Shown here: positions 1 to 64,000 of the stretch, piece after piece
Numbering within the stretch: the stretch's first letter is position 1
How the letters are laid out: the number at the start of each line of letters is the position of its first letter
Source of the DNA: Candidatus Omnitrophota bacterium
GTDB lineage: Bacteria > Omnitrophota > Gorgyraeia > Gygaellales > Profunditerraquicolaceae
Direction of reading: 5' to 3'
Assembly: GCA_049517335.1 (NCBI GenBank)
Contig: JBEKSD010000002.1
Location: forward strand, 78,523 to 142,522
DNA length: 64,000 bases
Translations under genes and position numbers: made by a program
The notes under the pieces: model-generated
Databases searched by the model: none
Seen by the model: the letters and a program-made list of their open reading frames with translations, nothing else
What the model was told of the DNA's origin: nothing

Positions 1-18
1 ACCCAGAAGAGCAAAAAA

Positions 19-447
19 GTGCGGAAAATAACAATAAAAAATCTTCAAAGGAAGATTCCCGTCTATCCCAAAAGGATAAAAACAGCGGTTCTTAAAGTCT
101 TTACCGCGGAAGGTAAAAAATTATCCCTTGATATAACTGTCTCTTTTGTAAATGATAAATTAATCAGGGAATTAAACCGTAAATTCTTAAAAGTAAACCA
201 CCCAACCGACGTACTGGCCTTTGACTTAAGCCGTGCTCAAGGTAAGAAGCATCTGGTTGCCGACTTGGTCATATCTACGGACACAGCCGAGCACAACGGG
301 AAAATTTATAAAACTTCCACGCAGTACGAACTGGAACTCTACGCAATACACGCAGCGCTGCACCTTTTAGGTTATGACGACCGAACCTTAAAAGGCGCAA
401 ACCTCATGAGAAAAAAAGAATGCCAATTCATAAAACAGACGCCTTAG
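19..447 (+). CDS. ybeY: rRNA maturation endoribonuclease YbeY
   Basis: 142 aa; C-terminal HAALHLLGYDD matches the YbeY H-x3-H-x5-H zinc motif with the third His replaced by Asp. Confidence 0.7.
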   Translation: MRKITIKNLQRKIPVYPKRIKTAVLKVFTAEGKKLSLDITVSFVNDKLIRELNRKFLKVNHPTDVLAFDLSRAQGKKHLVADLVISTDTAEHNGKIYKTSTQYELELYAIHAALHLLGYDDRTLKGANLMRKKECQFIKQTP

Positions 448-1178
448 TTTTAAATAAACGGGAATTCCGCGAAACCTCCCTTATCGCGGATTTATTTACC
501 CGTGATTTTGGTAAAATTTGCGGCTTATTTAAGGCTATCCGCAGCGAACCGACAAAGTTCGCAAGCCCATTGGAAATATTTTCGCTCAACGAAATCATCT
601 TCTATTCCGGTAGAAGCTCGTCTCTACATCTGGTGAGCCAGTGCGATATAAAAGATAATTTCGGTGTTTTAAGACAAAGTATGACAAAAATAGGGGTGGC
701 AAGCTTCATGATGGAGCTTCTTTCGACGCTAATGCCACTGGAAGATAAAAACGAAGAAATATTTGATTTAACCGTAAACTGCCTTAATGAACTTAAAGTA
801 TGCGCTAATCCCAATAAAATAATGACTATCTTTAAAATCAAGGTGCTCGCACTCTCCGGTTTTAAGCCGCATTTTGATTCCTGTATATCCTGTGCGGACA
901 AAGTATCGGGACAGTCGAAATTCAGCCTTGCCTTGGGAGGGCTACTTTGTGGGAAGTGCGAAAAGAAAGATTTTACTTCGCGTAATATCTTCCGCGGCAC
1001 AGTAGCGTCCATCCTGCATATTGAAAAAAGCGACTTACGGGGCGCATTAAACCTCGGGATGAACCCCCAGATCAAACGGGAACTAGAAGCTATCCTAAAC
1101 GCATTTTTAAATTTTCACCTTGAGAAAGAATTAAAATCCCAGAAAGTATTCAATAAAATAGCGGCAATTTCAGTTTAA
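420..1178 (+). CDS. recO: DNA repair protein RecO
   Basis: N-terminal OB-fold-like ALVLNKREFRETS segment plus CxxC...CxxC zinc motif (CISCADK...CGKC); 252 aa. Confidence 0.75.
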   Translation: MPIHKTDALVLNKREFRETSLIADLFTRDFGKICGLFKAIRSEPTKFASPLEIFSLNEIIFYSGRSSSLHLVSQCDIKDNFGVLRQSMTKIGVASFMMELLSTLMPLEDKNEEIFDLTVNCLNELKVCANPNKIMTIFKIKVLALSGFKPHFDSCISCADKVSGQSKFSLALGGLLCGKCEKKDFTSRNIFRGTVASILHIEKSDLRGALNLGMNPQIKRELEAILNAFLNFHLEKELKSQKVFNKIAAISV

Positions 1179-1208
1179 AGTTTAAAATCAAAAAACTGGA
1201 GAAAATAT

Positions 1209-2141
1209 ATGAAAATAGTTATCGTCGGGCCTGGGGCAATCGGCTGCTTATTAGCTTCATTCTTATCCAAGAGCCGTGACGAAATCTGGCTGCTGGATAA
1301 GAATAGCGCACGCGTAGCTAAAATAAACGAAAACGGGATATCTGTTGAAGGCATATCCGGAGAATGTAGCGTAAAAGTAAAAGCTACGGTTGAAACAGAA
1401 AAAATCGGAAAAAGTGATTTAGTAATAATCTCCGTTAAGTCGTATGATACCAAAGAAGCAATATTGGCATGTAAAAACCTGATATCCGATAATACTTCCG
1501 TCTTGACCTTGCAGAACGGCTTAGGTAATCTTGAAATTATCGGTGAAACTGTGGGCACAGATAAAGTAATCGGAGGCGTAACAAATTTAGGCGCGACATT
1601 GTTAGGCGCGGGGAAGGTAAGGCATGCGGGTAAAGGCGAAACCATAATCGGGCGCATAGACGGAAAAATCACCGTCCAGATGCGCCGTATACGCGAGATT
1701 TTCAACGCCTGTGGCCTTGAAACAAGGATATCCAAAGACATAAAAGGCATCTTATGGTCAAAATTAATAATTAATGCCGGCATTAACGCGCTTACCGCCA
1801 TAACAAGACTGCATAACGGTAGAATAATTGAATTTGAAGGAACGCGCAAAATCCTTCGCGAAACAGTCACGGAAGCAGTGCGTATTTCAAAAAGGAAAAG
1901 AATCAAGCTCATTTATGACGATCCGCTGGCAAAAGCCGAAGCAGTATGCGAGGCAACTTCAGGGAATATTTCATCAATGCTGCAGGACGTTTTAAGAAAA
2001 AAACGTACGGAAATTGATTTCATAAACGGCGCCATTGTCCGGCAGGCTCAAGAATTAGGCATACCCGTCCCTTCAAACCAAATGCTGGTTGACCTGGTAA
2101 AAACCATAGAAACAAGTTATAAATTCGCCGTCAAAGAATAG
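1209..2141 (+). CDS. panE: 2-dehydropantoate 2-reductase (ketopantoate reductase)
   Basis: N-terminal Rossmann motif MKIVIVGPGAIG; ApbA/PanE-like length and layout; panB nearby. Confidence 0.7.
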   Translation: MKIVIVGPGAIGCLLASFLSKSRDEIWLLDKNSARVAKINENGISVEGISGECSVKVKATVETEKIGKSDLVIISVKSYDTKEAILACKNLISDNTSVLTLQNGLGNLEIIGETVGTDKVIGGVTNLGATLLGAGKVRHAGKGETIIGRIDGKITVQMRRIREIFNACGLETRISKDIKGILWSKLIINAGINALTAITRLHNGRIIEFEGTRKILRETVTEAVRISKRKRIKLIYDDPLAKAEAVCEATSGNISSMLQDVLRKKRTEIDFINGAIVRQAQELGIPVPSNQMLVDLVKTIETSYKFAVKE

Positions 2142-2149
2142 ACGAACAG

Positions 2150-3859
2150 ATGAATGTAGCTGAACTTAGCGCACTATTCCGCAATATTGCAAGCATACTG
2201 GAAATAAGGGGCGAGAATGTTTTCCGTATCCGCGCGTACGAGAAAGCCGCCGAAAGTATTGAGCGTTTCCCTAATACGCTTGAAACCCTGATTAAAGAAG
2301 ACAGGCTTAGCGAAATCCCCGGTATCGGCAAAGACCTCTCGTTAAAGATTAAAGAATTCTACGCAACAGGAAAGATCAAAGCTTACGAAGACCTAAAAAA
2401 AACAATCCCCCAAGGCCTGCTTGAGCTCCTTAATATCCCTTCGGTCGGCCCGAAAACTGCAAAACTCCTTTTTGAAAAATTAAAAATTAAGAGCCTTGCC
2501 GACCTTGAAAAAGCCATCAAGCAGAATAAATTAACCGGGCTAGCCGGAATAAAAGAGAAAACGATCCAAAATATCGCAAAAGGCCTTGAAATATTAAAAA
2601 AGGGGAGAAAACGCATGACCCTCCAGCAGGCAATGGACCTTTCAGATACTTTCCTCTCCAATATGAGCAAGACCCCCGAAGTAAAAGACATTGAAACTGC
2701 GGGATCCCTGCGGAGGAAAACGGAAACTGTCGGTGACATTGATATACTGATTACCTCAAAAGAACCGGAAAAAATAATGGATCTTTTTGTAAAATTACCC
2801 GACGTAAAAACTGTTTTAGCTAAAGGCGAAACTAAATCCTCAATACGCACCAAAAACGACATTCAGGTTGACTGCCGCGTGGTTGAACAAAGGTCATTCG
2901 GGGCTGCCTTATTATATTTTACCGGCTCCAAAGACTTTAATATCAGGCTCCGGCAGCTTGCTATAAAAAAAGGGTTAAAAATAAATGAATACGGCGTATT
3001 CAGGAAGGATAAATTTATCTGCGGCAGGACGGAAGAGGAGATCTTTAAGACCCTCGGCATGAGTTTCGTGGTGCCTGAATTGCGAGAAAACAGAGGGGAG
3101 ATAGAGCTGGCTTTAAAGGGAAAATTACCTGAGCTGATCGGGTTAAAAGACATTAAAGGTGACCTACATGTTCATTCCGAATGGTCTGACGGGCTTAACT
3201 CCATTACCGAGATGGCCGAGGCAGCAAAGGCTTTAGGATATTCCTATATTGCCGCAACCGACCACTCACAAAGTTTAAAAGTCGCTGGTGGCTTAAACGT
3301 TAAGAGACTGCTGGAGAAAAAAAAGGAAATTGAAAAAATTAACTCACGCTTGAGTAATTTCAGGGTCCTCTTAGGTACGGAAGCAGAAATAGATTCTGAC
3401 GGTAATATTGATTATAGCGATAAAATCTTGAAAGAAATAGACATCGTTGTTGCCGCCATACATTCTGGTTTTAAACAGGGGAAAGATAAGCTTACCAAGA
3501 GAACAATCAAAGCCTGCTCCAATAAATACGTACATATAATCGCCCATCCTACGGGAAGGCTCTGGGGGATGCGGGACGCTTATGAACTGGATTTTAAGGA
3601 AATTTTTAAGGCTGCCCATGATACGAATACTGCATTGGAAATCAACTCTTACCCCGAGCGCCTTGATTTAAACGACAACAATGCCCGTGCAGCAGTTGAA
3701 GAAAAAGTAAAATTAGCCGTTAATACGGATGCCCATAGAATTGAACACTTAAAAGCAATACAGTTCGGCCTTGCGGTCGCCCGCAGGGGCTGGGTGGCTA
3801 AAGATGACGTAATCAATACTTTAACAGTAGATAATTTATTAAAAAAAATAAAAAAATAA
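2150..3859 (+). CDS. polX: DNA polymerase X family protein with C-terminal PHP phosphoesterase domain
   Basis: 569 aa; Pol-beta-like HhH/palm N-terminus (GIGKDLSLKI, DIDIL); PHP His/Asp motifs (HVHSEWSDG, ATDHSQS). Confidence 0.8.
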   Translation: MNVAELSALFRNIASILEIRGENVFRIRAYEKAAESIERFPNTLETLIKEDRLSEIPGIGKDLSLKIKEFYATGKIKAYEDLKKTIPQGLLELLNIPSVGPKTAKLLFEKLKIKSLADLEKAIKQNKLTGLAGIKEKTIQNIAKGLEILKKGRKRMTLQQAMDLSDTFLSNMSKTPEVKDIETAGSLRRKTETVGDIDILITSKEPEKIMDLFVKLPDVKTVLAKGETKSSIRTKNDIQVDCRVVEQRSFGAALLYFTGSKDFNIRLRQLAIKKGLKINEYGVFRKDKFICGRTEEEIFKTLGMSFVVPELRENRGEIELALKGKLPELIGLKDIKGDLHVHSEWSDGLNSITEMAEAAKALGYSYIAATDHSQSLKVAGGLNVKRLLEKKKEIEKINSRLSNFRVLLGTEAEIDSDGNIDYSDKILKEIDIVVAAIHSGFKQGKDKLTKRTIKACSNKYVHIIAHPTGRLWGMRDAYELDFKEIFKAAHDTNTALEINSYPERLDLNDNNARAAVEEKVKLAVNTDAHRIEHLKAIQFGLAVARRGWVAKDDVINTLTVDNLLKKIKK

Positions 3860-3901
3860 TTTCTTTAAAAAAATCTTTGTGATAAAATTAAGCTTAAAAA
3901 A

Positions 3902-4726
3902 ATGTTCATAATAATCAATAAAGAAGAGCTGGCGCAGGAAATAACCAAGCTTGAAATCCAGGCGCCGCAAGTAGCGGATAAAGCCAAAGCAGGACAATTT
4001 GTAAAAATTATCATCAGTGAAAAGGGCGAGGCAGTGCCTTTAACTTTAGCTGATTGGGATAAAGAAAAAGGCACAATTACTTTAATTTTTCAGAAAGCCG
4101 GTTTTACCACAAAAACATTGGGGTTGCTTAACCGAGAGGACAATATCAACCATATACTCGGGCCACTTGGGCACCCTACTGAAATAAAGAATTTAGGGGA
4201 AGTTTACTGTATAGGCGCAGGTGTGGGTATTGCCGAACTATATCCTGTGGCGCGCGCTTTTAAGAAAGCAGGGAACCGTGTTATCGGGATTATCGGCTCG
4301 CGCAAAAAAGAGCTGGTTATTCTGGAGGACGAACTGCGTAAAGTTACGGACGAATTATTCATTACTACTGATGACGGTTCTTACGGAAAAAAAGGACTTG
4401 TTACCGATATTTTAAGAGAGTTGTTTGAAGTAATTGAAAAATCTACGCATACCAAATATCCGGCGCAAGTCTATGCAATCGGCCCGGTAAGAATGATGCA
4501 AGCAGTTGCGGAGTTTACACGCAATTATCAGGTAAGAACTATTGTCAGCGTAAACCCGATTATGGTTGACGCAACCGGCATGTGCGGCTCATGCCGCTGC
4601 ACTGTCGCAGGCAAAACTGTGTTTGGCTGCGTGGACGGCCCTGATTTTGACGGGCACAAACTGGATTTTGAAGAATTAGTAAAAAGACTGGATTCATTTA
4701 AAACACAAGAAGATAAACTTAAATAA
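3902..4726 (+). CDS. nfnA: NfnA/SudB-like ferredoxin-NADP(+) reductase small subunit (FAD, 2Fe-2S); PyrK-like fold
   Basis: 274 aa; C-terminal cluster motif CGSCRC...C.DGPDFDG; a GltD-like partner lies 2.6 kb downstream. Confidence 0.55.
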   Translation: MFIIINKEELAQEITKLEIQAPQVADKAKAGQFVKIIISEKGEAVPLTLADWDKEKGTITLIFQKAGFTTKTLGLLNREDNINHILGPLGHPTEIKNLGEVYCIGAGVGIAELYPVARAFKKAGNRVIGIIGSRKKELVILEDELRKVTDELFITTDDGSYGKKGLVTDILRELFEVIEKSTHTKYPAQVYAIGPVRMMQAVAEFTRNYQVRTIVSVNPIMVDATGMCGSCRCTVAGKTVFGCVDGPDFDGHKLDFEELVKRLDSFKTQEDKLK

Positions 4727-4732
4727 TTTTTT

Positions 4733-7324
4733 ATGAAAAATAACGGTATAAAAAATAAAACCGCCCTTAAAACTAACCTGCACTATAAATCTCAGGACAT
4801 GGACTTTGACTACATAAATTGTACCACGGAATTACTTTTTGATAAATTCAAAACAACAGAAAAAGGCCTTTCGGAAAATGAAGCCTCCCGCAGGCTAGCC
4901 GACTACGGCTATAATGAACCCGCCAAAAAAAAGAAAAGAACCATTGCTAGGGAAATTCTGTCCAAGTTCGTTAACCCTCTAGTTATAGTATTGCTTATCA
5001 TTGCTGGTTTCTCATTGTTTTTCGGTGAGAAAATAAGCGCTTTAATAGTTTCCCTCATGGCTATTATGAGTGTTACGCTTGCTTTTGTGCAAGAACACCG
5101 CGCAAGCAAGGCAGCTGAAAAGCTTAGCGAAATGGTGCGTACTACCGCCACCGTTATACGTAATGGTAAACCAAAAGAGATAAGTATTAAGGAAATAGTT
5201 CCTGGAGATGTTGTTGATCTTTTCGCAGGAGACATGATTCCCGCTGATTTACGCATAATTTCCTGCAAGGACCTGTTTATTAATCAGGCTTCTTTAACCG
5301 GAGAGTCTTTCCCGATTGAGAAAGTAGCTACTCCTATTACTCCCAAAAATAATTCTATTTCTGAATTAAATAACATTGCCTTTATGGGTTCAAGTGTTGT
5401 TAGTGGTACCGCTTTGGGTGTAGTCATAAAAACCGGCATAGCTACACAATTCGGAGAACTCTCACGTAAACTTACTACCATACGCATAGAAACTAGCTTT
5501 GATAAAGGAGTTAATAAGTTTACGATGTTAATGGTTAAGGTAATGATTTGTATGGTCGTGGTTATCTTTGCTATCATTGCTTTTCGCCATGGGAATTTTA
5601 TTGAAGCGCTGCTTTTTTCTCTTGGTGTTGCAGTTGGTCTTACGCCCGAAATGCTTCCCATGATTGTAACACTGAATCTTTCCAAGGGTGCAATTTCCAT
5701 GTCAAAAAAAGAAGTTATTGTCAAACGTCTGAATTCTATTCAGAACTTCGGTGCCATGGATGTCTTATGCACGGATAAAACCGGTACTCTTACCATGGAC
5801 AAGATTGTGTTAGAAAAACACTGCGATGTAGTGAGAAAAAATGACGATGATACCCTACGCTACGCTTACATCAATAGTTTTTATCAGACGGGCCTTAAGA
5901 ACCTTTTAGATAGGGCAATACTTAAGTATGAAAAATTACTGGTAAAGCAATATAAAAAGGTTGATGAGATACCGTTTGATTTTTCTAGGAAGATCATGTC
6001 TGTAGTAGTCGAGGCAGAGGATAAACACAAGATTATTTCAAAAGGTGCGCCGGAAGAGATATTCAAAAGATGTACTCAGTACGAGTTGGACGGAGAGATT
6101 AATGATATTGACCCACTTATTATTTCAGATCTAAAAGAGGAATTTGATAGTTTAAGCGCAGATGGTTTTAGGGTTTTGGCTGTCGCATATAAAAATTTCG
6201 ATAATAAGAAAGACGCATATTCAAAAGATGATGAGAAAGATTTGATTCTTAAAGGCTACATTGCTTTCCTTGATCCTCCAAAAACAAGTTCAAAAAGGGC
6301 TATTCAAGCGCTTAAAAAACTGGGTATAGATTTTAAGGTTTTAACTGGAGACAATGAATTAGTCACTAGAAAAATATGCAGTGAAGTTGGCCTGGATGTC
6401 AAAGGGTTAGTAACCGGAGATATAGTAGAAAAGGCAAGTGATAACGAACTAAAAGAGTTAGTGAAAACAACTAATATTTTTTCTAGGCTTTCACCTATGC
6501 AAAAAGAAAGAGTAATTCATGCCCTACATGCCAATGGGCATATCGTAGGCTATCTGGGTGACGGCATAAACGACGCTCCGGCATTAAAAAGTTCGGATGT
6601 CGGGATTTCGGTAAATAATGCAGTAGATATTGCCAAGGAATCGGCTGATATCATCTTGCTTAAAAAGAGCCTTATGGTCTTAGAGGACGGTGTAGTAGAG
6701 GGAAGAAAAGTCTTCGGTAATATTATTAAATATATTAAGATGGGTTCAAGCTCTAACTTCGGGAACATGTTTAGCATGACTGGCGGTAGCTTGTTTTTGC
6801 CGTTTTTGCCGATGTTGCCTATCCAGATTCTTTTGAATAATTTCCTTTATGATGTATCGCAGATTGCGATTCCTACTGATCAGGTTGATAATGAATATAT
6901 ACTGAAACCTAGGCCTTGGAACGTTAAGTATATCAGGAATTTTATGATGATTATTGGGCCAATCAGCTCAATTTATGATTTTCTAACTTATGGGGTTATG
7001 TTATTTATTTTTCATTCTTCAGCCGAACTTTTTCATACCGGTTGGTTTATAGAATCATTATGTACTCAGACTTTAGTTATACATATAATCCGAACAGGAA
7101 AAATTCCTTTTGTTGAGAGCCGGCCGAGTAGATTCTTAATGTTGATGTCTTTGCTTATAGTTTCTATAGGCATTGCTATCCCATTTAGCCCATTAGCTAA
7201 ACCTTTCGGGTTTGTAAAGCCGCCGCCTATGTATTTTGTGGCACTATTTATTATGACTGTTACTTACTTGTTTCTTGTTCAATTAGTTAAGAAATGGTTT
7301 ATTAGGAAGTACGGTTATGAATGA
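4733..7324 (+). CDS. mgtA: Magnesium-translocating P-type ATPase
   Basis: 863 aa; DKTGTLT phosphorylation motif, PEMLP motif in TM4, GDGINDAPAL hinge; no heavy-metal-binding N-domain. Confidence 0.8.
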   Translation: MKNNGIKNKTALKTNLHYKSQDMDFDYINCTTELLFDKFKTTEKGLSENEASRRLADYGYNEPAKKKKRTIAREILSKFVNPLVIVLLIIAGFSLFFGEKISALIVSLMAIMSVTLAFVQEHRASKAAEKLSEMVRTTATVIRNGKPKEISIKEIVPGDVVDLFAGDMIPADLRIISCKDLFINQASLTGESFPIEKVATPITPKNNSISELNNIAFMGSSVVSGTALGVVIKTGIATQFGELSRKLTTIRIETSFDKGVNKFTMLMVKVMICMVVVIFAIIAFRHGNFIEALLFSLGVAVGLTPEMLPMIVTLNLSKGAISMSKKEVIVKRLNSIQNFGAMDVLCTDKTGTLTMDKIVLEKHCDVVRKNDDDTLRYAYINSFYQTGLKNLLDRAILKYEKLLVKQYKKVDEIPFDFSRKIMSVVVEAEDKHKIISKGAPEEIFKRCTQYELDGEINDIDPLIISDLKEEFDSLSADGFRVLAVAYKNFDNKKDAYSKDDEKDLILKGYIAFLDPPKTSSKRAIQALKKLGIDFKVLTGDNELVTRKICSEVGLDVKGLVTGDIVEKASDNELKELVKTTNIFSRLSPMQKERVIHALHANGHIVGYLGDGINDAPALKSSDVGISVNNAVDIAKESADIILLKKSLMVLEDGVVEGRKVFGNIIKYIKMGSSSNFGNMFSMTGGSLFLPFLPMLPIQILLNNFLYDVSQIAIPTDQVDNEYILKPRPWNVKYIRNFMMIIGPISSIYDFLTYGVMLFIFHSSAELFHTGWFIESLCTQTLVIHIIRTGKIPFVESRPSRFLMLMSLLIVSIGIAIPFSPLAKPFGFVKPPPMYFVALFIMTVTYLFLVQLVKKWFIRKYGYE

Positions 7325-8688
7325 TGCCTAAATTGACGTCCAAACAAGGACCCAAAGAACGGATTAAAAATTTTTTCGAAGTTGCGCTGGGTTTCTCTAA
7401 AAAAGAAGCTGAAGAGGAAGCTAAGCGCTGCCTTCAATGTAAAGAGCCACTTTGCGTTAAAGGATGTCCGGTTGAAATTGATATACCGGCATTTATAAAG
7501 TTAATAAAAGAAGGCGAGCCTGAAAAGGCGCTAAAAAAAATAAAAGAAAAGAATGCCCTGCCTGCTGTCTGCGGAAGAGTTTGCCCGCAGGAAAACCAGT
7601 GTGAAGCAGTGTGCGTATTAAATAAAAAGAAAATCGCAATAAATATCGGGGCATTAGAAAGATACGCGGCAGACCATGGAATTAACAGGCCAGTCACCAA
7701 CGAGCCACTCCGCAAAAATATAAAAGTGGCTGTTGTGGGAAGCGGGCCTGCAGGCCTTACCTGTGCAGCTAGCCTTGCAAAAATGGGCTATATAGTGATG
7801 CTCTTTGAATCCTTGCACCTTCCCGGCGGGGTTTTATCTTACGGTATCCCGGAATTCCGCCTGCCTAAGGAAATAGTCCAGAGAGAGGTTGAATACATAA
7901 AAAACTTGGGCGTTGATTTAAAAACGGACATTTTAATCGGAAGTACATACTCCTTAAACGACCTTTTTGCTGCCGGCTACAAGGCAATTTTTTTGGCTGT
8001 GGGCGCAGGTTTACCGCAGTTTTTGGGCATTCCAGGAGAAAACCTTGCCCGAGTTTATTCGGCAAATGAATTCTTAACCCGGACAAACTTAATGAAAGCC
8101 TACAAGTTTCCCGAATACGCCACGCCTATAAACATAGGAAAGAAAGTGGCGGTTATCGGAGGAGGAAATGTGGCTTTGGATTCGGCAAGAACAGCTTTAC
8201 GCCTAGGAAAACAGGTCTTCTTAGTTTACCGCCGGACGGAACTGGAGATGCCCGGCCGACTTGAAGAGATTACAAACGCCAAAGAAGAAGGGGTTATTTT
8301 TAAATTCCTCACCCAGCCAATAAGGATACTCGGGGATGACTCCGGATTTGTCAAAGGCTTGGAGTGCATAAAAATGGAGCTGGGAGAAATGGATTCATCC
8401 AACAGAAGAAAACCCATTCCGGTTAAAGGCTCAAATTTTATTTTAGATGCAGATACGGTTATTGTGGCAATAGGGCAAAACCCTAATCCGCTCTTAGCAA
8501 AAACAACTGAAGGCTTAAAGATTAAAAGTAACGGCACAGTTATAGTTGATGAAAACTATATGACTTCATTAGCAGGAGTATTTGCCGGAGGCGATATAAT
8601 CACTGGCGCAGATACCGTAATTCAGGCAATGGGCGCAGGAAAGAAAGCCGCAATAGCCATAGATAAATATCTAACCCGCGGAGGATAA
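7321..8688 (+). CDS. nfnB: NfnB/GltD-like NADPH-dependent oxidoreductase large subunit (2x4Fe-4S, FAD)
   Basis: 455 aa; N-terminal Cys clusters CLQCKEPLCVKGCP and CGRVCPQENQCEAVC; two dinucleotide-binding GxGxxG regions. Confidence 0.65.
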   Translation: MMPKLTSKQGPKERIKNFFEVALGFSKKEAEEEAKRCLQCKEPLCVKGCPVEIDIPAFIKLIKEGEPEKALKKIKEKNALPAVCGRVCPQENQCEAVCVLNKKKIAINIGALERYAADHGINRPVTNEPLRKNIKVAVVGSGPAGLTCAASLAKMGYIVMLFESLHLPGGVLSYGIPEFRLPKEIVQREVEYIKNLGVDLKTDILIGSTYSLNDLFAAGYKAIFLAVGAGLPQFLGIPGENLARVYSANEFLTRTNLMKAYKFPEYATPINIGKKVAVIGGGNVALDSARTALRLGKQVFLVYRRTELEMPGRLEEITNAKEEGVIFKFLTQPIRILGDDSGFVKGLECIKMELGEMDSSNRRKPIPVKGSNFILDADTVIVAIGQNPNPLLAKTTEGLKIKSNGTVIVDENYMTSLAGVFAGGDIITGADTVIQAMGAGKKAAIAIDKYLTRGG

Positions 8689-8693
8689 ACGAG

Positions 8694-9524
8694 ATGCCAA
8701 AGATAACTGTTCAGGATATTCTGGCCTTAAAAGGTAAACGTAAAATAACCATGCTTACCGCTTATGATTATCCGCTTGCGGCATTAGTGGATAAAACAGG
8801 CATTGATATGATTTTAGTCGGAGACTCACTGGCTAATGTTGTTTTAGGGCTTGATTCAACGACAAAAGTGGGTATGCCTGAAATGCTGCATCATGCAAAA
8901 GCGGTAACCCGTGCGGTAAAACACGCGCTGGTAGCCGGGGATATGCCTTATGATTCTTATCAGGTCAACCCGGAAGAATGCGTAAAGAACGCAAGAAGGT
9001 TTATCTCTGAGGCAAACTGTGACTGTGTAAAGCTTGAGTGGTTTGACAAATGCTTGGAGGTAACCGAAAAAATCATCAAGGCGGGAATTCCGGTAATCGG
9101 GCATATTGGTTTAACTCCGCAAACCGCAGAAAAAATAGGCGGTTTTAAAGTTCAGGGAAAGGATGCAGAAGCCGCTAAACGCTTAATTGAGCAAGCACTT
9201 GAGCTGGAAAAACTAGGGGCCTTTGCGCTTGTCCTTGAATGCGTACCGGATAAGATTGCCGAAATAATCACAAAGAAGCTTAAAATCCCGAGCATCGGAA
9301 TAGGCGCTGGCTCCCATTGCGACGGGCAGGTTTTGGTGATGCACGATATGCTCGGCCTTTTTGAACGCTATACCCCGAAGTTTGTAAAAAAATATATCAA
9401 TCTTTCTCCCATGATCTTGAAAGCCATTGAAGAATTTAAAACAGAAGTTGTTGAAGGGAAATTTCCTGGTCCAGAGCATACCTTCAGTATCAAAGAAGAA
9501 GAAATAAAAAAACTTAAAGCATGA
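8694..9524 (+). CDS. panB: 3-methyl-2-oxobutanoate hydroxymethyltransferase
   Basis: 276 aa; conserved KITMLTAYDYP and VGDSLANVVLG motifs. Confidence 0.85.
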   Translation: MPKITVQDILALKGKRKITMLTAYDYPLAALVDKTGIDMILVGDSLANVVLGLDSTTKVGMPEMLHHAKAVTRAVKHALVAGDMPYDSYQVNPEECVKNARRFISEANCDCVKLEWFDKCLEVTEKIIKAGIPVIGHIGLTPQTAEKIGGFKVQGKDAEAAKRLIEQALELEKLGAFALVLECVPDKIAEIITKKLKIPSIGIGAGSHCDGQVLVMHDMLGLFERYTPKFVKKYINLSPMILKAIEEFKTEVVEGKFPGPEHTFSIKEEEIKKLKA

Positions 9525-10264
9525 AAATTAAAGATAGAATAATCAAATATTTAAGCGCAGCAATATTCCTTATTGCCGGCCTTAGCTTTATAGCCAAATT
9601 CGGAGGGCCTCAGATATTAAAGTATTACGTCCAAACAGGCATAGGCGACTGCGAAAGAATCCCGATTTTTTGCATGTCTCCGTACGAAACGATAGACGTT
9701 TCAAAACCGAATTCCGCATACATGGCCGAACTTGTTCCTTATAAAGCTTACAAAATCTCGGCATATGTACCGAAAGGTTTTAACGTCGTGCAGGAACTGA
9801 TTATGAAAACAAGCTTTAAAAAACATAAGCGCATGTTTAAGGGAGATATTATTTATATGCTTTGTCAGGATAAAGATTTTTTTACCCGACTATACCCCCA
9901 ATTGAAAAAAGAGGGCGTAAACGACAACTATGAGTTCATCCGCCGCGTTATGTACGCGAAAGAGGATGAAATCAATAATATAACCGATACCTTTTTCGTA
10001 ATTATGAAAGGAATATTCATTCCGGATATCGGAAACCAGTTAAACGCAAAAATGATACGGGTAAATCTAGGCGGATTCAAAGGCTTCATAAATTACAATA
10101 TGGAAAAAACGGGGAATTATTTTGACTGTAACGTTGTTGACGGAGAAGGGAAATTTTTTAAGGTATATATTAAAGATAAAAGCAGGGTTCTTAATTTGGA
10201 GAAGGTTTTTACCATTCTCTCAACCGTAAAATGCATTGACGCGGGAATTCTCTTGCCCCGTTAG
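9521..10264 (+). CDS. hypothetical protein with N-terminal transmembrane anchor
   Basis: 247 aa ORF; 4-nt overlap with panB; no recognisable motif. Confidence 0.4.
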   Translation: MKIKDRIIKYLSAAIFLIAGLSFIAKFGGPQILKYYVQTGIGDCERIPIFCMSPYETIDVSKPNSAYMAELVPYKAYKISAYVPKGFNVVQELIMKTSFKKHKRMFKGDIIYMLCQDKDFFTRLYPQLKKEGVNDNYEFIRRVMYAKEDEINNITDTFFVIMKGIFIPDIGNQLNAKMIRVNLGGFKGFINYNMEKTGNYFDCNVVDGEGKFFKVYIKDKSRVLNLEKVFTILSTVKCIDAGILLPR

Positions 10265-10308
10265 AAATATTATGGTAATATATTTTTCTATTTGAGGTTA
10301 TTAAATTT

Positions 10309-11622
10309 ATGCCTGAGAACTTAATGGAAAAAATAGTTTCTTTCTCTAAGCGCCGCGGGTTTATTTTCCAGTCATCGGAAATATACGGCGGCTTAAGCAA
10401 TACCTGGGATTACGGACCGTACGGTATTGAGCTTAAGAACAATTTAAAACGCGCCTGGTGGAAAACAAATGTTTACGAGCAGGACGATATTTACGGTATG
10501 GACGCAGCCATCCTTATGCACCCCAAAGTCTGGGAGGCAAGCGGGCATGTTAATAATTTCTTTGATATATATTTAGATTGCCTAAACTGCAAAAAAAGAA
10601 TAAAAGTTGACGACCCAACTTTCAAGAAAGTAACTAATACCTGTCCTTATTGTGGCGAGTCTGGACTCACTGATCCAAGAGAATTTAATTTAATGTTTAA
10701 AACTCATCAGGGTCCAATTGAAGAAGCAGCCAATCTGATCTATCTTCGTCCTGAAACCGCGCAGGGGATGTTTGTTAATTTCTTAAATATCCTTGATTCA
10801 AAACACTCTAAGTTGCCTTTTGGGCTGGCTCAAATAGGAAAAGCATTCCGCAACGAAATCACTCCGGGAAATTTTACCTTCCGTACCCGGGAATTTGAAC
10901 AGATGGAGATTGAGTATTTTGTCAACCCTGAAGAAGCAGATAAAAAATACGAAGAGTGGATTAATGCCCGGTTCAATTGGTATTTAGGGTTGGGGCTAAA
11001 AAGAGATAACATACGTTTAAGGCCGCACGGAAAAGAAGAACTTGCGCATTATGCCTTGGCGTGTACCGACATAGAGTATAATTTCCCGTTTGGCTGGTCT
11101 GAGCTTGAAGGGATTGCCAACCGCACGGATTTTGACCTAAAGCAGCATGCTAAAGTGAGTGGTAAAGATCTAAGGTATTATGACGACGCAACGAAAGAAA
11201 GATTCTACCCTTATATAATTGAGCCTTCCGGCGGAGTGGACAGGAGCATTTTAGCGTTCATGGTCGATGCTTACCATGAGGAGAAAGTAAAGGGAGAAAC
11301 GCGCGTAGTGATGAAATTACACAAAGAGCTGGCTCCGATAAAAGTTGCAATTTTACCGCTTTTACGCAACCGGCCTGAAATCGTAGAGCTGGCAAAAAAA
11401 ATCAGCGCGGAATTAAAAAAGAAACTTGCCACTGTTTACGACGATACCGGCTCTATCGGCAAGCTTTACCGTCGGCAGGATGAAGTCGGCACGCTTTATT
11501 GTATTACGGTTGATGTACAGTCTTTGGAGGATAAACAAATTACGGTTCGCGATCGCGACACGATGTTGCAAGAACGAGTTTCGGTCGATAAAATAAAAGA
11601 ATATCTTGCAGATAAGCTATAA
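10309..11622 (+). CDS. glyQS: Glycine--tRNA ligase (alpha2 homodimeric type)
   Basis: 437 aa; SKRRGFIFQSSEIYGG N-terminus and class II synthetase motifs. Confidence 0.85.
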   Translation: MPENLMEKIVSFSKRRGFIFQSSEIYGGLSNTWDYGPYGIELKNNLKRAWWKTNVYEQDDIYGMDAAILMHPKVWEASGHVNNFFDIYLDCLNCKKRIKVDDPTFKKVTNTCPYCGESGLTDPREFNLMFKTHQGPIEEAANLIYLRPETAQGMFVNFLNILDSKHSKLPFGLAQIGKAFRNEITPGNFTFRTREFEQMEIEYFVNPEEADKKYEEWINARFNWYLGLGLKRDNIRLRPHGKEELAHYALACTDIEYNFPFGWSELEGIANRTDFDLKQHAKVSGKDLRYYDDATKERFYPYIIEPSGGVDRSILAFMVDAYHEEKVKGETRVVMKLHKELAPIKVAILPLLRNRPEIVELAKKISAELKKKLATVYDDTGSIGKLYRRQDEVGTLYCITVDVQSLEDKQITVRDRDTMLQERVSVDKIKEYLADKL

Positions 11623-11642
11623 AAAGGAGGGTTTTAAAAGTA

Positions 11643-14381
11643 ATGGTAAAGAAATACGTTTACAGTTTTGGCGGAGGTAAAGCAGACGGAAATGAAAGCA
11701 TGAAAAATCTTCTGGGTGGCAAAGGCGCCAACCTGGCTGAAATGGCAGGGCATAAAGATTTGAAACTTCCTGTTCCTCCGGGATTTACGCTTACTACCGA
11801 GGTTTGCACATATTATTACCAGCACCACCGGACTTATCCTTCTACCTTAAAAACAGAAGTAAATAAGGCGTTAGCGCATGTTGAGAAATTAATGCTCAGG
11901 AAATTCGGCGACGTGGAAAGCCCGTTATTGGTTTCCGTGCGCTCGGGCGCAAGAAAGTCCATGCCCGGAATGATGGAAACGGTTTTAAACGTCGGCCTGA
12001 CTGAAAGGACTATCCCCGGACTGATCAAGCAAAGCGGAGGCAATGCGCGTTTTGTTTATGATGCCTACCGCCGACTGATTATGATGTATTCCGACGTTGT
12101 TATGGAGAAAGCGGCAGGTATCGAGCCAAAAGACGAACAGGGAATACGCAAGCAGCTAGAAAGAATTATGTTGCAGATAAAGAATGAAAAAGGCTATAAG
12201 AGCGATACCGACTTAACTGCCGAAGATTTAAAGAAGCTCTGCAACCTTTTTAAGGCGAGAATCAAAGAAGTATTAAAGAAGGAATTTCCGGATGAACCTA
12301 TGCAGCAATTATGGGGCGGTATAGGCGCCGTATTTGCTTCATGGAATGGCAAGCGCGCGATTTCCTACCGCCGCATTGAGAGGATTCCCGATGAATGGGG
12401 AACCGCGGTAAACGTGCAGACCATGGTATTCGGCAATATGGGCAATGATTCCGCAACCGGCGTTGCCTTCAGCCGTAACCCCGGCACAGGAGAAAACTAT
12501 TTCTACGGCGAATATTTACTTAACGCCCAGGGCGAAGACGTTGTTGCGGGCATCCGTACGCCAGCCCCCATAAATGAATTATCAAAATCAGAACACAATA
12601 AAGAACTGGTCACACTGGAAAAATCCATGCCTAAACTCTATAAAGAACTGGTTAACTACCGTGACCGTCTGGAAAAACATTACCGCGATATGCAAGATAT
12701 TGAATTCACCATAGAAAAAGGCCGCCTGTTTATGCTTCAGTGCCGCGTGGGAAAACGCAACGGCCCGGCAGCAGTATGCATGGCTATGGAGATGATAAAG
12801 GAAAAACTGATTAAACGGGAAGAAGCAGTTCTAAGAGTTTCCCCTGAGCAGCTTGACGAGCTGCTTCATCCGATTATTAATCCTAAAGCAGAATTAACCC
12901 ATAAGCCGCTGGCTAAAGGTTTACCTGCAGGGCCGGGAGGAGCAACAGGGCAGATTGTTTTTTCCGCAAATGATGCAGTAGAATGGACAAAGCAGGGCAA
13001 AAAAGTAATACTGGTGCGCGAAGAAACCAACCCCGAAGATGTTGAGGGTATGCGCGCAGCTGAAGCAATTCTGACTGCCCGGGGAGGAATGACTTCACAC
13101 GCCGCCTTAGTTGCCCGTGGCTGGGGAAAATGCTGCGTTGTCGGATGCTCTGCGCTACATGTTGAATTTGATAAGAAAGAAATATCTATCGGAGGTAAAA
13201 CCTTAAAAGAAGGCGACTGGATTACCTTAAACGGAAGCAAAGGGAATGTCTATGAAGACAAGCTCCCGATGATGGACGCCACAAAGGAAAATAAAGTCCT
13301 TAACGCTTTCTTAAAGATTTGCGCTGACATTAAGAAACTGGGGATTCGCACTAACGCCGACACTCCAGAAGATGCGGCTAAAGCAAGGGAATTCGGCGCA
13401 GAAGGTATCGGCTTGTTCAGGACCGAGCACATGTTTTACGGCAAAGGCTCTGATGAAGCCTTGTTCCTGCTGCGTAAGATGATTATTTCAAAGACCTTGG
13501 AAGAAAGGACAAAAGCCCTTGATGAGCTGGCTCCTTATGTCAAAAAAGACATAAAAGGAACCCTTGAAGCTATGGATGGATTCCCGGTAGTTATCCGTTT
13601 ACTGGACCCGCCCCTTCATGAATTCGTACCGCGCGATTCCGAAAAGCTTGAGCACCTTGCAAAAGAGCTTAACATCAGTATGGAAGAATTGTCCGAGCGC
13701 GCAGAAAATTTACACGAATCTAACCCGATGATGGGACACCGCGGGGTACGTTTGGGAATAACTTATCCTGAAGTAAGCAGTATGCAGGTCCGCGCGATAT
13801 TTGAAGCTACGGCAGAGTTGATTAAAGAAGGCAGGAAACCTTATCCGGAGATTATGATCCCCGTTGTCTGTGACGTAAAAGAACTGACTAACCAGCTTGA
13901 GTTATGCCGCAAGGTTTATGCCGAAGTGCTGAAAAAATATGGGTTAAAAAATATCAAGCATATGTTCGGGACGATGATTGAAATTCCGCGTGCGGCATTG
14001 CTTGCGGATAAGCTTGCGGAAGTTGCTCAGTTCTTCTCATTCGGGACTAACGACTTAACCCAAATGGGATTTGGCTTTTCGCGCGATGATATTGGGGGCT
14101 TTGTTCCGGATTATCTGAAATTGGGTATTTTACCGGAAGACCCGTTCCAAAGCATTGACCAGGAAGGGATAGGCCAGCTTATTAAAATAGGCATTGAACG
14201 CGGCCGCAAGACAAATAAAAAACTTGAAGTGGGCATTTGCGGCGAACACGGAGGAGAGCCGAAATCAGTTGAATTCTGCCATAAAGTCGGCATGAATTAT
14301 GTCAGCTGCTCGCCGTTCCGTGTTCCGATTGCGAAATTAGCTGCAGCTCAGGCGGTATTAAAAGAAAAAAGAAATAACTAA
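11643..14381 (+). CDS. ppdK: Pyruvate, phosphate dikinase
   Basis: 912 aa; PEP-utilising enzyme motifs (GGMTSHAALVARGWGKCCVVG catalytic His region), C-terminal TIM-barrel motifs. Confidence 0.9.
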   Translation: MVKKYVYSFGGGKADGNESMKNLLGGKGANLAEMAGHKDLKLPVPPGFTLTTEVCTYYYQHHRTYPSTLKTEVNKALAHVEKLMLRKFGDVESPLLVSVRSGARKSMPGMMETVLNVGLTERTIPGLIKQSGGNARFVYDAYRRLIMMYSDVVMEKAAGIEPKDEQGIRKQLERIMLQIKNEKGYKSDTDLTAEDLKKLCNLFKARIKEVLKKEFPDEPMQQLWGGIGAVFASWNGKRAISYRRIERIPDEWGTAVNVQTMVFGNMGNDSATGVAFSRNPGTGENYFYGEYLLNAQGEDVVAGIRTPAPINELSKSEHNKELVTLEKSMPKLYKELVNYRDRLEKHYRDMQDIEFTIEKGRLFMLQCRVGKRNGPAAVCMAMEMIKEKLIKREEAVLRVSPEQLDELLHPIINPKAELTHKPLAKGLPAGPGGATGQIVFSANDAVEWTKQGKKVILVREETNPEDVEGMRAAEAILTARGGMTSHAALVARGWGKCCVVGCSALHVEFDKKEISIGGKTLKEGDWITLNGSKGNVYEDKLPMMDATKENKVLNAFLKICADIKKLGIRTNADTPEDAAKAREFGAEGIGLFRTEHMFYGKGSDEALFLLRKMIISKTLEERTKALDELAPYVKKDIKGTLEAMDGFPVVIRLLDPPLHEFVPRDSEKLEHLAKELNISMEELSERAENLHESNPMMGHRGVRLGITYPEVSSMQVRAIFEATAELIKEGRKPYPEIMIPVVCDVKELTNQLELCRKVYAEVLKKYGLKNIKHMFGTMIEIPRAALLADKLAEVAQFFSFGTNDLTQMGFGFSRDDIGGFVPDYLKLGILPEDPFQSIDQEGIGQLIKIGIERGRKTNKKLEVGICGEHGGEPKSVEFCHKVGMNYVSCSPFRVPIAKLAAAQAVLKEKRNN

Positions 14382-14383
14382 AC

Positions 14384-14459
14384 TAGGGACGGTTCTCAAG
14401 GCGAAGCTAAACTGTCCCCTAAAGGGGACAGTTTAAGATTAAGTTGAGAACCGTCCCTA
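14384..14459 (+). terminator. Nested double hairpin after ppdK: a 16-bp outer stem encloses a 12-bp inner hairpin
   Basis: TAGGGACGGTTCTCAA...TTGAGAACCGTCCCTA outer arms; AAACTGTCCCC/GGGGACAGTTT inner arms; lies between the ppdK stop and the sigma gene start. Confidence 0.5.
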
Positions 14460-14468
14460 AAACAACCT

Positions 14469-15284
14469 ATGGAATCCTTAAAATTATACCTCAAGGAAGT
14501 CAGAAACATACCTTTATTGACTCCACAGGAAGAAATTAATCTGACCCGTAGAGTGAAGAAAGGTGATGAGCAGGCGCGTAAAGGCATGATCCGCGCAAAC
14601 CTCAGACTGGTCATAAATATTGCTAAGCGCTATATGTATTTGGGTATCCCGCTCATAGACTTAATAGAAGAGGGGAACCTCGGGCTTATCAAAGCAGTTG
14701 AAAAATTTGAACCAAAGAAAGGCTTCCGCTTTTCAACTTATGCCGCATGGTGGATTAAACAGGGGATTACCCGTTCAATTTCAGAACAGGGAAAAATGAT
14801 CCGCATACCTGTTTACATGAATGAGCTAATCTCCAAATGGCGCAAGGCCAAAGAGCGGCTTTCCCAGAAGTTAAAACGCCTGCCGAAAGATGAAGAAGTT
14901 GCCAAAAAAATCAAGCTTACAAGAGATAAAATTGAACAGATAAACTTCTGGATGAGCTCATCCACGTCCTCACTTGATACTCCCATAGGGGATGAAGAAA
15001 ACAGCCAGGTCTCTGATTTAATAGAAGATAAGACCTCCGCTTCGCCGGATGCGACCGTCGGGATTATGATGGACAAAGAAAGAGTGAACAACCTTCTTGA
15101 TATAATGAGCGGGAGGGAAAAAGAAATACTTGATATGCGCTTCGGGCTTAATGACAATAAACCGCACACACTGGCGGAAGTTGCGCAAAAGCTGGGAGTT
15201 TCCCGCGAAAGGGTACGCCAGATAGAAGAAGCGGCTTTAAAGAAACTCAAAAAATTCGTAACCGATCAGGAGGGCGAGTTATGA
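14469..15284 (+). CDS. RNA polymerase sigma factor, sigma-70 family (short group 1/2-like, regions 1.2 to 4)
   Basis: 271 aa; region 1.2 LYLKEVRNIPLLTPQEE; region 2 RANLRLVINIAKRY; region 4 HTH LAEVAQKLGVSRERVRQIE. Confidence 0.75.
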   Translation: MESLKLYLKEVRNIPLLTPQEEINLTRRVKKGDEQARKGMIRANLRLVINIAKRYMYLGIPLIDLIEEGNLGLIKAVEKFEPKKGFRFSTYAAWWIKQGITRSISEQGKMIRIPVYMNELISKWRKAKERLSQKLKRLPKDEEVAKKIKLTRDKIEQINFWMSSSTSSLDTPIGDEENSQVSDLIEDKTSASPDATVGIMMDKERVNNLLDIMSGREKEILDMRFGLNDNKPHTLAEVAQKLGVSRERVRQIEEAALKKLKKFVTDQEGEL

Positions 15285-15805
15285 GCCCTAAAATCAACTT
15301 AAAAGGAATAATAAGGAATATCCCGGATTTCCCCAAGCCTGGAATTTTATTTTATGACATCACAACCCTGCTCAACGATAGAAAGGCACTTAAATACGCA
15401 GTTAATGAATTAGTAAAAAAATTTAAAAGTAAAAGAATAGATAAAGTGGTTGCCGTTGAAGCAAGGGGTTTTATTTTCGGGGGAGCGATTGCGCACCAAC
15501 TGAACGCGGGATTTGTCCCAGTCAGAAAAAAAGGAAAACTCCCGTGGAAAACCAATTCGGCAACTTATGCATTAGAATACGGGACAGATACCCTTTATAT
15601 GCATAATGACGCCATAAAGCCTAAAGACAATATTCTAATCGTTGATGACCTGTTGGCAACCGGCGGCACGATTAAAGCAGTAACGGATTTAGTTAACCAG
15701 CTAAAAGGTAATATAAAAGGGATAATTTTCCTCATTGAGCTGCTGGATTTAAAAGGTAAAGAAAAGCTTAAAGGTTATCCGGTATTTTCTTTGATAAAAT
15801 ATTAA
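15281..15805 (+). CDS. apt: Adenine phosphoribosyltransferase
   Basis: 174 aa; PRPP-binding motif [10 protein letters not shown]; N-terminal [12 protein letters not shown]. Confidence 0.85.
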
Positions 15806-15863
15806 GCAAAATTCTGCAAATCGGAGGTGGAGGTACCCAGCCTATGTTGGCAATAATAATTAC

Positions 15864-16121
15864 CGGACGCCCCTTATTTCGCCTATTTACGCTGATTTAT
15901 CCGGATTACCCCCTATGCTCATCCAGGTTGGTGAATGGGAAATTTTGTTAAGTGGTGATTCCACCCAGCTGGCGGAGCGGGCCCGTAATGCCGGAGTTGA
16001 TGTAACGCTAGAGGTGTGGGATTGTATGTGACATGTATGGTATTACTTTACGCCCTATGTACCCGAGAGCAAGCGTGCCATTAAGAAAATTGGAGAGTTT
16101 CTACGTAGCCATATAGACTAA
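15864..16121 (+). pseudogene. 3-prime remnant of an alpha/beta-hydrolase (esterase/lipase fold-3) gene with an in-frame TGA
   Basis: Frame 3 reads [82 protein letters not shown], resembling esterase C-termini; no N-terminal portion; stops upstream in the same frame. Confidence 0.6.
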
Positions 16122-16221
16122 ACCTGATACGTAAATCAGTTTAAGATAGCCCATGCATCAAAGGCGAGAAAAAGAATTAAAATCAGGTCAGGGTAGGGAA
16201 TATTTAAAAATTATTTTATCT

Positions 16222-16295
16222 GCGCCTATAGCTCATAAGGATAGAGCAGCAGTTTCCTAAACTGCGTGCGGCAGGTTCGATTCCTGCTAGGCGCA
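16222..16295 (+). tRNA. tRNA-Arg (anticodon CCT)
   Basis: 74-nt cloverleaf folded by hand: acceptor GCGCCTA/TAGGCGC, anticodon stem GCAGT/ACTGC, loop TTCCTAA, T-loop TTCGATT. Confidence 0.85.
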
Positions 16296-16306
16296 TCTAT
16301 TTATCT

Positions 16307-16957
16307 ATGTATAACTTACACACCCATACATTATTAAGCGATGGGGTATTACTTCCTTCGGAAGTCGCGGTGCGTTATCTTGATAAGGGCTATAAGGTAA
16401 TCGCGATAACCGACCACGCTGATTACTGTAACATTAAACCCCTAATAAACGCCGTTACCGCTTTCTGCAGCCATTGGCCCAAAAATTCCGGCATAACCGT
16501 CCTACCCGGCATTGAGTTAACCCATATCCCTCCCGAACAATTTAAGCCTCTGGCTAAATACGCGCGAAAAAACGGGATTAAGGTAATTGTCGCTCACGGC
16601 GAAACTACAATGGAGCCGGTAATAACGGGAACTAACCGCGCAGCGATTATGTCCGATATTGATATCCTCGCGCACCCCGGATTAATAAACGATGGAGACA
16701 CACTGCTTGCAAAGGAGAGAAATATTTTTTTGGAACTAACCAGCCGCAGAGGGCATTCAGATACCAATAATCACGTGGCAAAACAGGCGTTAAAACACGG
16801 TGTAAAACTGATATTGAATAATGACAGTCATGAACCGCAAGATATAATCACGCCTGAAGAATTAGCCGAAATAGGGACTAATTCGGGAGTCAGTAAAGAG
16901 GGTATTGATATTATATATAGGAACATAGAAGAATTTATAAAAAGGAGGAAAGGATAG
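16307..16957 (+). CDS. PHP-domain metal-dependent phosphoesterase (histidinol-phosphatase-like)
   Basis: 216 aa; N-terminal HTHTLLSDG and internal ITDHAD PHP motifs. Confidence 0.6.
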   Translation: MYNLHTHTLLSDGVLLPSEVAVRYLDKGYKVIAITDHADYCNIKPLINAVTAFCSHWPKNSGITVLPGIELTHIPPEQFKPLAKYARKNGIKVIVAHGETTMEPVITGTNRAAIMSDIDILAHPGLINDGDTLLAKERNIFLELTSRRGHSDTNNHVAKQALKHGVKLILNNDSHEPQDIITPEELAEIGTNSGVSKEGIDIIYRNIEEFIKRRKG

Positions 16958-16958
16958 G

Positions 16959-17423
16959 ATGAAACGAAAAAATATAGTTCTCGTATTTGTGTCTTTGTGT
17001 GTCCTCGTGTTCGCCGGGTGCGCCATGATGCAGCAGGATAAATCCTTAAGCTCTAGTACCTCAACATTAGAGCCGCAGGCAATGATTAAATTTCCCGATG
17101 TCCCTGTTCCCAGCGGTTTCAAAAGCCTACCTAGCCAGTCATATTCCTTTGAAAGCTCGGGCGTGCGGGTCGGAGTCTTAAAATTCCAGGGAAAAGCTGA
17201 AATAGACCAAATCGTGAATTTTTACAAAGAACAGATGGTAATGTATAACTGGAATCTGCTGAATGTAATTGAATACGGGGACCGCCTCTTGAATTTTGAC
17301 CGCGAAAATGAAACCTGCGTCATTACCCTGATACCGAAAGGAAAAACGGTTATAATTACTGTTTCTTTGGGGCCGAAATCGCAGGCAGTTACTAAAAAAA
17401 CGAAGAAAGAACCGGTAAAATAA
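16959..17423 (+). CDS. hypothetical lipoprotein
   Basis: 154 aa; signal peptide with lipobox LVFAGC. Confidence 0.45.
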   Translation: MKRKNIVLVFVSLCVLVFAGCAMMQQDKSLSSSTSTLEPQAMIKFPDVPVPSGFKSLPSQSYSFESSGVRVGVLKFQGKAEIDQIVNFYKEQMVMYNWNLLNVIEYGDRLLNFDRENETCVITLIPKGKTVIITVSLGPKSQAVTKKTKKEPVK

Positions 17424-17449
17424 TATAAGGTGAGAGAAGCGTAAAAAAC

Positions 17450-17482
17450 TCTTGACAAACATAGAGTTATGTGATAAAAAGG
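17450..17482 (+). promoter_or_regulatory. candidate sigma-70 promoter (TTGACA, 17-nt spacer, extended -10 TGtGATAAA) heading a roughly 200-nt leader of the porin gene
   Basis: TTGACAaacatagagttatgtgaTAAAAA; the -10 is weak. Confidence 0.25.
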
Positions 17483-17674
17483 ACATAATATAATTTGGAT
17501 ATACCATTGGAGATGGCTTTAATGTTCGGCGGAAAGGAGGATGAAGCATATAAAATAAGCCGGAGGCCAGAGAAAATCCAGTGATATACTATAGAAAATA
17601 TACCTAGGATACAATTGAAGAACCTAGTTAAGTGATATAGTCAAGAATTTTATTTATCAAGGAGGATTAAGCAA

Positions 17675-19099
17675 ATGAGGAAACATTTAATATTAGTTCT
17701 GGCATTAGCGTTAGTAGCCGGCTTAACCGTTGGCGCCTACGCTGAAGTCCAGAATGTAAAGTTAAGCGGAGACCTAACAGTCTTGGGCTTATCCCGCGAC
17801 TTATGGATTACTTCTCACCCCGCTGAAAATACTCTGGCGAGCATTGCCCGTTTAAGAGTTGATGCTGACTTAACGGATAATGTCATAGCCACGGTAAGGC
17901 TGATCAATGAAAGATATTGGGGAGCAACGATGGAGACAGGAAGTACTTCTACGAGCGATATGTCAGAAAACACCAATATTGACCTTGATTTAGCCTATGT
18001 AACCTTAAAAGAGTTCCTGTATTCACCGCTGACCTTAACCGTTGGCCGTCAGGAACTGCATTTCGGAAACGATATGATTATTGGTGACGCTTATACCAAT
18101 AACCATGCTTCCAAAGACAGCGTATTCAATAATACCATTGACAAAGATTTAAGTATGCGCAAATCATTTGATGCTATCCGCGCAACCTTAAATTATGACC
18201 CCTTGGTTATTGATGTTGTAGGCGCGCAAATTAGAAAAAACTATACAACTTATACGAATATAGCGGGTTATACAACTAATGCCTTAACTAAAGATGACCA
18301 GGAAACCCTCATTGGTATGAACGCTAATTACGCTGTTAGTAAAACAACAGACGTAGAAGGTTATTTCTGGAGTAGAAGAATAGGTAAGGATTCTATTACT
18401 GCCGGCAACAAACAAGACACGACCAATGTCGCTGGTGCGCGCATCGTTACCAAACCTATTACAAACTTGACTTACCAATTAGAAAGCGCATTTGAGTTTG
18501 GTAGAAATACGGTTAATACCAATACTTACACTGACCTGATAACCGCCGCTCCTTCTAAGGACTTGCAGCGCAGGGCTTGGGCACTTGAAACATCAGCAAC
18601 TTATGACTTTAAAGACTACAAGAAGATTGGCCAGTATAAGCCGACAGTAACCGCGCTTTATGCTTATTTTAGCGGTGACAGAGGTTCCGGAAGCGGTAGC
18701 AAAACCAACGGCGCTTGGGATCCGATGTATGAAAACCAGAAGTTCGGCGACATCGCCAATGCAGCATTCAACATGAGCGACGGACACACAGCAGGCGGTA
18801 TCGTAACAATGAAGCCTGTTGATGATGTCATGTTAAAAGGCGAATATTATGCTTTTTGGTTGGATAAGAGATATGCCGATGGCCAGCAAGTTGCCGTAGT
18901 AGCAACCGACGAAGTTGCAACGATGACCCATAAGAAATTCGTAGGACAGGAACTTGACCTTTCAGCAACCTATGACTACACTGAAGATGTGCAGTTCGGC
19001 ATCCTCGGTGGTATGTTCTTCACCGGCTCAGCTCTCGCAAAAGATAACAACCGTAATGTGGCAAGTGAAGTTATTGGTTCAATGAAGGTAACATTCTAA
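17675..19099 (+). CDS. outer-membrane beta-barrel protein (porin-like)
   Basis: 474 aa; cleavable signal peptide (AYA-EV); alternating amphipathic strands; C-terminal aromatic residue (..MKVTF). Confidence 0.55.
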   Translation: MRKHLILVLALALVAGLTVGAYAEVQNVKLSGDLTVLGLSRDLWITSHPAENTLASIARLRVDADLTDNVIATVRLINERYWGATMETGSTSTSDMSENTNIDLDLAYVTLKEFLYSPLTLTVGRQELHFGNDMIIGDAYTNNHASKDSVFNNTIDKDLSMRKSFDAIRATLNYDPLVIDVVGAQIRKNYTTYTNIAGYTTNALTKDDQETLIGMNANYAVSKTTDVEGYFWSRRIGKDSITAGNKQDTTNVAGARIVTKPITNLTYQLESAFEFGRNTVNTNTYTDLITAAPSKDLQRRAWALETSATYDFKDYKKIGQYKPTVTALYAYFSGDRGSGSGSKTNGAWDPMYENQKFGDIANAAFNMSDGHTAGGIVTMKPVDDVMLKGEYYAFWLDKRYADGQQVAVVATDEVATMTHKKFVGQELDLSATYDYTEDVQFGILGGMFFTGSALAKDNNRNVASEVIGSMKVTF

Positions 19100-19118
19100 T
19101 AAAAGTTATGTAACATAA

Positions 19119-19157
19119 AAAAGCCCTTGGGGGCGTAAGTCTCCGAGGGCTTTTTTA
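19119..19157 (+). terminator. Rho-independent terminator
   Basis: AAGCCCTTGGGGGcgtaagtCTCCGAGGGCTTTTTTATT hairpin followed by a T-run. Confidence 0.6.
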
Positions 19158-19168
19158 TTACCCATTAT

Positions 19169-20734
19169 ATGCTATATCTTGCTTTCATCTTCCACATGCA
19201 CCAGCCATACTATAAGGATCTCCTCACCCAAGAGGCAGAGCTTCCGTGGGTGCGGCTGCACGGGGTCAAGGATTACCTTGATATGGTGCAAATCTTGGGG
19301 CAATTCCCGAAAATTAAACAGAACTTTAACCTTGTCCCGTCACTACTGGAACAAATTGAAGGCTACGCAAACGACACTTTAAAAGATAAATTCCTTCAAT
19401 TATCCTCTAAGCCCACAAATGAGCTCAGTTCTTCCGATCAACAATTCATACTTGATAATTTCTTTTCTATAAATATAGAGAAAGTCATCGCAACGCACCC
19501 GCGGTATTATGCTCTCTATTTTAAGCGCCTTAATAAAGAACAATTTACTGAACAGAACTTTTTAGACCTGCAGGTTTGGTTTAATTTAGCCTGGATTGAC
19601 CCCTCATTTAGAAATGAGATAGCTGAATTAAAGAAACTTATACGCAAGGCCCGTTTTTTTAGCGAAGAAGACAAGCAGGTTGTTTTAAGCAAACAGGCTG
19701 AAATCCTACAAAATATAATCCCTGTGTATAAAAAATTTATGCAGTCAAAACAGGTTGAATTCACGGTAACGCCTTATTACCACCCCATTCTGCCGCTTCT
19801 CTATAATACAAACATAGCAAAGGAAGCTAACAGCAAAACCATCCTGCCAAAAGTTAAATTTTCTTATCCGCAGGACGCAGAAACCCAGATAAATTTAGCG
19901 GTTGATTACTTCAAAGCAAAATTCGGCTCAGCACCAGTTGGTATGTGGCCATCTGAACAGGCGATAAGCGAACACATATTGCCTTACATAATTAAATCCG
20001 GAATAAAATGGATTGTCTTGGATGAAGCGATATTATTTAAGTCCCTAAGAAGAAAAAAGAGGGATACTAACCTGCTTTACCAGCCGCATTTTATAAAGAG
20101 AGAGGAAGGTGAGCTTTCAATAGTATTCCGCGACAGGAATTTATCAGATTTAATCGGATTTGTATACCATAAGTGGACAGCGGAAAACGCAGTTTCAGAT
20201 TTTATCAGGCACCTTGAGGAGATTGCCTCAAGTTTTAAAGACAGGGATATTTTGGTAACTATTGCTATGGACGGGGAAAACGCGTGGGAATATTATTCAA
20301 ATGACGGGCATGATTTCCTTCAGCTGCTTTATCAGAGGCTTTCGGAATCAAAGATGATTCAAACAACAACGGTAAGCGAATATTTGAATCTTAAGCCTAC
20401 TGCATTAAAAATTGACAGGCTTGCCGCCGGCTCATGGATTTTTGGGGAATTCGGAAAATGGATAGGCAATCCGAAAAAGGCGAAAGCGTGGGAATACCTT
20501 GCTAAAGCCAGGCAAGAGCTAGAAGAAATCAGAACAGGAATTAATTCCAGCTCCGCCAATATAAACTTCGAACTTGCATGGAAACAAATGTATATTTTAG
20601 AGGGGAGCGACTGGTTCTGGTGGTTTGGCGAGGATCCCGATGGCAGTTTTGACCGCCTTTTCCGCAGGCATTTAACAAACTTCTATAATATAATAGGTAA
20701 GGAAGCCCCAGAATATACAACTCGCCCCTTATAA
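19169..20734 (+). CDS. Glycoside hydrolase family 57 protein (alpha-glucan branching/amylase-type)
   Basis: 521 aa; N-terminal FHMHQPYY GH57 signature; internal GEF(G)KWIG and WFWWFGED-like motifs. Confidence 0.75.
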   Translation: MLYLAFIFHMHQPYYKDLLTQEAELPWVRLHGVKDYLDMVQILGQFPKIKQNFNLVPSLLEQIEGYANDTLKDKFLQLSSKPTNELSSSDQQFILDNFFSINIEKVIATHPRYYALYFKRLNKEQFTEQNFLDLQVWFNLAWIDPSFRNEIAELKKLIRKARFFSEEDKQVVLSKQAEILQNIIPVYKKFMQSKQVEFTVTPYYHPILPLLYNTNIAKEANSKTILPKVKFSYPQDAETQINLAVDYFKAKFGSAPVGMWPSEQAISEHILPYIIKSGIKWIVLDEAILFKSLRRKKRDTNLLYQPHFIKREEGELSIVFRDRNLSDLIGFVYHKWTAENAVSDFIRHLEEIASSFKDRDILVTIAMDGENAWEYYSNDGHDFLQLLYQRLSESKMIQTTTVSEYLNLKPTALKIDRLAAGSWIFGEFGKWIGNPKKAKAWEYLAKARQELEEIRTGINSSSANINFELAWKQMYILEGSDWFWWFGEDPDGSFDRLFRRHLTNFYNIIGKEAPEYTTRPL

Positions 20735-20781
20735 CAGTAAACTATTGACAGACAATGAGTTTTATGCTATAAAAAGCCGAT

Positions 20782-21345
20782 ATGGATAAGAAGGATATTT
20801 ACGAGCATCTGGCTAAAATATATCTTGATGCTTCGTCCACAAAAAAGAAGAAAAATAAAGTTTACTCCAAAATATTCAAAAATCTTTTCTTAATCAGCCT
20901 TGTGTGTGTTTTTGGATTATCCACCGTTTTGCTTTCAAATTTACGCAGGCCTAAGATAAATAATTCTGAAGTTGCCCTCATCTTGGCTCCTGAAGCCTTA
21001 AAAATCAACTTTAATTTTGACCCCGCTAAAAAAGAAACTCTTACCCTTGATTTAAACCGACTTAATTTAAACAATTACAAAAGAATCGCCTTTTCGGTAA
21101 AGAAACTGGATATTTCCAACACAATCGCTTTAAGGGTTGAATTTATAAGCGCGTATAAAGAAAGATCGGAAGTTTACCTGAAAAATATCCCTAGCAAATG
21201 GCAGGATTATACGTTTAATCTTTCTGATTTTAAGAATATAACTGATTGGTCGGAAACAAAAAATTTATCTTTTACGGTTGAAGAATGGAATACGAAAGAG
21301 AATAAAGGAATAGTTTATATAGATAACGTTAGAGTATTAAAATAG
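20782..21345 (+). CDS. hypothetical single-pass membrane protein with a CBM/CIA30-like beta-sandwich domain
   Basis: 187 aa; basic N-terminus, TM helix, C-terminal pattern ending IVYIDNVRVLK typical of carbohydrate-binding modules. Confidence 0.4.
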   Translation: MDKKDIYEHLAKIYLDASSTKKKKNKVYSKIFKNLFLISLVCVFGLSTVLLSNLRRPKINNSEVALILAPEALKINFNFDPAKKETLTLDLNRLNLNNYKRIAFSVKKLDISNTIALRVEFISAYKERSEVYLKNIPSKWQDYTFNLSDFKNITDWSETKNLSFTVEEWNTKENKGIVYIDNVRVLK

Positions 21346-21358
21346 AGAGGAGTGTTAG

Positions 21359-22495
21359 ATGCGTATAATCTGCGTCACCAATCAAAAGGGCGGGTGCGGT
21401 AAAACCACGACAGCGATTAATCTGGCTGCGTCTTTATCCTTAAATGACAGGAAAGTATTGCTAATTGACCTTGACCCGCAGGCGCACGCTACTTTAGGCC
21501 TGAATATAAAAGCAGACTTAAGCATCTATAACGTCTTATCCAAAATTACCAGTAAGAAAGCTCAGCTGGAAGAAATCATTAAAAACGTAAACCCTAATTT
21601 TGACATAGCGCCTTCTGGCATGATTTTGAGCACCTTAGAACAGGAGTTGGCAGGAGAAATCGGAAGGGAATCGTGCCTAAACGATACCATTAACAATTTT
21701 AAGGGCTCTTACGATTACCTGATAATTGATTCGCCCCCCAATCTGGGGATTTTGACGGTTAACGCCATACGCGCCTCAAGCGAGGTAATCATCCCGGTTG
21801 AAGCAAGCCGTTTTTCCCTGGAAGGAGTGTCCCAGCTTTTAAGTATTATTGAATTGATTAAAGACCGCCTGAACCATAAGGTCAGGCAGCGGGTTTTAGT
21901 CGCTAATTTTGATTCGCGCCTAAGGCATTCGTTTGAAATGCTGAATAAGATAAAAGCTGATTTTAAGGATATATTGTTCAGCAATATTGTGCACGTAAAC
22001 GTAAAACTGAAAGAAGCGCAAAATTCGGGGACGCATATTTTCAATTTTGACAAGTATTGCCGGGGCGCCAAAGATTATTTCAGCCTGAGCCGGGAAATTA
22101 TCACCGCGGAAACCGAAGTTCCTGAAAAATTCCCCACGGAGCTTAAGGATATTGTAAAAAGATTCACCGAGAAAAAAATGGCTAAGGTGGAAAAACGCCT
22201 TAACGAGATATTAAAGGAGGAACTGCCTAAGCTTAATGAAGTGGTGTTTTCAGTATCCGCACCGGCCGCAAAAGAGGTATTCCTTGTTGGTGAATTCAAT
22301 AATTGGAAGGCGGATGAATCCGGGAAGATGAATAATGTTGACGGGACCTGGATAAAAAGCCTCATGCTTCATCCGGGGAAATACCGTTACCGCTTTATCA
22401 TTGACGGCTCCTGGACAGAGGATGAAAAGAACCCGCTTAAAGAAAGCAACCCTTTCGGTACGCTTGACTCATTTGTTGAGGTAGAAAAAGCATGA
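21359..22495 (+). CDS. ParA/MinD-family ATPase fused to a C-terminal AMPK-beta/CBM48 glycogen-binding domain
   Basis: 378 aa; deviant Walker A NQKGGCGKTTTAINLA, LIDLDPQA, IIDSPP; C-terminal 90 aa VFLVGEFNNWKADESGKM...GKYRYRFIIDGSWTEDEKNP align with the AMPK beta GBD/CBM48. Confidence 0.75.
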   Translation: MRIICVTNQKGGCGKTTTAINLAASLSLNDRKVLLIDLDPQAHATLGLNIKADLSIYNVLSKITSKKAQLEEIIKNVNPNFDIAPSGMILSTLEQELAGEIGRESCLNDTINNFKGSYDYLIIDSPPNLGILTVNAIRASSEVIIPVEASRFSLEGVSQLLSIIELIKDRLNHKVRQRVLVANFDSRLRHSFEMLNKIKADFKDILFSNIVHVNVKLKEAQNSGTHIFNFDKYCRGAKDYFSLSREIITAETEVPEKFPTELKDIVKRFTEKKMAKVEKRLNEILKEELPKLNEVVFSVSAPAAKEVFLVGEFNNWKADESGKMNNVDGTWIKSLMLHPGKYRYRFIIDGSWTEDEKNPLKESNPFGTLDSFVEVEKA

Positions 22496-22818
22496 ACGCT
22501 GGAAGAGAAGAAAAAGAGATACAGGAGGGAAAGTTTTTTGCCATAATTTCGTATTTAAGCTTCCTGTGTATAATTAGCCTTGTCTTAAAAAAAGACAACA
22601 AATTTTCCCTTTATCATGCCAAGCAGGGCCTTGTGCTCTTTGTTTTTGAAGTCGGCTCTTTCATATTAACCATTATCCCTATTTTGGGAGGCGTAGTGAG
22701 GGTACTCAGCCTGATAATTTTTATCCTTGCTTCCCTTTGGTGTATCTTGCAGGTTTTAATGGGCAATTACAACCGTCTGCCCGTAATCTCAGAGATAGCG
22801 GATAATATTACAATTTAA
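22492..22818 (+). CDS. small membrane protein (DUF4870-like)
   Basis: 108 aa; two TM helices and YHAKQGL motif; 4-nt overlap with the parA-like gene. Confidence 0.5.
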   Translation: MNAGREEKEIQEGKFFAIISYLSFLCIISLVLKKDNKFSLYHAKQGLVLFVFEVGSFILTIIPILGGVVRVLSLIIFILASLWCILQVLMGNYNRLPVISEIADNITI

Positions 22819-22829
22819 GGAGGTGGGAT

Positions 22830-23201
22830 ATGCCTTCAAAAAAGAAAACAATAGGAAAAAAAACGGTAAAGAAAAAGGCAGTAAAGAGGAAACCGGCTGG
22901 GAAAAAAACAGGTAAGAAAACGGTTAGGAAAGTGCCTGTTGTAAAAAAACCGAAAAAAGAACCCATCATAGGTAAAGTAACGCATTATTTCCCGCACGTA
23001 CGCGCGGCTGTAATCAAATTAAAGGCGCCCTTGGCAGTAGGAGATACCGTAAAAATTAAAGGCCACACAACGGATTTTAACCAGAGAGTCTCATCCTTAC
23101 AGATAGACCGCACGCCAATAACCGAAGCAAAAAAAGGACAGGAGATCGGCCTTCTTGTGGATTCACGGGTAAGGCAACATGATGTGGTAATCAAAATTTA
23201 A
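22830..23201 (+). CDS. Lys-rich N-terminal tail plus EF-Tu-domain-2-like beta-barrel protein
   Basis: 123 aa; the first roughly 45 aa are K-rich GKKTV(K/R)K repeats; C-terminus VGDTVKIKG...EIGLLVD resembles a translation-factor beta-barrel domain. Confidence 0.45.
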   Translation: MPSKKKTIGKKTVKKKAVKRKPAGKKTGKKTVRKVPVVKKPKKEPIIGKVTHYFPHVRAAVIKLKAPLAVGDTVKIKGHTTDFNQRVSSLQIDRTPITEAKKGQEIGLLVDSRVRQHDVVIKI

Positions 23202-23222
23202 ACAACAGGAGGGGAGTCAGCT

Positions 23223-23405
23223 ATGAGGCTTTTGGCAATTGAAAAGAAAGCGAAGGATTTAGGTATCACTGATACCTGGAAATACTCCAAGAGTGACTTA
23301 ATTAAGCTTATCCAGAAGAAAGAAGGCAATCAGGAGTGTTTTGCCACAAAATCGCGTTCAAAATGCAACCAGTTTATTTGCTGCTGGAGGGCTGACTGCA
23401 CATGA
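23223..23405 (+). CDS. small protein with Rho_N/SAP-like N-terminus and C-terminal Cys cluster
   Basis: 60 aa; LLAIEKKAKDLGITDTWKYSKSDLIKLI then C-x7-C-x4-CC-x4-C. Confidence 0.35.
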   Translation: MRLLAIEKKAKDLGITDTWKYSKSDLIKLIQKKEGNQECFATKSRSKCNQFICCWRADCT

Positions 23406-23587
23406 AATATCGCTGCCAGATCTGTGACAGGGATATTGACGATTATGTCAGCATTGCCCATATAAAGGCCGAAGAATATCTTATTGATCTTATTCAAAAA
23501 GACCATCCGGAATGGCACGAAAGCAAGAAAACCTGCCATAAATGTATCGAATATTACCGAAAATTAGTTAAAGAAAACGAAATTTAG
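23402..23587 (+). CDS. small zinc-ribbon protein
   Basis: 61 aa; CxxC ... CxxC; ATGA overlap with the preceding small ORF. Confidence 0.4.
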   Translation: MKYRCQICDRDIDDYVSIAHIKAEEYLIDLIQKDHPEWHESKKTCHKCIEYYRKLVKENEI

Positions 23588-23592
23588 ACAAT

Positions 23593-23628
23593 AAACCGGG
23601 GTCGGAATTAATTCCGACCCCGGTTTTT
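23593..23628. terminator. Perfect 28-bp palindrome flanked by A3/T5 (bidirectional terminator-like); founding copy of a palindromic element family
   Basis: AAACCGGGGTCGGAATTAATTCCGACCCCGGTTTTT immediately after a stop codon. Confidence 0.65.
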
Positions 23629-23696
23629 AACCTTATTTCTGAGTATATACTCATATTAACCCCAGCGTTAAAAGTAAGTAAGTTCGAGTAAAGTAA

Positions 23697-24035
23697 ATGC
23701 AGTTACAAGGAAGGCCCAAAAAATATAGGATTGTGCGCACAGACCCCAAAATTAGCCAATTTAGCCCAAGGGGCCGTCCAGGAAGGCCTAATGAAGCGGA
23801 TCTCACTATGGATGAGTACGAAGCCATACGGCTTTCAGATTATATGGGATTATCCCAGAAAGAAGCCAGCCAATCAATGCACATATCCCAGCAAACTTTC
23901 AGCAGAATCCTGAAAAAGGCCCGGAAAACAATAGCAAAAGGGCTGATTGACGGAGCAACTATAAAGATTCAGGGCGGCCAGTACGTAGTTACATCCCACA
24001 AAGATTTCCAACCAAATTCCTACAAAAAACTCTAA
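23697..24035 (+). CDS. DUF134/UPF0251 family putative DNA-binding protein
   Basis: 112 aa; N-terminal GRPKKYR...RGRPGRP and an HTH-like segment. Confidence 0.6.
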   Translation: MQLQGRPKKYRIVRTDPKISQFSPRGRPGRPNEADLTMDEYEAIRLSDYMGLSQKEASQSMHISQQTFSRILKKARKTIAKGLIDGATIKIQGGQYVVTSHKDFQPNSYKKL

Positions 24036-24346
24036 AATTCCGGTAAATACAAGTAAACAACTATAGACGCTGAGCCTCAAAAGCGGTCGACTTGGTACCA
24101 AAATCGCTATTTGCTCAACTTCCTATAATATACATTATGTTAACTTGATGATATTGAGAAAATTACCTTATCTTATTCTATCCCAATAGGTTATATTATA
24201 TTGTTTTTATGCTGTGGATAAGTCAAAAACCGTTTCCTTAAACTTACTTCTTTTTTAAAAGGTTGATATTCCGGTGGGATTACTTTCATTTTCCTATAAG
24301 GTTTTTTTGCGTTTAATCGCTTATTTCATCTTGCGGGTAAAACTGA

Positions 24347-24670
24347 CTATGGCAGGATAGATTGAGTTTTCTCCAAAGCGGTCGCGTTAATCCGGTCTAC
24401 GGCTTTCAATAAGCCCTCCCTCCGTTTTTGCTCAAAAAACAAGACAGGGTAGCTTTCTCGGCAAAGCTCCCACTCCCAGAGCCCTGATTTCAGGGGTTCT
24501 AGGGCCTGTTTTAGCCAGTATTTTAAGGGATCTCTGGAAATCCCTATAACTTCATTGATTGCATGAGTCGAAGTTTTCTGAGCTGAAAAACTGCCTATTT
24601 CCGGGCCATTTAGCCAAAGATGAATGGTAAAACTAAGGAGATTTTGCTCCCTGAGCTGCCTGGTAACCAT
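24347..24670 (-). CDS. orphan hypothetical ORF (possibly a gene fragment)
   Basis: 107 aa; no recognisable motif; followed by about 310 nt of AT-rich non-coding DNA. Confidence 0.25.
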   Translation of the reverse strand: MVTRQLREQNLLSFTIHLWLNGPEIGSFSAQKTSTHAINEVIGISRDPLKYWLKQALEPLKSGLWEWELCRESYPVLFFEQKRREGLLKAVDRINATALEKTQSILP

Positions 24671-24803
24671 AACCTATCCAGGCTCTTATAAATTGGGGGT
24701 TTCTGGAACCACTAGGAAAGGTATACGAGTGGCCAATTGACTTGGGTAAACCGGGGTCAGAGTCTAAGGGTTCTAACTCTAATTAATGCGTAAAATCATT
24801 TGA

Positions 24804-26522
24804 TTATTTTGGGAGTTTTTTTAAGCTATATAAAGCTGCCTGATTTGCGGGATCTATTGTTAATGTTTTCTGCCACATCTTTCTTGCTTCATCATAATTA
24901 TTCATTTTAGCATAAGTAATCCCAAGCCCGTTATATGCCTCAGGGTATTCTTTATTTAATTCTACGGCTTTTTCGTAATACCTAATCGCATCTATATATC
25001 TTCCGTTTTGCCCTACAGCGCTGGCTAAATTATTCCATGCCCTATAAAAATTAGGGTCTAAATCCAAAGCTGCCTTAAACTCCTCAATGGCTTCTGCGGT
25101 CATCCTTTTATTGAAATAACATTTACCCAATTCATTATGGTCTTCCGCATAATTCTTATCTAAACTTACCGCGATTTTATACTCTTTAATCGCTTCATCC
25201 AATAAACCTCTTTCAACATAAAAAGCGGCTAAGGTACTATGAGGCAGGGAATTGGTAGGATATTTATCTACCATATTCATCCAAAAAATAATATTGTTTT
25301 TATAGTAGAAATTACCCGTGAACGTAAAAATAGCATAAAAAATAATAATAGCTATTGCTATATTCTTAGAAAACTTCGAAATTAGCAACGCAAGGATCAA
25401 ACAAAAACCTACTGCCGGTAAATATAAATAACGGGGGGCAATGTAATTTGATAACGGGTATATTATGTTAGAAACTGGAATAAGACAGGCAAAGAACCAA
25501 AATACCCCAAATGCAACCAAAGGAAGCTTCTTATGCAATTTAAACGTAGTAAAAACAATTGATATTATCAATAAAACCGAAATTATAACTTTCAGGTTAA
25601 GTAACGAGTATGAAATTAAACCTGGATCATCCGGCAACGTAGAATGAATATTAACGGGAAAGAACATCCATTGAACATATCTGGCCAAAACCCTTAGCAT
25701 GGTAAGAATATTTGTATATAAATTCCTCATTGGGTATGTAATTAACGGATTATCAATGCTAGCCATTACAAAAAACCTGATAAAAATATAAAAAATCAAA
25801 ACGCCTAAATACCCCAAATAATACCTTTTAAAATGAGAAATAACGTCTTTGGGCCTTTTATTCAACAAATAATCGTAACCTAATAAAAGAATAGGGAAGG
25901 TAACAGACATTTCTTTAGAAAATAATGCCAAACAAAAAGAGACTAAAGAAGAGAAGTAAAACAACGCCCTCCTCCCTGCCTCCTCCCCCCTGCTTTTTAT
26001 ATAAAAAATAAAGGCTAAAATATAAAACAAGAAAGCAAGCAGATCCTTCCTAAAAGAAATACAGTTTACTGCTTCTACATTTACAGGATGAAGAGCAAAA
26101 AACAAAGATGCCAATATGGCTACTACCTCATTTCCTACTATTAAGTTTATAAACATGAAAAGAAGCAACGCATTCAACATGTGCAGGATAAGGTTTGTAA
26201 AGTGGTACCCGAAAGGGTTCAGCTTCCAAAAAGAATAATCTAGGAAATAAGTAAAAGTCCCTATCGGTCTGTATGTAAACTCTCCGGAACCTGTATCCTT
26301 TTTTCCAAGATAATCCAAATCCGAAACTTTAGTCAGGTAACTTCTGTTAAAAAGACGGGGGAAATTATTCCAGGATTTGACAAAATCATTATTCACTATA
26401 ACTGTAGAATCATCCCATATAAATGAATTTTGGAGGGAATTAGAATAAGCTAATGCCGTAAAAAACACTATGAATATAATAACCCATTTATTACCGCGTA
26501 AAATTGTATCTTTCGATATCAT
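24804..26522 (-). CDS. multi-pass membrane protein with C-terminal TPR repeats (DUF1736/PMT-like glycosyltransferase architecture)
   Basis: 572 aa; more than 8 TM helices, then 4-5 TPR units (AEAIEEFKAALDLDP, YDEARKMWQKTLTIDP). Confidence 0.6.
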   Translation of the reverse strand: MISKDTILRGNKWVIIFIVFFTALAYSNSLQNSFIWDDSTVIVNNDFVKSWNNFPRLFNRSYLTKVSDLDYLGKKDTGSGEFTYRPIGTFTYFLDYSFWKLNPFGYHFTNLILHMLNALLLFMFINLIVGNEVVAILASLFFALHPVNVEAVNCISFRKDLLAFLFYILAFIFYIKSRGEEAGRRALFYFSSLVSFCLALFSKEMSVTFPILLLGYDYLLNKRPKDVISHFKRYYLGYLGVLIFYIFIRFFVMASIDNPLITYPMRNLYTNILTMLRVLARYVQWMFFPVNIHSTLPDDPGLISYSLLNLKVIISVLLIISIVFTTFKLHKKLPLVAFGVFWFFACLIPVSNIIYPLSNYIAPRYLYLPAVGFCLILALLISKFSKNIAIAIIIFYAIFTFTGNFYYKNNIIFWMNMVDKYPTNSLPHSTLAAFYVERGLLDEAIKEYKIAVSLDKNYAEDHNELGKCYFNKRMTAEAIEEFKAALDLDPNFYRAWNNLASAVGQNGRYIDAIRYYEKAVELNKEYPEAYNGLGITYAKMNNYDEARKMWQKTLTIDPANQAALYSLKKLPK

Positions 26523-26554
26523 ATTTTAAGCCTATTCTTTACAGTATAATTATT

Positions 26555-27763
26555 TTATAAGGATTCAACGATGGCATTATAAACCGTTTCCGGCTTAATT
26601 GTTTTAAGGCACTTATTATCGCTGCAATCAGAATTTCTATGGTTTTGGGCTGATAAGCAGGGTGAACATGGCCAATTTGAGTAAATTATGCGGCTATTCT
26701 TACCTATGGGCCCGAAAACCTGCGGGCTTTCTGGTCCAAAAAGAATAAATTTCTTGATCACAGTAAGCATTGCTAAATGCACCAGTCCGCAGTCATTTGA
26801 AATCAGAACTTCTGAAATAAGGAATAATTCCATAAGTTCTTCTAGTGAAGTTTTTCTGGTAAAATCTATACACCGGGAATTACTGATAGCTCCGCGCATT
26901 AACCCGCTCTTTTTAGTGGCACCTTCGGTTCCTATGATAAGTATATAGTTCCTGCTATCTTGTAATAATAAATTAACAAGTGAAATAAAATTCTCCAACG
27001 GCCACTCCCTTAAAGGCAATACGCCTTCACCGGGATTAATAAGGAATATCCTGCGTTTGCTACCGATACCAGCATCTTTTAATTTCTTTTCTATGCTTTC
27101 TTTAATCTTAACCTTTGAGGCGTATTCCGGGAATACTAATTCTTCTTCAATTATTGCCGAATCTAATTGCGGATGATCTTTGGAGCTCGCTGAAACCGCT
27201 TGGGCAAAAGAAAGATAGGTTTTACTTACATGATTTGAAGGGTTATATTGAATTTTATGTGTGAGGAGGCTGCCTCTATATAACCCTTCAAAAGTATAAT
27301 GATGCAATCCTACTCTCTTTTTAGATCCGGACAGATAAGAAATTATTGCAGAAAAACGCGAAAAGAACTCCAAATCGAAAATAATATCTACGCCTTTTCT
27401 TCTTAATTGCCAGATTATTTTCAATGTATCCAAGACAAAAGTCAGAGGCGTTGTTTCGTCTATCGTAAGGATGTTACTATCCGGTATTATATTTCCGAGT
27501 AATTTAAAAATATCCTTATTTTTATTAAATGTTACAAAAAATACTTCGGCTAAAGGGTATTCTCTTTTTATATGGTTTAAAAGCGGATAGGATAAAATAA
27601 CTGTGCCTAATTCTGGTAGCTTTATAAAGGCTATTTTCTCAGGCGGTTTGTTTATTTTATTTTTTATGCGCAGTATTTTAGAAATATAAACCAGGATACT
27701 TAATAAAAAACATAAGGGTATTCCCAGCCAATAATCTATTTTTCTTGCCTTATCTATGTCCAT
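26555..27763 (-). CDS. Glycosyltransferase family 9 (heptosyltransferase-like)
   Basis: 402 aa; GT9 two-domain layout; C-terminal ...ISNDCGLVHLA... core. Confidence 0.7.
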   Translation of the reverse strand: MDIDKARKIDYWLGIPLCFLLSILVYISKILRIKNKINKPPEKIAFIKLPELGTVILSYPLLNHIKREYPLAEVFFVTFNKNKDIFKLLGNIIPDSNILTIDETTPLTFVLDTLKIIWQLRRKGVDIIFDLEFFSRFSAIISYLSGSKKRVGLHHYTFEGLYRGSLLTHKIQYNPSNHVSKTYLSFAQAVSASSKDHPQLDSAIIEEELVFPEYASKVKIKESIEKKLKDAGIGSKRRIFLINPGEGVLPLREWPLENFISLVNLLLQDSRNYILIIGTEGATKKSGLMRGAISNSRCIDFTRKTSLEELMELFLISEVLISNDCGLVHLAMLTVIKKFILFGPESPQVFGPIGKNSRIIYSNWPCSPCLSAQNHRNSDCSDNKCLKTIKPETVYNAIVESL

Positions 27764-27937
27764 ATTGACTTTAATTATATCACAGATTCGGCAAATACGC
27801 GCCCTAACTTATTATCTTATCTAGCTGCCACCTGAGGCTGGTATTATTAAACGATATTTGATAAATGTTTACGCCGGTATCTATGGAAAAATAATATACA
27901 GATTCCTGACCCCGGTTTAAAGATTTTCCTTTTGAAG

Positions 27938-28543
27938 TCAATATTTTCTTATTACTGTAATAAGCTTGCCTATAACCTTAAATTCTTCAAATATTGGCGG
28001 GTAGTTCTGATTAGCGGCTTCTAAATGGAACTTACCGGCTTTAGTACGTAGCCTCTTTAAAGTAACTTCATTATTATCTAAGAGTGCCGCGACTATATCG
28101 TTATTACTGGCATCAGGCCGTTTTTTGATAATGGCAATATCGCCATCAAGAATTCCAGCACCAATCATACTGTCGCCTTTAACCCTTAAAGCAAAAACAT
28201 CATCAAAGCCTAAGCGGCCAAGGAATAAATCATCGGCATCCACATAACCCTGGATTTCTTCATAAGCCAGATTCGGCTTACCGGCCATTATGGTGCCAAT
28301 TATGGGAATCTTGTTAAAGCTGGCGCACTCAGTTAATTCAATTGCCCGGGATTTATTGTTCATACGCCTGACCAAGCCTTTCTGCATTAAAGCCTTTAAA
28401 TAGTCCCTTACTGTGCCCGTGGATTTAAACCCCAGCTCCTCCCCTATTTCACGGATTGTAGGAGGGAGCCTCTCCCCTACCTGTTTACGGATAAAATTAA
28501 GCACTTTTTCCTGCTTCGCAGTCAAATTCGGCTTCTTTTCCAT
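27938..28543 (-). CDS. lexA: LexA repressor
   Basis: about 201 aa from the internal start MEKKPN; N-terminal wHTH IREIGEELGFKSTGTVRDYLKALMQKG; cleavage site A-G; S24 peptidase VKGDSM...K dyad. The track start at 28564 lies inside the operator palindrome. Confidence 0.85.
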   Translation of the reverse strand: MEKKPNLTAKQEKVLNFIRKQVGERLPPTIREIGEELGFKSTGTVRDYLKALMQKGLVRRMNNKSRAIELTECASFNKIPIIGTIMAGKPNLAYEEIQGYVDADDLFLGRLGFDDVFALRVKGDSMIGAGILDGDIAIIKKRPDASNNDIVAALLDNNEVTLKRLRTKAGKFHLEAANQNYPPIFEEFKVIGKLITVIRKY

Positions 28544-28555
28544 GCTTCCACATAT

Positions 28556-28573
28556 ACCACACATTTGTGTGGT
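28556..28573. promoter_or_regulatory. Perfect palindrome ACCACACA-TT-TGTGTGGT in the lexA promoter spacer (candidate LexA operator/SOS box)
   Basis: Lies between a TTGACA -35 and a TATATG -10 on the minus strand, 13-30 nt upstream of the lexA start codon. Confidence 0.45.
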
Positions 28574-28713
28574 TTGTCAAGAAAAAAAACAAGCACCTTA
28601 AGTTTTTGTTCAGCGCAGTCTTTTGCACAAAGCGCAAAGGAAAAGTGCCTTATTATAGTAACATGAAAATATTTGAGAGTATTTCGATAAAATGGTAGAC
28701 GGAATGCAGCGTC

Positions 28714-29184
28714 CTAAAATCCTTTTCTATTTACACTTGTTACAGTTATATCGCCACTCACACGCATCCCTCTTGATTCTTTTCCTGTAGCATTAGAACT
28801 GTCCGCTTGCTTCTCCTTAATAACAATCACAAAAGACTCTTCATTTATTGGAGGCTTACCTTTTTCCCACGGACGCACATATTTAAAAAAGATAGTCGTC
28901 TTCCCTGCCTTAAGCGCTTCGATAGTCCACAGTTGTTTTCCACCTGAACCGATAAGTTTAGGGTTGTTTCCTGAATATGAAGACCTTATCAATTCCAACA
29001 TATCTTTATCTAATGACCTTGCAAATTGCCATCTGTAACCGGTAGTCGCATTTGATTCCAGCGTAATCGTGAAACTCTGGCCAGCATAGGTTTCAATAAC
29101 TTTAACTTGTTTTTGCTCTTGCGCAAAACAAATCGAAGAAAAAAATAACAAAATAAATACGGATTGAATAAGCTTTTTCATCAT
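28714..29184 (-). CDS. Secreted chagasin-family (I42) cysteine-protease inhibitor
   Basis: 156 aa; signal peptide; NATTGYRWQ motif matches the chagasin NPTTG(Y/F)xW loop. Confidence 0.65.
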   Translation of the reverse strand: MMKKLIQSVFILLFFSSICFAQEQKQVKVIETYAGQSFTITLESNATTGYRWQFARSLDKDMLELIRSSYSGNNPKLIGSGGKQLWTIEALKAGKTTIFFKYVRPWEKGKPPINEESFVIVIKEKQADSSNATGKESRGMRVSGDITVTSVNRKGF

Positions 29185-29190
29185 TTATGG

Positions 29191-29217
29191 GGTCAGGCCC
29201 GAAGTTCGGGTCTGACC
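29191..29217. repeat. GC-rich hairpin GGTCAGGCCCGAAGTTCGGGTCTGACC directly upstream of the chagasin-like start; outer arms related to the palindromic element family
   Basis: 11-13 bp stem; no U-tract on either strand. Confidence 0.35.
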
Positions 29218-29333
29218 ACTGTTTTGGGTAAATTACCTATTTCCTAATTATATCACTTCCATTTCAAAATAGTAAATGATTTAGAAAAAAGGGTGGCTGA
29301 ACGATTACTAAACACATCTATTTTCAAATTCAC

Positions 29334-29484
29334 GAGGTGACTCCCTTGAGGACGGGCAGTAATATTGCACAAGGGGACGCCCTCTCTGTAAACAGCTATT
29401 GGCAAATTTGAGAGGTATTCCCGTTAAGGACCCCAGAAAGGAGTCACCATAGAAAGACTCTCTGTAAACAGGTAGGGCAAAATT
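29334..29484. repeat. Two tandem diverged copies (A 29334-29409, B 29410-29484) of an intergenic repeat family (GAGGTGACTCCC...CTCTCTGTAAACAG.TA..GGCAAA)
   Basis: A and B share their 3-prime halves; A carries GGTGACTCC and B its reverse complement GGAGTCACC; a third copy lies at 35079-35131. Confidence 0.5.
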
Positions 29485-29501
29485 AGAGCGGACAAACTTT
29501 C

Positions 29502-30167
29502 TTAAATACATAAAGATGAATCTTCACGAGAAACAATCCTACCATCCTTAAGATAAACCACCCTCGCTGCCTGCGAGCCGAGCTTAGGGTTATGCGTAGT
29601 CAATATAACTGTAAGGTTTTCTTTCTTATTTAAATCAGCCAGTAGGCCAAAAATATCCTCACCGCTTTTTGTATCCAGGTTTCCCGTTGGCTCATCGGCA
29701 AAAAGGATCTTTGGCGATGTAACCAAAGCACGGGCAATAGCCACCCTCTGTTTCTCTCCTCCGGAAAGCTCTTTTGGCAAATGATTTATACGTTTTCCTA
29801 GTCCGACCCGTTCCAATAATTCTCTCGCCTGCCTAGCCTGCTGCGACATGCGCGCAAAAAGCAAAGGCAGTTGCACGTTTTCAATCGCTGTAAGCGTAGG
29901 GATAAGCAAAAAATCCTGAAACACAAATCCTAAATACTTACGGCGCATTGAAACAAGCACATTCTCCTTTGCCTTCGAAACATCTTTACCAAGTATACTT
30001 AAACTCCCACTTGTAATTGTAGTTAAGCAACCAAGGCTATCAAGCAACGTAGTTTTACCTGATCCGGATGGCCCCATAATAGCGATAAAATCTCCTGCCG
30101 CTACCTCAAGATTAACATCACGCACAGCATAAATCTCTTCGGCCAAGAGTTTATAAACTTTAGTCAA
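29502..30167 (-). CDS. ABC transporter ATP-binding protein (MacB/LolD-type)
   Basis: 221 aa; Walker A GPSGSGKTT, signature LSGGEKQRVAIARAL, Walker B ILFADEPT. Confidence 0.85.
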   Translation of the reverse strand: MTKVYKLLAEEIYAVRDVNLEVAAGDFIAIMGPSGSGKTTLLDSLGCLTTITSGSLSILGKDVSKAKENVLVSMRRKYLGFVFQDFLLIPTLTAIENVQLPLLFARMSQQARQARELLERVGLGKRINHLPKELSGGEKQRVAIARALVTSPKILFADEPTGNLDTKSGEDIFGLLADLNKKENLTVILTTHNPKLGSQAARVVYLKDGRIVSREDSSLCI

Positions 30168-30199
30168 TTTATTTGCTTAAATTATATATTCTTTCATAA

Positions 30200-31387
30200 C
30201 TATTCTCCCGCGCGAATCGCTTCTACTGGTTTCATTAGCGATGCCCGCAATGCCGGATATGCCCCGGCCATCAAACCCATAGCCACCGTGGCAAAAAAGG
30301 CTATCAAAAGAAACTCTGGTTTAATCAATACGAGTTTCCCTGACGGCGCATAAGGGAGGGTGTGACGGATGATTTTTTCTACAAGCGCGCTTCCTATAGA
30401 GGCAAGCATCACTCCAAATAACCCGCCGAATACGCAGATAAGCACTGTCTCTGCCCAGATTACCTTAAAGATATCTAGAGCCGAAGCTCCTAAAGCCTTC
30501 ATTACTCCTATTTCACGTGTACGTTCAAAAACCGACATCAGTATTGTGTTGGTTACGCCGATAACCGCAATAAAAATAGCGATTAATGCTATGGAATTAG
30601 CCATTGCCCGCGCCGAAGCCACGAGGTTGAGAATCGTTCCGCGTACCTGGGCAAGGCTGACCACCTGAATCCCCGGTTCGTTGTAAAGCGATTCTTCGAA
30701 CTCACCTATCTGCTGAATATTCTTAAGCTTTATACCAATACCAGTGAGTTTACCTGGTAAATTAAATATACGCTGTGCAGTAGCAAGCGGGATAAAAATA
30801 ACTCCGTCATCTTGTGTTCCGGTACGCTCAAATATCCCTTTCACGGTAAGCACCTTATTAATTCCGGAAACAAAAATCTTATCACCTATTAATCTCTGCT
30901 CTAATTCCGCGGCTTCATAGCCCATGATTGTCTCATCTGCATCGGAACCGGAAAACCATCCGCCGGATTTAAACTTCGACCAAGGTTTTAACTCAATGTA
31001 AGATTTATCTATGCCCATGTAAAGAGCAAATGATCCACGGTTCTGCGGACCGCCTTCCTGATTATAAACACTGGAAACCAATTGGGGCGTGATCTTGTCT
31101 ATGTGCTTGTCTTGTATTATACGCTTATAAACCGCATCATCCATATAGCGTAGCCCGCCGCCACCTTGAAGCATCAGCGTTGCCGCCTCATAGGGACAAC
31201 CCTTAGCCGTAACTAAAAGATGGTAGCCCAATTTATCAATATCCTTATTTAACCCGTTTTGATAACCTGCATCAAAACCAAAAAGACTAACTAATACCGC
31301 AACTGCCACTGCCACGCCTCCTATGGTAAGAGCAGTGCGAATTTTCTTACGTTTCAGGTTCTTATACGCTAAAGAGATGAATTTCAT
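30200..31387 (-). CDS. ABC transporter permease, FtsX/MacB family
   Basis: 395 aa; N-terminal TM helix, large periplasmic domain, C-terminal FtsX 3-TM bundle. Confidence 0.8.
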   Translation of the reverse strand: MKFISLAYKNLKRKKIRTALTIGGVAVAVAVLVSLFGFDAGYQNGLNKDIDKLGYHLLVTAKGCPYEAATLMLQGGGGLRYMDDAVYKRIIQDKHIDKITPQLVSSVYNQEGGPQNRGSFALYMGIDKSYIELKPWSKFKSGGWFSGSDADETIMGYEAAELEQRLIGDKIFVSGINKVLTVKGIFERTGTQDDGVIFIPLATAQRIFNLPGKLTGIGIKLKNIQQIGEFEESLYNEPGIQVVSLAQVRGTILNLVASARAMANSIALIAIFIAVIGVTNTILMSVFERTREIGVMKALGASALDIFKVIWAETVLICVFGGLFGVMLASIGSALVEKIIRHTLPYAPSGKLVLIKPEFLLIAFFATVAMGLMAGAYPALRASLMKPVEAIRAGE

Positions 31388-31758
31388 TTAAGCTCAACTC
31401 CTTCTCCAATAACGGAAATTTGATTATCTTCTTTTTTTACCTTGCCCTCTGCCACTACCTTGCTACCGACTGCCTGCGGTATGGCTATTTCAGAAGGATG
31501 CAAGTCAACTAATATAACTCCCGTAGCATCCTTAAGCATGAACCATCCTCCGGCAGGGCATTCCTGGACAATTTTTCCCTCTAGCCGTACGGACTTCCCG
31601 GAGAACTGATCTGATTGCTTTAAAATTTCTGTCACGGTAGTAACTTTTGCTTGACTAAGCTGGCTGCCGTAAATTCCTGGCTTCTTAGCGCAGCCGTAGA
31701 GAACAAACCATATGGAAATACCCGAAATCAACGTAAAAACTAATAATATTTTCTTCAT
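31384..31758 (-). CDS. Lipoprotein with BOF/YgiW-like OB-fold domain
   Basis: 124 aa; lipobox LYGC; pattern TVTEILKQSDQFSGKSVRLEGKIV...FMLKDATGVILVDL...GSKVVAEGKV typical of YgiW/BOF OB folds. Confidence 0.45.
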   Translation of the reverse strand: MKKILLVFTLISGISIWFVLYGCAKKPGIYGSQLSQAKVTTVTEILKQSDQFSGKSVRLEGKIVQECPAGGWFMLKDATGVILVDLHPSEIAIPQAVGSKVVAEGKVKKEDNQISVIGEGVELK

Positions 31759-31770
31759 CTAAACTCTCCT

Positions 31771-32361
31771 TTATTTCTGCGAAAGTAGCAATAGATCCAA
31801 AAGAATCATATTTTTTCTCAATCCCCGTAACGTCGCCCGGAAATCCTCAGGGCTGTTTGAGCTTGGGTCTTTTACAGAAACATTCCCCTTGATAAAATCG
31901 TCCAGCGTCAGGCCTTTGAACTGTGAAGTAAATTTAGTATTCATAAACTTGCCTGCTTCTGGAGAAGACATCTTTTGGTAATAGAAATCGACTATCTTAC
32001 CGTTTAAATCAGTGGCCATAATAAGCTGCATCCCCCCGTATTTGCCTTTTTGGTTTACCCCATGGACATAGCCGATTGGATCTTTACCCTTAAGCACCGT
32101 GTAAAAAACATAAGGAACATCCAAATTCTCATATACCGGCTCAAGTTTGTCATTCAGTTTATCTTCCACTTCTTTCTTTAATGTTTCTCCACCTTTTTCC
32201 TTAATAGTAACAAAGGTGGTTTTATAGCCGGTGGACTCTGGAAAGATCCTCGCTATGTCTCGGTCAGGGTCATTAAGGCTACAGCCCACCGCAGCCCAGG
32301 CAGAGCTGACGAATAAAAACAGCACGGCAAGAACCATTAGAGTCTTAAATATTTTTTTCAT
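31771..32361 (-). CDS. secreted periplasmic protein (weak FMN_bind-like pattern)
   Basis: Start set at the internal MKKIFKTL signal peptide; no firm motif. Confidence 0.4.
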   Translation of the reverse strand: MKKIFKTLMVLAVLFLFVSSAWAAVGCSLNDPDRDIARIFPESTGYKTTFVTIKEKGGETLKKEVEDKLNDKLEPVYENLDVPYVFYTVLKGKDPIGYVHGVNQKGKYGGMQLIMATDLNGKIVDFYYQKMSSPEAGKFMNTKFTSQFKGLTLDDFIKGNVSVKDPSSNSPEDFRATLRGLRKNMILLDLLLLSQK

Positions 32362-32362
32362 C

Positions 32363-33376
32363 TTAGTCCCCCAAGAAATAGAATTGCACCACAAATCTAT
32401 CTTCCGGCTTTGTATTCATCATACCAAAATCATGCAAGTATGCCGCGCTCAGCTTTGTCGACTGGCTTAGCCTGTATGTTGCACCAAGAGTAAGTGTAGG
32501 CTCATCACTAGATTTTATATGCATATCATTAATCCATGATTTATACTGCAACTCAAACTCTATGTTCTGATGCGCAGGAAGCGTGTAAACTATCTCAGTA
32601 AGATAGCCCAATACCTCATTTTTATCATCGCGGCCATAAGCACATTCTCCCTTAAAAAGAAACGGTCCGTAAAGATACTGTCCGTCTAAACCTACTCTAT
32701 TCTTATTCATCGCATCGGGTGATAAAAGCTTATCTTCAGGAAAAGTACGCATGCCTTCGCTCTCTAGGGTGCGGCCAGATAATAATGAGAGCCCAGCTTG
32801 TAAATTTCTACCTTGGGGTGTTCCTATTCTTAACGTTGCCAGATAGCTGTCGTCCTGGCGGCGTATGCTCATGCCTGATCCTGTTTGCAGACTGGCTTCG
32901 TAATCAAACTTTGGAAATGATCCGCGCATCTGCACACCCCAGTCTTTGTTAAATCCAATATCCTGGTCAGCTAAAGTCTGCAGTAACGTGCTGTGCGTAT
33001 CTACCACCGGCTCAAGGCCAAACGAGGGGGTAAAATGCCCCCCTCTTATTTTAAGATACTGCGAGATTTTATACTCGAGCCAGGCATTATGAATCTCTGC
33101 TCCCCCTGCCTGGTGGGAATTCTCCCTGCTATCATAGGCAGCGCGCATCTGCAGGTCAGCGGTAAGAAAATCTCCGTAATCTCCGGAAAACTTACGGTAT
33201 AATTCAAAACCTGCGGAGCTGTTCATTGTCCCGTTTTTGTCAATCCAACCATCCCGACTGGAATAACCTCCTATAAGGTTTAGTTCCTTATAGAAAAACC
33301 CTTCAGAATCTGCAAAAGCCCAAGATACAGGAAATAAAGCTATTAAGGCTAAGACTATTAATGATTTATAGGGCAT
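32363..33376 (-). CDS. putative outer-membrane beta-barrel protein
   Basis: 337 aa; signal peptide ...SWAFA; alternating aromatic beta-strand pattern; C-terminal YFLGD. Confidence 0.45.
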   Translation of the reverse strand: MPYKSLIVLALIALFPVSWAFADSEGFFYKELNLIGGYSSRDGWIDKNGTMNSSAGFELYRKFSGDYGDFLTADLQMRAAYDSRENSHQAGGAEIHNAWLEYKISQYLKIRGGHFTPSFGLEPVVDTHSTLLQTLADQDIGFNKDWGVQMRGSFPKFDYEASLQTGSGMSIRRQDDSYLATLRIGTPQGRNLQAGLSLLSGRTLESEGMRTFPEDKLLSPDAMNKNRVGLDGQYLYGPFLFKGECAYGRDDKNEVLGYLTEIVYTLPAHQNIEFELQYKSWINDMHIKSSDEPTLTLGATYRLSQSTKLSAAYLHDFGMMNTKPEDRFVVQFYFLGD

Positions 33377-33384
33377 AAATCTTT

Positions 33385-33666
33385 TTACAATTTCCTGAAC
33401 TGTCGGATAAGCTGCAGTATCTCCTCAATCTTTTTTGCGCGCTCAACTCCTGACTTGCCCCGTATAGCTTCGCTGACGCAACCGTTAAAGTGTCTCTCCA
33501 AAACTTTATCTTCTACAGAAACAAGTGCTTTCATTACCGCATGCGTCTGATTGAGGATATCCACGCAATACTTGCGCTCTTCAATCATTCTCTGTATTCC
33601 CCGCACCTGGCCCTCTATCCTCTTTAATGCCACGATGCTCTCTGTGTGATTCGGATATTCCTTCAT
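33385..33666 (-). CDS. CsoR/RcnR/FrmR-family metal-sensing transcriptional repressor (DUF156)
   Basis: About 93 aa from the internal start MKEYPNH; RIEGQVRGIQRMIEE..YCVDIL.Q..AV..AL signature; C-terminal HFNGC. Confidence 0.7.
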   Translation of the reverse strand: MKEYPNHTESIVALKRIEGQVRGIQRMIEERKYCVDILNQTHAVMKALVSVEDKVLERHFNGCVSEAIRGKSGVERAKKIEEILQLIRQFRKL

Positions 33667-33694
33667 AATGCTTCCCTCCTTTATCGTTGTATAT

Positions 33695-33724
33695 AGCATA
33701 CAATAGGGAGGTATAGTATGTCAA
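33695..33724 (-). promoter_or_regulatory. candidate sigma-70 promoter of the csoR-like gene with an embedded ATAC-N-GGGAGG-TAT candidate operator
   Basis: Minus strand reads TTGACAtactatacctccctattgTATGCT, 18-nt spacer; the spacer holds a G/C tract flanked by ATAC/GTAT, reminiscent of CsoR/RcnR sites. Confidence 0.4.
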
Positions 33725-33738
33725 GTATTTTATTAAGA

Positions 33739-33779
33739 CCTGCCCGTGCAAATATTAGCTATAATTACATCCTACGGTA
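33739..33779. repeat. Copy D1 of a 41-nt duplicated segment (core TGCAAATATTAG.TATAATTA.ATC)
   Basis: About 80% identical over 41 nt to 34985-35025; lies between the MFS stop and the csoR promoter. Confidence 0.5.
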
Positions 33780-33785
33780 TTAATT

Positions 33786-34967
33786 CTAATCAGAATATGC
33801 TTTTTGTTTACTGATAGCGCTAATAAATATTGGTAAAGCGGCAATCTGTAAGACTACTGAAAAGATAATCAGGGCAGGCAGTGATTTAACATATAGAATT
33901 CCCATAATAGCGCTCCCTAAAAACCAGGCAATTCCAAATCCGGTATCAAATACACCGAATGCTGTGCTTCTCTTATCTCTGGAAATCACATTAGCGAGCG
34001 TTGCTTTAAGAAGAGATTCTTGCGCACCCAAGCCAATACCCCAGAGTATCATGCCGATAATAATCAAAAAGAACTTGCCCAAGAAGACAAACGGAGCAAA
34101 GAATGCCCCGAGGAAAAAGGCAACTAGCATCACCTTTGGGCCTATTTTGTCTAATAAGCGGCCGAAAATAAGAGAACTGATTCCCGCCATGGCCATAGCT
34201 ACCGCATAAAGAATCGGAATCCAATGCATGGGAACATTTTTTGTTTTATCAAAATGAAATGCGATTAAAGCAAAATCTGCGAATCCCGCTCCAATCAAGG
34301 CTCCACCTGACAGATAAAGCCAGTAAACCTTTGTTAATCCTTTGGTTTCTAAGCCTACAGCTTCTTTTTTATCTAAATCCTGAGGCTTAGGAAAAAACAA
34401 TCTTGCAGCTACAAGCATTACTATACACAATAGTGCTGATATCAAAAGAACGCCATATCCGTATTTATAACTATTTTTTATAAATAACACCCAAGCCACA
34501 ATTAAAGGACCTATTGTTGCACCAAACTGATCCATGAACTCATTAAGCCCGAATACCCAGCCGATACCCATTTCTTTGCCAGCGAAGGAAAGCATGGTCT
34601 CTACCGCTGGTTTCCTGATAGCTCTTCCTGTGCGCTCTAGGATTATCAACACGCAAGCCACGGGCCAATTACCTGCTAAGGCCAAGGCAGGCACGGCAAG
34701 CATATTAATTGCATAACCAACAAAGGCAAAAATCCAATATTTGTGAGTTTTATCGGCAAAAAATCCTGCTATGGAGCGTAGCGCGTAACCGAGTAATTCT
34801 CCAAGACCAGCTACAAATCCCACTACAACGGCACTAGCGCCTAAACTGGATAAAAATGCTCCATTAATACTTCTTCCTCCTTCATAGGTAAAGTCTGCAA
34901 ATAAATTTACAATGCCTATAATCAGCACAAATTCAAATGCAAGTTGAGCAATATTCTTTTTATTCAT
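33786..34967 (-). CDS. MFS transporter
   Basis: About 393 aa from MNKKNIAQ; 12 predicted TM helices. The track start at 34997 falls inside duplicated element D2, where copy D1 reads ACG instead of ATG. Confidence 0.75.
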   Translation of the reverse strand: MNKKNIAQLAFEFVLIIGIVNLFADFTYEGGRSINGAFLSSLGASAVVVGFVAGLGELLGYALRSIAGFFADKTHKYWIFAFVGYAINMLAVPALALAGNWPVACVLIILERTGRAIRKPAVETMLSFAGKEMGIGWVFGLNEFMDQFGATIGPLIVAWVLFIKNSYKYGYGVLLISALLCIVMLVAARLFFPKPQDLDKKEAVGLETKGLTKVYWLYLSGGALIGAGFADFALIAFHFDKTKNVPMHWIPILYAVAMAMAGISSLIFGRLLDKIGPKVMLVAFFLGAFFAPFVFLGKFFLIIIGMILWGIGLGAQESLLKATLANVISRDKRSTAFGVFDTGFGIAWFLGSAIMGILYVKSLPALIIFSVVLQIAALPIFISAISKQKAYSD

Positions 34968-34984
34968 AATTTTTATTATTAAAT

Positions 34985-35025
34985 CCTGTCCATGCAAATA
35001 TTAGATATAATTATATCTTGTAGTA
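34985..35025. repeat. Copy D2 of the 41-nt duplicated segment, immediately upstream of the MFS gene
   Basis: See D1; contains TATAAT-like and TTGCAT-like hexamers on the minus strand. Confidence 0.5.
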
Positions 35026-35078
35026 AGAGATAGTTCAAGATAATCTGATGCCTTTTTTTAGACTTGTCTGAAATTTAA

Positions 35079-35131
35079 GAGGTGACTCCCGTAAGGACGC
35101 CCAGAAATACGGCGCGACAGAAAGACTCTCT
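35079..35131. repeat. Copy C of the GAGGTGACTCCC...AGAAAGACTCTCT intergenic repeat family
   Basis: Shares GAGGTGACTCCCGTAAGGACGCCCAGAAA with copy A and AGAAAGACTCTCT with copy B; lies upstream of the MFS gene (minus). Confidence 0.5.
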
Positions 35132-35216
35132 ATATATAAGCTTTTATAGTTTATATTTAACTCACTCAACACCTGTCTAACCTTCTCCCTCGAATCTCTA
35201 CAGTTAAATTCCCTCT

Positions 35217-36353
35217 CTAAAACCTAACATATTTCTCCGCTTTCTTAATCATCTTAGTTTGCCTGCCTAAGTCTTTGAGAGAGTGAAGCTTTGCTCCATT
35301 TTCCCGCAACGCAAGTATCCGCTCAACCATCACCTGCCCTAAACCGGGAACGCGAAGCAGGTGGTATTTATCAGCATTATTGATATTCACGGGGAAAAAC
35401 TCCGGGTGCAACCTCGCCCACATCTCTTTTGGGTCAAGGCTAAGGGATAGATTGCCGTCTGCCTCAAGAGGAATTTCATCACCTAAAAAGCCGTATTTAC
35501 GGATAAGCCAGTCCGCCTGATAGAGACGGTGCTCGCGCGTTAAAAGGTCGCTGTTATTGACGCTCGATTGTTCACCGGGCAGTTCAGGAGAGCCTGCGCC
35601 GCGCTGGTAAGCGCTAAAATAGATTCGGCTTAAGCCTAATTCCTTATATAATTTCCAAGAGTAGCTGAGAATCTCCTTGTCTGTTTCTTCTGCAGCACCC
35701 ACTACAAACTGGGTAGTATGTTTAACTCCTGCGTAGTAAGAGCCTTTTGCCGTAAGGCGGCTAATGAGCTGTATCGGACGAATGATATCGCGAAGATAAT
35801 TTTTGGTAGTACTTAGATGCCTGAAATTATTTTCACCAGCAGTTTCAATATTTAACGATACAGCGCTTGCCAAGGCAAGGCTTGAGCGAATAGCCGCATC
35901 AGATGCGCCGGGAATAATTTTTAAATGAATGTAACCCCTGAACTGCTTCCTGCGCAAATTAAGCGCCACGCGGTTAATACGCTCCATAGTAGCATCAGGG
36001 CTGTTGCTTACTGCGCTGCTTAAAAAAAGGCCGCTTACCCTGCAGGTTTTGTAATAGGAAAGAAAGGTACTGGTTAACTCCTCAGGGCTCAAGGAACAGC
36101 GCTGGGCGTCTTTCCCAACTCTGAGTGGACAGTATTTACAGTTATTGACGCACTCATTAGAAAGCAAGGTCTTAAAAAGATACATGTATCCGCCGTTAGG
36201 AAGGGTAACCGGGTATATCCATTTATTATCTTTTGAGCGCTTGCGGTGCTCATCTTCTCGGGTTGCGCAGGCACAGGCAAGATCGTATTGTGAATCCTGC
36301 GATAAAATCGTAAGCTTTTCGGTAGTATCAAGACTTCTCTTAATTAATGCCAT
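35217..36353 (-). CDS. putative DNA modification/repair radical SAM protein (TIGR03916-like) with C-terminal HhH
   Basis: 378 aa; CVNNCKYCPLR radical-SAM cluster motif; C-terminal HhH LLRVPGLGQVMVERIL. Confidence 0.7.
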   Translation of the reverse strand: MALIKRSLDTTEKLTILSQDSQYDLACACATREDEHRKRSKDNKWIYPVTLPNGGYMYLFKTLLSNECVNNCKYCPLRVGKDAQRCSLSPEELTSTFLSYYKTCRVSGLFLSSAVSNSPDATMERINRVALNLRRKQFRGYIHLKIIPGASDAAIRSSLALASAVSLNIETAGENNFRHLSTTKNYLRDIIRPIQLISRLTAKGSYYAGVKHTTQFVVGAAEETDKEILSYSWKLYKELGLSRIYFSAYQRGAGSPELPGEQSSVNNSDLLTREHRLYQADWLIRKYGFLGDEIPLEADGNLSLSLDPKEMWARLHPEFFPVNINNADKYHLLRVPGLGQVMVERILALRENGAKLHSLKDLGRQTKMIKKAEKYVRF

Positions 36354-36355
36354 TT

Positions 36356-37141
36356 TTAGCGAGAACTTACTAAATCCTCTAAGGTTATTTCAGGATTGTG
36401 ATAACGTTTCCTGTTTAGAGTACTCCTTCCATACTGGATAGCCTCTTTTGGGCACCATTGAAGGCAGGCAAAGCATTGTTCGCATTTATGCAGCCATTCG
36501 GGCTTTCCGTTTACAAGCCTGACATTATTCACCGGACAGACCCTTACGCAGATCCCGCAACTATTACATTTATCATTAACCCAGAACCCTTTATCCTGAA
36601 ACGGTATTGATGGCGATGCCAGATTGTAGATTAGGCCTGAGAATATCAGGTTGGCCAGAAAATTACCTCGTTTTATCCTGCATTGTTTCCCCTCTCTGAT
36701 TATCCCGGCTATCTCTTTAATCCTTTTTTTCTCTTTTTCAAACAGCTTATTTTGTTTCTCTACCGCTAGAGCTCCGTAAAGAACCGTATAATTCCCGGGC
36801 ATCTGGATAAAAAATCCTGCGCTAAGCTGAATACCTAAAGATTTAAACAGCCTGGCATTTTGTCCAAGGGTATCTGCAGCCAAGCCGCCCCCTGTAGCAA
36901 TGGCGAAGAAATATTTACCGGGGTTACCTTTAAACTTCTTGATAAAGCGCGTAACGATTAAAGGCATCCCGAATTCATAAACAGGATAAATAATACCTAT
37001 ACAGTCTGCCGATAAATCGAGCTCATTGTTAATTACCTGCGCTATATTGATAATACTCGTATCCCTGAGCTCTTTGGCTAAATCCCGCGCTACTTTCAGG
37101 CAGTTCCCTGTTCCCGTAAAATAAAAGATAGTTGTCTTCAA
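36356..37141 (-). CDS. Flavodoxin-like/2x[4Fe-4S] ferredoxin fusion protein (EFR1-type)
   Basis: 261 aa; N-terminal IFYFTGTGNCLKVA flavodoxin signature; C-terminal CNSCGICVRVCP and CEQCFACLQWCP. Confidence 0.65.
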   Translation of the reverse strand: MKTTIFYFTGTGNCLKVARDLAKELRDTSIINIAQVINNELDLSADCIGIIYPVYEFGMPLIVTRFIKKFKGNPGKYFFAIATGGGLAADTLGQNARLFKSLGIQLSAGFFIQMPGNYTVLYGALAVEKQNKLFEKEKKRIKEIAGIIREGKQCRIKRGNFLANLIFSGLIYNLASPSIPFQDKGFWVNDKCNSCGICVRVCPVNNVRLVNGKPEWLHKCEQCFACLQWCPKEAIQYGRSTLNRKRYHNPEITLEDLVSSR

Positions 37142-37165
37142 TTACCCCCTCCCCTCTCCTCTTTT

Positions 37166-37660
37166 CTATCTGTAATTTCCAAATGCAAGCGGGATAGGAA
37201 AATCCAACCCCCTTAAGTGCGCGATGACAGCCTGCAGTTCGTCCTTCTTTACCGAACTTACCTTAATCTTTTCTCCTTCAATTTGAGTTTGCACTTTCAG
37301 GCCCAGCCCCTTTATGATAGCTGTCAGCTCTTTTGCCTTCTCCTTATCTATACCCATACAAATCTCAACTACCTGGCGAAGATACCCTTCAAAAGCCTTT
37401 TCAGGGTTATTATATTTTAGAACCTTAAGAGAAACATTCCTTTTAGCCAAACGGGTAAGCAAAATATCGGTAAGGGCACGTAGTTTGAAATCATTATCGG
37501 CAATCAAAGTAATGTTTTTCTCCTTGCGGTCATAAGCAATAGAAGCCTTGCTGTTTTTAAAATCATAGCGCTGCGAGAGCTCCTTATTTGCCTGATTTAC
37601 CGCATTATCCACTTCCTGCAACTCTACCTCAGAAACAATATCAAAAGAAAAATTTGCCAT
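37166..37660 (-). CDS. yajQ: YajQ/UPF0234 family nucleotide (c-di-GMP)-binding protein
   Basis: 164 aa; N-terminal FSFDIVSEVELQEVDNAVNQANKELSQRYDFK is the YajQ signature. Confidence 0.8.
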   Translation of the reverse strand: MANFSFDIVSEVELQEVDNAVNQANKELSQRYDFKNSKASIAYDRKEKNITLIADNDFKLRALTDILLTRLAKRNVSLKVLKYNNPEKAFEGYLRQVVEICMGIDKEKAKELTAIIKGLGLKVQTQIEGEKIKVSSVKKDELQAVIAHLRGLDFPIPLAFGNYR

Positions 37661-37673
37661 ATCCTATCTCCCG

Positions 37674-38582
37674 TTAAAATAATAAAATCCCAATATAAAC
37701 AAGATTAACCCCTATATTAACCAAAATCGTGAGTAAACACATTCTCTCAAGCAGGACACGGTTGTTAAAATTCCCTGAGGCCATTATACAGATAGCTAGA
37801 AGAGAAATAACGCCAACCGGTAAATAAAATAAGCCTCCGGCTAGCGGCAAACCTTTAGTCAAAGAAATCAAAAATATTATAATTCCGCTTATCGCTACTA
37901 AGAGATAAATAAAAGCGGCCTTCTCCTTGCCAAGCCTGACCACTAAATTCCTTTTATTGGCCTGGATATCTGCCTGATAATCAGGGAATTCATTTATTAA
38001 TATCACATTAAAGATCGAACAGGCAATGGGAATTGCGATCCAGTTCAGATGAGAATTTATGCTACCTGCTTGCAGGTAAAACCCCACTACCAGAGGAAGC
38101 CAACCATAGCTATAGGCTATAAATAACTCCCCAATCCCTCTTTTTACCCAGCGCAAAGGTGGTTTTGAATAATAAAAACCGGTAATTATACCGCTTAAGC
38201 CCAGAGGTATGGTCCAAGGGCCTGTTTTAAAATAAAACTGAAGCAGTAACCCAATTGCGCATGCGCTTATTATTATTAAACGACTGGCTAAATCGACTTT
38301 GTCTGAAGAAACCAACCCGTCCACAATGACCTGGCTGCCTCCGTAAAATGGGCTTCTTCCCAGTTTCGCCGAAAACCTGTCTTCATTTATATCATATATC
38401 TCTCCGTTAAAATTTGCCGAGAGCATAATAAGCACGACCGCGCCAAGCCCCCAAAGAAATACCGGAAAGTTGAAAACTTTTACCGTTCGTAAGGCAAGAA
38501 GTGAACCGGCCACAAAAGGCAGTGCACCTGCGAAATGAAACGGCAAACGAGCAAGCAAAATCCATTTAATAATCGTTTTCAT
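37674..38582 (-). CDS. UbiA-family prenyltransferase (MenA-like)
   Basis: 302 aa; about 8 TM helices; Asp-rich region NFNGEIYDINED. Confidence 0.5.
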   Translation of the reverse strand: MKTIIKWILLARLPFHFAGALPFVAGSLLALRTVKVFNFPVFLWGLGAVVLIMLSANFNGEIYDINEDRFSAKLGRSPFYGGSQVIVDGLVSSDKVDLASRLIIISACAIGLLLQFYFKTGPWTIPLGLSGIITGFYYSKPPLRWVKRGIGELFIAYSYGWLPLVVGFYLQAGSINSHLNWIAIPIACSIFNVILINEFPDYQADIQANKRNLVVRLGKEKAAFIYLLVAISGIIIFLISLTKGLPLAGGLFYLPVGVISLLAICIMASGNFNNRVLLERMCLLTILVNIGVNLVYIGILLF

Positions 38583-38973
38583 TTACCTTGGCGCGCAGGG
38601 ATTTCTTTTCCGAGCGCTTGCGTTTTGCTTCCAGAATTTTTAATTTTGCCCTGCGGGAACGCCGGCGCTTCTGCCTGCGGATTTTTTCTCTACGCCTATT
38701 TTCTTCGGAAAGCTTTCCTAAGGTCCGGGATTCAATCTTTTTTAACAATATTCTTCTGGCGAGCAGCCTATTTGCGGATTGAATTCGTTCCTGCTGACAT
38801 TTAACTTCAATGCCGGTGGGGATATGGCGCAGATATACGCAGGTTGAAACTTTATTTACATTCTGCCCTCCGGGCCCCTGCGCACGGATGAATTTCTCAA
38901 CAATATCCTTCTCCCGCACGCCCAGGCGCGCCATCAGTTCACGCGTTTCTTTTTCCTTATCCAAAGCAATCAT
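38566..38973 (-). CDS. arfB: Alternative ribosome-rescue factor ArfB (peptidyl-tRNA hydrolase, RF-like GGQ protein)
   Basis: 135 aa; GPGGQNVNKV motif plus basic C-terminal tail. Confidence 0.8.
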   Translation of the reverse strand: MIALDKEKETRELMARLGVREKDIVEKFIRAQGPGGQNVNKVSTCVYLRHIPTGIEVKCQQERIQSANRLLARRILLKKIESRTLGKLSEENRRREKIRRQKRRRSRRAKLKILEAKRKRSEKKSLRAKVNENDY

Positions 38974-39079
38974 TATTTCATTCCGTATTACCCTGTTTTT
39001 TTACATTTTTAAATATCATCAAAGTTATCAGGTAGGCGAAGAAGCCAAAAAGTAAACCCAATAGAATATACCTCCCTTT

Positions 39080-40054
39080 TTAAGAGCCTTCCTTTAATAA
39101 CGAAGGTTTGATGTTTACTCCAGCAAACCTTTCTTCTCCGTAGGATTCCTGAATCCAGCCGTTATCCAGACCGAAATTATGCATTATATCCTGCGCCTCT
39201 GTATATTCTTTTTCCTTAAGGCGGCGACCGATATCCGAAAACTCTCTTGCTTTATAATACGGCAGGTATTGGCTCATAAGGCTGATGTAGGTCTCAGGAG
39301 AAAGTTCCTCACTTATAAATTTCATAATTGAGTGCGTTCCCGAAACACCATTGGGTAAAACCAAATGCCTTAGAATAACGCCTCTCTGGATTATGCCTTC
39401 CTTGTCAATATCGGCAATGCCTACCTGTCTGTGCATTTCTTTAAGGGATGCCTGATTATATTCAGGGTAACTGGGCGCTGATGAATATTTAATTGCCATT
39501 GAGCTGTCGCCGTAGCGCATATCAACAAGGTAAATATCCACGATCCCTTCAAGCATCTTTATAATCTCCGGCAATTCATAACCAGACGTATTATAAACTA
39601 AAGGTATATTCAGGCCTTGGGGAACGGCAATCAGAAGGCTTTTTAGGATTTGCGGCATCACGTGGGTAGGCGTCACAAGGTTTATATTATGGCATCCTGA
39701 CTTTTGCAGTTGCAACATAAAATCCGCCAATTCTTCAGGTGGCACTTCCCTACCTTGGCCTAATTGACTGAATTCATAGTTCTGACAATATACGCAAGCC
39801 ATATTGCAGTGGGAAAAAAATATCGTCCCTGAACCGTTCTTTCCTGAAACAGCCGGCTCTTCCCCGTGATGGCCCATAAAACTACAGACCTTTGCCTTAA
39901 GACCCGTCTTACAGAACCCTACCTCACCCTTTTTACGGTTAACTTTACATTTACGCGGGCAAATTGAACAGGACTCAAGCATACTAAACGCTTTGTTGGC
40001 AATTCTTTGTAGTTTTCCGCTATTAAATGTTTCTAAATAAGAGGGAGAGCGCAT
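39080..40054 (-). CDS. Radical SAM protein, PFL-activase-like (possibly AmmeMemoRadiSam-type)
   Basis: 324 aa; N-terminal Cys-rich CSICPRKCKV...GFCKTG, then CNMACVYCQN CxxxCxxC. Confidence 0.6.
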   Translation of the reverse strand: MRSPSYLETFNSGKLQRIANKAFSMLESCSICPRKCKVNRKKGEVGFCKTGLKAKVCSFMGHHGEEPAVSGKNGSGTIFFSHCNMACVYCQNYEFSQLGQGREVPPEELADFMLQLQKSGCHNINLVTPTHVMPQILKSLLIAVPQGLNIPLVYNTSGYELPEIIKMLEGIVDIYLVDMRYGDSSMAIKYSSAPSYPEYNQASLKEMHRQVGIADIDKEGIIQRGVILRHLVLPNGVSGTHSIMKFISEELSPETYISLMSQYLPYYKAREFSDIGRRLKEKEYTEAQDIMHNFGLDNGWIQESYGEERFAGVNIKPSLLKEGS

Positions 40055-40578
40055 ATTTTCTTCAGTTGTTGCCCGTATATTTCCCTTATCCTGGTTAATA
40101 TATCTATATATTCTTTGGTCTTATAGTCCTGGTAAGTCCATTCCCCCGGTAGAAAAGTATTATGCTTAAAATACAAAGTTATTTCCGCAAATATCCCTTT
40201 GTCCAGATAAATACGGTGGATATAATCTTTAGTAGTTGCCAAAATATATTTAGCCGAGTCCAGGTATCCCGGGTCAATATTAACCAGGCGTAGCCCAAGC
40301 CTAGAAAATTTACCTTCTACTCTGTTAGTAAATAATTTTATTTTTACGAGTTCTTGTGGGTATATTAGGTTTGAAAAACTTAAGAATTTCTTTTTTAAGT
40401 TGCTGCCGAACTCAAACTCATAGTAATCGGTGAAATTAAAGGGGAGGATACTGCTTTCGTAATCAACGGCACCGAATTTTCTTTTTAAGATTGTTTCGGC
40501 TTTTTTTAATACGGATTCTTCCTTAAAAATCAGGCCCATTACCAGTTTGACGGGATTTGCTTTTCTTACCTTCCCCAT
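40033..40578 (-). CDS. hypothetical protein (DUF4416-like), overlapping the radical SAM gene
   Basis: 181 aa; NIDPGYL and AKYILATTKDYIHRIYL motifs recalled as DUF4416-like. Confidence 0.35.
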   Translation of the reverse strand: MGKVRKANPVKLVMGLIFKEESVLKKAETILKRKFGAVDYESSILPFNFTDYYEFEFGSNLKKKFLSFSNLIYPQELVKIKLFTNRVEGKFSRLGLRLVNIDPGYLDSAKYILATTKDYIHRIYLDKGIFAEITLYFKHNTFLPGEWTYQDYKTKEYIDILTRIREIYGQQLKKICALPLI

Positions 40579-40958
40579 GTCACTGCGGCAGGAGCTTCCT
40601 TAGGCAGGAATTGATTCACATATTGCGAGATCTTCTTACGCTGGTCTTCCCTTATTCTGTTAAAAAATATGGCGACATTAAATCCGCTACCGTCCGGCTC
40701 ATCCTGAACCCTCACAATCACGCCGTTACATTCAATAGCCAGATGTTTTACTCCCTCACTCATGGCCACAGGGAGGCTTAATTTTATAGCTACCCGCGTA
40801 AACGGCGGGATGTACTTATCAATACGGCAATAAGTGCCGAGGCAGCTAATATTCTGGGTTGCGGTCTTGAAATCAAAGCCGTTGGCCGCTACCTTAAGCG
40901 GCAGAGAATGGTCCAGGCGCGGATGCAGCCTTTTCTCTACGCCTATTTTCTTAATCAT
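40566..40958 (-). CDS. PilZ-domain protein
   Basis: 130 aa; RLHPR (RxxxR) and D.S..G (NISCLG) c-di-GMP-binding motifs. Confidence 0.65.
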   Translation of the reverse strand: MIKKIGVEKRLHPRLDHSLPLKVAANGFDFKTATQNISCLGTYCRIDKYIPPFTRVAIKLSLPVAMSEGVKHLAIECNGVIVRVQDEPDGSGFNVAIFFNRIREDQRKKISQYVNQFLPKEAPAAVTWGR

Positions 40959-41158
40959 TGTTTCTTCTCCGCTTTTTGCTTCTCCAAAAAGTCTTTATAG
41001 CATTTCTTGGCGCAATAGAATTTACCGTCGCGGTAATAACGTTTTAGCTTCTTGATAGGTTTATTGCAGGTTATGCAATTTGCCTGTTTCTCTACTTTTG
41101 GTTGTTCTGCTACAATTACCGGAGCCGCTACCTGCGGTGCCTGTGTCTGATCTGCCAT
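40955..41158 (-). CDS. small zinc-ribbon protein
   Basis: 67 aa; CITC...CAKKC; 4-nt overlap with the downstream PilZ gene. Confidence 0.4.
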   Translation of the reverse strand: MADQTQAPQVAAPVIVAEQPKVEKQANCITCNKPIKKLKRYYRDGKFYCAKKCYKDFLEKQKAEKKQ

Positions 41159-41183
41159 TTCTTTTTAAATTTCCTTTCGTTGT

Positions 41184-41522
41184 TTAAGCTTGTTGTGTGC
41201 TCACGTAATCCGCCAAGTATCCCTTATCAGTCAGCCCCAATTCTATGAATTCCAGCCCGATATGATTCCTGTAAGAGTGCGGCAGGGGCTGAGTACGGGT
41301 AACCTTGCCTATCGCCCTTAATGTCCGCGAAAAAATGTTAATTTCCAGCATTAACGGAGTTGCGGGAGGTATGAAACGTTCGCTTACGAACCCTAAACCG
41401 CCTAAGCTGATATTATCACAGATTGTGTTATCAATACGGGACTCGCCCCTTACCTGATAAGTAACGGGGGTACGCAGTTCAACACGGGGAAAACGCCTGT
41501 TATCTTTTGTAATAGCGGCCAT
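41184..41522 (-). CDS. PilZ-domain protein
   Basis: Start set at the internal MAAITKDN preceded by an AAGGAA SD; RRFPR (RxxxR) and DNISLGGLGF (DxSxGG) motifs. Confidence 0.6.
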   Translation of the reverse strand: MAAITKDNRRFPRVELRTPVTYQVRGESRIDNTICDNISLGGLGFVSERFIPPATPLMLEINIFSRTLRAIGKVTRTQPLPHSYRNHIGLEFIELGLTDKGYLADYVSTQQA

Positions 41523-41608
41523 GATTTCCTTAAAAAATATTTTAAGAGAAGCCGTGGCTTTCCTTCCCTGTTGTAAATAGTAACACATAATCCAACTGAT
41601 GTCAATAC

Positions 41609-41637
41609 TTTACAAGGGGGCGTAATTTTGTTATAAT
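41609..41637 (+). promoter_or_regulatory. sigma-70-like promoter for the exeA-like gene
   Basis: TTTACA, 17-nt spacer, perfect TATAAT, GAGGA SD, ATG at 41654. Confidence 0.5.
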
Positions 41638-41653
41638 CATTGATGAGGAAAAT

Positions 41654-42478
41654 ATGTATTCTGAATTTTTTCAATTAAAAGAGCGCCCCTTTAACGTCAC
41701 ATCAGACCCTGCTTTCTTCTATTTTAGCCGCAAACACAAAGAAGCCCTCTCCCATCTTCTTTACGGCGTCTCCCAGAGAAAAGGGATTATCGTTCTAACC
41801 GGAGAAATCGGTACCGGGAAAACTACGCTTTGCCGCTATTTCTTAAACCAACTCGGCTCAAACGTCAAAACAGCCTTTATCCTTAACCCCCATTTTTCAG
41901 AAATGCAATTACTGGAAGCTATAGTCAAGGATTTCGGCATTACGCCGCGCGATAATTCCCGTCTCGGCTTGGTTAAAGATTTAAATAGATTCCTGCTTAA
42001 TGAGTCCGAAGCACAGAATAACGTTGTTTTGATTATTGACGAAGCCCAGAACCTTAAGACCCAGATGCTTGAGCAGGTACGCCTGCTTTCTAACCTTGAG
42101 ACCGATAAGGAGAAATTATTACAGGTATTGTTAGTGGGGCAACCTGAATTAAATAAACGGTTAAATGTTTATGATTTGCGTCAACTCAGACAAAGGATAA
42201 TGGTCAGGTACCATATCGCTCCGCTAGAGGAAGACGAAATAAAAAATTATATTTATCATCGTTTAACCGTTGCGGGCTCGGATGGAAGGATAATCTTTAC
42301 AGATGAAGCCGTTAAGATGATCTGGAATTTCTCCGCCGGTACTCCCCGTTTGATTAATATGCTTTGCGATCGTTCGCTCTTAGCCGCCTTTGTCGTCGAA
42401 ACGCACAAGATTGACGCAGAGATTATAAAAAGAAGCCTTGAAGAACTGGAAAGTTATTTTGTGGGAGAAAAACTTTGA
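41654..42478 (+). CDS. ExeA/GspA (MshM)-type AAA ATPase for secretin assembly
   Basis: 274 aa; Walker A GEIGTGKTT, Walker B VLIIDEAQ, ExeA-like N-terminal FFQLKERPF. Confidence 0.75.
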   Translation: MYSEFFQLKERPFNVTSDPAFFYFSRKHKEALSHLLYGVSQRKGIIVLTGEIGTGKTTLCRYFLNQLGSNVKTAFILNPHFSEMQLLEAIVKDFGITPRDNSRLGLVKDLNRFLLNESEAQNNVVLIIDEAQNLKTQMLEQVRLLSNLETDKEKLLQVLLVGQPELNKRLNVYDLRQLRQRIMVRYHIAPLEEDEIKNYIYHRLTVAGSDGRIIFTDEAVKMIWNFSAGTPRLINMLCDRSLLAAFVVETHKIDAEIIKRSLEELESYFVGEKL

Positions 42479-42963
42479 GTATAATCTATGACGCTCTTAA
42501 GAAAGTTGAACAATCAGGCACTCCTCTTTTAAAAAATAAAAGCGATAAGGAAATAACTGTGCCTAAAAATAAGGTGAAAAGATACCTTATCTATATTTTA
42601 TTTATGGCGCTGGGATTATTTTTCGCGAACATTCTTTTATCTTACCTCGGACCGGCGCTCACCAAAGTTAAAGCCGTAAATGAAACCAAAAGTAACCTCA
42701 CCCAAAACAAACTTCCTATTCAGCCACCCGTACAGCAAACCCTTCCTCCTCCTGCTATTATAGAAAAACCCGCACCTCCTCCTAAGCCAACGCTTGCGTT
42801 AAACGGAATATTTTTCTCAGGAGAGGAAAGTTACGCGCTTATTAATAATCAGATTGTAAAAGTGGGGGATAAAATCAGCGGGGCTGTCATTAAGAAAATT
42901 TCTTCCGATGAAGTGCTGCTTAATTTTGAAGGGTCGGAAATAAAGCTAACTACGGCCCATTAA
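42475..42963 (+). CDS. GspB/ExeB-like protein (TM anchor, Pro-rich linker, C-terminal beta domain)
   Basis: 162 aa; TM helix; PPVQQTLPPPAIIEKPAPPPKP; C-terminus LNGIFFSGEESYALINNQIVKVGDKI; ATGA overlap with the exeA-like gene. Confidence 0.5.
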   Translation: MSIIYDALKKVEQSGTPLLKNKSDKEITVPKNKVKRYLIYILFMALGLFFANILLSYLGPALTKVKAVNETKSNLTQNKLPIQPPVQQTLPPPAIIEKPAPPPKPTLALNGIFFSGEESYALINNQIVKVGDKISGAVIKKISSDEVLLNFEGSEIKLTTAH

Positions 42964-44044
42964 TCCTGTTTCTGAGCGCCTCTTTTATAATAGCAAACGG
43001 AATATTATCAACAACTTTCACCTTTCCTATTCCGGCGCAAAGCACAAACCTGTTTCTTTTCCCGGTGAATTTCTTATCTTTATAATGAGCACTAATAATA
43101 TTTCCCGAGTCTATTTTCTCAATAGTTATCGGCAGACCCGTTTCTTTTATGACCTTTTCAATACGCCCTAAAGTCTTACTATCAGTTAAACCAAGCGCAA
43201 CGCTTATATCGCCTGCCACAAGCATACCTATGGCCACCGCTTCCCCATGATTATAAGAGTTGTACCTGCCGGCTGTCTCAATCGCATGCCCCAAAGTATG
43301 GCCGAAATTTAATATAGTACGAAAACCTCTTTCTTCGCGTTCATCTTTACTTACGATATCGGCTTTGATTTTACTACAACGCTCAACAATAAACTCTAAA
43401 TACGTCTGTCTCTTTTTTAAGACGGATTTATAATTTTTTGCAAGGAAAGAAAACAACTCCTTGTCTTTTATAATCCCGTATTTGATGACCTCTGCCAACC
43501 CGGTTTTCAACTGCCGGGAAGAGAGGGTCTGTAAAAAATTGGTGTCGCTAAAGACAAGCCGCGGCTGATAGAATGCTCCCACAAGGTTTTTGCCTGCTGA
43601 CAGGTCTATAGCGGTCTTGCCTCCGATGGCCGAATCCACCTGAGCCAATAATGTAGTCGGTATTTGAATATAGGGAACCCCGCGTTTATAAATAGAAGCG
43701 ACGAAACCGCCTAAATCTCCTACCACTCCTCCACCGAAAGAAATTATGAAGACTCTTCTGGCTTTATCAAAGCCTGCTAAATCTTTAATTACTGCGGAAG
43801 CAGTTTCTACGGACTTACTTTTCTCGGTATCTGGAATTATCCTGAATCTGGCAGTTATACCCGAAGCCCTTAGTGAAGATTCCAGAGCTTTACCGAATTT
43901 CGTTCTTATAAGCTTATTTGTAATTATAAAAGCATCTGTACCTAATTTTAAAGCTCTGATTTCCCTGCTAAGGCGCTTAAGGATACCGCTTCCTACAATA
44001 ATCTTATAAGAGCGCTTCTTAAGATTTACTTTTATTATTTTCAT
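42950..44044 (-). CDS. aroB: 3-dehydroquinate synthase
   Basis: 364 aa; GGGVVGDLGGF NAD-binding glycine-rich motif and metal-binding His residues. Confidence 0.85.
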   Translation of the reverse strand: MKIIKVNLKKRSYKIIVGSGILKRLSREIRALKLGTDAFIITNKLIRTKFGKALESSLRASGITARFRIIPDTEKSKSVETASAVIKDLAGFDKARRVFIISFGGGVVGDLGGFVASIYKRGVPYIQIPTTLLAQVDSAIGGKTAIDLSAGKNLVGAFYQPRLVFSDTNFLQTLSSRQLKTGLAEVIKYGIIKDKELFSFLAKNYKSVLKKRQTYLEFIVERCSKIKADIVSKDEREERGFRTILNFGHTLGHAIETAGRYNSYNHGEAVAIGMLVAGDISVALGLTDSKTLGRIEKVIKETGLPITIEKIDSGNIISAHYKDKKFTGKRNRFVLCAGIGKVKVVDNIPFAIIKEALRNRINGP

Positions 44045-44052
44045 TGTCGGTT

Positions 44053-44820
44053 TTATTCTACTGCTTCTATAGAAACAATTTCAATAATGGGGTATTTCCC
44101 TTGGTAGCCGCTGAGTTTTCCGGTGACTTTTACTTTATTATAATTAATAGCGTCCAAACTTTTTTTATTACCCTTAAGAAGGTAAGTTTTGTCTAGGGAG
44201 ACGAGCTTATGGGTGGCTTGACGGCCGAATATCCTGCCGTAAGGCTGAATGATCCCTGTTATCGCGACTAAATCCGGTGAGGGCAGATCCAAAACCGGGG
44301 TAGGAATTAATTCCGGTCCCGGTTTTGACTCCGGTTTTTGCGCCGGCTTTACAAACTTCTTATTTACATAACCGAAGCTGTTGCGAATGGGCTCAATTTG
44401 AAACCAACCATTGGCATCCCCTAAAACATTTACAATCTCATCTTTATTAACCTTCCCTAAGATTTGCGAGTTCTCAGAAGGCTTAAGCCTGACATTAATC
44501 CTGTCTTTAGTGGCTTTAGCACTGCTACAGCTGGGTTCAAGCGGAAGACACTCAAATAAAGACTTTTTTACGAAAGAAGGGGCGTTTTTAGGCAGGCGTA
44601 TCCTATACCAGTCATATAATTCAGCACTTACCTCAACTGTATCATGGCTCTTTAATACGCAAATTACTTCGGAGGAGACCGTGGTATCGGCCCTGACATT
44701 AATGTTGTCAGAAGATATTTCCCCGTTAAATTTCCGGAATTCCTGCGCGAATGTAGTTGTGGCTGACAAAACCGCCACTGTCAACAGGACGAATACTATT
44801 CTAGGCAAAAAACAGCGCAT
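44053..44820 (-). CDS. secreted protein with two bacterial SH3 (SH3b) domains
   Basis: 255 aa; signal peptide; two INVR....(D)WYRI / GWFQI SH3b-like units joined by a Pro-rich linker. Confidence 0.6.
   Translation of the reverse strand: MRCFLPRIVFVLLTVAVLSATTTFAQEFRKFNGEISSDNINVRADTTVSSEVICVLKSHDTVEVSAELYDWYRIRLPKNAPSFVKKSLFECLPLEPSCSSAKATKDRINVRLKPSENSQILGKVNKDEIVNVLGDANGWFQIEPIRNSFGYVNKKFVKPAQKPESKPGPELIPTPVLDLPSPDLVAITGIIQPYGRIFGRQATHKLVSLDKTYLLKGNKKSLDAINYNKVKVTGKLSGYQGKYPIIEIVSIEAVE
44291..44326. repeat. Copy P2 of the palindromic element, in-frame inside the SH3 gene (encodes linker SKPGPELIPTPVL)
   Basis: AAAACCGGGGTAGGAATTAATTCCGGTCCCGGTTTT; 36 nt, 12 codons, imperfect palindrome; compare 23593-23628. 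Confidence 0.5.
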
Positions 44821-44827
44821 TTTTTAG

Positions 44828-45133
44828 TTATTTCTTTTCTGCTTTCGGAGCTGCGGTTTTTGCGGGTGCGGGTTTTGCAGCTACTGCGGCGCCTGTCGCA
44901 GTCGCTGCTGCGGGAGCGCCTTCCGCTCCGGCAACAGTTACTTCGGCAGGTTTTTCAATCTTTTCTTTCTTGATCTTAAGCCTCACAGCCTTGATTTTAG
45001 GCAGGCGGTAAACATCATCCCCTTCTTTCCACTGCCCTTTTTCCATCATTGACCTGAGGCGCTCGCTGCGCTTTAGGACGGACCTTTGTTTTTTGTCTTT
45101 TTCGGAAACTGCTAACGACGGATGAATTGACAT
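44828..45133 (-). CDS. small basic protein with Ala/Pro-rich low-complexity C-terminus
   Basis: 101 aa; N-terminus HPSL.VS.KDKKQRSVLKRSERL then KxxK repeats; resembles the small-basic-protein family by recall. Confidence 0.4.
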   Translation of the reverse strand: MSIHPSLAVSEKDKKQRSVLKRSERLRSMMEKGQWKEGDDVYRLPKIKAVRLKIKKEKIEKPAEVTVAGAEGAPAAATATGAAVAAKPAPAKTAAPKAEKK

Positions 45134-45139
45134 TATCCC

Positions 45140-45700
45140 TTATAACCTCCTTAAATGGCAACCCTGGTATTTTTTAGCCAATTGAGCTAATAAAGATTGC
45201 GCGGTTTCTTTGTCAGTAAATTTCCCCACACATAATATCGTATAATTGCCTTTAGATATGATTTGCGGCGAAAAACCCTTCTTTTTCAAAAGCTCGGCTT
45301 CTTTCTGGGCGAAAGCCCTTGTTTTGTAACTTGCAAGCTGGATAGTGTATCCTGCCCCGTATTCAGCCGCCTTTTTTGTATTTTGAGCGGGACTCGTATT
45401 TACGCTTACTATCGGAAGCGGCTCAAACTGTTTAGCCTGTAATGTATTTACGGCAGCCGTAACGGCAGCCTTATCTTCCGTGCTCTCCGTATTTTTTAAA
45501 GGTGCAATACGCTTGCCTTTTTCAACCCCGATAGAAAAACATATTATGCCTGTTACGGCAATCCCTATGATTAAAATAATTTTCTTTTCATAAGCGCGGA
45601 TAAAAGAATAAAAACGCTCCTGTTCATGCAAGCCTTTTACTTGGGGTTTACCGGATTGCGAAAATAAATCAAGCTGCAGGTTCTCTTCTTTTTCCATCAT
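45140..45700 (-). CDS. SPOR-domain membrane protein (septal peptidoglycan binding)
   Basis: 186 aa; TM helix; C-terminal SPOR pattern YTIQLASYKTRAFAQKEAELLKKKGF...ILCVGKF. Confidence 0.6.
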   Translation of the reverse strand: MMEKEENLQLDLFSQSGKPQVKGLHEQERFYSFIRAYEKKIILIIGIAVTGIICFSIGVEKGKRIAPLKNTESTEDKAAVTAAVNTLQAKQFEPLPIVSVNTSPAQNTKKAAEYGAGYTIQLASYKTRAFAQKEAELLKKKGFSPQIISKGNYTILCVGKFTDKETAQSLLAQLAKKYQGCHLRRL

Positions 45701-45716
45701 ACGGGGTATTATATCT

Positions 45717-46784
45717 TTACTTTAATGGTAATTTCAAGTAATTTTTAGTTTTAATTTTTTTTACTACTTTAAGGAACGCCTCGACGACTTTAGGGTCAAA
45801 TTGTTTATTGCTTTTCTTCTTTATCTCCCTCACCGCAGAAGCAATATCCATCCTTTCGCGGTAAGGCCGGCCGTAAACCATAGCCTCAAAAGCGTCGGCA
45901 ACGGACATAATACGCGCACCCAGGGGAATCTGCAATTTCTTCAACCGCGATGGATACCCCGTGCCGTCATATTTTTCATGGTGATGCATGATTATCGGGA
46001 TAACCGGTTTCAATGTCTGGAATGACCGGAGTATATTTGCGCCCTTTTGCGGATGGGTTTTGATTATATTATATTCTTTAGGCGTCAATTTTGTGGTTTT
46101 AGTCAGTATTTCAAGCGGGATTTCCGCTTTGCCCGCATCATGCAGCAAGCTGGCATATTTCAGGCTCTCAATCTGTTTTTCATCCAGATGCATCTGATTG
46201 CCTATTGAGGTTACCAGCCGACTGAAATACGGGGAATGAGTAAATTCTTGTGGTACACGGGTATCCAACAAAGTAACCAGCGATTTTATGCTCCCTAACA
46301 CTGTCTTTTGCTGCTCCTCGTAAAGCTGCAGGTTTTTAATCCCGATTACCGACTGTTCAATGAGGGTATTAAGTATCTGCTGGTCAAATTTTTCAAAATG
46401 CGGCTGGCCTTTTCTGCGCCGTAGGATGATAATTCCTATTATATCTTCGCAGATCATCGGGCTCGCAAGAAGTCCGTCCTTCCTAATTGTGGAAAGATTC
46501 CGCAGAATCTGTTTTTCAATACGGTTTGTAATCCTGCGTTTTTTATCACAGACAACTTTCCTTTTCCTGTCAGCGATGCATCTTATAAGCGAACACTGGT
46601 GGGCCTGATCAAGAATTAGAATTGCGCAGTATTGCGTATTGAATATCTGGCAAATTAGTTTGGTAAGGCGGGAGACCAATTCTTTAAGCTCATAAGTAGA
46701 ATTAATCAGCCGGTATATACTGTGTATACCTGAAGCTAAAGTGTTATACTTTTTCGTAGGGGTAAAATAGTTTTTTATATTCAT
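45717..46784 (-). CDS. GAF plus HD-GYP domain c-di-GMP phosphodiesterase
   Basis: 355 aa; HD motif (LLHDAGK) and HHHEKYDGTGYP. Confidence 0.8.
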   Translation of the reverse strand: MNIKNYFTPTKKYNTLASGIHSIYRLINSTYELKELVSRLTKLICQIFNTQYCAILILDQAHQCSLIRCIADRKRKVVCDKKRRITNRIEKQILRNLSTIRKDGLLASPMICEDIIGIIILRRRKGQPHFEKFDQQILNTLIEQSVIGIKNLQLYEEQQKTVLGSIKSLVTLLDTRVPQEFTHSPYFSRLVTSIGNQMHLDEKQIESLKYASLLHDAGKAEIPLEILTKTTKLTPKEYNIIKTHPQKGANILRSFQTLKPVIPIIMHHHEKYDGTGYPSRLKKLQIPLGARIMSVADAFEAMVYGRPYRERMDIASAVREIKKKSNKQFDPKVVEAFLKVVKKIKTKNYLKLPLK

Positions 46785-47898
46785 CTAACGCGTACCTATC
46801 GGTCATGCCCGCGATATAATCGCAAACTACTCTCTTCACGCCGTCTTTTGGTATTTTCTTCTGTATTTGCGCCGGTAACTGCTCCGGTTTCTTAAGATAG
46901 TCCTTAAATAACTCGGTTATAAAACGTTTTGCTTTATTACTCATCCTTACCACCCGGTAATGGTGATAAAGATCCGCCATAAGGAACTTCCGTAAAGGCT
47001 TCCTTAAGTCCAGCATCTCTTTACTAAAAACAACTACTTTAATGCCGCATTTTTTTGCTTTGAATGCGGAATCCAACTTAAGCCTCTTTAGGTTATTTTC
47101 CGTCTGCGATATGAGATCGGTAACCTGAATATCAATAAGAGACCTGATAATCTGGTATTTACGCAATTCGACATTTATTTTAGCATATTTAGAACCTATT
47201 TGTCTATTTATATTCTCCCAGATAGCCAGTCTTTCAAGTTCACCTTCCCTGATAAGTCCGGAAGTCAGGCCGTCATCTATATCGTGGTTATCGTAGGCGA
47301 CCTCATCGGCAATATCAACTACCTGCGTTTCAAGTGTGGGCATCTCTTTAGCGGAAAATTCCCTGATTTTTCCGGCTTTATCAAAAAGGGAAGAATGCCT
47401 TACGATACCTTCCCTTACCTCCCAGCTTAAATTCAGGCCGGGAAAACCGGGGTATCTTTCTTCAAGATAATCCACCACTCTTAAACCATGGACATTATGA
47501 TTAAAACCGCCACAGTCTTTCATTAATTCATTCAGCACCTCTTCCCCTGAATGGCCGAAAGGAGTATGGCCCAAGTCATGCGCAAGGGCAATGGCTTCGG
47601 TTAAGTCCGTGTTTAACCTCAGTGCCGAAGCTATAGTGCGGGCGATTTGAGCTACTTCTATCGTATGGGTCAGCCTTGTCCGGTAATAGTCCCCTTCATG
47701 GTTTACGAATACCTGCGTCTTATATTCAAGCCTCCTGAAAGCGGCAGAATGTATTATCCGGTCGCGGTCCCTCTGATAAACAGAGCGATAAGCATGTTCC
47801 TTTTCGGGATACTTCCTCCCTTTTGAGTTACAGCTCTTCATGGCGTAAGGCGCCAGAAAAACATCCTCGTATTCTCTAATTTGTCTTTGATTCAGCAT
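46744..47898 (-). CDS. dgt: dGTP triphosphohydrolase-like HD phosphohydrolase
   Basis: 384 aa; RLTHTIEVAQIAR HD motif; dGTPase-like length. Confidence 0.8.
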   Translation of the reverse strand: MLNQRQIREYEDVFLAPYAMKSCNSKGRKYPEKEHAYRSVYQRDRDRIIHSAAFRRLEYKTQVFVNHEGDYYRTRLTHTIEVAQIARTIASALRLNTDLTEAIALAHDLGHTPFGHSGEEVLNELMKDCGGFNHNVHGLRVVDYLEERYPGFPGLNLSWEVREGIVRHSSLFDKAGKIREFSAKEMPTLETQVVDIADEVAYDNHDIDDGLTSGLIREGELERLAIWENINRQIGSKYAKINVELRKYQIIRSLIDIQVTDLISQTENNLKRLKLDSAFKAKKCGIKVVVFSKEMLDLRKPLRKFLMADLYHHYRVVRMSNKAKRFITELFKDYLKKPEQLPAQIQKKIPKDGVKRVVCDYIAGMTDRYALDEYKKLFYPYEKV

Positions 47899-48352
47899 CT
47901 CTTAAACGTTTATATAAATCTTTGAGCGACTGCGAAATCACCCTTACCTCGCCGATGGTGGCAATAAAATTAGTATCGCCTACCCAACGCGGCACGATAT
48001 GCAGATGCAGGTGCTCGGTAATTCCCGCTCCTGCCGCACGCCCGAGATTTGCGCCGACATTATATCCGTCGGGTTTTAATACTGTATCGAGCAGCATCTT
48101 GGCTTTGTTTAACGCTCTTATAAGGTCCAGCATCTCTGTTTCTTTAAGCTGGGCAATATCAGGGATATGCCTCTTTGGAGAAACCATAAGGTGGCCGTTA
48201 TTGTAAGGGTATAGATTCAGCATGCAAACGCAATGCCTAGTCCGAAAAACTACAAAATCCTTTTGTGAGTCGCAAAAAATACAGCGGGATTTCTTTTTCG
48301 CTTTACTGATATAGTTTATCCTCCACGGCGCCCAGAGTGTATCCATAGTCAT
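47876..48352 (-). CDS. HIT-family nucleotide hydrolase
   Basis: 158 aa; HLHLHIVPR histidine triad; N-terminal CxxC. Confidence 0.8.
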   Translation of the reverse strand: MTMDTLWAPWRINYISKAKKKSRCIFCDSQKDFVVFRTRHCVCMLNLYPYNNGHLMVSPKRHIPDIAQLKETEMLDLIRALNKAKMLLDTVLKPDGYNVGANLGRAAGAGITEHLHLHIVPRWVGDTNFIATIGEVRVISQSLKDLYKRLRDAESKTN

Positions 48353-48837
48353 AGTTTGACGAGTTTTAACTCAATCTTATTGTTTAATTCAATTATTCCG
48401 TAGGTATTTTCTTTGGCATAAACTTTATCGGTAGGGCTGCCCGGGTTAAAAAATATAATTCCGTTCTTTTCCTGATTCAGGCCCAAGTGCGAATGGCCGA
48501 AAATAACAATGTCCACCGAATCATTCCTGAATATCTCGCTTAAAAACTCTACTAAATTTGCCGCAGCCCCATAACCGTGGTAAACGCCTATCCTGAATTT
48601 ACCGGCGCTGACTATCTGCTTTTCCGGAAACTTATTCCTGACTTCCGCCGGGTCCATATTGCCGCAAACCGCTATTACATTGGGACAAACTTTTTTTAGC
48701 TTATCTATAACACTACAATCCACTAGATCCCCGGCATGGATTATCAAATCCGCCCCCTTAAAATCCTCAAGCATCTTCTTTGGGAGCTCCTGCGATTTAT
48801 CGGTTAAATGTGTATCGGAAAGTACCCCTATTTTCAT
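48349..48837 (-). CDS. YfcE/MJ0936-family metallophosphoesterase
   Basis: 162 aa; GVLSDTH, HAGDL, GHSH motifs. Confidence 0.75.
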   Translation of the reverse strand: MKIGVLSDTHLTDKSQELPKKMLEDFKGADLIIHAGDLVDCSVIDKLKKVCPNVIAVCGNMDPAEVRNKFPEKQIVSAGKFRIGVYHGYGAAANLVEFLSEIFRNDSVDIVIFGHSHLGLNQEKNGIIFFNPGSPTDKVYAKENTYGIIELNNKIELKLVKL

Positions 48838-50426
48838 ATTATCACTCTCGGCTTATAAAATAAATCCAAAATTTGGTTTAAATTATTGGCATCCCACGTC
48901 CAGATTTTTTCTTCCAGAGCCCTTAACCGCGCATTCGTGTCAATATCGGAAAGCGTAATAATAATTTTCCTCTGTAGTTTATGGCGGTATTTTTTGCATT
49001 CTTTTGCGAAATCGGTGACGTCCTCTTCGGTAAGTATTTCCCGTTTGACAGCCATAATCCATAAACTGTCATTAGACCTGCCGATAAGTCCGTCTTTTAA
49101 GGTTTTTGAGTTGAATTCAAACTGCTTTACTTCCCTGAAATGGTTCAGCCGTACCCGCTTTCTTTCCAGCAGGAACGTTTCATCTTCAAAAAGGCGCATC
49201 AGCTCAGTCAGGCGTTGGGAAATCGACTTTTGTGCGGCCAAGAGGAATTCTTCAATCATATCTTCTATGTGGTCGCGGAATTTTTTCTTCTGGTTCTGGG
49301 CGTCAAATGTAAGCGACTGGAGTTTTTCCTGATACACAAACTTAAGCCAGAATCCGAAGACACGGTCATTAATTTTTAAGAAATCCCCGCTTTTAGTTAT
49401 GGTATCTGCCTCAAGCAGACGATTGATATCCGCATTAAGCTCTTTCTGCGTCTTTTTTAAGACATGCGCGATATCCTTGATTTTATTCCTGCCGTTTGAA
49501 ATTAAATAAAGCAGTGATATCAGGTCGTTTTCATGCGCCGAGTCCGAAAAACGCTTGAGGTAGTTGGAAAACCTTTGATTTAAAGCACCCGATGAGTCAA
49601 ATAAAAGATTTTCCAGAATATCCGCGAGGTGATTTTTATCCGGCTTAAGGAGTGAATTGCCGACCAGTTTTAGATAAAAGGGGTAGCCTCCAGTAAAATG
49701 CACTATAAAATTCTCTAACCCCTTATCCAGATTAGGGCCTTTAAGGTTTAAGTTGAGGAATATTTCCGCATCCCTTGTGTCAAACGGCTCAACATTAATT
49801 ACCTCAAAATTGCCGAATAAAAGCGAGAGGTTCCGGGAGAGTATCGAGTGCGCTTTAAACTTAAGCGAGCTTATGATTACATGCAAGGTTGATTTCTGGA
49901 TAATCAAAAGTTTGGACCATTCCTTATAAAGGTTATTGAAACCGACGTGTTCTAAATTATGGAACTCGTCAAATATTATTACGCTAAATTTTCCGGTCTC
50001 CTGATGGATGCTCTCGGTCAAAGAAAGAAGATCGGTAAATATATTAACCTTCTTCCTCTTTTCCATCGCAACCAGGATATTCCTGATTTTTTCAACTGTC
50101 TTTGGGATATACTTATCCGATTTAGAAAGGAGGAATTCAAGATCTTCTCTTAAAGGGATACCGCTTACGGATAAGAAGTTATAAAGAAGTACCCCGATGA
50201 AACGTCGGATAAATGAATTCAAAGACTCCGGCCTTACTTCCAGATAAAGCAGGATTACCCGGTTATCGCAGAAGACATTTAAGAATTTATGGATTATCGC
50301 GGTTTTGCCGACTAATTCATCCCCGGTGATAGCGATATTCTGGCGGTAGCCCTCTTTTAAATCAAGGGCCCGTTTCTCCAGTATGTTCAGGTATTCAGTC
50401 CTGCCAAAAAAATTATCCTTTATCAT
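48834..50426 (-). CDS. AAA+ ATPase of the archaeal-type ATPase (PF01637-like) family with C-terminal DUF234-like domain
   Basis: 530 aa; FFGRTEYL...ITGDELVGKTAIIHKF Walker A region, DEFH Walker B. Confidence 0.6.
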   Translation of the reverse strand: MIKDNFFGRTEYLNILEKRALDLKEGYRQNIAITGDELVGKTAIIHKFLNVFCDNRVILLYLEVRPESLNSFIRRFIGVLLYNFLSVSGIPLREDLEFLLSKSDKYIPKTVEKIRNILVAMEKRKKVNIFTDLLSLTESIHQETGKFSVIIFDEFHNLEHVGFNNLYKEWSKLLIIQKSTLHVIISSLKFKAHSILSRNLSLLFGNFEVINVEPFDTRDAEIFLNLNLKGPNLDKGLENFIVHFTGGYPFYLKLVGNSLLKPDKNHLADILENLLFDSSGALNQRFSNYLKRFSDSAHENDLISLLYLISNGRNKIKDIAHVLKKTQKELNADINRLLEADTITKSGDFLKINDRVFGFWLKFVYQEKLQSLTFDAQNQKKKFRDHIEDMIEEFLLAAQKSISQRLTELMRLFEDETFLLERKRVRLNHFREVKQFEFNSKTLKDGLIGRSNDSLWIMAVKREILTEEDVTDFAKECKKYRHKLQRKIIITLSDIDTNARLRALEEKIWTWDANNLNQILDLFYKPRVII

Positions 50427-51097
50427 GGTAGATAATAATAGGGATTCTCAGAGATATACCCTTTCCTAACTTCAAAATGCAAATAAACGTTTTTGTCCCT
50501 GCCGGCTGAACCTGCCTTGGCGATTAATTGGCCCTTTTGGACAACGTCTCCGGCTTTTACGAAAATCTGGCTGTTACGGGCGTAAACCGTTGAAAGGCCA
50601 TCTCCGTGGTCAATAATTAGAGTTTTTCCGAACCCGCCGAAATTCCCAGATGAAAAAACCACTTTCCCGCTGCGGGATGCACTGACGTCGGAATTAGTTA
50701 CCGGCCGTATATTTATCCCTTTATTGACCATATTATTATAGACGGAACCAAACGAAGCAATCACCCTTCCTTTTATAGGCCAGATAAAATCATCTCCCGA
50801 AGAAAATACTGGAAGAGGTTCCTGTCTCTTTTGACCCGGGATAAATATCAACTGTCCAACCTCGAGCGCGGTTGCGTCTGAAATACGGTTAAGCCTTGCC
50901 AAATTATCCAAGTCTACGCCGTAAACCTTGGAAATCCCCCATAAAGTCTGCCCCCGCTCCACCCGGTGGTATATACCGCTTGAACCTTGAGGAAGGGCTT
51001 CCGGAGAAATTAAAGGCGTGGTTGCGCATCCAAAAAGAGTAAACGCACAAAAAATAAAGGTTAAAATTATTAAATACTTCTTGCTTTTATTCAGCAT
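50423..51097 (-). CDS. LysM plus M23 family peptidoglycan metalloendopeptidase
   Basis: LysM (LWGISKVYGVDLDNLARLN); M23 (GINI...DHGDGLSTVYA.N...VKAGDVV.KGQLI...G...HLHFEV). Start set to the internal MLNKSKK because the track start abuts the tRNA. Confidence 0.75.
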   Translation of the reverse strand: MLNKSKKYLIILTFIFCAFTLFGCATTPLISPEALPQGSSGIYHRVERGQTLWGISKVYGVDLDNLARLNRISDATALEVGQLIFIPGQKRQEPLPVFSSGDDFIWPIKGRVIASFGSVYNNMVNKGINIRPVTNSDVSASRSGKVVFSSGNFGGFGKTLIIDHGDGLSTVYARNSQIFVKAGDVVQKGQLIAKAGSAGRDKNVYLHFEVRKGYISENPYYYLP

Positions 51098-51111
51098 TTT
51101 TAAAAAAATCA

Positions 51112-51182
51112 AGCGGGCGAAGGGAATTGAACCCTCCTATCCAGCTTGGGAAGCTGGTGTTCTACCGATGAACTACGCCCGC
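51112..51182 (-). tRNA. tRNA-Gly (anticodon CCC)
   Basis: 71-nt cloverleaf on the minus strand: acceptor GCGGGCG/CGCCCGC, anticodon loop TTCCCAA, T-loop TTCAATT, discriminator U. Confidence 0.85.
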
Positions 51183-51186
51183 AAAC

Positions 51187-52476
51187 TTACCTGCCGGTAG
51201 ACAGACATTCTTCCATTACTTTTATAGAACAATAATTCCCGCACATGGTACAGACGCCCGAAAGTCCGGGTTTTGAAGATTGCCTGTATGCCCTTGCTTT
51301 ATCAGGGTCAATTGACAATGCTATTTGTTTTCTCCAGTTACGCTTTTTGCGTGACTCCGACATTAATCTATCCCAGACAACCGCCCTACTCTTAATCTTT
51401 ACCAAATCAGCGGCGTGTGCTGCAATCCTTGAGGCAATTACCCCTTCCCTTACATCATCAACCGAAGGGTGCCTTAAATGTTCCGAAGGAGTTACGTAAC
51501 AAAGGAAATCAGCTCCCGCGCTTGCGGCTATTGCCCCGCCTATTGCGCAGGTTATATGATCGTATCCTGCTGCGACATCCGTAACCAGCGGCCCCAATAC
51601 ATAAAAAGGCGCTCCCTGACAGATTTTTTTCTGGAGCGCGATATTTTTTTCTATCTGATCCAAAGGGACATGGCCCGGTCCCTCAATCATTACCTGCACA
51701 TTCCTTCTTCTTGCTTCCTGCGCAAGTTCGCCTAAGATCCGTAATTCAGTAATCTGGGGTTTATCGGTTGCGTCTAAAACAGATCCCGGCCTTAAACCGT
51801 CCCCCAAGCTTATCGTAACGTCGTATTTATAACAAATATCCAGTATTTTATCAAAATACTGGTAAAAAGGGTTCTCTTTACCGTTCCTTTTAATCCATGC
51901 TGCCAAGATTGCCCCGCCTCTTGAAACAATGCCCATTAGCCGTTTCTGTTTAATCAGGGCGTTTAAGCTTTTTTTCGTTACGCCGGAGTGTAGGGTAAAA
52001 AAATCCACCCCTTCTTTTGCCTGAGCCTCAAGTACGCCGAGCATATCATCAGAGTCAAATTCTAAAAAATCCTTTCTTTTCTCTTGCGCATTTACGGCGA
52101 TTTCATAAACAGGGACGGTGCCGACGGGAACAGTTGAACGTTTAATAATCTCACCCCGAATTCTTTTAAGGTGTGGGCCTACGCTTAAATCCATTACCGT
52201 ATCAGCCCCGTATTTAATGGCGGTGCTGAGCTTTTTTAATTCTTCATTTAGCTTTGATTTATCGGTTGAGGTGCCAATATTGGCATTGACTTTTGTAGAT
52301 AGACCCAATCCGATACCGCAGGGTTTTTTAAGGCGGCGGTTAATATTCTGTGGGATTACGATCTTGCCTTTACGGATGTTCCTAAGGAGAGTAAGAAGAG
52401 GAATTTTCTCCTGCCTTGCAACTTTTCTTATTATGGGAGTTGCGATGTTTTTTTTAGCTGCTTCCAACAAAGTCAT
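51187..52476 (-). CDS. thiC: Phosphomethylpyrimidine synthase
   Basis: 429 aa; ThiC core motifs; C-terminal CxxC..C cluster (CTMCGNYCS). Confidence 0.9.
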   Translation of the reverse strand: MTLLEAAKKNIATPIIRKVARQEKIPLLTLLRNIRKGKIVIPQNINRRLKKPCGIGLGLSTKVNANIGTSTDKSKLNEELKKLSTAIKYGADTVMDLSVGPHLKRIRGEIIKRSTVPVGTVPVYEIAVNAQEKRKDFLEFDSDDMLGVLEAQAKEGVDFFTLHSGVTKKSLNALIKQKRLMGIVSRGGAILAAWIKRNGKENPFYQYFDKILDICYKYDVTISLGDGLRPGSVLDATDKPQITELRILGELAQEARRRNVQVMIEGPGHVPLDQIEKNIALQKKICQGAPFYVLGPLVTDVAAGYDHITCAIGGAIAASAGADFLCYVTPSEHLRHPSVDDVREGVIASRIAAHAADLVKIKSRAVVWDRLMSESRKKRNWRKQIALSIDPDKARAYRQSSKPGLSGVCTMCGNYCSIKVMEECLSTGR

Positions 52477-52477
52477 T

Positions 52478-53113
52478 TTAATTTAAAACCTTATAAATAC
52501 GGTCTGCAATTTCCTTAAAGTTATCTTTTTCTAATATTGCCCTGCAAATAGCCGCCCGCTTTGCTCCCTGAGCGACTACGCTTTCTATATTGTCTTGCTT
52601 AATATCCCCTATAGCAAAATAGGGAATTTTGATTTTCCCTTCTAATTCCTTAAGGCCTCTTAAGCCGATTGGCGGATAATCGGGTTTTGTTTTTGTAGCG
52701 AACAGCGGGCCTATCCCGATGTAATCCGCACCCTGCCTCTGGGCAATTCTGGCCTGCTTTAGGCTATGACAGGAAACCCCAATTATTTTATTTTTACCCA
52801 GCAGTTTCCTTGTCTTCTTTACGGATGAGTCATTTTGCCCCAGATGCACCCCGTCGCAATCAGCAATCTTTGCTATTTCAGGGTAGTCGTTTATGATAAA
52901 TATTTTTCCGGAACTCTTAAATATCCTATTCAGCCTTATAGCTTCTTTCAGAAGGTTATTTTTATTTTCGTCCTTCGCCCTAAGCTGAATGATATCAATC
53001 TTTGAATCTTTAATTTTACCGGCAATTAAGTTTAACGGCTTATTGGCGCACGTTTTTTTATCTAATATGAGGTAAAGACGCGATTTTTTTAAGAGCTTCT
53101 TTTTCGGTTTCAT
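52478..53113 (-). CDS. thiE: Thiamine-phosphate synthase
   Basis: 211 aa; RLYLILD start, IIQLRAK, IGVSCHS, YIGIGPLF motifs. Confidence 0.8.
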   Translation of the reverse strand: MKPKKKLLKKSRLYLILDKKTCANKPLNLIAGKIKDSKIDIIQLRAKDENKNNLLKEAIRLNRIFKSSGKIFIINDYPEIAKIADCDGVHLGQNDSSVKKTRKLLGKNKIIGVSCHSLKQARIAQRQGADYIGIGPLFATKTKPDYPPIGLRGLKELEGKIKIPYFAIGDIKQDNIESVVAQGAKRAAICRAILEKDNFKEIADRIYKVLN

Positions 53114-53501
53114 AAAGGCGGTAGCGCATTTTCTTAAAGCCTATGGCAGCCTGTTTATTTATAAGCTTGCTGAATTCTTCCAACACGCGGATACTCTCTT
53201 TAACCCTCTGGATGTTGGCAATGAATATATCTTCCACATCGGCCCTTTTAAGTTCTTTAGCGAAGATATTTATACCCACGTCCTCCGCGCTGTAGCGGCA
53301 TCCCAGTAAATCCTCTTTGTTGATAAGCGATTCTATTAAACTGCTGATTTCATGCCTTGTGTTTTTTAATTCGCGGGTAAGTTTTCGGTCCTCAAGCAGG
53401 AAACGGGTAATTTCTTCGCAGACACGTAAACCTTCCTTACTGCGGTTTATGTTTGCGTCAATTATCCTGATTATTGAATTTAGCTTAATTTGTTTTCGCA
53501 A
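53058..53501 (-). CDS. ThiE-associated N-terminal (ThiD2-like) domain protein, overlapping thiE by 56 nt
   Basis: 147 aa; RIIDANINRSKEGLRVCEEI motif typical of the domain often fused N-terminally to ThiE. Confidence 0.4.
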   Translation of the reverse strand: MRKQIKLNSIIRIIDANINRSKEGLRVCEEITRFLLEDRKLTRELKNTRHEISSLIESLINKEDLLGCRYSAEDVGINIFAKELKRADVEDIFIANIQRVKESIRVLEEFSKLINKQAAIGFKKMRYRLYETEKEALKKIASLPHIR

Positions 53502-53964
53502 TTTTTTTGATAAGGTTTGTAGTAGAGCGGTCTTTGGCTAATTTCACCGTCTTTACCCTGCCGCCGTATGATTTAACAAAATCCGCTCCCACAATACCTC
53601 TGCCTTTCCAATCAGACCCTTTAACTAATATGTCGGGTTCTAATACCTGAATTATTTTTAAAGGGGTTTTCTCGCCGAAGACAACGACAAAATCTACGCT
53701 TTGTAAGCCGGCTAAGACTCTTGCCCTGTCAAATTCATTTACTACCGGACGGCCTAAGCCTTTTATCTTCCTGACGGAAGAGTCAGAATTTATAGCGACA
53801 ACAAGACAGTCGCCTTTTGCTTTAGCTTTTTCAAGGTACATCACATGCCCGTAATGCAATATGTCAAAACAACCGTTGGTAAAAACAATTTTTTTACCTC
53901 TAGCCTTCAGGGCTCTGATTAACTTCTTAAGGCTACCGAGTTTCTTTACTTTTGTTCCTGACAA
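53485..53964 (-). CDS. D-glycero-beta-D-manno-heptose-1-phosphate adenylyltransferase (RfaE domain II-like cytidylyltransferase)
   Basis: 159 aa; FTNGCFDILHYGH nucleotidyltransferase motif. Confidence 0.75.
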   Translation of the reverse strand: MSGTKVKKLGSLKKLIRALKARGKKIVFTNGCFDILHYGHVMYLEKAKAKGDCLVVAINSDSSVRKIKGLGRPVVNEFDRARVLAGLQSVDFVVVFGEKTPLKIIQVLEPDILVKGSDWKGRGIVGADFVKSYGGRVKTVKLAKDRSTTNLIKKIAKTN

Positions 53965-54524
53965 AGCATCTGCTCCACAAGTTCACAAATAATATGCCCT
54001 ACGGTAATATGCGCTTCCTGAATTCTTGCCGTAACAGCAGAAGGGACAATAAACGAAACATCCGCCAGTTTTGCGAGTTCCCCTCCGTCTCCGCCGGTGA
54101 GGGCGACCGTCTTTATGCTGCTTTTCTTCGCCTGTTTTAAAGCAAGTGCGACATTCTTTGCTTTCCCGCTGGTTGAAATACAGATTAATATATCGTTTTT
54201 CTGGGCCAGGGCTTCAACCTGTTTGGAAAACACCACATCGTAACCGTAGTCATTAGCTAATGAGGTGAGCACCGAGGTGTTGGTGGTTAAAGAAACAGCT
54301 GCAAGCGCGGTTCTGTCGCGTTTAAAACGCCCAATAAGCTCAGCTGCGATGTGCTGGGCATCGGCAGCTGAACCACCGTTACCGCAAAGGAGCACCTTGC
54401 CTCCCTTTTTAAGACAATCAATGATGAGGTCGGCGATATTCTTAATCTGTCCGACATAGCTACGCAATAACTCTTCCTTTACCTGGATACTTTCCAATAA
54501 TATGTCTTTTATTCTGTCTCTCAT
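53946..54524 (-). CDS. gmhA: Phosphoheptose (sedoheptulose-7-phosphate) isomerase
   Basis: 192 aa; SIS domain; GNGGSAADAQH motif. Confidence 0.8.
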   Translation of the reverse strand: MRDRIKDILLESIQVKEELLRSYVGQIKNIADLIIDCLKKGGKVLLCGNGGSAADAQHIAAELIGRFKRDRTALAAVSLTTNTSVLTSLANDYGYDVVFSKQVEALAQKNDILICISTSGKAKNVALALKQAKKSSIKTVALTGGDGGELAKLADVSFIVPSAVTARIQEAHITVGHIICELVEQMLCQEQK

Positions 54525-54555
54525 ATTTTACCCTCTTTTTTTTAAATGGGTTCGT

Positions 54556-55590
54556 CTAGCCAAAGAATACCTTGGCAATATCATAGAGCTCTTTGTCAAC
54601 GAGTTTCAGCTCTTTAACCGCATCCTGTAAAGGCACGTCAATAATTTTTATGCCAGAAAGCGCGACCATCCTTCCGAATTTCTTGTCCTTAATCAAATCA
54701 ACGGCTGCAACTCCGAAACGTGTCCCTAAAACGCGGTCAAAAGCCGTAGGCGAGCCGCCCCTCTGGATGTGGCCTAAAACGGTAACCCGGGTCTCATAAC
54801 CGGTTCTTTTTTCAATTTCTTCGGCAAGGATAGCGCCGATACCCCCTAAGCGCACATGACCGAATGAATCAAGTTTCTGCTCCTGAAGTACCGTATCGCC
54901 TTCTTTAAAATGCGCACCTTCTGCAACCACCACGATACTGAAAGTTTTCCCCCGTGAATGCCTTTTTCTTATTATATTGCATACCTCATCCATATCTATC
55001 GGCAATTCCGGGATCAATATGACATCCGCCCCTCCGGCAATGCCTGCTTCAATGGCAATCCAACCGGCATGTCTGCCCATTACTTCAGCTACCATAATCC
55101 GGTGATGGCTTTCCGCAGTCGTATGCAGCCTGTCTATGCATTCCATTGCCACGTTTAATGCCGTATCAAAACCAAAAGTATAATCTGTTGCCGAAAGGTC
55201 ATTATCAATTGTTTTGGGCACGCCGACAATATTCGGTATGCCGTCCTTGATTAATTTTGCGGCAACCCCCAAAGTATCTTCCCCTCCTATCACCACAAGG
55301 GCGCCGAGTGAGAGCTTTTTAAAATTCTCCTTAACCCTCTTCAAGTCTTCCTCTTTTTTGTAGGGGTTGGTTCTGCTAGTGCCAAGTATGGTGCCGCCGC
55401 GAGGCAATATGCCTGAGACAGCTTCAATATTTAAAGGCATGGTATCAGCTTCAACAAGCCCCTTCCAGCCATTTTTTATACCTATAAATTCATAACCTTC
55501 TAAAAGGCCTTTTCTCACCATCGCCCGAATAACCGGATTTAACCCCGGGCAATCTCCTCCTCCTGTTAAAACTCCGACTTTCAAACTCAT
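54556..55590 (-). CDS. pfk: 6-phosphofructokinase, probably pyrophosphate-dependent
   Basis: 344 aa; GGDCPGLN, IGGEDT (Asp where ATP-PFKs have Gly), PKTIDNDL (Lys where ATP-PFKs have Gly). Confidence 0.8.
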   Translation of the reverse strand: MSLKVGVLTGGGDCPGLNPVIRAMVRKGLLEGYEFIGIKNGWKGLVEADTMPLNIEAVSGILPRGGTILGTSRTNPYKKEEDLKRVKENFKKLSLGALVVIGGEDTLGVAAKLIKDGIPNIVGVPKTIDNDLSATDYTFGFDTALNVAMECIDRLHTTAESHHRIMVAEVMGRHAGWIAIEAGIAGGADVILIPELPIDMDEVCNIIRKRHSRGKTFSIVVVAEGAHFKEGDTVLQEQKLDSFGHVRLGGIGAILAEEIEKRTGYETRVTVLGHIQRGGSPTAFDRVLGTRFGVAAVDLIKDKKFGRMVALSGIKIIDVPLQDAVKELKLVDKELYDIAKVFFG

Positions 55591-55615
55591 CTCTAAACCT
55601 CTCCTCTCTTAAAAA

Positions 55616-56215
55616 CTACATTCTTCCGTAGCCGCTAAACGGTATTACCGGCTGCTGTTTTTTATCTTTTTCTTCCTGCGGAACAATTTTTACGATATGT
55701 GTATTCACGAATATCTTCTCTTCTAACCCCAAAACTTCCTGCATCTTTCCTTTGGTCATCTCTTCAAGACGTTCGGTTAAACCCGGGATATTCGCTTCGG
55801 ACCTTAAAACCACGCGCAATTCTACGGTAATGCCCCTTTTGTTGGCCTTTACGTCTGGCCTTAACTCTTTCACTTCCGGCATAAAGCTAACAATCCTTTT
55901 AATCAGATCCTCAACGGCTGAAAGCGCGATAGTCACTTCTCCGGAAGCAGTCTTAAAGGCAATTGTTTTCTCTCTCTGGAACCTCCCCAAGATTAACTGG
56001 GCCAATGAGATACTCACCAGTATAAGAAGGATACCGGAAAGTGCGATAATCACCCTCACGTGTGCATTCTGCTGAACATAAAGAATGGCGCTATTGATAT
56101 ACTGTGCACCCTGCGGCTGAAGGGAAGAAAAAGAAAAGATAAGAGTCAAGATAATTAAAGCTACGCCTATTAACACTAATACCGCAGTATAAAATAATAT
56201 TCCCAATGTCCTCAT
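55616..56215 (-). CDS. Asp23-membrane-anchor (AmaP)-like membrane protein
   Basis: 199 aa; two N-terminal TM helices; adjacent to an Asp23 family gene. Confidence 0.4.
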   Translation of the reverse strand: MRTLGILFYTAVLVLIGVALIILTLIFSFSSLQPQGAQYINSAILYVQQNAHVRVIIALSGILLILVSISLAQLILGRFQREKTIAFKTASGEVTIALSAVEDLIKRIVSFMPEVKELRPDVKANKRGITVELRVVLRSEANIPGLTERLEEMTKGKMQEVLGLEEKIFVNTHIVKIVPQEEKDKKQQPVIPFSGYGRM

Positions 56216-56252
56216 CTTCCCTCACTCCTTCCTTACCTGCCGGTAGGCAGGC

Positions 56253-56609
56253 TTACTCTTTTTCTATCGCCTTTACTTTTATATTTATGTCCCTGACCGA
56301 TAAACTGGTCATTTTCTCCACCGACTGCCTGACATTTTCCTGAACTTTATTGGCAATCTCGGGAATATTGTATCCGTATTTTATTATTAACGGGATTTCT
56401 ATGGCCGCCTCGCCGCTTTTATTTATTTCAACTTTTATCGCGGAGTAAGATTTTTTGCCGACTATTGAAAACAACCCGCTTTGCAAATTCCCTCCCACGC
56501 GCTTAACGCCTTCTATCTCTACGGCTGCGATAGCAGCAATGGAAGCAATCGCGTTTTTGTGTATTTTAATTGCGCCTAAATCCGTTATAGACTCATCCTT
56601 ATGCTGCAT
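56253..56609 (-). CDS. Asp23/Gls24-family alkaline shock protein
   Basis: 118 aa; IAAIAAVEIEGV ... IKVKAI pattern. Confidence 0.7.
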   Translation of the reverse strand: MQHKDESITDLGAIKIHKNAIASIAAIAAVEIEGVKRVGGNLQSGLFSIVGKKSYSAIKVEINKSGEAAIEIPLIIKYGYNIPEIANKVQENVRQSVEKMTSLSVRDINIKVKAIEKE

Positions 56610-57974
56610 TTATTCCTCTCCTTTGCTTTCAATGTTAAGCATATCAGGCACAAAATGAGTGGATATGTCCCCTTTTAAGAATTGCGGGTGCTGGAGAAGC
56701 TTTAAATGGAAGGGTATCGTAGTTTTGATGGGCGCGATGGTGAATTCGTTTAAAGCCCGCGCCATCGTCTGTATGGCCTCCGCCCTGTTATTGCCGCGGG
56801 TGATCACTTTGGCGACAAGCGAATCGTAATACTGAGAAATCTCATATCCCGGGTAAATATGGGTATCCACGCGCACATTCGGACCGCCGGGCAGGATTAA
56901 AGTCTCAATTTTCCCGGGAGAAGGCATAAAATTATTTTCAAAATCTTCGGCATTGATACGACATTCAATGGCCGCGCCTCTCATGGGTACCTGATCCTGT
57001 TGTATCTTTATTTTTTCTCCCGCAGCGATACGAATCTGTTCCTTTATCAGGTCTATTCCGGTTACCATTTCAGTCACCGGGTGCTCTACCTGAATGCGGG
57101 TATTCATCTCCATGAAATAGAAATTATTTTGCGAAGGGTCAAACAGCAACTCTATTGTGCCTGCTGAAACATAATTTATGGACTTGATGCCTTTTAAGGC
57201 AAGCTCCCCTAAACGTTTGCGCAATTTGGCATCTACGACCGGCGAAGGGCTCTCTTCAAGAAGTTTTTGGTGCCTCCTCTGGATACTGCAGTCCCTTTCT
57301 CCCAGATAAATCGCATGCCCGAATTTGTCGCTGAGAATTTGTATCTCAATATGGCGCGGCTTCTCGATGTATTTTTCAATATAAACGCTGGGGTTTCCGA
57401 AATTAGCCTCAGCTTCGCTTTGCGCGGTCATCAAGCTTGAAATAAGAGTCAGGTCGTTGTGGCAGACACGCATACCCCTGCCCCCTCCGCCGGCAGCAGC
57501 TTTTATAATGACGGGGTAACCGATACTTTTTGCAATTCTAACTGCTTCTTCTTTGTTTTTGATGGCGCTGGCACTTCCGGGGATGATGGGGATGCCGGCT
57601 TTCTGCATGGTTGAGCGCGCAACCATTTTATCTCCCATTAGCCGGATATTTTCCGGGGTAGGGCCGATAAAGGTTATTTTACAAGATTCGCATATTTCGG
57701 CAAAGTGGGCGTTTTCAGAGAGAAAACCGTATCCGGGATGTATGGCCTCAACATCGGCAATTTCTGCAGCACTGATTATGGCCGGGATATTAAGATAGCT
57801 TGAACTGCTGGCAGCTTTTCCGATGCATATTGCTTCGTCCGCAAAACGCACATGCAATGAAGAACGGTCAACTTCGGAATAAACCGCAACGGTCCTAATC
57901 CCTAATTCGCGGCAGGCGCGTATAATCCTAAGGGCGATCTCGCCCCGGTTGGCAATCAGTATTTTAGAAAACAT
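56610..57974 (-). CDS. accC: Acetyl-CoA carboxylase biotin carboxylase subunit
   Basis: 454 aa; [14 protein letters not shown]; ATP-grasp motifs. Confidence 0.9.
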
Positions 57975-57982
57975 TTTATACT

Positions 57983-58444
57983 TTAGAGGGGTTCAACGAG
58001 GAGTATCGGCTGCCCAAACTCAACCGGCTCGGCATTATCAACTAAGATTTCAAGTATCTTTCCCTTAATCTCGGATTTAATTTCATTCATCAGTTTCATC
58101 GCTTCAATGATACAAATGACCTGGCCCGGTTCCATGACCTGGCCCACCTCCACATAAGGAGGTGCTTCCGGAGAAGGGGCGCGATAAAACGTCCCAACCA
58201 TGGGCGCTTTGACTTCTACGGTCTTAAGCGACGATTTATCCTGCTCTCCTAGAGTTTGTAGCTTCGCCTGCTGAGCTTCTATCTGGACACTCTGCCTTTC
58301 AACCAGAATAGGTCCGTTGAAACCTTCCTGAGGCGAAGAAGTCTTTTTTAACTTAATACGCATGCCGTCTTTTTCAATTTCCATCTCCATGAGGCCGTTT
58401 TCATTCATCAAAGTTATCATTTCTTTGATTTCTTTAATATTCAT
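57983..58444 (-). CDS. accB: Biotin carboxyl carrier protein
   Basis: 153 aa; biotinylation motif EAMKLMNEI. Confidence 0.85.
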
Positions 58445-58455
58445 TTATACTCCTT

Positions 58456-59022
58456 TTAGGCAACCCTCTCTACGTAATTACCGCTGCGGGTATCCAGTTT
58501 AATTTTGTCTCCCTCGTTAATAAATAAAGGAACCTGCACTATTGCCCCGGTGTCAATTTCAGCCGGCTTGGTGCCGCTTTTTGCGGTATCGCCCTTGATG
58601 CCGGGCTCGGTATGAATGATATTAAATGCAATGAAATTGGGAAGATTGACGGTAAGCGTGTCTCCTTTATAGAAATTACCCGCTACCTCCAGGTTATCTT
58701 TAAGGAATTTTTTTGTATTTTCGGAAAGGTTGTCTTCGGATATAGGGATATCTTCATAGGTCTCAGTGTCCATAAAGTGGTACATATTCCCAGAATGGTA
58801 CTGATATTGCAGCTTCCTCTCTTCCACAAAAGCTTCATCAATCTTTTCGTCTCCGCGGAAGGTTATTTCTTGTATATTGGAAGTCTTCATATTGCGCACC
58901 TTTGCCCGCACAAAAGCCGAACCCTTGCCCGGCTTAACATGCTGCGCATCTACTACTACATAGACTATCCGCTCCACTAAAATCGTTATTCCTGATTTAA
59001 TTTCATTAATTGATAGCGCCAC
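58456..59022 (-). CDS. efp: Translation elongation factor P
   Basis: 188 aa; KPGKGSAFVRAKVRN loop (modified Lys position). Confidence 0.9.
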   Translation of the reverse strand: MALSINEIKSGITILVERIVYVVVDAQHVKPGKGSAFVRAKVRNMKTSNIQEITFRGDEKIDEAFVEERKLQYQYHSGNMYHFMDTETYEDIPISEDNLSENTKKFLKDNLEVAGNFYKGDTLTVNLPNFIAFNIIHTEPGIKGDTAKSGTKPAEIDTGAIVQVPLFINEGDKIKLDTRSGNYVERVA

Positions 59023-60073
59023 TTAAAACTTTTACCCCTTTCTGTGTTACTAATACCATATCTTCTATTCTTACGCCGAATTTACCGGGTAAGTATATGC
59101 CCGGTTCAACGGTAAAAATCATTCCCGGCCTTAAAATACAGTTTTCTTTTGCCGAAATACCCGGCTGCTCATGGACTTCAAGGCCTATCCCATGGCCTAA
59201 ACTGTGCCCGAAAAAGTGCGCAAATCCTTTCTTTCCAATATATTGCCTTCCAGCTGCATCAACTTTTGCTGCCTTCACTCCGGGCTTAACCGCTGCAATA
59301 GCCCTTCTTTGCGCTTCTGCGACAATGCTATGGATTTGTCTTAAGAGAACCTTAATTTTACCCAAAAAGAATACCCTTGTCAAGTCAGATTTATAGCCGT
59401 GGTAATCAATGCCTAAATCTATCAATACCAATTCATTGTTACGGATTTTGCGGTAACCGGGAATATGGTGAGGAAGGCTTGAATTAGGACCGGAAGCGAC
59501 AATAATGTCAAAGGCAGAGTTGGTTGCCCCAAAATACCTTATAAACCGTTCAAGTTCAGCAACCACCTCAAGTTCCGTGGTGCCAGGTTTTATGAATTTT
59601 TTGATATGTCTTAATGCTTCCCCGGTAATTTGAACCGCCTTTTTCATTTTCGCTATTTCTGAAGGCTCCTTTACCTGCCTTAAGGCTTCAATTATGCCGT
59701 GGGATGGTATTATTTTAGTTTCTCCGGAGATCTCCTTCTTTATCCTGTTATATTCGGCATAAGGAAGATACCTTTCTTCAAAAGCAAGGCGGACCAATTT
59801 TAATTCTCTAGAGGAAGAGGCGATTAATTCAAATACTGAGCCGTTGGCCTTTCTAACTATAGCAATATCTTTCAGTGCTCTTTGCGCTTCTTCCGTATAA
59901 CGTAAGTCCGTAAAATAAATATTTCCCTTACGGGAAGCTAAAAAATAAGAATCACGGCTGGGATATTTAGTCAGATAAGTTATATTAGCGGGCGTTGAAA
60001 CAAGGATGGCATCAAGCTTTAGTGCGTCTAACTCCTTAGAAAGTTTATGTAATCGTTCATTCATATCAATCAA
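59006..60073 (-). CDS. pepP: Xaa-Pro aminopeptidase (M24 family)
   Basis: 355 aa; metal ligand motifs HGLGHGIGLEVHE and DLGIDYHGY. Confidence 0.8.
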   Translation of the reverse strand: MIDMNERLHKLSKELDALKLDAILVSTPANITYLTKYPSRDSYFLASRKGNIYFTDLRYTEEAQRALKDIAIVRKANGSVFELIASSSRELKLVRLAFEERYLPYAEYNRIKKEISGETKIIPSHGIIEALRQVKEPSEIAKMKKAVQITGEALRHIKKFIKPGTTELEVVAELERFIRYFGATNSAFDIIVASGPNSSLPHHIPGYRKIRNNELVLIDLGIDYHGYKSDLTRVFFLGKIKVLLRQIHSIVAEAQRRAIAAVKPGVKAAKVDAAGRQYIGKKGFAHFFGHSLGHGIGLEVHEQPGISAKENCILRPGMIFTVEPGIYLPGKFGVRIEDMVLVTQKGVKVLSGAIN

Positions 60074-60114
60074 AAAAGGTAAGAGCCTTTAGGCCTTGAC
60101 TCTTTTTTTTAAGT

Positions 60115-60549
60115 TTAAATAATATCTAATAAAGCTTCCAGCCCCAAAAGGTAGCTCTTATGTCCAAAACCTAGAACCGTTCCCTTAGCTACGGGGCTGA
60201 TTAAGGATTGATGCCTGAATTCTTCGCGGGAGTAAATATTGGAAAGGTGCACTTCAACAGTGGCAATTCCAGAAGCGACAATGGCATCCCTTATGGCAAC
60301 GCTAGTATGGGTATATGCCGCAGGGTTTATAAGCAGGCCGTCAAATTTGCTTTTTGCTTTGCCTATCAAATCCACAATTTCGCCTTCATGGTTTGACTGT
60401 TTTATGGTGAGTTTTACTTTCTTCTTTTCCGCGAGGTTACGGAGTTTGGCGTTGATTTCTTTTAATGTCAACCGGCCGTAGGTTAGCGGTTCCCTCTGCC
60501 CCAGCAGATTCAGATTAGGACCATGTATAACTAAGATTTTTTTTGTCAT
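60115..60549 (-). CDS. aroQ: 3-dehydroquinate dehydratase type II
   Basis: 144 aa; [17 protein letters not shown] and NPAAYTHTS motifs. Confidence 0.85.
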
Positions 60550-60560
60550 AGTCTATGCAA

Positions 60561-60716
60561 TTAACTTTCCGCCTCATCAATAAGCATAACTGGAATCCCG
60601 TCTTTTATGGGGTATTTCCTTTTGCATTTCTTGCAGACGATTTTATTCTCTTTCAATTCAACATCCCCTTTGCACGCGGGGCATATTAATATATCCAAGA
60701 GCTCTTTATCGATCAT
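60561..60716 (-). CDS. Trm112/UPF0434-family small zinc-binding protein (missing from the ORF track; under 60 aa)
   Basis: Translates to MIDKELLDILICPACKGDVELKENKIVCKKCKRKYPIKDGIPVMLIDEAES; ATGA overlap with the upstream DUF1844 gene. Confidence 0.6.
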   Translation of the reverse strand: MIDKELLDILICPACKGDVELKENKIVCKKCKRKYPIKDGIPVMLIDEAES

Positions 60717-61099
60717 TTTATACCCTCCTGCTGCTTAGCGAGATACATAGTCCTTAGTTCATAGAGCACATTTTCAAGCAGCTTACTTTCTTCAGGGTTG
60801 AGGTTGCCTTTGGTCTTCTCCTGAAGCATACCCAAAGTATCAATTAAGAACTGCGCCTGCTGTGGCTCATATTCGGTTTTATTCGTTGCCGGGTTGGGTA
60901 TCTGACCCAAGGCAATTGATGCCTGAAGGGCAAGCGTAGTGATGAAAAAATTAAAATCCGGCTCAGGTGCGTTTAATTTACCTTGGTTTTTTAGCGCTTC
61001 TTTTTCCTTATCTACTGCTTCCTTCCAGCTTTCGTCGTTTTTTTTCTGATTTTCGTCCATAATTTTAAACGATTGTGATTCCGGCATAGCCAACGACAC
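60713..61099 (-). CDS. DUF1844 domain protein
   Basis: 128 aa; PEPDFNFFITTLALQASIALG...IDTLGMLQEKTKGNL matches the DUF1844 consensus. Confidence 0.6.
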   Translation of the reverse strand: MSLAMPESQSFKIMDENQKKNDESWKEAVDKEKEALKNQGKLNAPEPDFNFFITTLALQASIALGQIPNPATNKTEYEPQQAQFLIDTLGMLQEKTKGNLNPEESKLLENVLYELRTMYLAKQQEGIK

Positions 61100-61880
61100 T
61101 TCTAAAATCTCCCGTTGACTCTCCGCTGGTTTGATATTTGACTAACTCACCCCTATTTGCGCCCAATGCCTTTGCCGCGCAAATCAAAGCCGTTACAGGA
61201 GCGTACCCACACATGGATATACCCAGTTTCAAGACCCTATCCATTAATTTATCTTCGTTTAATTCCAGTATTGCTTCAATCGCAAGCTTATCTTTTTTTT
61301 CTGCCGCGTCCTGCGATTCATAATGGGTCATATCGGAAGAGGCAATTAAAAGGCATTCTTTTTTACCGCCTAAAACCCCGGCAACGGTCTTTCCGATTTC
61401 CTTTAAAGCCGTTAAATTATCACTCCTAAAAGCTATCGGTACAATTTCAAAATTCTTTTTTAAATACTGTAATAAAGGTAGCTCTACTTCCAGAGAATGC
61501 TCATACTTGTGCGCAAGAAAATCATCTTTTAGATACTTGGAGGCCCCTAAAATGTCCTTTGCCAGGTGGCTGTCTATTTTAACTGCGCCTAAGGGAGTCT
61601 GCCAGAGGCCTTCACTCATGATACTGAATTCCGGGCCTTCACCGGTATGGTTCGGGCCAAAGAGGATGATTTTATCCCTGATCACAATCCGGGAAAGTAC
61701 AGCTGCCGCTACTTTTCCGGAATATTCATAACCGGCATGGGGTAGGACACAGCCGATAACCTCCGATTTGCGTTGCCCCTCGTCAATGAGGCCTTTAATC
61801 TGATTTTTAAGCCCAGGAGGGGAAGAAAGATAAAATGCCCTTCCCGCCTCACCGCCTGCTACGGGTTTCCTCACGATCAT
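61065..61880 (-). CDS. MEMO1-family protein (AmmeMemoRadiSam system protein B)
   Basis: 271 aa; HAGYEYSG motif and dioxygenase-like His/Asp ligands. Confidence 0.75.
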   Translation of the reverse strand: MIVRKPVAGGEAGRAFYLSSPPGLKNQIKGLIDEGQRKSEVIGCVLPHAGYEYSGKVAAAVLSRIVIRDKIILFGPNHTGEGPEFSIMSEGLWQTPLGAVKIDSHLAKDILGASKYLKDDFLAHKYEHSLEVELPLLQYLKKNFEIVPIAFRSDNLTALKEIGKTVAGVLGGKKECLLIASSDMTHYESQDAAEKKDKLAIEAILELNEDKLMDRVLKLGISMCGYAPVTALICAAKALGANRGELVKYQTSGESTGDFRSVVGYAGITIV

Positions 61881-61882
61881 TT

Positions 61883-62794
61883 TTACAGATTCCTTGAAAG
61901 GAATTCTTTTGCTTTACGTAACTCTTCAGGCGTAGCCGGATAATGCGCTTCAATAACTTTAATGGTTTCCTGTTTAAGGTAAGGTTTTAAACGCTTAAAA
62001 TCCAGCTCTCCTTGACCCGGTGCCTGATGGTCACGGCAGCCGGTAATATCATGCAGATGTATGCCAAGCATTAAATAAGCATAAGAGCTTAAGAAGTCCA
62101 GATGTTTTCCTAGTTTGAGGTTTTCTATAAGCTGGGCATGTCCCGTATCATGCCAGTAAAAAATATTTGAACCCTTAAACCTTTTAAGGATTAATCCGAT
62201 TTCTTCAAATGAAGGTATTTCACGGTAATAATAGCGGGTTTCAAGTCCGAGTAATACGCCTTTTTCTTTTGCGTATGAATTCAATTCATCCAGACTCAGG
62301 AGCGTTTTTTCAAAATAAGCATTTGCGAAAACGTTCCTCTCCCTGATTATATCATCCCGCAGCTTATTAAACTCTCCCGATTCTTTCTTGCCTGATTCGT
62401 AGAGGCTGATAAGGACTTTTGTCCGCTCTTTAAGCTCAACCCTACCGCAGTGAAGCACAACGGCTTTAGCGCCTAAGCTTACTGCGCTATCTATTGAGCG
62501 CTTTGTATATTTAAGCGCGCATTTACGTTCATCCTCATCAAGGGAAGACATGGAATAACAGTCCGGCAGCGCTTTTTCTCTTGAGAACGCTTCGGGAAGC
62601 GGGCAGTAATTGTGCACGCTGGAAACCTTAATTGAGCTGTTTTTGATTAAGCTTACGATTTCCGAAACCATCACAGGCTCAAGGTTAAAACTAAGCTCAA
62701 CGCTGTCGAAACCTAACCTCCCTATTTCAAAGAGCATCTCCCTGCCGCTTTTATGGCGGAAGGCATTCCACGAGGTTGAAAGCGCAAAATCCAT
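61883..62794 (-). CDS. Sugar phosphate isomerase/epimerase (xylose-isomerase-like TIM barrel)
   Basis: 303 aa; AP-endonuclease-2/TIM family pattern with Glu/His/Asp metal ligands. Confidence 0.6.
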   Translation of the reverse strand: MDFALSTSWNAFRHKSGREMLFEIGRLGFDSVELSFNLEPVMVSEIVSLIKNSSIKVSSVHNYCPLPEAFSREKALPDCYSMSSLDEDERKCALKYTKRSIDSAVSLGAKAVVLHCGRVELKERTKVLISLYESGKKESGEFNKLRDDIIRERNVFANAYFEKTLLSLDELNSYAKEKGVLLGLETRYYYREIPSFEEIGLILKRFKGSNIFYWHDTGHAQLIENLKLGKHLDFLSSYAYLMLGIHLHDITGCRDHQAPGQGELDFKRLKPYLKQETIKVIEAHYPATPEELRKAKEFLSRNL

Positions 62795-62799
62795 TTTTA

Positions 62800-62970
62800 C
62801 TATCTTCTTCCTTTGGCTTTCTTGCGTTTACGCTCGCTGGGCTTTTCGTAGTATTTACGGTCGCGGACTTCCCTTAAAACCCCTTCCTGTTCAATCTTTT
62901 TCTTAAAACGCCTTAAAGCCGACTCAAACGACTCGTCTTTTTTAACTTCTATTTCGGACAATATAATCAT
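62800..62970 (-). CDS. rpsU: 30S ribosomal protein bS21 (missing from the ORF track; 56 aa)
   Basis: Translates to [56 protein letters not shown]; strong AAGGAG SD. Confidence 0.8.
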
Positions 62971-63046
62971 CTCCTTTCTTAAATTAAGCCATAACTTACG
63001 CCTGGCTACTCGCTCTCCCTAATTTGAAACAAAGGATAAGATAATT

Positions 63047-63075
63047 ATATTATCACTTATTTTCTAGGGTGTCAA
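63047..63075 (-). promoter_or_regulatory. sigma-70-like promoter upstream of rpsU
   Basis: Minus strand reads TTGACAccctagaaaataagtgaTAATAT, 17-nt spacer. Confidence 0.4.
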
Positions 63076-63088
63076 CCCCGCATCGCTC

Positions 63089-63790
63089 CTACTCAATCTC
63101 AAAGGAAATCACCACATTAAAGGATAATTCCCGGTAATCCAGCTCCTTGGGGAAATTCGGAAAAGGAGAAGCATCTTTTACGCTCTTGAGGGCTATTTCG
63201 CGTAGGTACCCTGCTGCGGTTGATTTCTCCGCAACTAAACGTGATTCCCTAAGGTAACCGTCATTTGAAATCACAAAGGTTATATAAACCTCTCCCGTAT
63301 CGGCGTGAATGTAATTCTGGTAGGCAGCACGGCGGATTTTCTCTCTAACAATCTGATAATAACTTATGTAGGAAGGGTTATTTATTTTATCCAGGTCAAC
63401 CGGAGGAAGACTTATTTTTTTCCGGATTGAGATCACGTCCAGCTTAACTAAAGCAGGCTTCATTAATGCAGAATCGCGTAAATTAAACTGCTTTTCCTCT
63501 TGGTTAAAAAACTTTTCCTTATCAAGATAAGCAGGCGGAACGCGGTTATCAACAGTTATTTTTGAGGGTATCTTCAGAAAGGGTTCGCTCTTATTAGGTA
63601 AAACCGGCCTGATATTTAGGCTGGGTCTTTTCTCTTTAATCACGCGAGGTTTTAAATAAGTAACCTCAATTTTCGTTTCTTTTTTGCTAAAGAATGGTGA
63701 AAGAGAAAAAGAAGTATTTTGCGACAATACCGCAATGTGCACTGCCGTAGAAATTACTAATGTAGCTATAAGTAAGCGTTCTAAATACAT
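63089..63790 (-). CDS. TonB-family C-terminal domain protein
   Basis: 233 aa; N-terminal TM helix, Pro/Lys-rich spacer, C-terminal TonB_C pattern GEVYITFVISNDGYL...FNVVISFE. Confidence 0.6.
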   Translation of the reverse strand: MYLERLLIATLVISTAVHIAVLSQNTSFSLSPFFSKKETKIEVTYLKPRVIKEKRPSLNIRPVLPNKSEPFLKIPSKITVDNRVPPAYLDKEKFFNQEEKQFNLRDSALMKPALVKLDVISIRKKISLPPVDLDKINNPSYISYYQIVREKIRRAAYQNYIHADTGEVYITFVISNDGYLRESRLVAEKSTAAGYLREIALKSVKDASPFPNFPKELDYRELSFNVVISFEIE

Positions 63791-63830
63791 GCTAATAGTA
63801 TACCAAGCGATGGCTTTTGAAACAAGAAGA

Positions 63831-63877
63831 AAACAGGGGCGTTTAGCTTTAAGGATAGTTAAGAAACGCCCCTGTTT
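63831..63877. terminator. Perfect 14-bp stem hairpin (AAACAGGGGCGTTT/AAACGCCCCTGTTT), bidirectional terminator-like
   Basis: T-rich tract on both flanks; probably terminates a minus-strand gene lying beyond the window end. Confidence 0.45.
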
Positions 63878-64000
63878 GAGCTTTGACTTTGATTTTTAAA
63901 AAGTATAGTCGATTTTTAAACTAAAATTTCTCCCCGGGTTAGGGTAATAGAATTTGTCCCCTATCGTATGTCCAGAGGAGAAAGACGAAAGGATACCGGC

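What the first reader, a model, noticed from the sequence alone, without database searches (positions are those of the whole stretch)
28556..28573. Perfect 18-bp palindrome ACCACACATTTGTGTGGT inside the lexA promoter: candidate lineage-specific SOS box
The palindrome sits in the spacer between a TTGACA -35 and a TATATG -10, directly upstream of lexA, which is the classical autoregulatory arrangement. The sequence differs from the E. coli (CTGT-N8-ACAG) and Gram-positive (GAAC-N4-GTTC) boxes, so it may define the LexA motif of this lineage. The 5-prime-extended ORF call starts inside the palindrome and is probably wrong. No second copy was seen in this window, even near the polX or radical-SAM DNA-repair genes.
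Basis: partly seen in the sequence, partly recalled or inferred. Interest (0 to 1): 0.5.

Follow-up and report, generated by a model that had tools for sequence, protein, structure and literature searches.

The report
Undescribed LexA operator of PVC bacteria
The palindrome in front of lexA is very probably the binding site of the LexA repressor: a DNA-damage (SOS) box with a sequence not reported in the literature I could search, kept unchanged in Omnitrophota and also found in contigs from genome bins labelled Planctomycetota and Verrucomicrobiota.

Summary
The inverted repeat is real, but it is not a perfect 18-mer. It has 8-nt arms (ACCACACA/TGTGTGG-T) around a non-palindromic TT, and the conserved unit is the 16-bp core CCACACA-WW-TGTGTGG (28557-28572). 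Taken alone, a repeat of this size is no rarer than chance in the window. Its weight comes from position and conservation.

- **Position.** It fills the spacer between TTGACA and TATATG of the lexA promoter. The lexA ATG lies 7 nt after the -10, which implies a leaderless mRNA.
- **Conservation in Omnitrophota.** In 58 Omnitrophota loci found through the LexA protein, the core occurs exactly once per locus, always at the promoter of lexA or its operon (53 exact, 5 with one mismatch).
- **Wider spread.** The same core precedes lexA genes only 33-57% identical to this one, including bins labelled Planctomycetota (GC about 0.7).
- **Other genes.** In Verrucomicrobia-labelled contigs it sits at promoters of a Y-family polymerase, ydjM and a small membrane protein.
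- **Protein match.** LexA proteins linked to the box share the recognition helix STG(T/S)VRD(Y/H)L. Equally distant LexA proteins without the box do not.

The usual operon is lexA, a ~102-aa gene, then dinB. In this window that cassette is broken.

Verdict: a LexA operator of a motif class I could not find described. The mechanism is ordinary, and LexA binding is untested.

The parts
28557..28572 (.). Core operator CCACACA-TT-TGTGTGG (reads CCACACAAATGTGTGG on the lexA strand); inferred LexA dimer binding site
   Evidence: The core is exact in 53 of 58 Omnitrophota lexA-operon promoters, and the other 5 have one mismatch. All 14 specified positions are invariant or nearly so (at least 79 of 80) in 80 unique promoters.
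28556..28573 (.). The 18-bp stretch as reported. The outer A/T pair is less conserved: the base 5' of the core is A in 58 of 80 promoters, and the 3' T is the first base of the -10.
28575..28580 (-). -35 hexamer TTGACA, 2 nt upstream of the core
   Evidence: TTGACA is conserved in orthologues at 1-2 nt from the core. The promoter scanner calls the orthologous promoters.
28551..28556 (-). -10 hexamer TATATG. The preceding TGTGG of the operator's right arm supplies a TG-type extended -10.
   Evidence: T-A-T consensus at positions +16 to +18. One search shows the window's hexamer fails the scanner's T6 rule.
28581..28590 (-). T-rich stretch (TTTTTTTTC on the lexA strand) immediately upstream of the -35, conserved in orthologues; possibly an UP-like element
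   Evidence: T in 55-65 of 80 promoters at positions -16 to -10
27938..28543 (-). lexA, 201 aa. The start ATG at 28543 lies 7 nt after the -10, so the mRNA is inferred to be leaderless. The Ala-Gly cleavage site and the Ser and Lys catalytic residues align with E. coli LexA.
   Evidence: The ATG lies 27-30 nt after the core start in 41 of 58 loci.
28544..28564 (-). Spurious 7-codon N-terminal extension (MCGICGS) of the longer ORF call. It consists of operator and -10 sequence.
   Evidence: Many database entries of 207/208 aa carry the same extension.
27804..27911 (-). Remnant (last 35 codons) of the ~102-aa gene that normally follows lexA
24333..24764 (-). Remnant of the Y-family polymerase gene (dinB residues ~229-382), with stops and frameshifts. 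Two inserted glycosyltransferase-type genes (26555-27763 and 24804-26522) separate it from lexA.

Best explanation
The 16-bp dyad CCACACA-WW-TGTGTGG is the operator of the LexA repressor encoded immediately downstream.

Inferred mechanism:
1. A LexA dimer binds the dyad, one winged-helix domain per 7-bp arm.
2. The dyad occupies the whole spacer between the -35 (TTGACA) and the -10 (TATATG), and its right arm also forms the TG extension of the -10.
3. Bound LexA therefore excludes RNA polymerase, and lexA represses itself.
4. After DNA damage, RecA-stimulated self-cleavage of LexA would free the promoter. The cleavage site and catalytic residues are present in this LexA.
5. Transcription then starts at or next to the ATG, giving a leaderless lexA mRNA.

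In most relatives the same promoter also drives a ~102-aa gene and a Y-family translesion polymerase. In other PVC lineages the same dyad sits on separate dinB, ydjM and small-membrane-protein promoters. The dyad therefore defines an SOS-type regulon.

Shown here: sequence, position, conservation, association with lexA and dinB, and co-variation with the LexA recognition helix. Inferred: physical binding, repression and damage induction.
For: 1. **Position.** The dyad lies in the -35/-10 spacer of the lexA promoter. Orthologous promoters score 11 of 12 with a TG extension.

2. **Phylogenetic footprint.** 58 Omnitrophota loci were retrieved through the protein, not the DNA. The core occurs once per locus, always at the lexA or lexA-operon promoter, and nowhere else in 875 kb at up to 2 mismatches. 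In 80 unique promoters, core positions carry 1.9-2.0 bits, against 0-0.5 bits between the -10 and the ATG.

3. **Centre flips.** The centre is AA in 41 promoters and TT in 36, with only 3 AT or TA. The site therefore flips orientation freely, as expected for a symmetric dimer site.

4. **The promoter-operator unit is kept when genes intervene.** When cargo genes (RhuM/Fic, KilA-N, Bro-N, DUF3800) lie between the promoter and lexA, the unit sits intact 0.5-1.2 kb upstream.

5. **Deep conservation.** The same core precedes lexA genes 33-57% identical to this one. These include contigs of bins labelled Planctomycetota or Candidatus Brocadiia with GC 0.68-0.72.

6. **Promoters of other genes.**
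 - A divergent dinB/ydjM pair has the core abutting the dinB ATG, in contigs labelled Verrucomicrobiae (L344, L345, L269).
 - A one-mismatch copy abuts dinB in L347-349, whereas ydjM loci with no adjacent dinB lack the core.
 - A stand-alone dinB carries it (L238).
 - Stand-alone p102-like genes are linked to it: directly downstream of the core in L231, and on the same contig in L239.
 - A leaderless 56-aa membrane protein in Verrucomicrobiia-labelled contigs carries it. There the flanks differ between loci but the core does not.

7. **Protein and site co-vary.** All 14 box-associated LexA proteins share STG(T/S)VRD(Y/H)L, or VSTVRDHL in one case, in helix 3. Four outgroup LexA proteins, about as distant from the window's protein as the most divergent box-associated ones (36-40% identity over the full protein), and E. 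coli LexA have other residues there. None of 15 outgroup lexA promoters has CACA-N2-TGTG.

8. **Cleavage machinery.** LexA domains and cleavage residues are present.
Against: - No binding or expression data exist.
- The window itself has no second copy, and its genome could not be scanned.
- Within Omnitrophota, every confirmed site belongs to the lexA operon or possibly to stand-alone p102-like genes of uncertain taxon. A wider regulon is shown only in contigs carrying other phylum labels.
- recA, uvrA and imuAB promoters were never sampled.
- The LexA gene of the Verrucomicrobia-labelled genomes that carry the dinB, ydjM and peptide sites was not identified. The published Verrucomicrobia LexA motif is different (TGTTC-N4-GAACA, PMC4951493).
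- Part of the right arm's conservation could come from its role as an extended -10.
- Phylum labels come from metagenome bins.
- The metagenome sites were found by exact pattern, which inflates their apparent invariance.
Confidence: 0.85

Rival explanations
1. The dyad is the operator of a cassette-specific LexA paralogue that controls only a self-contained lexA, p102, dinB mutagenesis module, which may be horizontally mobile. It would not be the box of a genome-wide SOS regulon. A separate LexA or other regulator would handle recA, uvrA and the rest.
For: - In 875 kb around Omnitrophota lexA genes, the only sites are at the lexA operon.
- The module of operator, lexA, small gene and IMS polymerase recurs in Omnitrophota and in Planctomycetota-labelled contigs.
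- Verrucomicrobia have a published, different LexA motif and diverged lexA duplicates (PMC4951493).
- Phage-type cargo genes (KilA-N, Bro-N, RhuM/Fic) associate with the module.
Against: - Sites also occur at ydjM and at a small membrane protein gene away from lexA.
- In this window the polymerase cassette is dead, yet LexA and its operator are intact and 92-95% identical to relatives. That argues LexA has other work to do.
- No second lexA was seen in any fetched locus, although only 20 kb per genome was visible.
Confidence: 0.25
2. The dyad is bound by a regulator other than LexA, for example the ~102-aa protein encoded after lexA or an unlinked factor, and merely happens to sit at the lexA promoter.
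For: - Binding is untested.
- The 102-aa protein is uncharacterised, with only a weak DUF6504 match, and it co-occurs with the site in most loci.
Against: - The window has lost all but 35 codons of that gene, yet keeps a perfect operator.
- The Verrucomicrobia-labelled dinB, ydjM and peptide sites have no such gene beside them.
- The LexA recognition helix co-varies with presence of the site.
- LexA autoregulation through a dyad in its own promoter is the rule in every lineage studied (PMC8565304, PMC4951493).
Confidence: 0.07
3. The repeat is only a promoter feature or a chance or structural hairpin: the right arm as a TRTG/TG extended -10, with the left arm a hitch-hiker, or a terminator-like stem.
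For: - A repeat of this size is not rarer than chance in the window.
- TGTGG directly before the -10 matches an extended -10.
- Most hits to the core in viral contigs, and many in metagenome contigs, are plain hairpins or terminators in unrelated DNA.
Against: - The left arm has no promoter role but is as invariant as the right arm.
- At the Verrucomicrobia-labelled dinB promoter the dyad sits in a different register, over the -10 and the start point.
- In the leaderless arrangement the dyad lies upstream of the inferred transcription start, so it is not in the lexA mRNA.
- The RNA fold of the region is unremarkable (z = -1.4).
- The AT-rich core persists in genomes of GC 0.7.
Confidence: 0.03

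Closest known systems
Verrucomicrobia LexA box TGTTC-N4-GAACA (Erill et al. 2016, PMC4951493)
   Same: It is a palindromic LexA operator in lexA promoters of a PVC phylum, defined first by comparative genomics of lexA, recA and imuA promoters. The motif differs from both the E. coli and the Gram-positive boxes.
   Different: - The sequence is unrelated (CCACACA-N2-TGTGTGG) and longer: 14 fixed bases against 10.
- It occurs as a single site, not in tandem.
- It was found here in Omnitrophota and in Planctomycetota-labelled and some Verrucomicrobia-labelled contigs.
- recA regulation was not observed.
E. coli SOS box CTGT-N8-ACAG and Gram-positive box GAAC-N4-GTTC
   Same: The logic is the same: a LexA dimer site overlaps the promoter of lexA and of damage-inducible genes such as dinB and ydjM. 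ydjM is a known LexA target in E. coli (cited in PMC4951493).
   Different: - The half-site sequence and spacing differ.
- Neither pattern is present at 28540-28590.
- The LexA recognition helix differs: STGTVRDYL here, SPNAAEEHL in E. coli, and S(P/T)(A/S)TVH(T/K)HL in the Bacilli-type outgroups.
LexA-linked mutagenesis cassettes (lexA with imuA-imuB-dnaE2; umuDC; B. subtilis yqjW-yqzH)
   Same: A translesion polymerase and a small accessory gene are under direct LexA control, often next to lexA.
   Different: Here the cassette is lexA, a ~102-aa protein with only a weak DUF6504 match, and an IMS/IMS_C (DinB-like) polymerase, all in one operon behind one operator. No UmuD, ImuA or DnaE2 is present.
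Lambda cI transcribed from PRM (a leaderless mRNA of an S24-family repressor); my own knowledge, not tested here
   Same: An autoregulated, self-cleaving repressor is translated from an mRNA that starts at or next to its AUG.
   Different: In lambda the operators lie upstream of the -35 and activate PRM. Here the operator lies between the -35 and the -10 and should only repress.

Membership tests
LexA repressor (protein) | N-terminal LexA winged-helix DNA-binding domain plus C-terminal S24 peptidase domain | tested here: met
   PF01726 scores 70.1 bits and PF00717 scores 92.3 bits, both far above their cut-offs. The best solved relatives are LexA structures 3k2z, 7b5g and 3jso.
LexA repressor (protein) | Self-cleavage apparatus: Ala-Gly cleavage site and Ser/Lys catalytic dyad | tested here: met
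   In the alignment to E. coli LexA, IMAGKP aligns with VAAGEP, GDSM with GMSM, and VTLKRL with VTVKRL.
LexA operator (SOS box) | Dyad-symmetric site overlapping the promoter of lexA itself (autoregulation) | tested here: met
   The 8 + 2 + 8 inverted repeat fills the -35/-10 spacer.
LexA operator (SOS box) | Conserved at orthologous lexA promoters while the flanking non-coding sequence drifts | tested here: met
   53 of 58 loci have an exact core and 5 have one mismatch. Core positions carry 1.9-2.0 bits against 0-0.5 bits downstream of the -10.
LexA operator (SOS box) | Also present at promoters of other DNA-damage genes (a regulon) | tested here: inconclusive
   - Met in related lineages: dinB, ydjM, a small membrane protein and p102-like genes.
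- Not met in this window.
- This genome and the recA and uvrA promoters could not be examined.
LexA operator (SOS box) | Specific binding by LexA in vitro or in vivo | not testable with these tools
   This needs an EMSA, a footprint or ChIP. The only indirect support is co-variation of the recognition helix with the site.
Known LexA motif classes (E. coli CTGT-N8-ACAG; Gram-positive GAAC-N4-GTTC; Verrucomicrobia TGTTC-N4-GAACA) | Match to the class consensus at the lexA promoter | tested here: not met
   The sequence of 28540-28590 contains none of these patterns. The motifs listed in PMC8565304 and PMC4951493 do not include CACACA/TGTGTG arms. Full-text searches found no LexA motif for Omnitrophota or Planctomycetes.
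Leaderless mRNA | Transcription start at or within a few nt of the start codon, with no Shine-Dalgarno sequence | tested here: inconclusive
   The ATG is 7 nt after the -10 in the window and 27-30 nt after the core start in 41 of 58 loci. The intervening 7 nt vary. No transcript data are available.

The most novel reading that the evidence does not exclude
The operator, lexA, the ~102-aa gene and the Y-family polymerase form a self-regulated mutagenesis module. Its 14-base recognition code has stayed unchanged across three PVC phyla while LexA itself diverged to about 35% identity. It may coexist with, or replace, the classical LexA system: Verrucomicrobia have a different published box.

This would be a second, deeply conserved LexA lineage with its own regulon, which includes leaderless lexA and leaderless small membrane proteins. 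It would give a natural test case for the duplication-and-takeover model of SOS motif evolution.
Probability: 0.25. Interest if true: 0.65.

Novelty: new variant of a known kind. Interest (0 to 1): 0.5.

Why it matters
LexA is the standard example of a regulator whose binding motif has changed repeatedly. Seventeen motifs were counted in 2021 (PMC8565304). Within the PVC superphylum only the Verrucomicrobia box had been described, and Planctomycetes were only known not to use the E. coli box (PMC3108266).

A further, very well-defined motif has three uses:
- It lets the SOS regulon of uncultivated Omnitrophota and related Planctomycetota and Verrucomicrobiota be reconstructed from genomes.
- It flags a widespread annotation error, the 7-residue N-terminal extension on LexA.
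- It gives a simple experiment: purified LexA against a 16-bp dyad.

It also offers material for the question of how LexA and its motif co-evolve after duplication.

Tried and rejected
- **Exact protein look-up.** The window's LexA is not on record in the assembly index, so the source genome could not be retrieved.
- **Second copies.** None in the window at up to 3 mismatches. None in 875 kb of Omnitrophota loci at up to 2 mismatches. The three hits at 3 mismatches look like chance.
- **recA.** recA promoters therefore could not be tested.
- **Viral contigs.** A scan with the core gave 22 hits. Most are hairpins or terminators in unrelated DNA, and one is an RNA virus. Only L090 and L092 share the promoter architecture.
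- **Row limit.** Collection scans stop at 120 rows. The single metagenome scan therefore used a pattern meant to skip ordinary lexA promoters. It still hit the limit, so the list of non-lexA sites is incomplete.
- **Uninformative non-lexA hits.** L245 (SLT-domain gene), L247/L277, L326 and several repeat families among the metagenome hits could not be tied to the system and were set aside.
- **RNA structure.** The fold of the region is not significant. Rfam finds only two tRNAs in the window.
- **Literature.** Searches for a LexA motif in Omnitrophota or Planctomycetes, and for CACA/TGTG-type LexA boxes, returned nothing relevant.

Full report
**1. What is in the sequence**

The stretch 28556-28573 reads ACCACACATTTGTGTGGT. 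The repeat finder reports two 8-nt arms (28556-28563 and 28566-28573), fully complementary, separated by TT. It is therefore a 16-of-18 palindrome, not a perfect one.

lexA is on the minus strand. There the region reads TTGACA (28580-28575), AA, CCACACAAATGTGTGG (28572-28557), TATATG (28556-28551), TGGAAGC, ATG (28543).

The 201-aa product starting at 28543 carries LexA_DNA_bind (70 bits) and Peptidase_S24 (92 bits). It aligns with solved LexA structures, including the Ala-Gly cleavage site and the Ser and Lys catalytic residues.

The longer ORF call (208 aa) starts at the ATG at 28564, inside the repeat.

No other copy exists in the window, even with 3 mismatches.

Taken alone, the repeat is not remarkable. 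The window contains 14 perfect inverted repeats with arms of at least 8 nt and loops of at most 4 nt, against 8.7 +/- 3.6 in first-order Markov simulations.

The promoter scanner does not call the window's promoter, because TATATG lacks the T at hexamer position 6. It calls the orthologous promoters in L009 and L028 with 11 of 12 matches, an 18-nt spacer and a TG extension.

**2. Organism and orthologous promoters**

The closest LexA proteins (83-95% identical among the 120 listed) are from Candidatus Omnitrophota metagenome bins.

A search of one genome per species with the LexA protein returned 65 such loci (L002-L066). It also returned 15 outgroup loci (L067-L081), with LexA 36-40% identical, from bins labelled Bacilli, Clostridia, Riflebacteria and others.

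In the 58 Omnitrophota loci where an operator was found, the core CCACACA-NN-TGTGTGG occurs exactly once per locus, counting sites with up to 2 of 14 mismatches. It is always at the promoter of lexA or of the operon that contains lexA. In total, 53 sites are exact and 5 have one mismatch. There is no other site in 875 kb.

The context is constant: T-rich stretch, CTTGACA, 1-2 nt, core, TAT(A/G)nn.

In 80 unique lexA-operon promoters the 14 specified core positions are invariant or nearly so (at least 79 of 80). The bases between the -10 and the ATG carry 0-0.5 bits. Some of these sites were found by exact pattern, which inflates the figure. The 58 protein-anchored loci do not have that bias.

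The two central bases are AA in 41 promoters, TT in 36, AT in 2 and TA in 1. The site thus occurs in both orientations relative to the promoter, as expected for a symmetric dimer site.

**3. Promoter anatomy**

The operator fills the spacer. Its right arm ends in TGTGG directly before the -10, which is a TG-type extended -10.

In 41 of 58 loci the lexA ATG lies 27-30 nt after the core start, which is 7 nt after the -10. The intervening bases are not conserved. This points to a leaderless lexA mRNA. That is an inference; there are no transcript data.

In 11 loci the promoter-operator unit lies 0.5-1.2 kb upstream, and one or two cargo genes are inserted before lexA. These cargo genes encode RhuM/Fic, KilA-N, Bro-N or DUF3800 proteins, and they have their own Shine-Dalgarno sequences. 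The unit is therefore kept even when the first gene changes.

**4. What the operator controls**

In nearly all loci lexA is followed by two genes. The first encodes a ~102-aa protein with only a sub-threshold DUF6504 match. The second encodes a ~368-aa Y-family polymerase with IMS and IMS_C domains and a weak DUF4113 match. One Omnitrophota locus (L248) continues with a UvrD-type helicase.

In the window this cassette is destroyed:
- Only the last 35 codons of the small gene remain (27911-27804).
- Only a stop-ridden C-terminal third of dinB remains (24764-24333).
- Two glycosyltransferase-type genes (26555-27763 and 24804-26522) lie between them. No other locus has homologues of these genes.

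LexA and its operator are nevertheless intact.

**5. Sites away from lexA**

Collection scans stop at 120 rows. The single metagenome scan therefore used the core plus a -35-side pattern that skips the usual CTTGACA context. It returned two kinds of useful hit.

*More divergent lexA promoters.* These belong to LexA proteins 33-57% identical to the window's. Two of them are labelled Omnitrophota.

The GC-rich type has close relatives labelled Planctomycetota or Candidatus Brocadiia. Fetching those labelled contigs confirmed the arrangement CTTGACA-T-CCACACA(TT/TA)TGTGTGG-TATCCT upstream of lexA, an 85-aa gene and an IMS polymerase, at GC 0.68-0.72. A further locus has 2 mismatches.

*Promoters of other genes.*
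- **L269** has the core between TTGCAT and TATTCA upstream of a YdjM-family gene (41.5 bits against a cut-off of 29).
- **L344 and L345**, orthologous loci, show a divergent pair, Y-family polymerase and ydjM, with an exact core in the ~100-nt gap. The core abuts the polymerase ATG and overlaps the predicted -10 and start point of that promoter.
- **L347-349** have a one-mismatch core that again abuts the polymerase gene, while ydjM sits elsewhere without a site. **L346** has no polymerase neighbour and no site. The site therefore follows dinB.
- **L345** proteins are identical to entries from a bin labelled Verrucomicrobiae.
- **L238** is a stand-alone dinB behind TTGTTT-A-core-TATATT.
- **L231** has a stand-alone homologue of the 102-aa gene directly behind the core. 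**L239** carries a core and such a homologue on the same contig, but I did not settle their arrangement.
- **L250, L306, L308 and L339** have the core in a TTGACA-C-core-TA promoter. It sits directly before a leaderless 56-aa single-pass membrane protein, labelled Verrucomicrobiia. The flanks differ between loci but the core does not.

Small membrane proteins, ydjM and dinB are typical LexA targets in other bacteria. The first is from my own knowledge; ydjM as an E. coli LexA target is cited in PMC4951493.

**6. Does LexA itself read the site?**

This cannot be tested here, but protein and site co-vary.

All 14 LexA proteins linked to the core have STG(T/S)VRD(Y/H)L in the recognition helix, or VSTVRDHL in one case. 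They span 33-95% identity to the window protein. Four outgroup LexA proteins, about as distant as the most divergent box-associated ones (36-40% identity over the full protein), have S(P/T)(A/S)TVH(T/K)HL or STASAQYYL. E. coli has SPNAAEEHL.

None of the 15 outgroup lexA promoters has CACA-N2-TGTG, and three show the Gram-positive GAAC-N4-GTTY box.

The alternative binder, the 102-aa protein, is absent from the window and from the Verrucomicrobia-labelled sites.

**7. Comparison with what is known**

The logic, a LexA dyad over its own promoter and over a translesion polymerase promoter, is the classical SOS arrangement.

The sequence is not classical:
- None of the E. coli, Gram-positive or Verrucomicrobia consensus patterns is present.
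- The motifs listed in the 2021 review-style paper (17 classes) do not include it.
- In the PVC superphylum only TGTTC-N4-GAACA of Verrucomicrobia was described.
- Planctomycetes were noted only as not using the E. coli motif.
- Full-text searches found nothing on LexA in Omnitrophota.

I therefore class it as a new variant (a new motif class) of a known kind of element. Subscription-only literature was not searchable.

The finding that Verrucomicrobia-labelled contigs use this motif at dinB while the published Verrucomicrobia box is different stays unexplained. That paper also reports diverged lexA duplicates. A second LexA lineage is one possible explanation.

**8. Limits**

- Nothing here shows binding or regulation.
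- The genome of the window could not be scanned.
- recA and uvrA promoters were never seen.
- Phylum names come from metagenome bins.
- Within Omnitrophota proper, the only certain target is the lexA operon.

**9. Verdict**

The site is best described as the 16-bp LexA operator CCACACA-WW-TGTGTGG, shared by Omnitrophota and by lineages labelled Planctomycetota and Verrucomicrobiota. It controls at least lexA and a Y-family polymerase cassette.

Confidence that it is a LexA operator is about 0.85. Interest is moderate: the mechanism is ordinary, but the motif is new and unusually sharply defined, and the test is easy.

Noticed in passing
window 24333-27911 (minus strand): The lexA, 102-aa gene, dinB operon found in nearly all relatives is broken here. 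Only the last 35 codons of the small gene (27911-27804) and a stop-ridden C-terminal third of dinB (24764-24333) remain. Two glycosyltransferase-type genes (26555-27763 and 24804-26522) lie in between, and no other locus has homologues of them. The gene at 23697-24035, which by eye resembles the DUF134 family (no Pfam scan run), sits where L001 has a DUF134 gene, so the original synteny seems kept.
   Followed up: yes
window 28543-28556; L006-L064 at the same relative position: The lexA ATG lies 7 nt after the -10 hexamer, with no Shine-Dalgarno sequence. This spacing is kept in 41 of 58 Omnitrophota loci, which implies a leaderless lexA mRNA. The GC-rich Planctomycetota-labelled versions instead have a 30-60-nt leader with a GGAGG-type site.
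   Followed up: partly
window 28544-28564; proteins P0001, P0005, P0010 and others: Many public LexA entries from this clade are 207-208 aa long, because gene callers start at an ATG or TTG inside the operator and add MCGICGS-like residues. This looks like a systematic annotation error caused by the conserved operator.
   Followed up: partly
L001 1958-2992; L003 7826-8656; L005 1932-2468; L010 9132-9815; L014 197-847; L032 1739-2650; L006 10684-11262: Variable cargo genes are inserted into the operon between the operator and lexA, or just after lexA. They encode RhuM/Fic, Bro-N, KilA-N, ORF6N, DUF3800 and MEDS proteins. These are typical of phage antirepressor or DinD-like proteins and would be damage-inducible by their position.
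   Followed up: partly
L039 9237-9253; L013 123-139: A second, different palindrome, CGTGACA-ATT-TGTCACG, sits 13 nt before the lexA ATG in loci where a cargo gene separates lexA from the main operator. It shares the ACA-W(2-3)-TGT centre with the main box. It could be a weak LexA site or the site of another regulator.
   Followed up: no
all Omnitrophota loci plus the window (940 kb): Near matches to the core are about two-fold fewer than in Markov simulations of order 1-3: 3 against 6.6-10.4 at 3 mismatches, and 52 against 87-108 at 4 mismatches. This might reflect avoidance of spurious sites, or only codon and composition effects.
   Followed up: partly
L090 435-450 (with L246, L249, L281, L303, L305, L331, L341); L092 10024-10039: Phage-like contigs carry the same TTGAC-N-core-TATAAT architecture. 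One group has it in front of a 44-aa membrane peptide in a region with XRE-type repressors (GC 0.39-0.56 across the fetched stretches). The other has it near a terminase region (GC 0.37). These are possibly LexA-controlled phage promoters. The hosts are unknown.
   Followed up: partly
L344 5040-5055; L345 5907-5922; L347-349 10012-10027: In contigs labelled Verrucomicrobiae the core sits at the start of a stand-alone Y-family polymerase gene, divergent from ydjM in L344 and L345. The published Verrucomicrobia LexA box is TGTTC-N4-GAACA. Which LexA these genomes encode was not determined.
   Followed up: partly
80 lexA-operon promoters (core positions 7-8): The centre dinucleotide is AA or TT in 77 of 80 promoters, and it switches between close relatives with almost no AT or TA intermediates. 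This pattern suggests small inversions of the loop of the palindrome rather than stepwise point mutation.
   Followed up: no
window 23596-23623: A strong hairpin, CCGGGGTCGGAATTAATTCCGACCCCGG, flanked by A and T runs, lies between two genes on the plus strand (23402-23587 and 23697-24035). It looks like an ordinary two-way terminator.
   Followed up: no

Follow-up and report, generated by a model that had tools for sequence, protein, structure and literature searches.

Three intergenic elements of a Candidatus Omnitrophota genome as probable copies of a BOX/BIME-like mosaic repeat family

We analyzed three short intergenic elements in a 64 kb stretch of DNA from a Candidatus Omnitrophota bacterium (hereafter, the window) and conclude that they probably, with a probability of roughly 0.6, belong to a BOX/BIME-like family of small interspersed mosaic repeats that had not been curated before. 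In the material covered here, its members came only from Candidatus Omnitrophota MAGs and from metagenome contigs without a label. Its units are present in multiple copies in unrelated contexts, are built of modules arranged in tandem, turn over at orthologous sites, keep a fixed polarity, and lie outside the predicted leaders of the adjacent genes. The initial annotation of the window had offered a structured cis-regulatory RNA or riboswitch-like leader, a small RNA, or binding sites for the neighboring CsoR-like regulator as interpretations. The results below support the repeat family itself, its position 5' of opposite-strand genes, and the inverted repeat, whereas they mostly do not support these functional interpretations.

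Results

Three related units are present in the window

The elements are units of ~76 nt; two of them lie in tandem at 29319-29473, and the third stands alone at 35066-35138. Direct reading found every string quoted in the initial annotation in its place. Within the 64 kb there are exactly two occurrences of GAGGTGACTCCC, at 29334 and 35079, and exactly two of AGAAAGACTCTCT, at 29451 and 35119. A repeat search of the window aligned 29419-29466 with 35087-35134 (73% over 48 nt), 29326-29364 with 35071-35109 (82% over 39 nt), and 29382-29415 with 29458-29491 as a direct repeat (79% over 34 nt). All three units were detected by a profile HMM (nhmmer), which found no further copies in the 64 kb window and placed the unit boundaries slightly wider than they had originally been drawn. 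Exact strings, pairwise repeats, and the profile HMM therefore confirm that there are three related copies, with A and B in tandem and C apart. Because the same units recur in other MAGs and metagenome contigs, their similarity within the window exceeds chance. The features are as follows.

29319-29396, + strand: unit 1 of the tandem array (copy A), A-type module GAGGTGACTCCC..GGGCAGTAATATTGCACAAGGGGACGCCCTCTCT; nhmmer E = 2.6e-16
29336-29344, + strand: GGTGACTCC, 5' arm of a long-range inverted repeat, inside unit 1; direct reading
29395-29473, + strand: unit 2 of the tandem array (copy B), B-type variant; nhmmer E = 8.1e-15
29440-29448, + strand: GGAGTCACC, 3' arm of the inverted repeat, inside unit 2, perfect complement of 29336-29344; direct reading
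29458-29491, + strand: junction block and start of a further, truncated unit (CTCTCTGTAAACAGGTAGGGCAAAATTAGAGCGG); 79% direct repeat with 29382-29415
35066-35138, + strand: solitary unit (copy C), C-type module GAGGTGACTCCCGTAAGGACGCCCAGAAATACGGCGCGACAGAAAGACTCTCT; nhmmer E = 8.9e-21

As the list indicates, the junction restarts after copy B, and the truncated unit that it opens abuts the stop codon of an ABC ATPase gene at 29502.

Units combine a shared junction with alternative modules

Throughout the family, arrays are assembled head-to-tail from one to three units with a period of 76 to 82 nt, and a conserved block, CTATTGGTAAATTTGAGAGGTGACTCCCGTRAGGACG, precedes one of several conserved module types. 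The best-conserved stretch consists of the unit junction and the 5' block, CTCTCYGNANACAG-CTATTGGTAAATTT-GAGAGGTGACTCCCGTRAGGACG. NAAATT is located 3 to 4 nt 5' of GAGAGG, solitary units included, and no sigma-54 or -35 motif was found by eye to fit the junction. The A-type unit reads GGGCAGTAATATTCGACAAGGGGACGCCCTCTCC; its body, GGGCAGTAATATT..CAAGGGGAC, occurs in 22 units at other loci, and copy A of the window belongs to this type. In the B-type unit, CCCAGAAGGGGCTCACCATAAAAACACTCTCT, a 3' arm (GGGGCTCACC) is complementary to a 5' arm (GGTGACTCCC). The C-type unit, CCCAGAAATACGGCGCGGCAGAAAGACTCTCT, with the body CCCAGAAATACGGCGCG, is represented in the window by copy C, which differs from the C-type units of loci L003, L028, and L036 at only 1 to 3 of 58 positions. 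The D-type corresponds to the B-type with two hairpins (44 nt) inserted in its loop, and E-type units also occur, for example at L020. Usually, an A unit, often degenerate at its outer end, is followed by B, C, or D, and it is the outermost unit of the arrays that is degenerate. Further conserved hairpin modules often come after the units, the commonest of which, S1, reads GGCTATTGACCG..CGGTCAATAGCC.

Copy B is a variant of the B-type. It aligns with the B-type units of L005, L008, L010, L013, L020, L027, and L031, and its GGTATT(T)CC variant is also present in L023. It carries GGTATTCCC as the 5' arm and GGAGTCACC as the 3' arm; elsewhere in the family, the latter corresponds to GGGGCTCACC or GGGGTCACC. 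Because the 5' arm is changed in copy B, as it is in the third unit of L023 (GGTATTTCC), the only possible partner of the 3' arm lies in the preceding unit, which accounts for the long-range stem between copies A and B that had been recognized in the window; the two arms are exact reverse complements at 29336-29344 and 29440-29448, and such arms proved to be a feature of the B and D module types across the family.

Two other identities of the units were considered and rejected. A small open reading frame would begin 5 nt after the SD-like GAGGTGA, where GTG, ATG, or TTG is found in only about half of the units, while in the remaining half the would-be start reads GTA, ATA, GCG, or CTA. The 1-nt and 44-nt indels between types and an in-frame stop in L023 also argue against coding, and the variable sites of the C-type show no enrichment at third codon positions (~4 of 13, counted by eye). 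A CRISPR array is not consistent with variable parts that fall into a few types kept between genomes, and no cas genes were present in the flanks that we read.

The family is dispersed among unrelated genes

A strict pattern search returned four genomes, all labelled as Candidatus Omnitrophota MAGs, with a single match in each of the four. A pattern with 19 specified bases matched 33 metagenome contigs, six of which were chance matches in GC-rich coding DNA, leaving ~27. The pattern had no match in viral contigs, and a phage origin, for which that search gave no sign, was set aside. A census with nhmmer at E < 1e-3 covered the window and 31 genuine loci, 217 kb in total, and identified 40 arrays. 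Two of these are found in the window, two each in L002, L004, L012, and L013, and four in the 14.6-kb contig L021. Six arrays are cut by a contig end or lie <50 nt from one (L007, L010, L015, L026, L032, and L036), including the array at the end of the 1.87-Mb contig L036. This is expected if short-read assemblies break at multi-copy repeats.

Between loci, the flanks show no detectable similarity beyond some accessory hairpins, a few orthologous pairs excepted. The neighboring genes are likewise unrelated and encode LexA, Fur, PadR, CsoR, DUF134, a KdpD-like histidine kinase, a PstS-like protein, an M42 peptidase, a GH130-like protein, an AAA ATPase, an MFS transporter, and an I42 inhibitor. 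LexA was considered as a conserved flanking gene; it is adjacent to the array in L003 and near it in the window, which is not general. The initial annotation had called for a check against Rfam. Rfam 15 matched none of the units: at the gathering threshold, the whole window contained two tRNAs only, and 20 related loci contained only tRNAs and one unrelated c-di-AMP riboswitch, while a search of 28600-35800 at E up to 10 yielded nothing relevant.

Arrays face the adjacent genes and lie outside their predicted leaders

The gene on the 5' side of the element is encoded on the opposite strand in 26 of the 31 arrays with a callable neighbor, so the position 5' of opposite-strand genes that had been described for the window generalizes. 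For the 3' neighbor, opposite-strand coding was recorded in 24 of 29 arrays, and in 15 of the 21 arrays for which both neighbors were called, the element is antisense between two codirectional genes. These counts are based on crude ORF calls (longest ORFs of at least 90 aa). The orientation is uniform among all arrays of one contig.

In the window, the units are located 69 to 135 nt upstream of the start codons of the chagasin-like inhibitor and the MFS transporter. Predicted minus-strand promoters fall between the element and the gene in both cases, at 29276-29247 for the chagasin-like gene and at 35038-35010 for the MFS gene, each on the start-codon side of the units. Similarly, TTGACA-17-TATAAT is found in L033 ~50 nt beyond the unit on the csoR side, and TTGACA-17-TATATT directly adjoins the first unit of L012 on the gene side. 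The window carries a csoR-family gene at 33385-33699. Its predicted promoter (~33695-33724) contains a CsoR-type pseudo-palindrome, ATACCTCCCTATTGTAT, between the -35 and -10 boxes (~33698-33714), and the L033 counterpart, ATACCCCCCTATGGTAT, occupies the corresponding spacer of the csoR promoter there. We take both pseudo-palindromes to resemble known CsoR operators. No CsoR-type dyad was found inside the repeat units.

On the other side of the arrays, a terminator-like hairpin repeat with a gene-strand U-run adjoins the array in at least eight loci. The S1 hairpin has five to seven A residues in the preceding 8 nt of the element strand, which amounts to a gene-strand U-run, in eight of eight loci, and it is followed by at least five U residues on the element strand in only two of the eight. 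Thus, S1 looks like a terminator for the upstream gene, and in most loci the units appear to fill the spacer from the terminator of one gene to the predicted promoter of the next. This location argues against a leader or riboswitch as well as against a general 3'-UTR role.

Module content changes between orthologous loci

We compared orthologous loci that share their flanks. L004 carries A followed by hairpins, whereas L020 carries A', B, and E; L010 carries A, A, and B, whereas L017 and L024 carry A' and D followed by hairpins. L009 and L022 also differ in their module sets, as do the window and its close relative L033. From the ABC ATPase gene to the csoR promoter, the latter two share 89.4% identity over 4259 nt. 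Their alignment begins at window position 29483, ~10 to 25 nt past the last full unit and within the truncated junction remnant, and the C unit matches L033 as a 72-nt island (87.5%) flanked on either side by non-homologous DNA. Together, these observations place both window arrays at synteny breakpoints. The orthologous unit of L033 has ~8 differences from copy C, as compared to the 1 to 3 of the distant L003, L028, and L036. An ortholog that is less alike than distant copies fits the dynamics of a repeat family, by homogenization or spread, but not simple vertical descent of a single-copy functional site.

In L021, an rve-type IS is inserted twice at the identical position of an A-type unit, at AATATT. 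The IS bodies are ~96% identical to each other, whereas the flanking unit sequences are only ~84% identical (by eye), as independent insertions into two units would give. Look-ups of the chagasin-like and CsoR-like proteins of the window returned only contigs of the same organism and no empty site.

RNA structure signals are mixed

In the B-type, two helices (P1/P2) can be drawn, in which GAGAG pairs with CTCTC in addition to the pairing of the 5' and 3' arms. They are paired in 87.5% of cells, as compared to 36 to 48% when the partner is slid. Homologs for the covariation check that the initial annotation had proposed were found in related genomes; the covariation itself was not significant, with a P1/P2 score of 0.085 against 0.082 in shuffles (156 of 500 reach the score) and one pair changed on both sides. 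Folds of single units were not better than those of shuffled sequences on either strand (z from -0.17 to +0.86 on the + strand and from -0.45 to -0.97 on the gene strand). The alifold energies were -9.8 on the element strand versus -15.6 on the gene strand for the B-type and -11.9 versus -14.3 for the C-type. The asymmetry between G-U and A-C combinations was mixed, as L027, L007, and L025 favored the + strand and L005, L013, L022, and variants of S1 favored the other.

Discussion

An interspersed mosaic repeat as the preferred reading

Dispersed intergenic copies beside unrelated genes, together with variable tandem modules that differ between orthologous loci, are among the features that lead us to favor an interspersed repeat. 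The six arrays cut by or close to contig ends speak indirectly for a high copy number, against which stands the single match of the strict pattern in each of the four MAGs. The units would be repeats at the DNA level, maintained and spreading where the intergenic spacer is least constrained. Arrays may expand or contract through unequal recombination or through slippage between units, which may also act as hot spots of recombination and insertion. Their fixed polarity could stem from strand-specific mobilization or from selection against the sense orientation, which would aim a strong SD-like GAGGUGA followed by GTG, ATG, or TTG, as well as a TGnTAAATT extended -10-like box, into the downstream gene. 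If the chagasin-like gene or the MFS/csoR operon is affected at all, the effect would be generic to the repeat rather than specific to a ligand or to CsoR.

A non-exhaustive search identified no terminal inverted repeats, target-site duplications, or cognate transposase, so that the mobility of the repeat is putative. The units do not resemble MITEs, as their ends share only GAGAG/CTCTC (5 to 6 bp), solitary units have no visible target-site duplication, and the rve-type IS of L021 sits within units without sharing their ends. Some observations fit a repeat less well. The units are ~97% identical between genomes whose LexA proteins are about half identical (by eye), which could equally mean strong purifying selection on a functional RNA or protein-binding site. 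The conserved unit types and their conserved order, with A first and then B, C, or D, count against a purely selfish element, which need not show them, and the B-type inverted repeat and the D-type loop hairpins look like RNA-level architecture.

Alternative readings

These last features bear on the idea, which we regard as rather unlikely, that the element (+) strand encodes a multi-copy family of "sibling" small RNAs. The conserved junction sequence TGGTAAATT would serve as an extended -10 promoter with a transcription start near GAGAGG, the RNA would begin with the invariant GAGGUGACUCCCGURAGGACG and thereby carry SD-like and A(N)GGA motifs, and its action in trans could consist, for example, in sponging CsrA or the 30S anti-SD, or in base-pairing. 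Such a role agrees with the strong conservation of the junction and 5' block, with NAAATT at its set distance from GAGAGG even in solitary units, and with a purine-rich + strand (0.55 to 0.58; GC 0.45 versus 0.42 for the window). The complementary 10-nt arms of the B-type, with the D-type hairpins inserted in the loop that they enclose, point the same way, as do a hairpin and U-run on the element strand in L015 and L028 and some G-U wobbles (L027, and GGUG in L007 and L025). However, there is no -35 box and no + strand promoter call in the window, S1 is an opposite-strand terminator in eight of eight loci, with an element-strand U-run in only two of them, and a head-on orientation to both neighbors is unusual for an expressed RNA gene. 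Single-unit + strand folds do not rise above shuffles, alifold energies are lower on the other strand, covariation is not significant, and orthologous loci differ in module content. A CsrA sponge alone was rejected and is kept only within this broader reading: AGGAC is present in every unit, but the accessory hairpin loops alternate between AUCGGAU and AUCCGAU, so that GGA is not conserved there, and a motif scan of the 217 kb, a weak test, found no CsrA-like ORF. In its fullest form, the units would be genes for an abundant, structured, multi-copy small RNA, so far restricted to Omnitrophota and driven by TGnTAAATT, whose 5' segment mimics an SD and a CsrA-type GGA site and either titrates ribosomes or an RNA-binding protein or pairs via GGUGACUCCC with a conserved target; this version we consider unlikely. 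The small RNA of the initial annotation is a possible but rather unlikely reading.

The opposite strand offers a different RNA, in which the units are transcribed as their reverse complement, between cistrons or where the upstream gene ends, and act as a REP/BIME- or ERIC-like element whose CU-rich, anti-SD-like hairpins (GGGAGUCACCUCUC) stabilize, process, or attenuate the transcript. The reverse complement is codirectional with both neighbors in most loci, the consensus folds are more stable on this strand, and several helix variants are G-U here and A-C on the other strand (L005, L013, L022, and the change of GGTCAA to GATCAA in S1). In the window, moreover, the ABC ATPase stop codon is followed after ~10 nt by the truncated unit and after ~28 nt by the last full unit, and no terminator was called in between. 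We nevertheless find this quite unlikely, as a canonical hairpin and U-run terminator separates the upstream gene from the units in at least eight loci, where only read-through would transcribe them, the units themselves have no terminator-like U-run, single-unit folds are not significantly above shuffles, and covariation is again not significant. A structured cis-regulatory leader of the chagasin-like and MFS genes, or a set of CsoR operators, was suggested by units a short distance upstream of both start codons, by the csoR-family gene nearby, and by the recurrence of this position across the family. Both readings are very unlikely and largely refuted. Regarding the leader, the units are written antisense to the genes they precede, which share no common function; Rfam has no match; promoters are predicted between element and start codon in the window, L033, and L012; covariation is not significant; and no expression platform is present. 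Regarding the operators, the CsoR-type pseudo-palindrome sits in the spacer of the csoR promoter, outside the units, in both the window and L033, and most family members are far from csoR.

Implications

For annotation, recognizing an interspersed repeat removes a false riboswitch or operator lead and provides a name and a profile for a repeat that is due to recur in every Omnitrophota annotation. For assembly, the repeat appears to break metagenome assemblies, as the ends of several contigs fall within arrays. The family, modular and strongly polar, also adds a case from an uncultured nanobacterial phylum to the study of how such repeats spread, why their orientation to genes is fixed, and how they shape operon boundaries; both window arrays sit at synteny breakpoints. 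If the element strand were expressed, the units would form a new widespread RNA class, and if the small RNA reading were true, they would represent a global post-transcriptional regulator in an uncultured, host-dependent phylum. To our knowledge, work on small interspersed repeats has been confined almost entirely to cultured Proteobacteria, Firmicutes, and Neisseria.

Comparison with known systems

Tandem sibling small RNA genes, such as the NsiR1 repeats of Nostoc, and GGA-rich protein sponges, such as CsrB/RsmZ, share with the Omnitrophota units, as these RNAs are commonly described, tandem repeats of ~60 to 80 nt, a promoter-like box before each repeat, and A(N)GGA and SD-like motifs repeated on one strand. 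In contrast to these systems, the Omnitrophota units do not each end in a terminator, and the terminator next to them points in the opposite direction. Their module content is not kept at orthologous loci, GGA is not conserved in the accessory loops, and they have no Rfam match.

REP and BIME elements of Enterobacteria and Pseudomonas, including the REPIN-RAYT systems, are abundant extragenic repeats in mosaic structures that lie between genes, often near terminators (PMC2817692, PMC3333891, PMC3116915). Like the Omnitrophota units, they are associated with rearrangement breakpoints, and they are specific targets of IS insertion (PMC1525189), a behavior comparable to the rve-type IS found twice at one A-type site in L021. 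However, REPs are imperfect palindromes of 20 to 40 nt in alternating orientation, whereas the Omnitrophota units are ~76 nt long, directly repeated head-to-tail, and mostly non-palindromic. The palindrome CTGTATACAG is not kept within the family and reads CCGCACACAG in A-type units, and an unsystematic look noticed no RAYT (Y1 transposase) gene near the units.

The closest analogue is BOX together with SPRITE, with REP/BIME as a further parallel. BOX elements of Streptococcus pneumoniae and S. suis consist of boxA, a variable number of tandem boxB modules, and boxC, show a coding-strand bias, and co-occur with the terminator-like SPRITE repeat (PMC3049150). The two families have no sequence similarity and belong to different phyla. 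The Omnitrophota units, at 76 to 78 nt, place alternative bodies on one junction block rather than carrying distinct A and C caps, their polarity is antisense to the flanking genes, and neither TIR-like ends nor a candidate mobilizing IS was found for them. Nevertheless, both are composite, modular small repeats with a variable number of tandem internal modules, which differs between strains or orthologous loci. Both are intergenic, cluster with other repeat families, and follow the coding bias in their orientation; both are predicted to form stem-loops if transcribed; and in both, a separate terminator-like repeat is located nearby, S1 in Omnitrophota and SPRITE in the streptococci.

Possible gene gain or loss at a direct repeat, and an insertion sequence in A-type units

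The gene for a major facilitator superfamily (MFS) transporter is bracketed by a direct repeat and lies upstream of a csoR-family gene:

33730-33771 and 34976-35017: 42-nt direct repeat, copies 86% identical, on both sides of the MFS gene
33786-34997: MFS transporter gene
about 33695-33724, minus strand: csoR promoter, TTGACA...TATGCT (about 4945-4975 in L033, a close relative of the window)

The MFS gene's -10 box and leader fall within one copy of the repeat, while the other copy is found just past the end of the gene, on the upstream side of the csoR promoter. In L033 the MFS gene is absent, and the repeat unit is found directly upstream of csoR. This arrangement suggests that recombination at the repeat either inserted the MFS gene or removed it from L033.

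The related locus L021 carries two copies of an insertion sequence with an rve (DDE) transposase (10282-10883 and 13350-13951), one of them 5'-truncated. Since both copies occupy the identical position (AATATT) inside an A-type unit, one of the array module types, this element appears to target the array repeat.

Candidate regulatory structures and other palindromes

In the window, the spacer of the csoR promoter contains the pseudo-palindrome ATACCTCCCTATTGTAT; its counterpart in L033 reads ATACCCCCCTATGGTAT. This pseudo-palindrome is likely to be the CsoR operator, and such a putative operator would imply autoregulation of the csoR-porin-ABC operon.

A strong hairpin is present in the predicted leader of the chagasin-like gene:

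29191-29217: 12-bp hairpin GGTCAGGCCCGAAGTTCGGGTCTGACC, ending 7 nt upstream of the start codon

Read on the plus strand, the hairpin precedes a T-rich tail and is scored as a terminator. It could be a structural element of the leader, or it could terminate antisense transcription. Elsewhere in the window, the palindrome AAACCGGGGTCGGAATTAATTCCGACCCCGGTTTT occurs twice with 91% identity (23593-23627 and 44292-44326) and looks like a bidirectional terminator, and a near-perfect inverted repeat of 37 nt is located at 14384-14459.

Modules accompanying the arrays

Downstream of the arrays in L008, L014, L020, L022, L025, L030, and L033, we found hairpin-rich intergenic tracts of 300-500 nt composed of further conserved modules, among them:

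TCCCGCAGAAAGCGGGACACC-stem-ATCCGATA-stem-GGTGC hairpins
ATACCGGGGTAAAGCTGGTCT
TTAAATGCACCGCGCCTGTCGGCGCTCCCACATCTCCC

These modules, which were not recognised by Rfam, may represent other repeat families or one large structured RNA. Rfam detected a c-di-AMP riboswitch of the ydaO/yuaA type (82 bits) at 4819-4971 of L022, a contig that also holds an array, demonstrating that its models are effective on such genomes.

The arrays themselves are accompanied by a further conserved repeat, S1, which lies next to them:

S1, AAAAAAGGCTATTGACCG-loop-CGGTCAATAGCC: L006, L009, L012, L013, L015, L017/L024, L025, L031, L032, and L033

S1 is a hairpin that resembles a terminator, the U-run being on the gene strand, and the conserved block CTCTAAACTCTCCNATTATGCGAGGAGAATGATATTACTGGGGTC often comes after it. 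It forms a companion repeat family resembling SPRITE, the terminator-like repeat that co-occurs with the BOX elements of Streptococcus pneumoniae and S. suis.

Follow-up and report, generated by a model that had tools for sequence, protein, structure and literature searches.

Organization of the locus

The window, a 64 000-nucleotide stretch of Candidatus Omnitrophota DNA, contains six tightly packed or overlapping ORFs on its minus strand between positions 29502 and 33666, which encode, in order, a CsoR repressor, a porin, a secreted protein of 196 amino acids (P4), an OB-fold lipoprotein, an FtsX/MacB permease and an ABC ATPase. This content and order are directly observed and agree with the preliminary description, all six ORFs being found where it had placed them. 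The intergenic gaps are 8, 1, 12, −4 and 2 nt, the negative value being an ATGA overlap between the stop codon of the lipoprotein gene and the start of the FtsX gene, and with this spacing the six genes look like a single operon. No match to HlyD or to an outer-membrane factor (OEP) was found among the six genes, and neither HlyD (MFP) nor TolC (OEP) is among the 25 commonest neighbour families of 80 related loci, which bears out the earlier claim that an HlyD-type membrane-fusion protein is missing and extends it to TolC-like proteins. The repeats and the gene for a chagasin-type inhibitor that had been noted downstream do adjoin this copy but lie outside the conserved cassette (the repeat motif occurs in 0/82 loci and a chagasin homologue near 1/80); they are unrelated neighbours.

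The permease (30200–31387, minus strand; 395 residues with a large periplasmic domain) matches MacB_PCD (67.9 bits, E = 1.9e-18) and FtsX (65.3 bits, E = 6.7e-18), and the solved structures closest to it are those of MacB (E = 8e-17 to 5e-16), followed by LolE/LolC, as expected from its earlier assignment to the FtsX/MacB type. The ATPase (29502–30197, minus strand; ABC_tran, 116 bits) is of the LolD/MacB-NBD type; its NCBIfam matches to LolD (E = 1.9e-66) and the MacB nucleotide-binding domain (E = 5e-63) both fall under the equivalog cutoffs, and DevA is also among its best neighbours. The ATPase ORF had been recognized correctly, but an in-frame TAA at codon 7 (30179–30177), seen by comparison with five close relatives and counted from the conserved ATG at 30197, had been missed; a possible restart at TTG 30167 would yield a protein of 221 residues.

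The HMM annotation of the three accessory proteins that had been proposed gave a different result for each, and none of them is a LolA or MacA remnant. The predicted outer-membrane β-barrel (32363–33376, minus strand; 337 residues with a signal peptide) is a member of Porin_4 (32.5 bits, cutoff 27) and also matches Porin_O_P (E = 5.7e-4); its residues His114, His128, Trp146 and Met169 are invariant in the orthologue alignment. The lipoprotein (31384–31758, minus strand; 124 residues, lipobox cysteine Cys23) falls just under the cutoffs for BOF (21.8 bits, E = 2e-4) and NF033674 (32.8 bits, E = 6e-8), and its YgiW/BOF-like OB fold was corroborated by an AlphaFold model (pLDDT 89.8), the top Foldseek match of which is E. 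coli YgiW (PDB entry 1nnx; E = 7e-6, TM score 0.73 normalized to the target). P4 (31771–32361, minus strand) has no Pfam match, FMN_bind included; the earlier designation as a secreted periplasmic protein can be refined, as P4 has an RnfG/NqrC fold without the flavinylation motif and is either secreted or anchored by its N-terminus.

Distribution of the cassette

The cassette recurs in hundreds of genomes of many phyla, including Omnitrophota, Planctomycetota, Acidobacteriota, Desulfobacterota, Nitrospirota, Cloacimonadota and Lentisphaerota, and homologues of its proteins are all annotated as 'hypothetical'. Co-occurrence, for which the preliminary description had suggested phylogenetic profiling, was assessed in a set of 80 retrieved loci that represent 12 or more phyla, with denominators restricted to loci on sufficiently long contigs. 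The genes flanking P4 relatives include the porin, directly upstream, in 67/72 loci, FtsX in 72/73, the ABC ATPase in 65/66, the OB lipoprotein in 58/73 and CsoR in 32/68. The genes thus co-occur widely, in the near-universal order porin–P4–(OB)–FtsX–ABC, and this arrangement is far beyond chance; the conserved core consists of porin, P4, FtsX and ABC, with the OB lipoprotein and CsoR frequent yet optional. About half of the loci contain neither csoR nor a CsoR box, so the link to copper is not universal.

The regulator is exchangeable, as seen on a plasmid of Massilia putida from tungsten-mine tailings, where the same five genes, with a porin counterpart recognizable by BLASTP (E = 7e-7), stand behind a cysteine-rich ArsR/SmtB metalloregulator. 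The Massilia cassette, which has transposase and recombinase genes on its flanks, ends with an additional DsbD N-terminal-like protein, and such a mobile, plasmid-borne copy in a mine-tailing isolate suggests resistance. An ordinary MacB/Lol-like exporter, with a peptide, lipid or lipoprotein as substrate and a metal regulator next to it by chance, is an extremely unlikely alternative. Such an exporter would fit the NCBIfam families closest to the ATPase and permease (LolD/LolCE, MacB and DevA, all under cutoffs) and the many loci that lack csoR, but the gene order is kept across phyla together with subfamily-specific invariant cysteines, and Massilia, a betaproteobacterium that presumably has its own Lol system, nevertheless has a plasmid copy. 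The recruitment of two unrelated metalloregulator families, CsoR and, independently, ArsR/SmtB in Massilia, argues against a chance association and supports a function in metal handling. The reading that we prefer, to which we give about an even chance, is that the operon is a metal-induced, ATP-driven module that rids the periplasm of a thiophilic metal, Cu(I) being the most likely one, by way of a relay of cysteines and a porin of its own.

The regulator and its operator

The csoR gene (33385–33666, minus strand) is preceded by the ribosome-binding site AGGAGGG ahead of its ATG at 33666 and encodes a 93-residue CsoR/RcnR-family repressor (PF02583, 90 bits, E = 1.2e-25), the best NCBIfam match of which is the copper-sensing RicR (73 bits, under its cutoff). 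The family assignment made earlier is strengthened by the fingerprint Tyr33-Cys34, His59 and Cys63 (Cys-His-Cys) with an additional conserved His7, each of these residues being at least 95% conserved among 34 orthologues, and by a predicted operator within the promoter. The promoter (33695–33724, minus strand) comprises a −35 hexamer TTGACA at 33724–33719, an 18 nt spacer and a −10 hexamer TATGCT at 33700–33695; it matches at 10/12 positions, is the top sigma-70-like match on the minus strand between 28600 and 34000, and its TTGACA-to-TAT(A/G)CT layout recurs in orthologous loci. The degenerate operator ATACTATACCTCCCTATTGTAT (33698–33719, minus strand; core TAC-N9-GTA at 33713–33699) lies between the two hexamers and overlaps both, is collinear with ATACCATACCCC(C/T)CTATGGTAT of the close relatives L001, L005 and L026, and differs from the L026 box by three mismatches. 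Given this degenerate operator and the early stop codon in the ATPase gene, the copy in the window may be impaired. Where CsoR is encoded upstream, a canonical box is almost always present: an ATACCCC-N-GGGGTAT-type box lies between the −35 and −10 hexamers in nearly all of 33 csoR-bearing loci. These boxes fit the published type-2 CsoR consensus ATATACCCCTNAGGGGTATAT, which was experimentally defined for copper CsoR, including its required TAC-X9-GTA dyad (PMC3902906).

The identity of the metal can be judged from both the protein and its DNA site. A distinctly unlikely variant is that the same machine serves a substrate other than copper, Ni or Co where it is linked to CsoR and As, Cd, Hg or Pb where it is linked to ArsR, with the regulator setting the specificity of a generic soft-metal module. 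His7 completes an H-C-H-C pattern that is also known in the nickel sensor InrS, and the invariant histidines of the porin and P4 and the ArsR/SmtB regulator of Massilia are compatible with such a variant; however, a tyrosine beside the first cysteine, conserved here as Tyr33-Cys34, is a trait of Cu(I) CsoRs, and by inspection His7 lies 27 residues N-terminal of Cys34, compared with about 32 residues for the corresponding histidine in RcnR and InrS. The CsoR/RcnR family does include the nickel sensors NreA (PMC12724321) and RcnR (PMC3902906), but the operators found here are type-2 boxes near-identical to verified copper-CsoR sites, unlike the type-1 RcnR site TACT-G6-N-AGTA (PMC3902906). The genes beside the cassette include secreted YHS-domain proteins at six loci (Pfam E = 5.8e-11), YtkA-like proteins at nine and two adjacent NosL-family ORFs after the ABC gene at one; these copper-associated neighbours also point to copper rather than another metal. 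In view of the H-C-H-C pattern and the different regulator family in Massilia, the metal may nevertheless differ between lineages.

Conserved cysteines of the envelope proteins

Each of the parts that face the periplasm (P4, the OB lipoprotein and FtsX) has one invariant or near-invariant cysteine, a pattern that is consistent with metal handling. In P4 the motif A-[VI]-G-C-x-L-N-D-P-D-R-D is invariant, with its Cys27 present in 73/73 orthologues, as is His100. The OB lipoprotein has the motif E-C-P-x-G-G-W, in which Cys67 is kept in 51/51 orthologues and Trp72 in 98%, and the permease has the stretch T-A-K-G-C-P-Y-E-A-A-T just past TM1, with Cys64 98% conserved among 52 orthologues, as well as R-T-G-T-Q-D-D-G at residues 188–195. 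All three cysteines persist in the highly divergent versions from Massilia and locus L081, where Cys67 aligns with a cysteine of the OB counterparts (hhalign probability 96% and 95%, respectively) and the GCP(Y/M)EAA motif of FtsX is retained.

These single cysteines would be no less compatible with thiol redox chemistry, and so would the fusions of distant P4 relatives to DUF3179, one of the listed selenoprotein families, and the DsbD N-terminal-like protein that closes the Massilia operon; this counts against the preferred reading. Scs/DsbD systems guard against copper, and AhpC/Redoxin genes adjoin a few loci. The cassette could accordingly be viewed as a periplasmic thiol-redox or repair system, although we consider this unlikely; in such a system FtsX–ABC would cooperate with the single-cysteine proteins to supply the envelope with reducing power, to pass it on or to resolve thiols damaged by metal. 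P4 shares its fold with the redox subunits RnfG and NqrC, but at 11–16% identity; the [S/T]GA[S/T] flavinylation motif (SGAT) was not found in P4, the aligned candidate threonine is unconserved, being alanine in Desulfobacterota-type orthologues, and the lack of a match to Pfam FMN_bind likewise disfavours a flavoprotein role. Moreover, there are no Rnf/Nqr subunits near the cassette, and P4 alone has the invariant N-terminal motif with its cysteine. None of the core components contains a CxxC motif, neither ApbE nor a membrane electron-transfer partner is among the 25 commonest neighbour families of the 80 loci, and the dedicated porin would have no obvious part in a redox relay. A parallel is provided by the fetMP–fetABCDEF (P19) and Bifidobacterium sifABCDE clusters, in which FtsX-type ABC transporters are genetically linked to a YHS domain and to either an extracytoplasmic protein of the FMN-binding fold or thioredoxins; in P19/FetMP iron uptake, FetBCD works with thioredoxins in Gram-negatives or an FMN-binding protein in Gram-positives (PMC10783030, PMC5449479, PMC8238504). 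The likeness to these FtsX sets is one of gene context: those clusters have FTR1/P19 iron permease genes, induction by iron limitation and two different FtsX subunits, whereas the cassette has no P19/FTR1 and combines a single FtsX gene with a porin, an OB lipoprotein and CsoR or ArsR control.

Proposed mechanism and relation to known systems

For the preferred reading, clearance of a thiophilic metal, we infer metal binding and the identity of the metal, contacts between the proteins, the direction of transport and an export or detoxification function. When the metal is absent, CsoR would occupy the operator within the promoter and repress its own gene and the five genes downstream; the arrival in the cytoplasm of a thiophilic metal, with Cu(I) as the most probable one, would release CsoR from the DNA. 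A MacB-type (type VII) ABC motor consisting of an FtsX permease dimer and the ATPase would then be produced together with its dedicated partners, two periplasmic proteins and one outer-membrane porin, and would act on the periplasmic side by mechanotransmission, like MacB and LolCDE. The OB lipoprotein, with Cys67/Trp72, may scavenge periplasmic metal in the manner of CusF and pass it to a membrane-proximal cysteine site formed by Cys64 of FtsX and Cys27 of P4, from which ATP-driven motion of the FtsX periplasmic domains would push it out via the porin, lined with His, Met and Trp residues. P4 would serve as the adaptor, in the role of the HlyD-type fusion protein of MacAB–TolC.

Active expulsion through a porin is puzzling, as general porins do not form ducts that span the periplasm, and a porin would be more natural as an entry than as an exit. 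A device for metal delivery or uptake was also weighed, in which metal would enter through the porin, be chaperoned by the OB lipoprotein and P4, and be inserted, driven by the ABC motor, into periplasmic or membrane metalloproteins. NosDFY–NosL has a similar delivery role for nitrous-oxide reductase, pairing an ABC mechanotransducer with a lipoprotein copper chaperone, while NosR carries an FMN-binding domain, and the locus with two NosL-family ORFs recalls this logic. Such a device is nonetheless very unlikely, since CsoR derepresses at metal excess, contrary to what acquisition would require, no conserved client metalloenzyme candidate was found among the commonest neighbour families, and the mobile plasmid copy of the mine-tailing isolate suggests resistance.

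Clearance of the metal by the cassette would combine features of several known systems. As in the type VII tripartite pump MacAB–TolC and the wider MacB–LolCDE–FtsEX mechanotransmission superfamily, the permease has four TM helices and a MacB-type periplasmic core between TM1 and TM2, the ATPase, which resembles LolD/MacB, is a separate polypeptide and work on the periplasmic side is expected; in contrast to MacAB–TolC, an RnfG-fold protein, an OB lipoprotein and a Porin_4 barrel are found instead of an HlyD-type fusion protein and a TolC-like duct, and the GCP(Y/M)EAA motif after TM1 and metal-sensor control are added. The proposed logic resembles that of CusCFBA, which removes Cu(I) from the periplasm upon metal induction with the help of the small β-barrel chaperone CusF, where a tryptophan lies beside the metal ligands, the counterpart here being Cys67…Trp72. 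However, no component is homologous, and the cassette would use an ATP-driven MacB-type motor, thiolate ligands and a porin, whereas the Cus system uses an RND proton antiporter, Met/His ligands and the TolC-like CusC. The regulatory part is comparable to that of CsoR–copZA operons, in that CsoR is autoregulated and has a C-H-C site and that its operator, a type-2 pseudopalindrome with G-tracts, overlaps the promoter, although the cargo is an envelope ABC–porin set and not a P-type ATPase or CopZ.

In summary, the locus carries an ABC–porin cassette, on which we found no literature; it probably represents a route, as yet undescribed, for ridding the cell envelope of toxic soft metals.

Gene organization and promoter

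ORF listing and HMM scans established six co-directional genes on the minus strand of the window: a CsoR-family repressor (33385–33666; 93 aa; PF02583, E = 1e-25), a porin (32363–33376; 337 aa; Porin_4 above the gathering score), a secreted protein without a Pfam match, here termed P4 (31771–32361; 196 aa), a lipoprotein for which BOF/YgiW-type models score slightly below their cutoffs (31384–31758; 124 aa), an FtsX permease with a MacB periplasmic core domain and an FtsX domain (30200–31387; 395 aa) and an ABC ATPase of the LolD/MacB class (29502 to 30167 or 30197; 221 aa if read from the TTG at 30167). As the intergenic gaps are 8, 1, 12, −4 and 2 nt, the six genes look like one operon. The best σ70-like match on this strand between 28600 and 34000, TTGACA-18-TATGCT (minus strand, 33724–33695), lies directly upstream of csoR. 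The NCBI entries ABSE81_01690 and ABSE81_01685, from a Candidatus Omnitrophota MAG, are 100% identical to P4 and the lipoprotein, respectively.

A gene for a 403-aa MFS transporter (33786–34997) directly borders the csoR promoter on its upstream side and is read in the same direction; it is not kept beside the cassette at the other loci. MFS exporters are controlled by Ni-sensing CsoR-family regulators in known cases, and this gene may be functionally linked to the cassette in this genome.

On the downstream side, three direct repeats of about 34 nt, CCNCTC-AATTTGCC-N-CTGTTTACAGAGAG (minus strand), with 65–79% identity and a period of 76–78 nt, are spaced like a mini-array between the ABC stop codon and a chagasin gene (29304–29491). 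They were rejected as a component of the cassette: none of the 82 fetched loci contains the motif, which has no Rfam match and an unremarkable fold z-score of −0.66. The chagasin-family inhibitor gene itself (28714–29184; PF09394, E = 2e-26) was likewise set aside, being near the cassette in one of 80 loci. It has a promoter-like site of its own (TTTACT-18-TATAAT with an upstream TG, 29276–29247), and a perfect hairpin with a 12 bp stem (29191–29217), which ends 6 nt ahead of the start codon, could occlude its ribosome-binding region.

The CsoR-family regulator and its operator

The regulator matches PF02583 with 90 bits and never reaches an NCBIfam equivalog cutoff, the best equivalog, RicR, giving only 73 bits against a cutoff of 175. 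Cys34, His59 and Cys63, which form the x-C-H-C fingerprint, are at least 95% conserved among 34 orthologues, and Tyr33 and His7 are likewise conserved. In nearly all promoters of the 33 csoR-bearing loci, the sequence ATACCCC-N-GGGGTAT, or the Bacillus subtilis-like variant ATACCATACCCCCCTATGGTAT, is found between the −35 and −10 elements. The type-2 CsoR consensus is ATATACCCCTNAGGGGTATAT, in which a TAC-X9-GTA dyad is essential for binding (PMC3902906), and the boxes of the csoR-bearing loci agree with both the consensus and the dyad. The operator is degenerate in the window: the box ATACTATACCTCCCTATTGTAT (minus strand, 33719–33698) keeps TAC-N9-GTA and differs from its closest relatives at three positions. 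No canonical G-tract box was found elsewhere in the window by a loose pattern scan, and a search upstream of the porin at loci without csoR found no CsoR box. Judged from the residues of the regulator, the conserved His7 would leave room for Ni or Co as the signal. A role of the cassette in the delivery or uptake of a metal fits poorly with the derepression logic.

The MacB-type motor and the porin

The permease scores 65.3 bits against PF02687 (cutoff 25.5) and 67.9 bits against PF12704 (cutoff 27), and its closest solved structures are MacB chains (E = 8e-17 to 5e-16). With an FtsX C-terminal domain and a MacB-like periplasmic core between TM1 and TM2, it is a MacB-type (type VII) permease. 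A subfamily-specific invariant motif, T-A-K-G-C-P-Y-E-A-A-T, which contains Cys64, lies right behind TM1.

The ATPase (ABC_tran, 116 bits) matches LolD with E = 1.9e-66 and the MacB nucleotide-binding domain with E = 5e-63, neither reaching the equivalog cutoff, and is a cognate ATPase of the LolD/MacB-NBD class. The window copy has an early in-frame stop codon: the conserved ATG at 30197 (MKEYII...) is followed by an in-frame TAA at 30179–30177, a position occupied by AAA or CAC (Lys or His) in five close relatives, and the ORF reopens only at the TTG at 30167, where translation would need to restart. The TAA is either genuine, as an early nonsense mutation, or an artefact of the assembly; considering it together with the degenerate operator, the window copy may be impaired, or the assembly may be wrong. 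Five of the orthologous loci fetched for comparison, namely L018, L020, L054, L055 and L076, carry a tandem second ABC ATPase gene that is 43–49% identical to the first, an indication that the ATPase of some lineages is a heterodimer.

The porin is predicted from a Porin_4 match of 32.5 bits (cutoff 27) over residues 20–314 and from an N-terminal signal that ends in AFA; residues His114, His128, Trp146 and Met169 are kept. It has no OEP match and is Porin_4/Porin_O_P-like, and is thus not a TolC-type duct. The preliminary description had stated that an HlyD-type membrane-fusion protein is absent, and this holds for the nine window genes scanned, none of which gave an HlyD match, so that the arrangement is not that of MacAB–TolC; it holds also for the 25 commonest Pfam families among 177 flanking ORFs at 80 loci, which include no HlyD/MFP, TolC/OEP, ApbE or electron-transfer proteins.

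The two periplasmic partners

The AlphaFold model of P4 is confident (pLDDT 91.7), and the protein has an RnfG/NqrC-like fold; P4 has no match to the Pfam FMN_bind family PF04205. In place of the [S/T]GA[S/T] flavinylation motif, P4 has the segment D-F-x-A-T-L-R-G, which was placed by eye opposite what we take to be the NqrC motif (SGAT). In 14 of the 73 P4 orthologues, including most of the Desulfobacterota type, Ala, Ile or Cys stands in place of the Thr of this segment. Since a PF04205 match and a conserved acceptor Thr are both missing, P4 is not a canonical ApbE substrate, and a canonical flavinylated FMN-binding protein is ruled out on motif grounds.

The hallmark of P4 is an invariant A-[VI]-G-C-x-L-N-D-P-D-R-D directly after the signal/anchor helix, with Cys27 present in all 73 orthologues; His100 is also invariant. 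A lipobox at Cys27 was considered and rejected: an AxA signal peptidase I site precedes it, and remote members have Asn, Met, Thr, Ile or Leu before the cysteine, so that Cys27 is taken to be a free thiol close to the surface of the membrane. The family comprises 447 clusters at 50% identity, 186 of them at E ≤ 1e-10, in a search of 1.84 billion representatives. The listed homologues have neither a Pfam domain nor a name that denotes a function, and comparing the P4 profile with PDB sequences yielded nothing of use.

The lipoprotein falls below the curated cutoffs, with 21.8 bits against PF04076 (cutoff 25.8) and 32.8 bits against NF033674 (cutoff 35). Its model (pLDDT 89.8) is a five-stranded OB barrel resembling YgiW, and the top Foldseek match is Escherichia coli YgiW (PDB entry 1nnx; E = 6.9e-6, target-normalized TM-score 0.73), which bears out the YgiW/BOF-like OB fold initially assigned from the sequence. 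In its E-C-P-x-G-G-W motif Cys67 is invariant and Trp72 is 98% conserved.

The cassette in other genomes

A P4 relative is encoded in 393 genomes, as counted by a pattern scan with one genome per species. The 80 loci retrieved for comparison represent Omnitrophota, Planctomycetota, Acidobacteriota, Desulfobacterota, Nitrospirota, Cloacimonadota, Lentisphaerota, Myxococcia and several candidate phyla, and the order porin–P4–(OB lipoprotein)–FtsX–ABC is nearly invariant across them. Counting only loci with sufficient flanking DNA, P4 is accompanied by the porin in 67 of 72, FtsX in 72 of 73, the ABC ATPase in 65 of 66, the OB lipoprotein in 58 of 73 and CsoR in 32 of 68. The OB gene is missing from the Desulfobacterota-type loci, where a YtkA-like secreted protein is often encoded upstream in its stead. 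Searches of the literature on CsoR with FtsX or MacB, on DUF4920 and on copper in Omnitrophota found no description of the cassette.

Among the 177 flanking ORFs, YHS secreted proteins, YtkA-like proteins, NosL, Rrf2 and sulfur- and iron-metabolism genes recur at low frequency. Small secreted proteins with a YHS domain flank the cassette at L002, L009, L018, L021, L036 and L041; small secreted YtkA-like proteins with a conserved M-P-S-M-x-G-A-H occur among L067–L080, only where the OB lipoprotein is absent; and two adjacent NosL-family ORFs are found at one locus (L080, 8835–9879). These three copper-associated families thus stand beside the cassette in some lineages. In several Omnitrophota-like and Lentisphaerota genomes (L007, L015, L017, L019, L026, L027, L036, L053 and L059), it is surrounded by genes for cysteine/homocysteine synthesis (CysK, HcyBio, NifS-like), Rrf2 regulators and FeoAB, which may be no more than synteny or may point to a link with sulfur or iron.

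In PLSDB, tblastn retrieved a single plasmid with the cassette, NZ_CP019036.1 of Massilia putida 6NM-7, a cultured betaproteobacterium from wolfram-mine tailings. Seven overlapping genes (L082, 9374–13974) encode an ArsR/SmtB regulator, porin-like, P4-like and OB-like proteins, FtsX, the ABC ATPase and a DsbD-N-like protein, three of the seven being annotated 'hypothetical'. The OB-like and porin-like proteins were confirmed as homologues of their counterparts in the cassette, the regulator is cysteine-rich and the FtsX protein has G-C-P-M-E-A-A. Transposase and recombinase genes flank the cassette, and the plasmid is mobilizable. This copy is an independent link of the cassette to metals.

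In a still more distant form of the locus (L081, 6001–9839), a P4–DUF3179 fusion gene is convergent to an OB lipoprotein–FtsX–ABC trio with GCPYEAAT and C...G-x-W, the same cysteine motifs being kept. C-terminal DUF3179 fusions with an extra C-x4-C pair occur in the distant P4 relatives P0339, P0346, P0347, P0361 and P0375; DUF3179 is listed among prokaryotic selenoprotein families. The main rival to a role in metal clearance draws on the P4–DUF3179 fusions and on the DsbD-N-like neighbour in Massilia: the cassette may serve thiol redox chemistry or repair, by analogy with the unexplained FtsX transporter FetBCD, whose partners in P19 iron uptake are either thioredoxins or an FMN-binding protein and a YHS domain (PMC10783030, PMC5449479, PMC8238504).

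Proposed function and implications

The cassette is a metal-sensor-controlled operon in which a MacB-type motor without a fusion protein or duct is accompanied by a dedicated porin and two periplasmic partners with one invariant cysteine each. It is kept across many phyla, and a mobile copy comes from a metal-rich habitat. From these features we infer that the mechanism which needs the fewest assumptions is the removal of a thiophilic metal, probably Cu(I), from the periplasm at the expense of ATP. A CusF-like role would fall to the OB lipoprotein, P4 would be both an adaptor and a ligand donor beside Cys64 of FtsX, and the porin would be the exit route, so that the soft metal would be relayed between single invariant cysteines, from Cys67 of the OB lipoprotein to Cys27 of P4 and Cys64 of FtsX, and on to the His, Met and Trp residues that line the porin. 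The assignment to Cu(I) is uncertain because of the conserved His7 in CsoR and the ArsR regulator of the Massilia copy. In contrast to MacAB–TolC, the motor is proposed to be coupled to a porin without an HlyD adaptor and a TolC duct.

Anaerobic diderm bacteria cannot use oxygen-dependent multicopper oxidases. A more far-reaching reading, which is possible, if doubtful, is that the cassette represents an unrecognized, widespread class of ATP-driven envelope machine for metal expulsion, in which a MacB-type motor is joined to an ordinary porin by two proteins, one of RnfG/NqrC fold without flavin and the other an OB-fold chaperone, Cu(I) or another soft metal moves on the cysteine relay and the whole serves as a main periplasmic copper defence of these anaerobes.

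MacB-type ABC machines are understood chiefly through MacAB–TolC, LolCDE and FtsEX. In the present MacB-type envelope machine, the accessory set and the metal regulation are undescribed: with its porin, RnfG-fold adaptor and OB-fold chaperone, the cassette would be a fourth MacB-type architecture. Three protein families that are now only 'hypothetical' gain names and a testable context, the plasmid copy in the cultured M. putida makes the hypothesis directly testable, and the cassette may help to understand the FtsX transporter of the P19/Fet iron systems, for which there is as yet no explanation. Should the metal relay prove true, the cassette would rank as the first MacB-type system with metal homeostasis as its dedicated task and as a new, flavin-free use of the RnfG/NqrC fold, and it would help to explain how periplasmic Cu(I) is handled by diderm anaerobes, among them members of uncultured phyla like the Omnitrophota.
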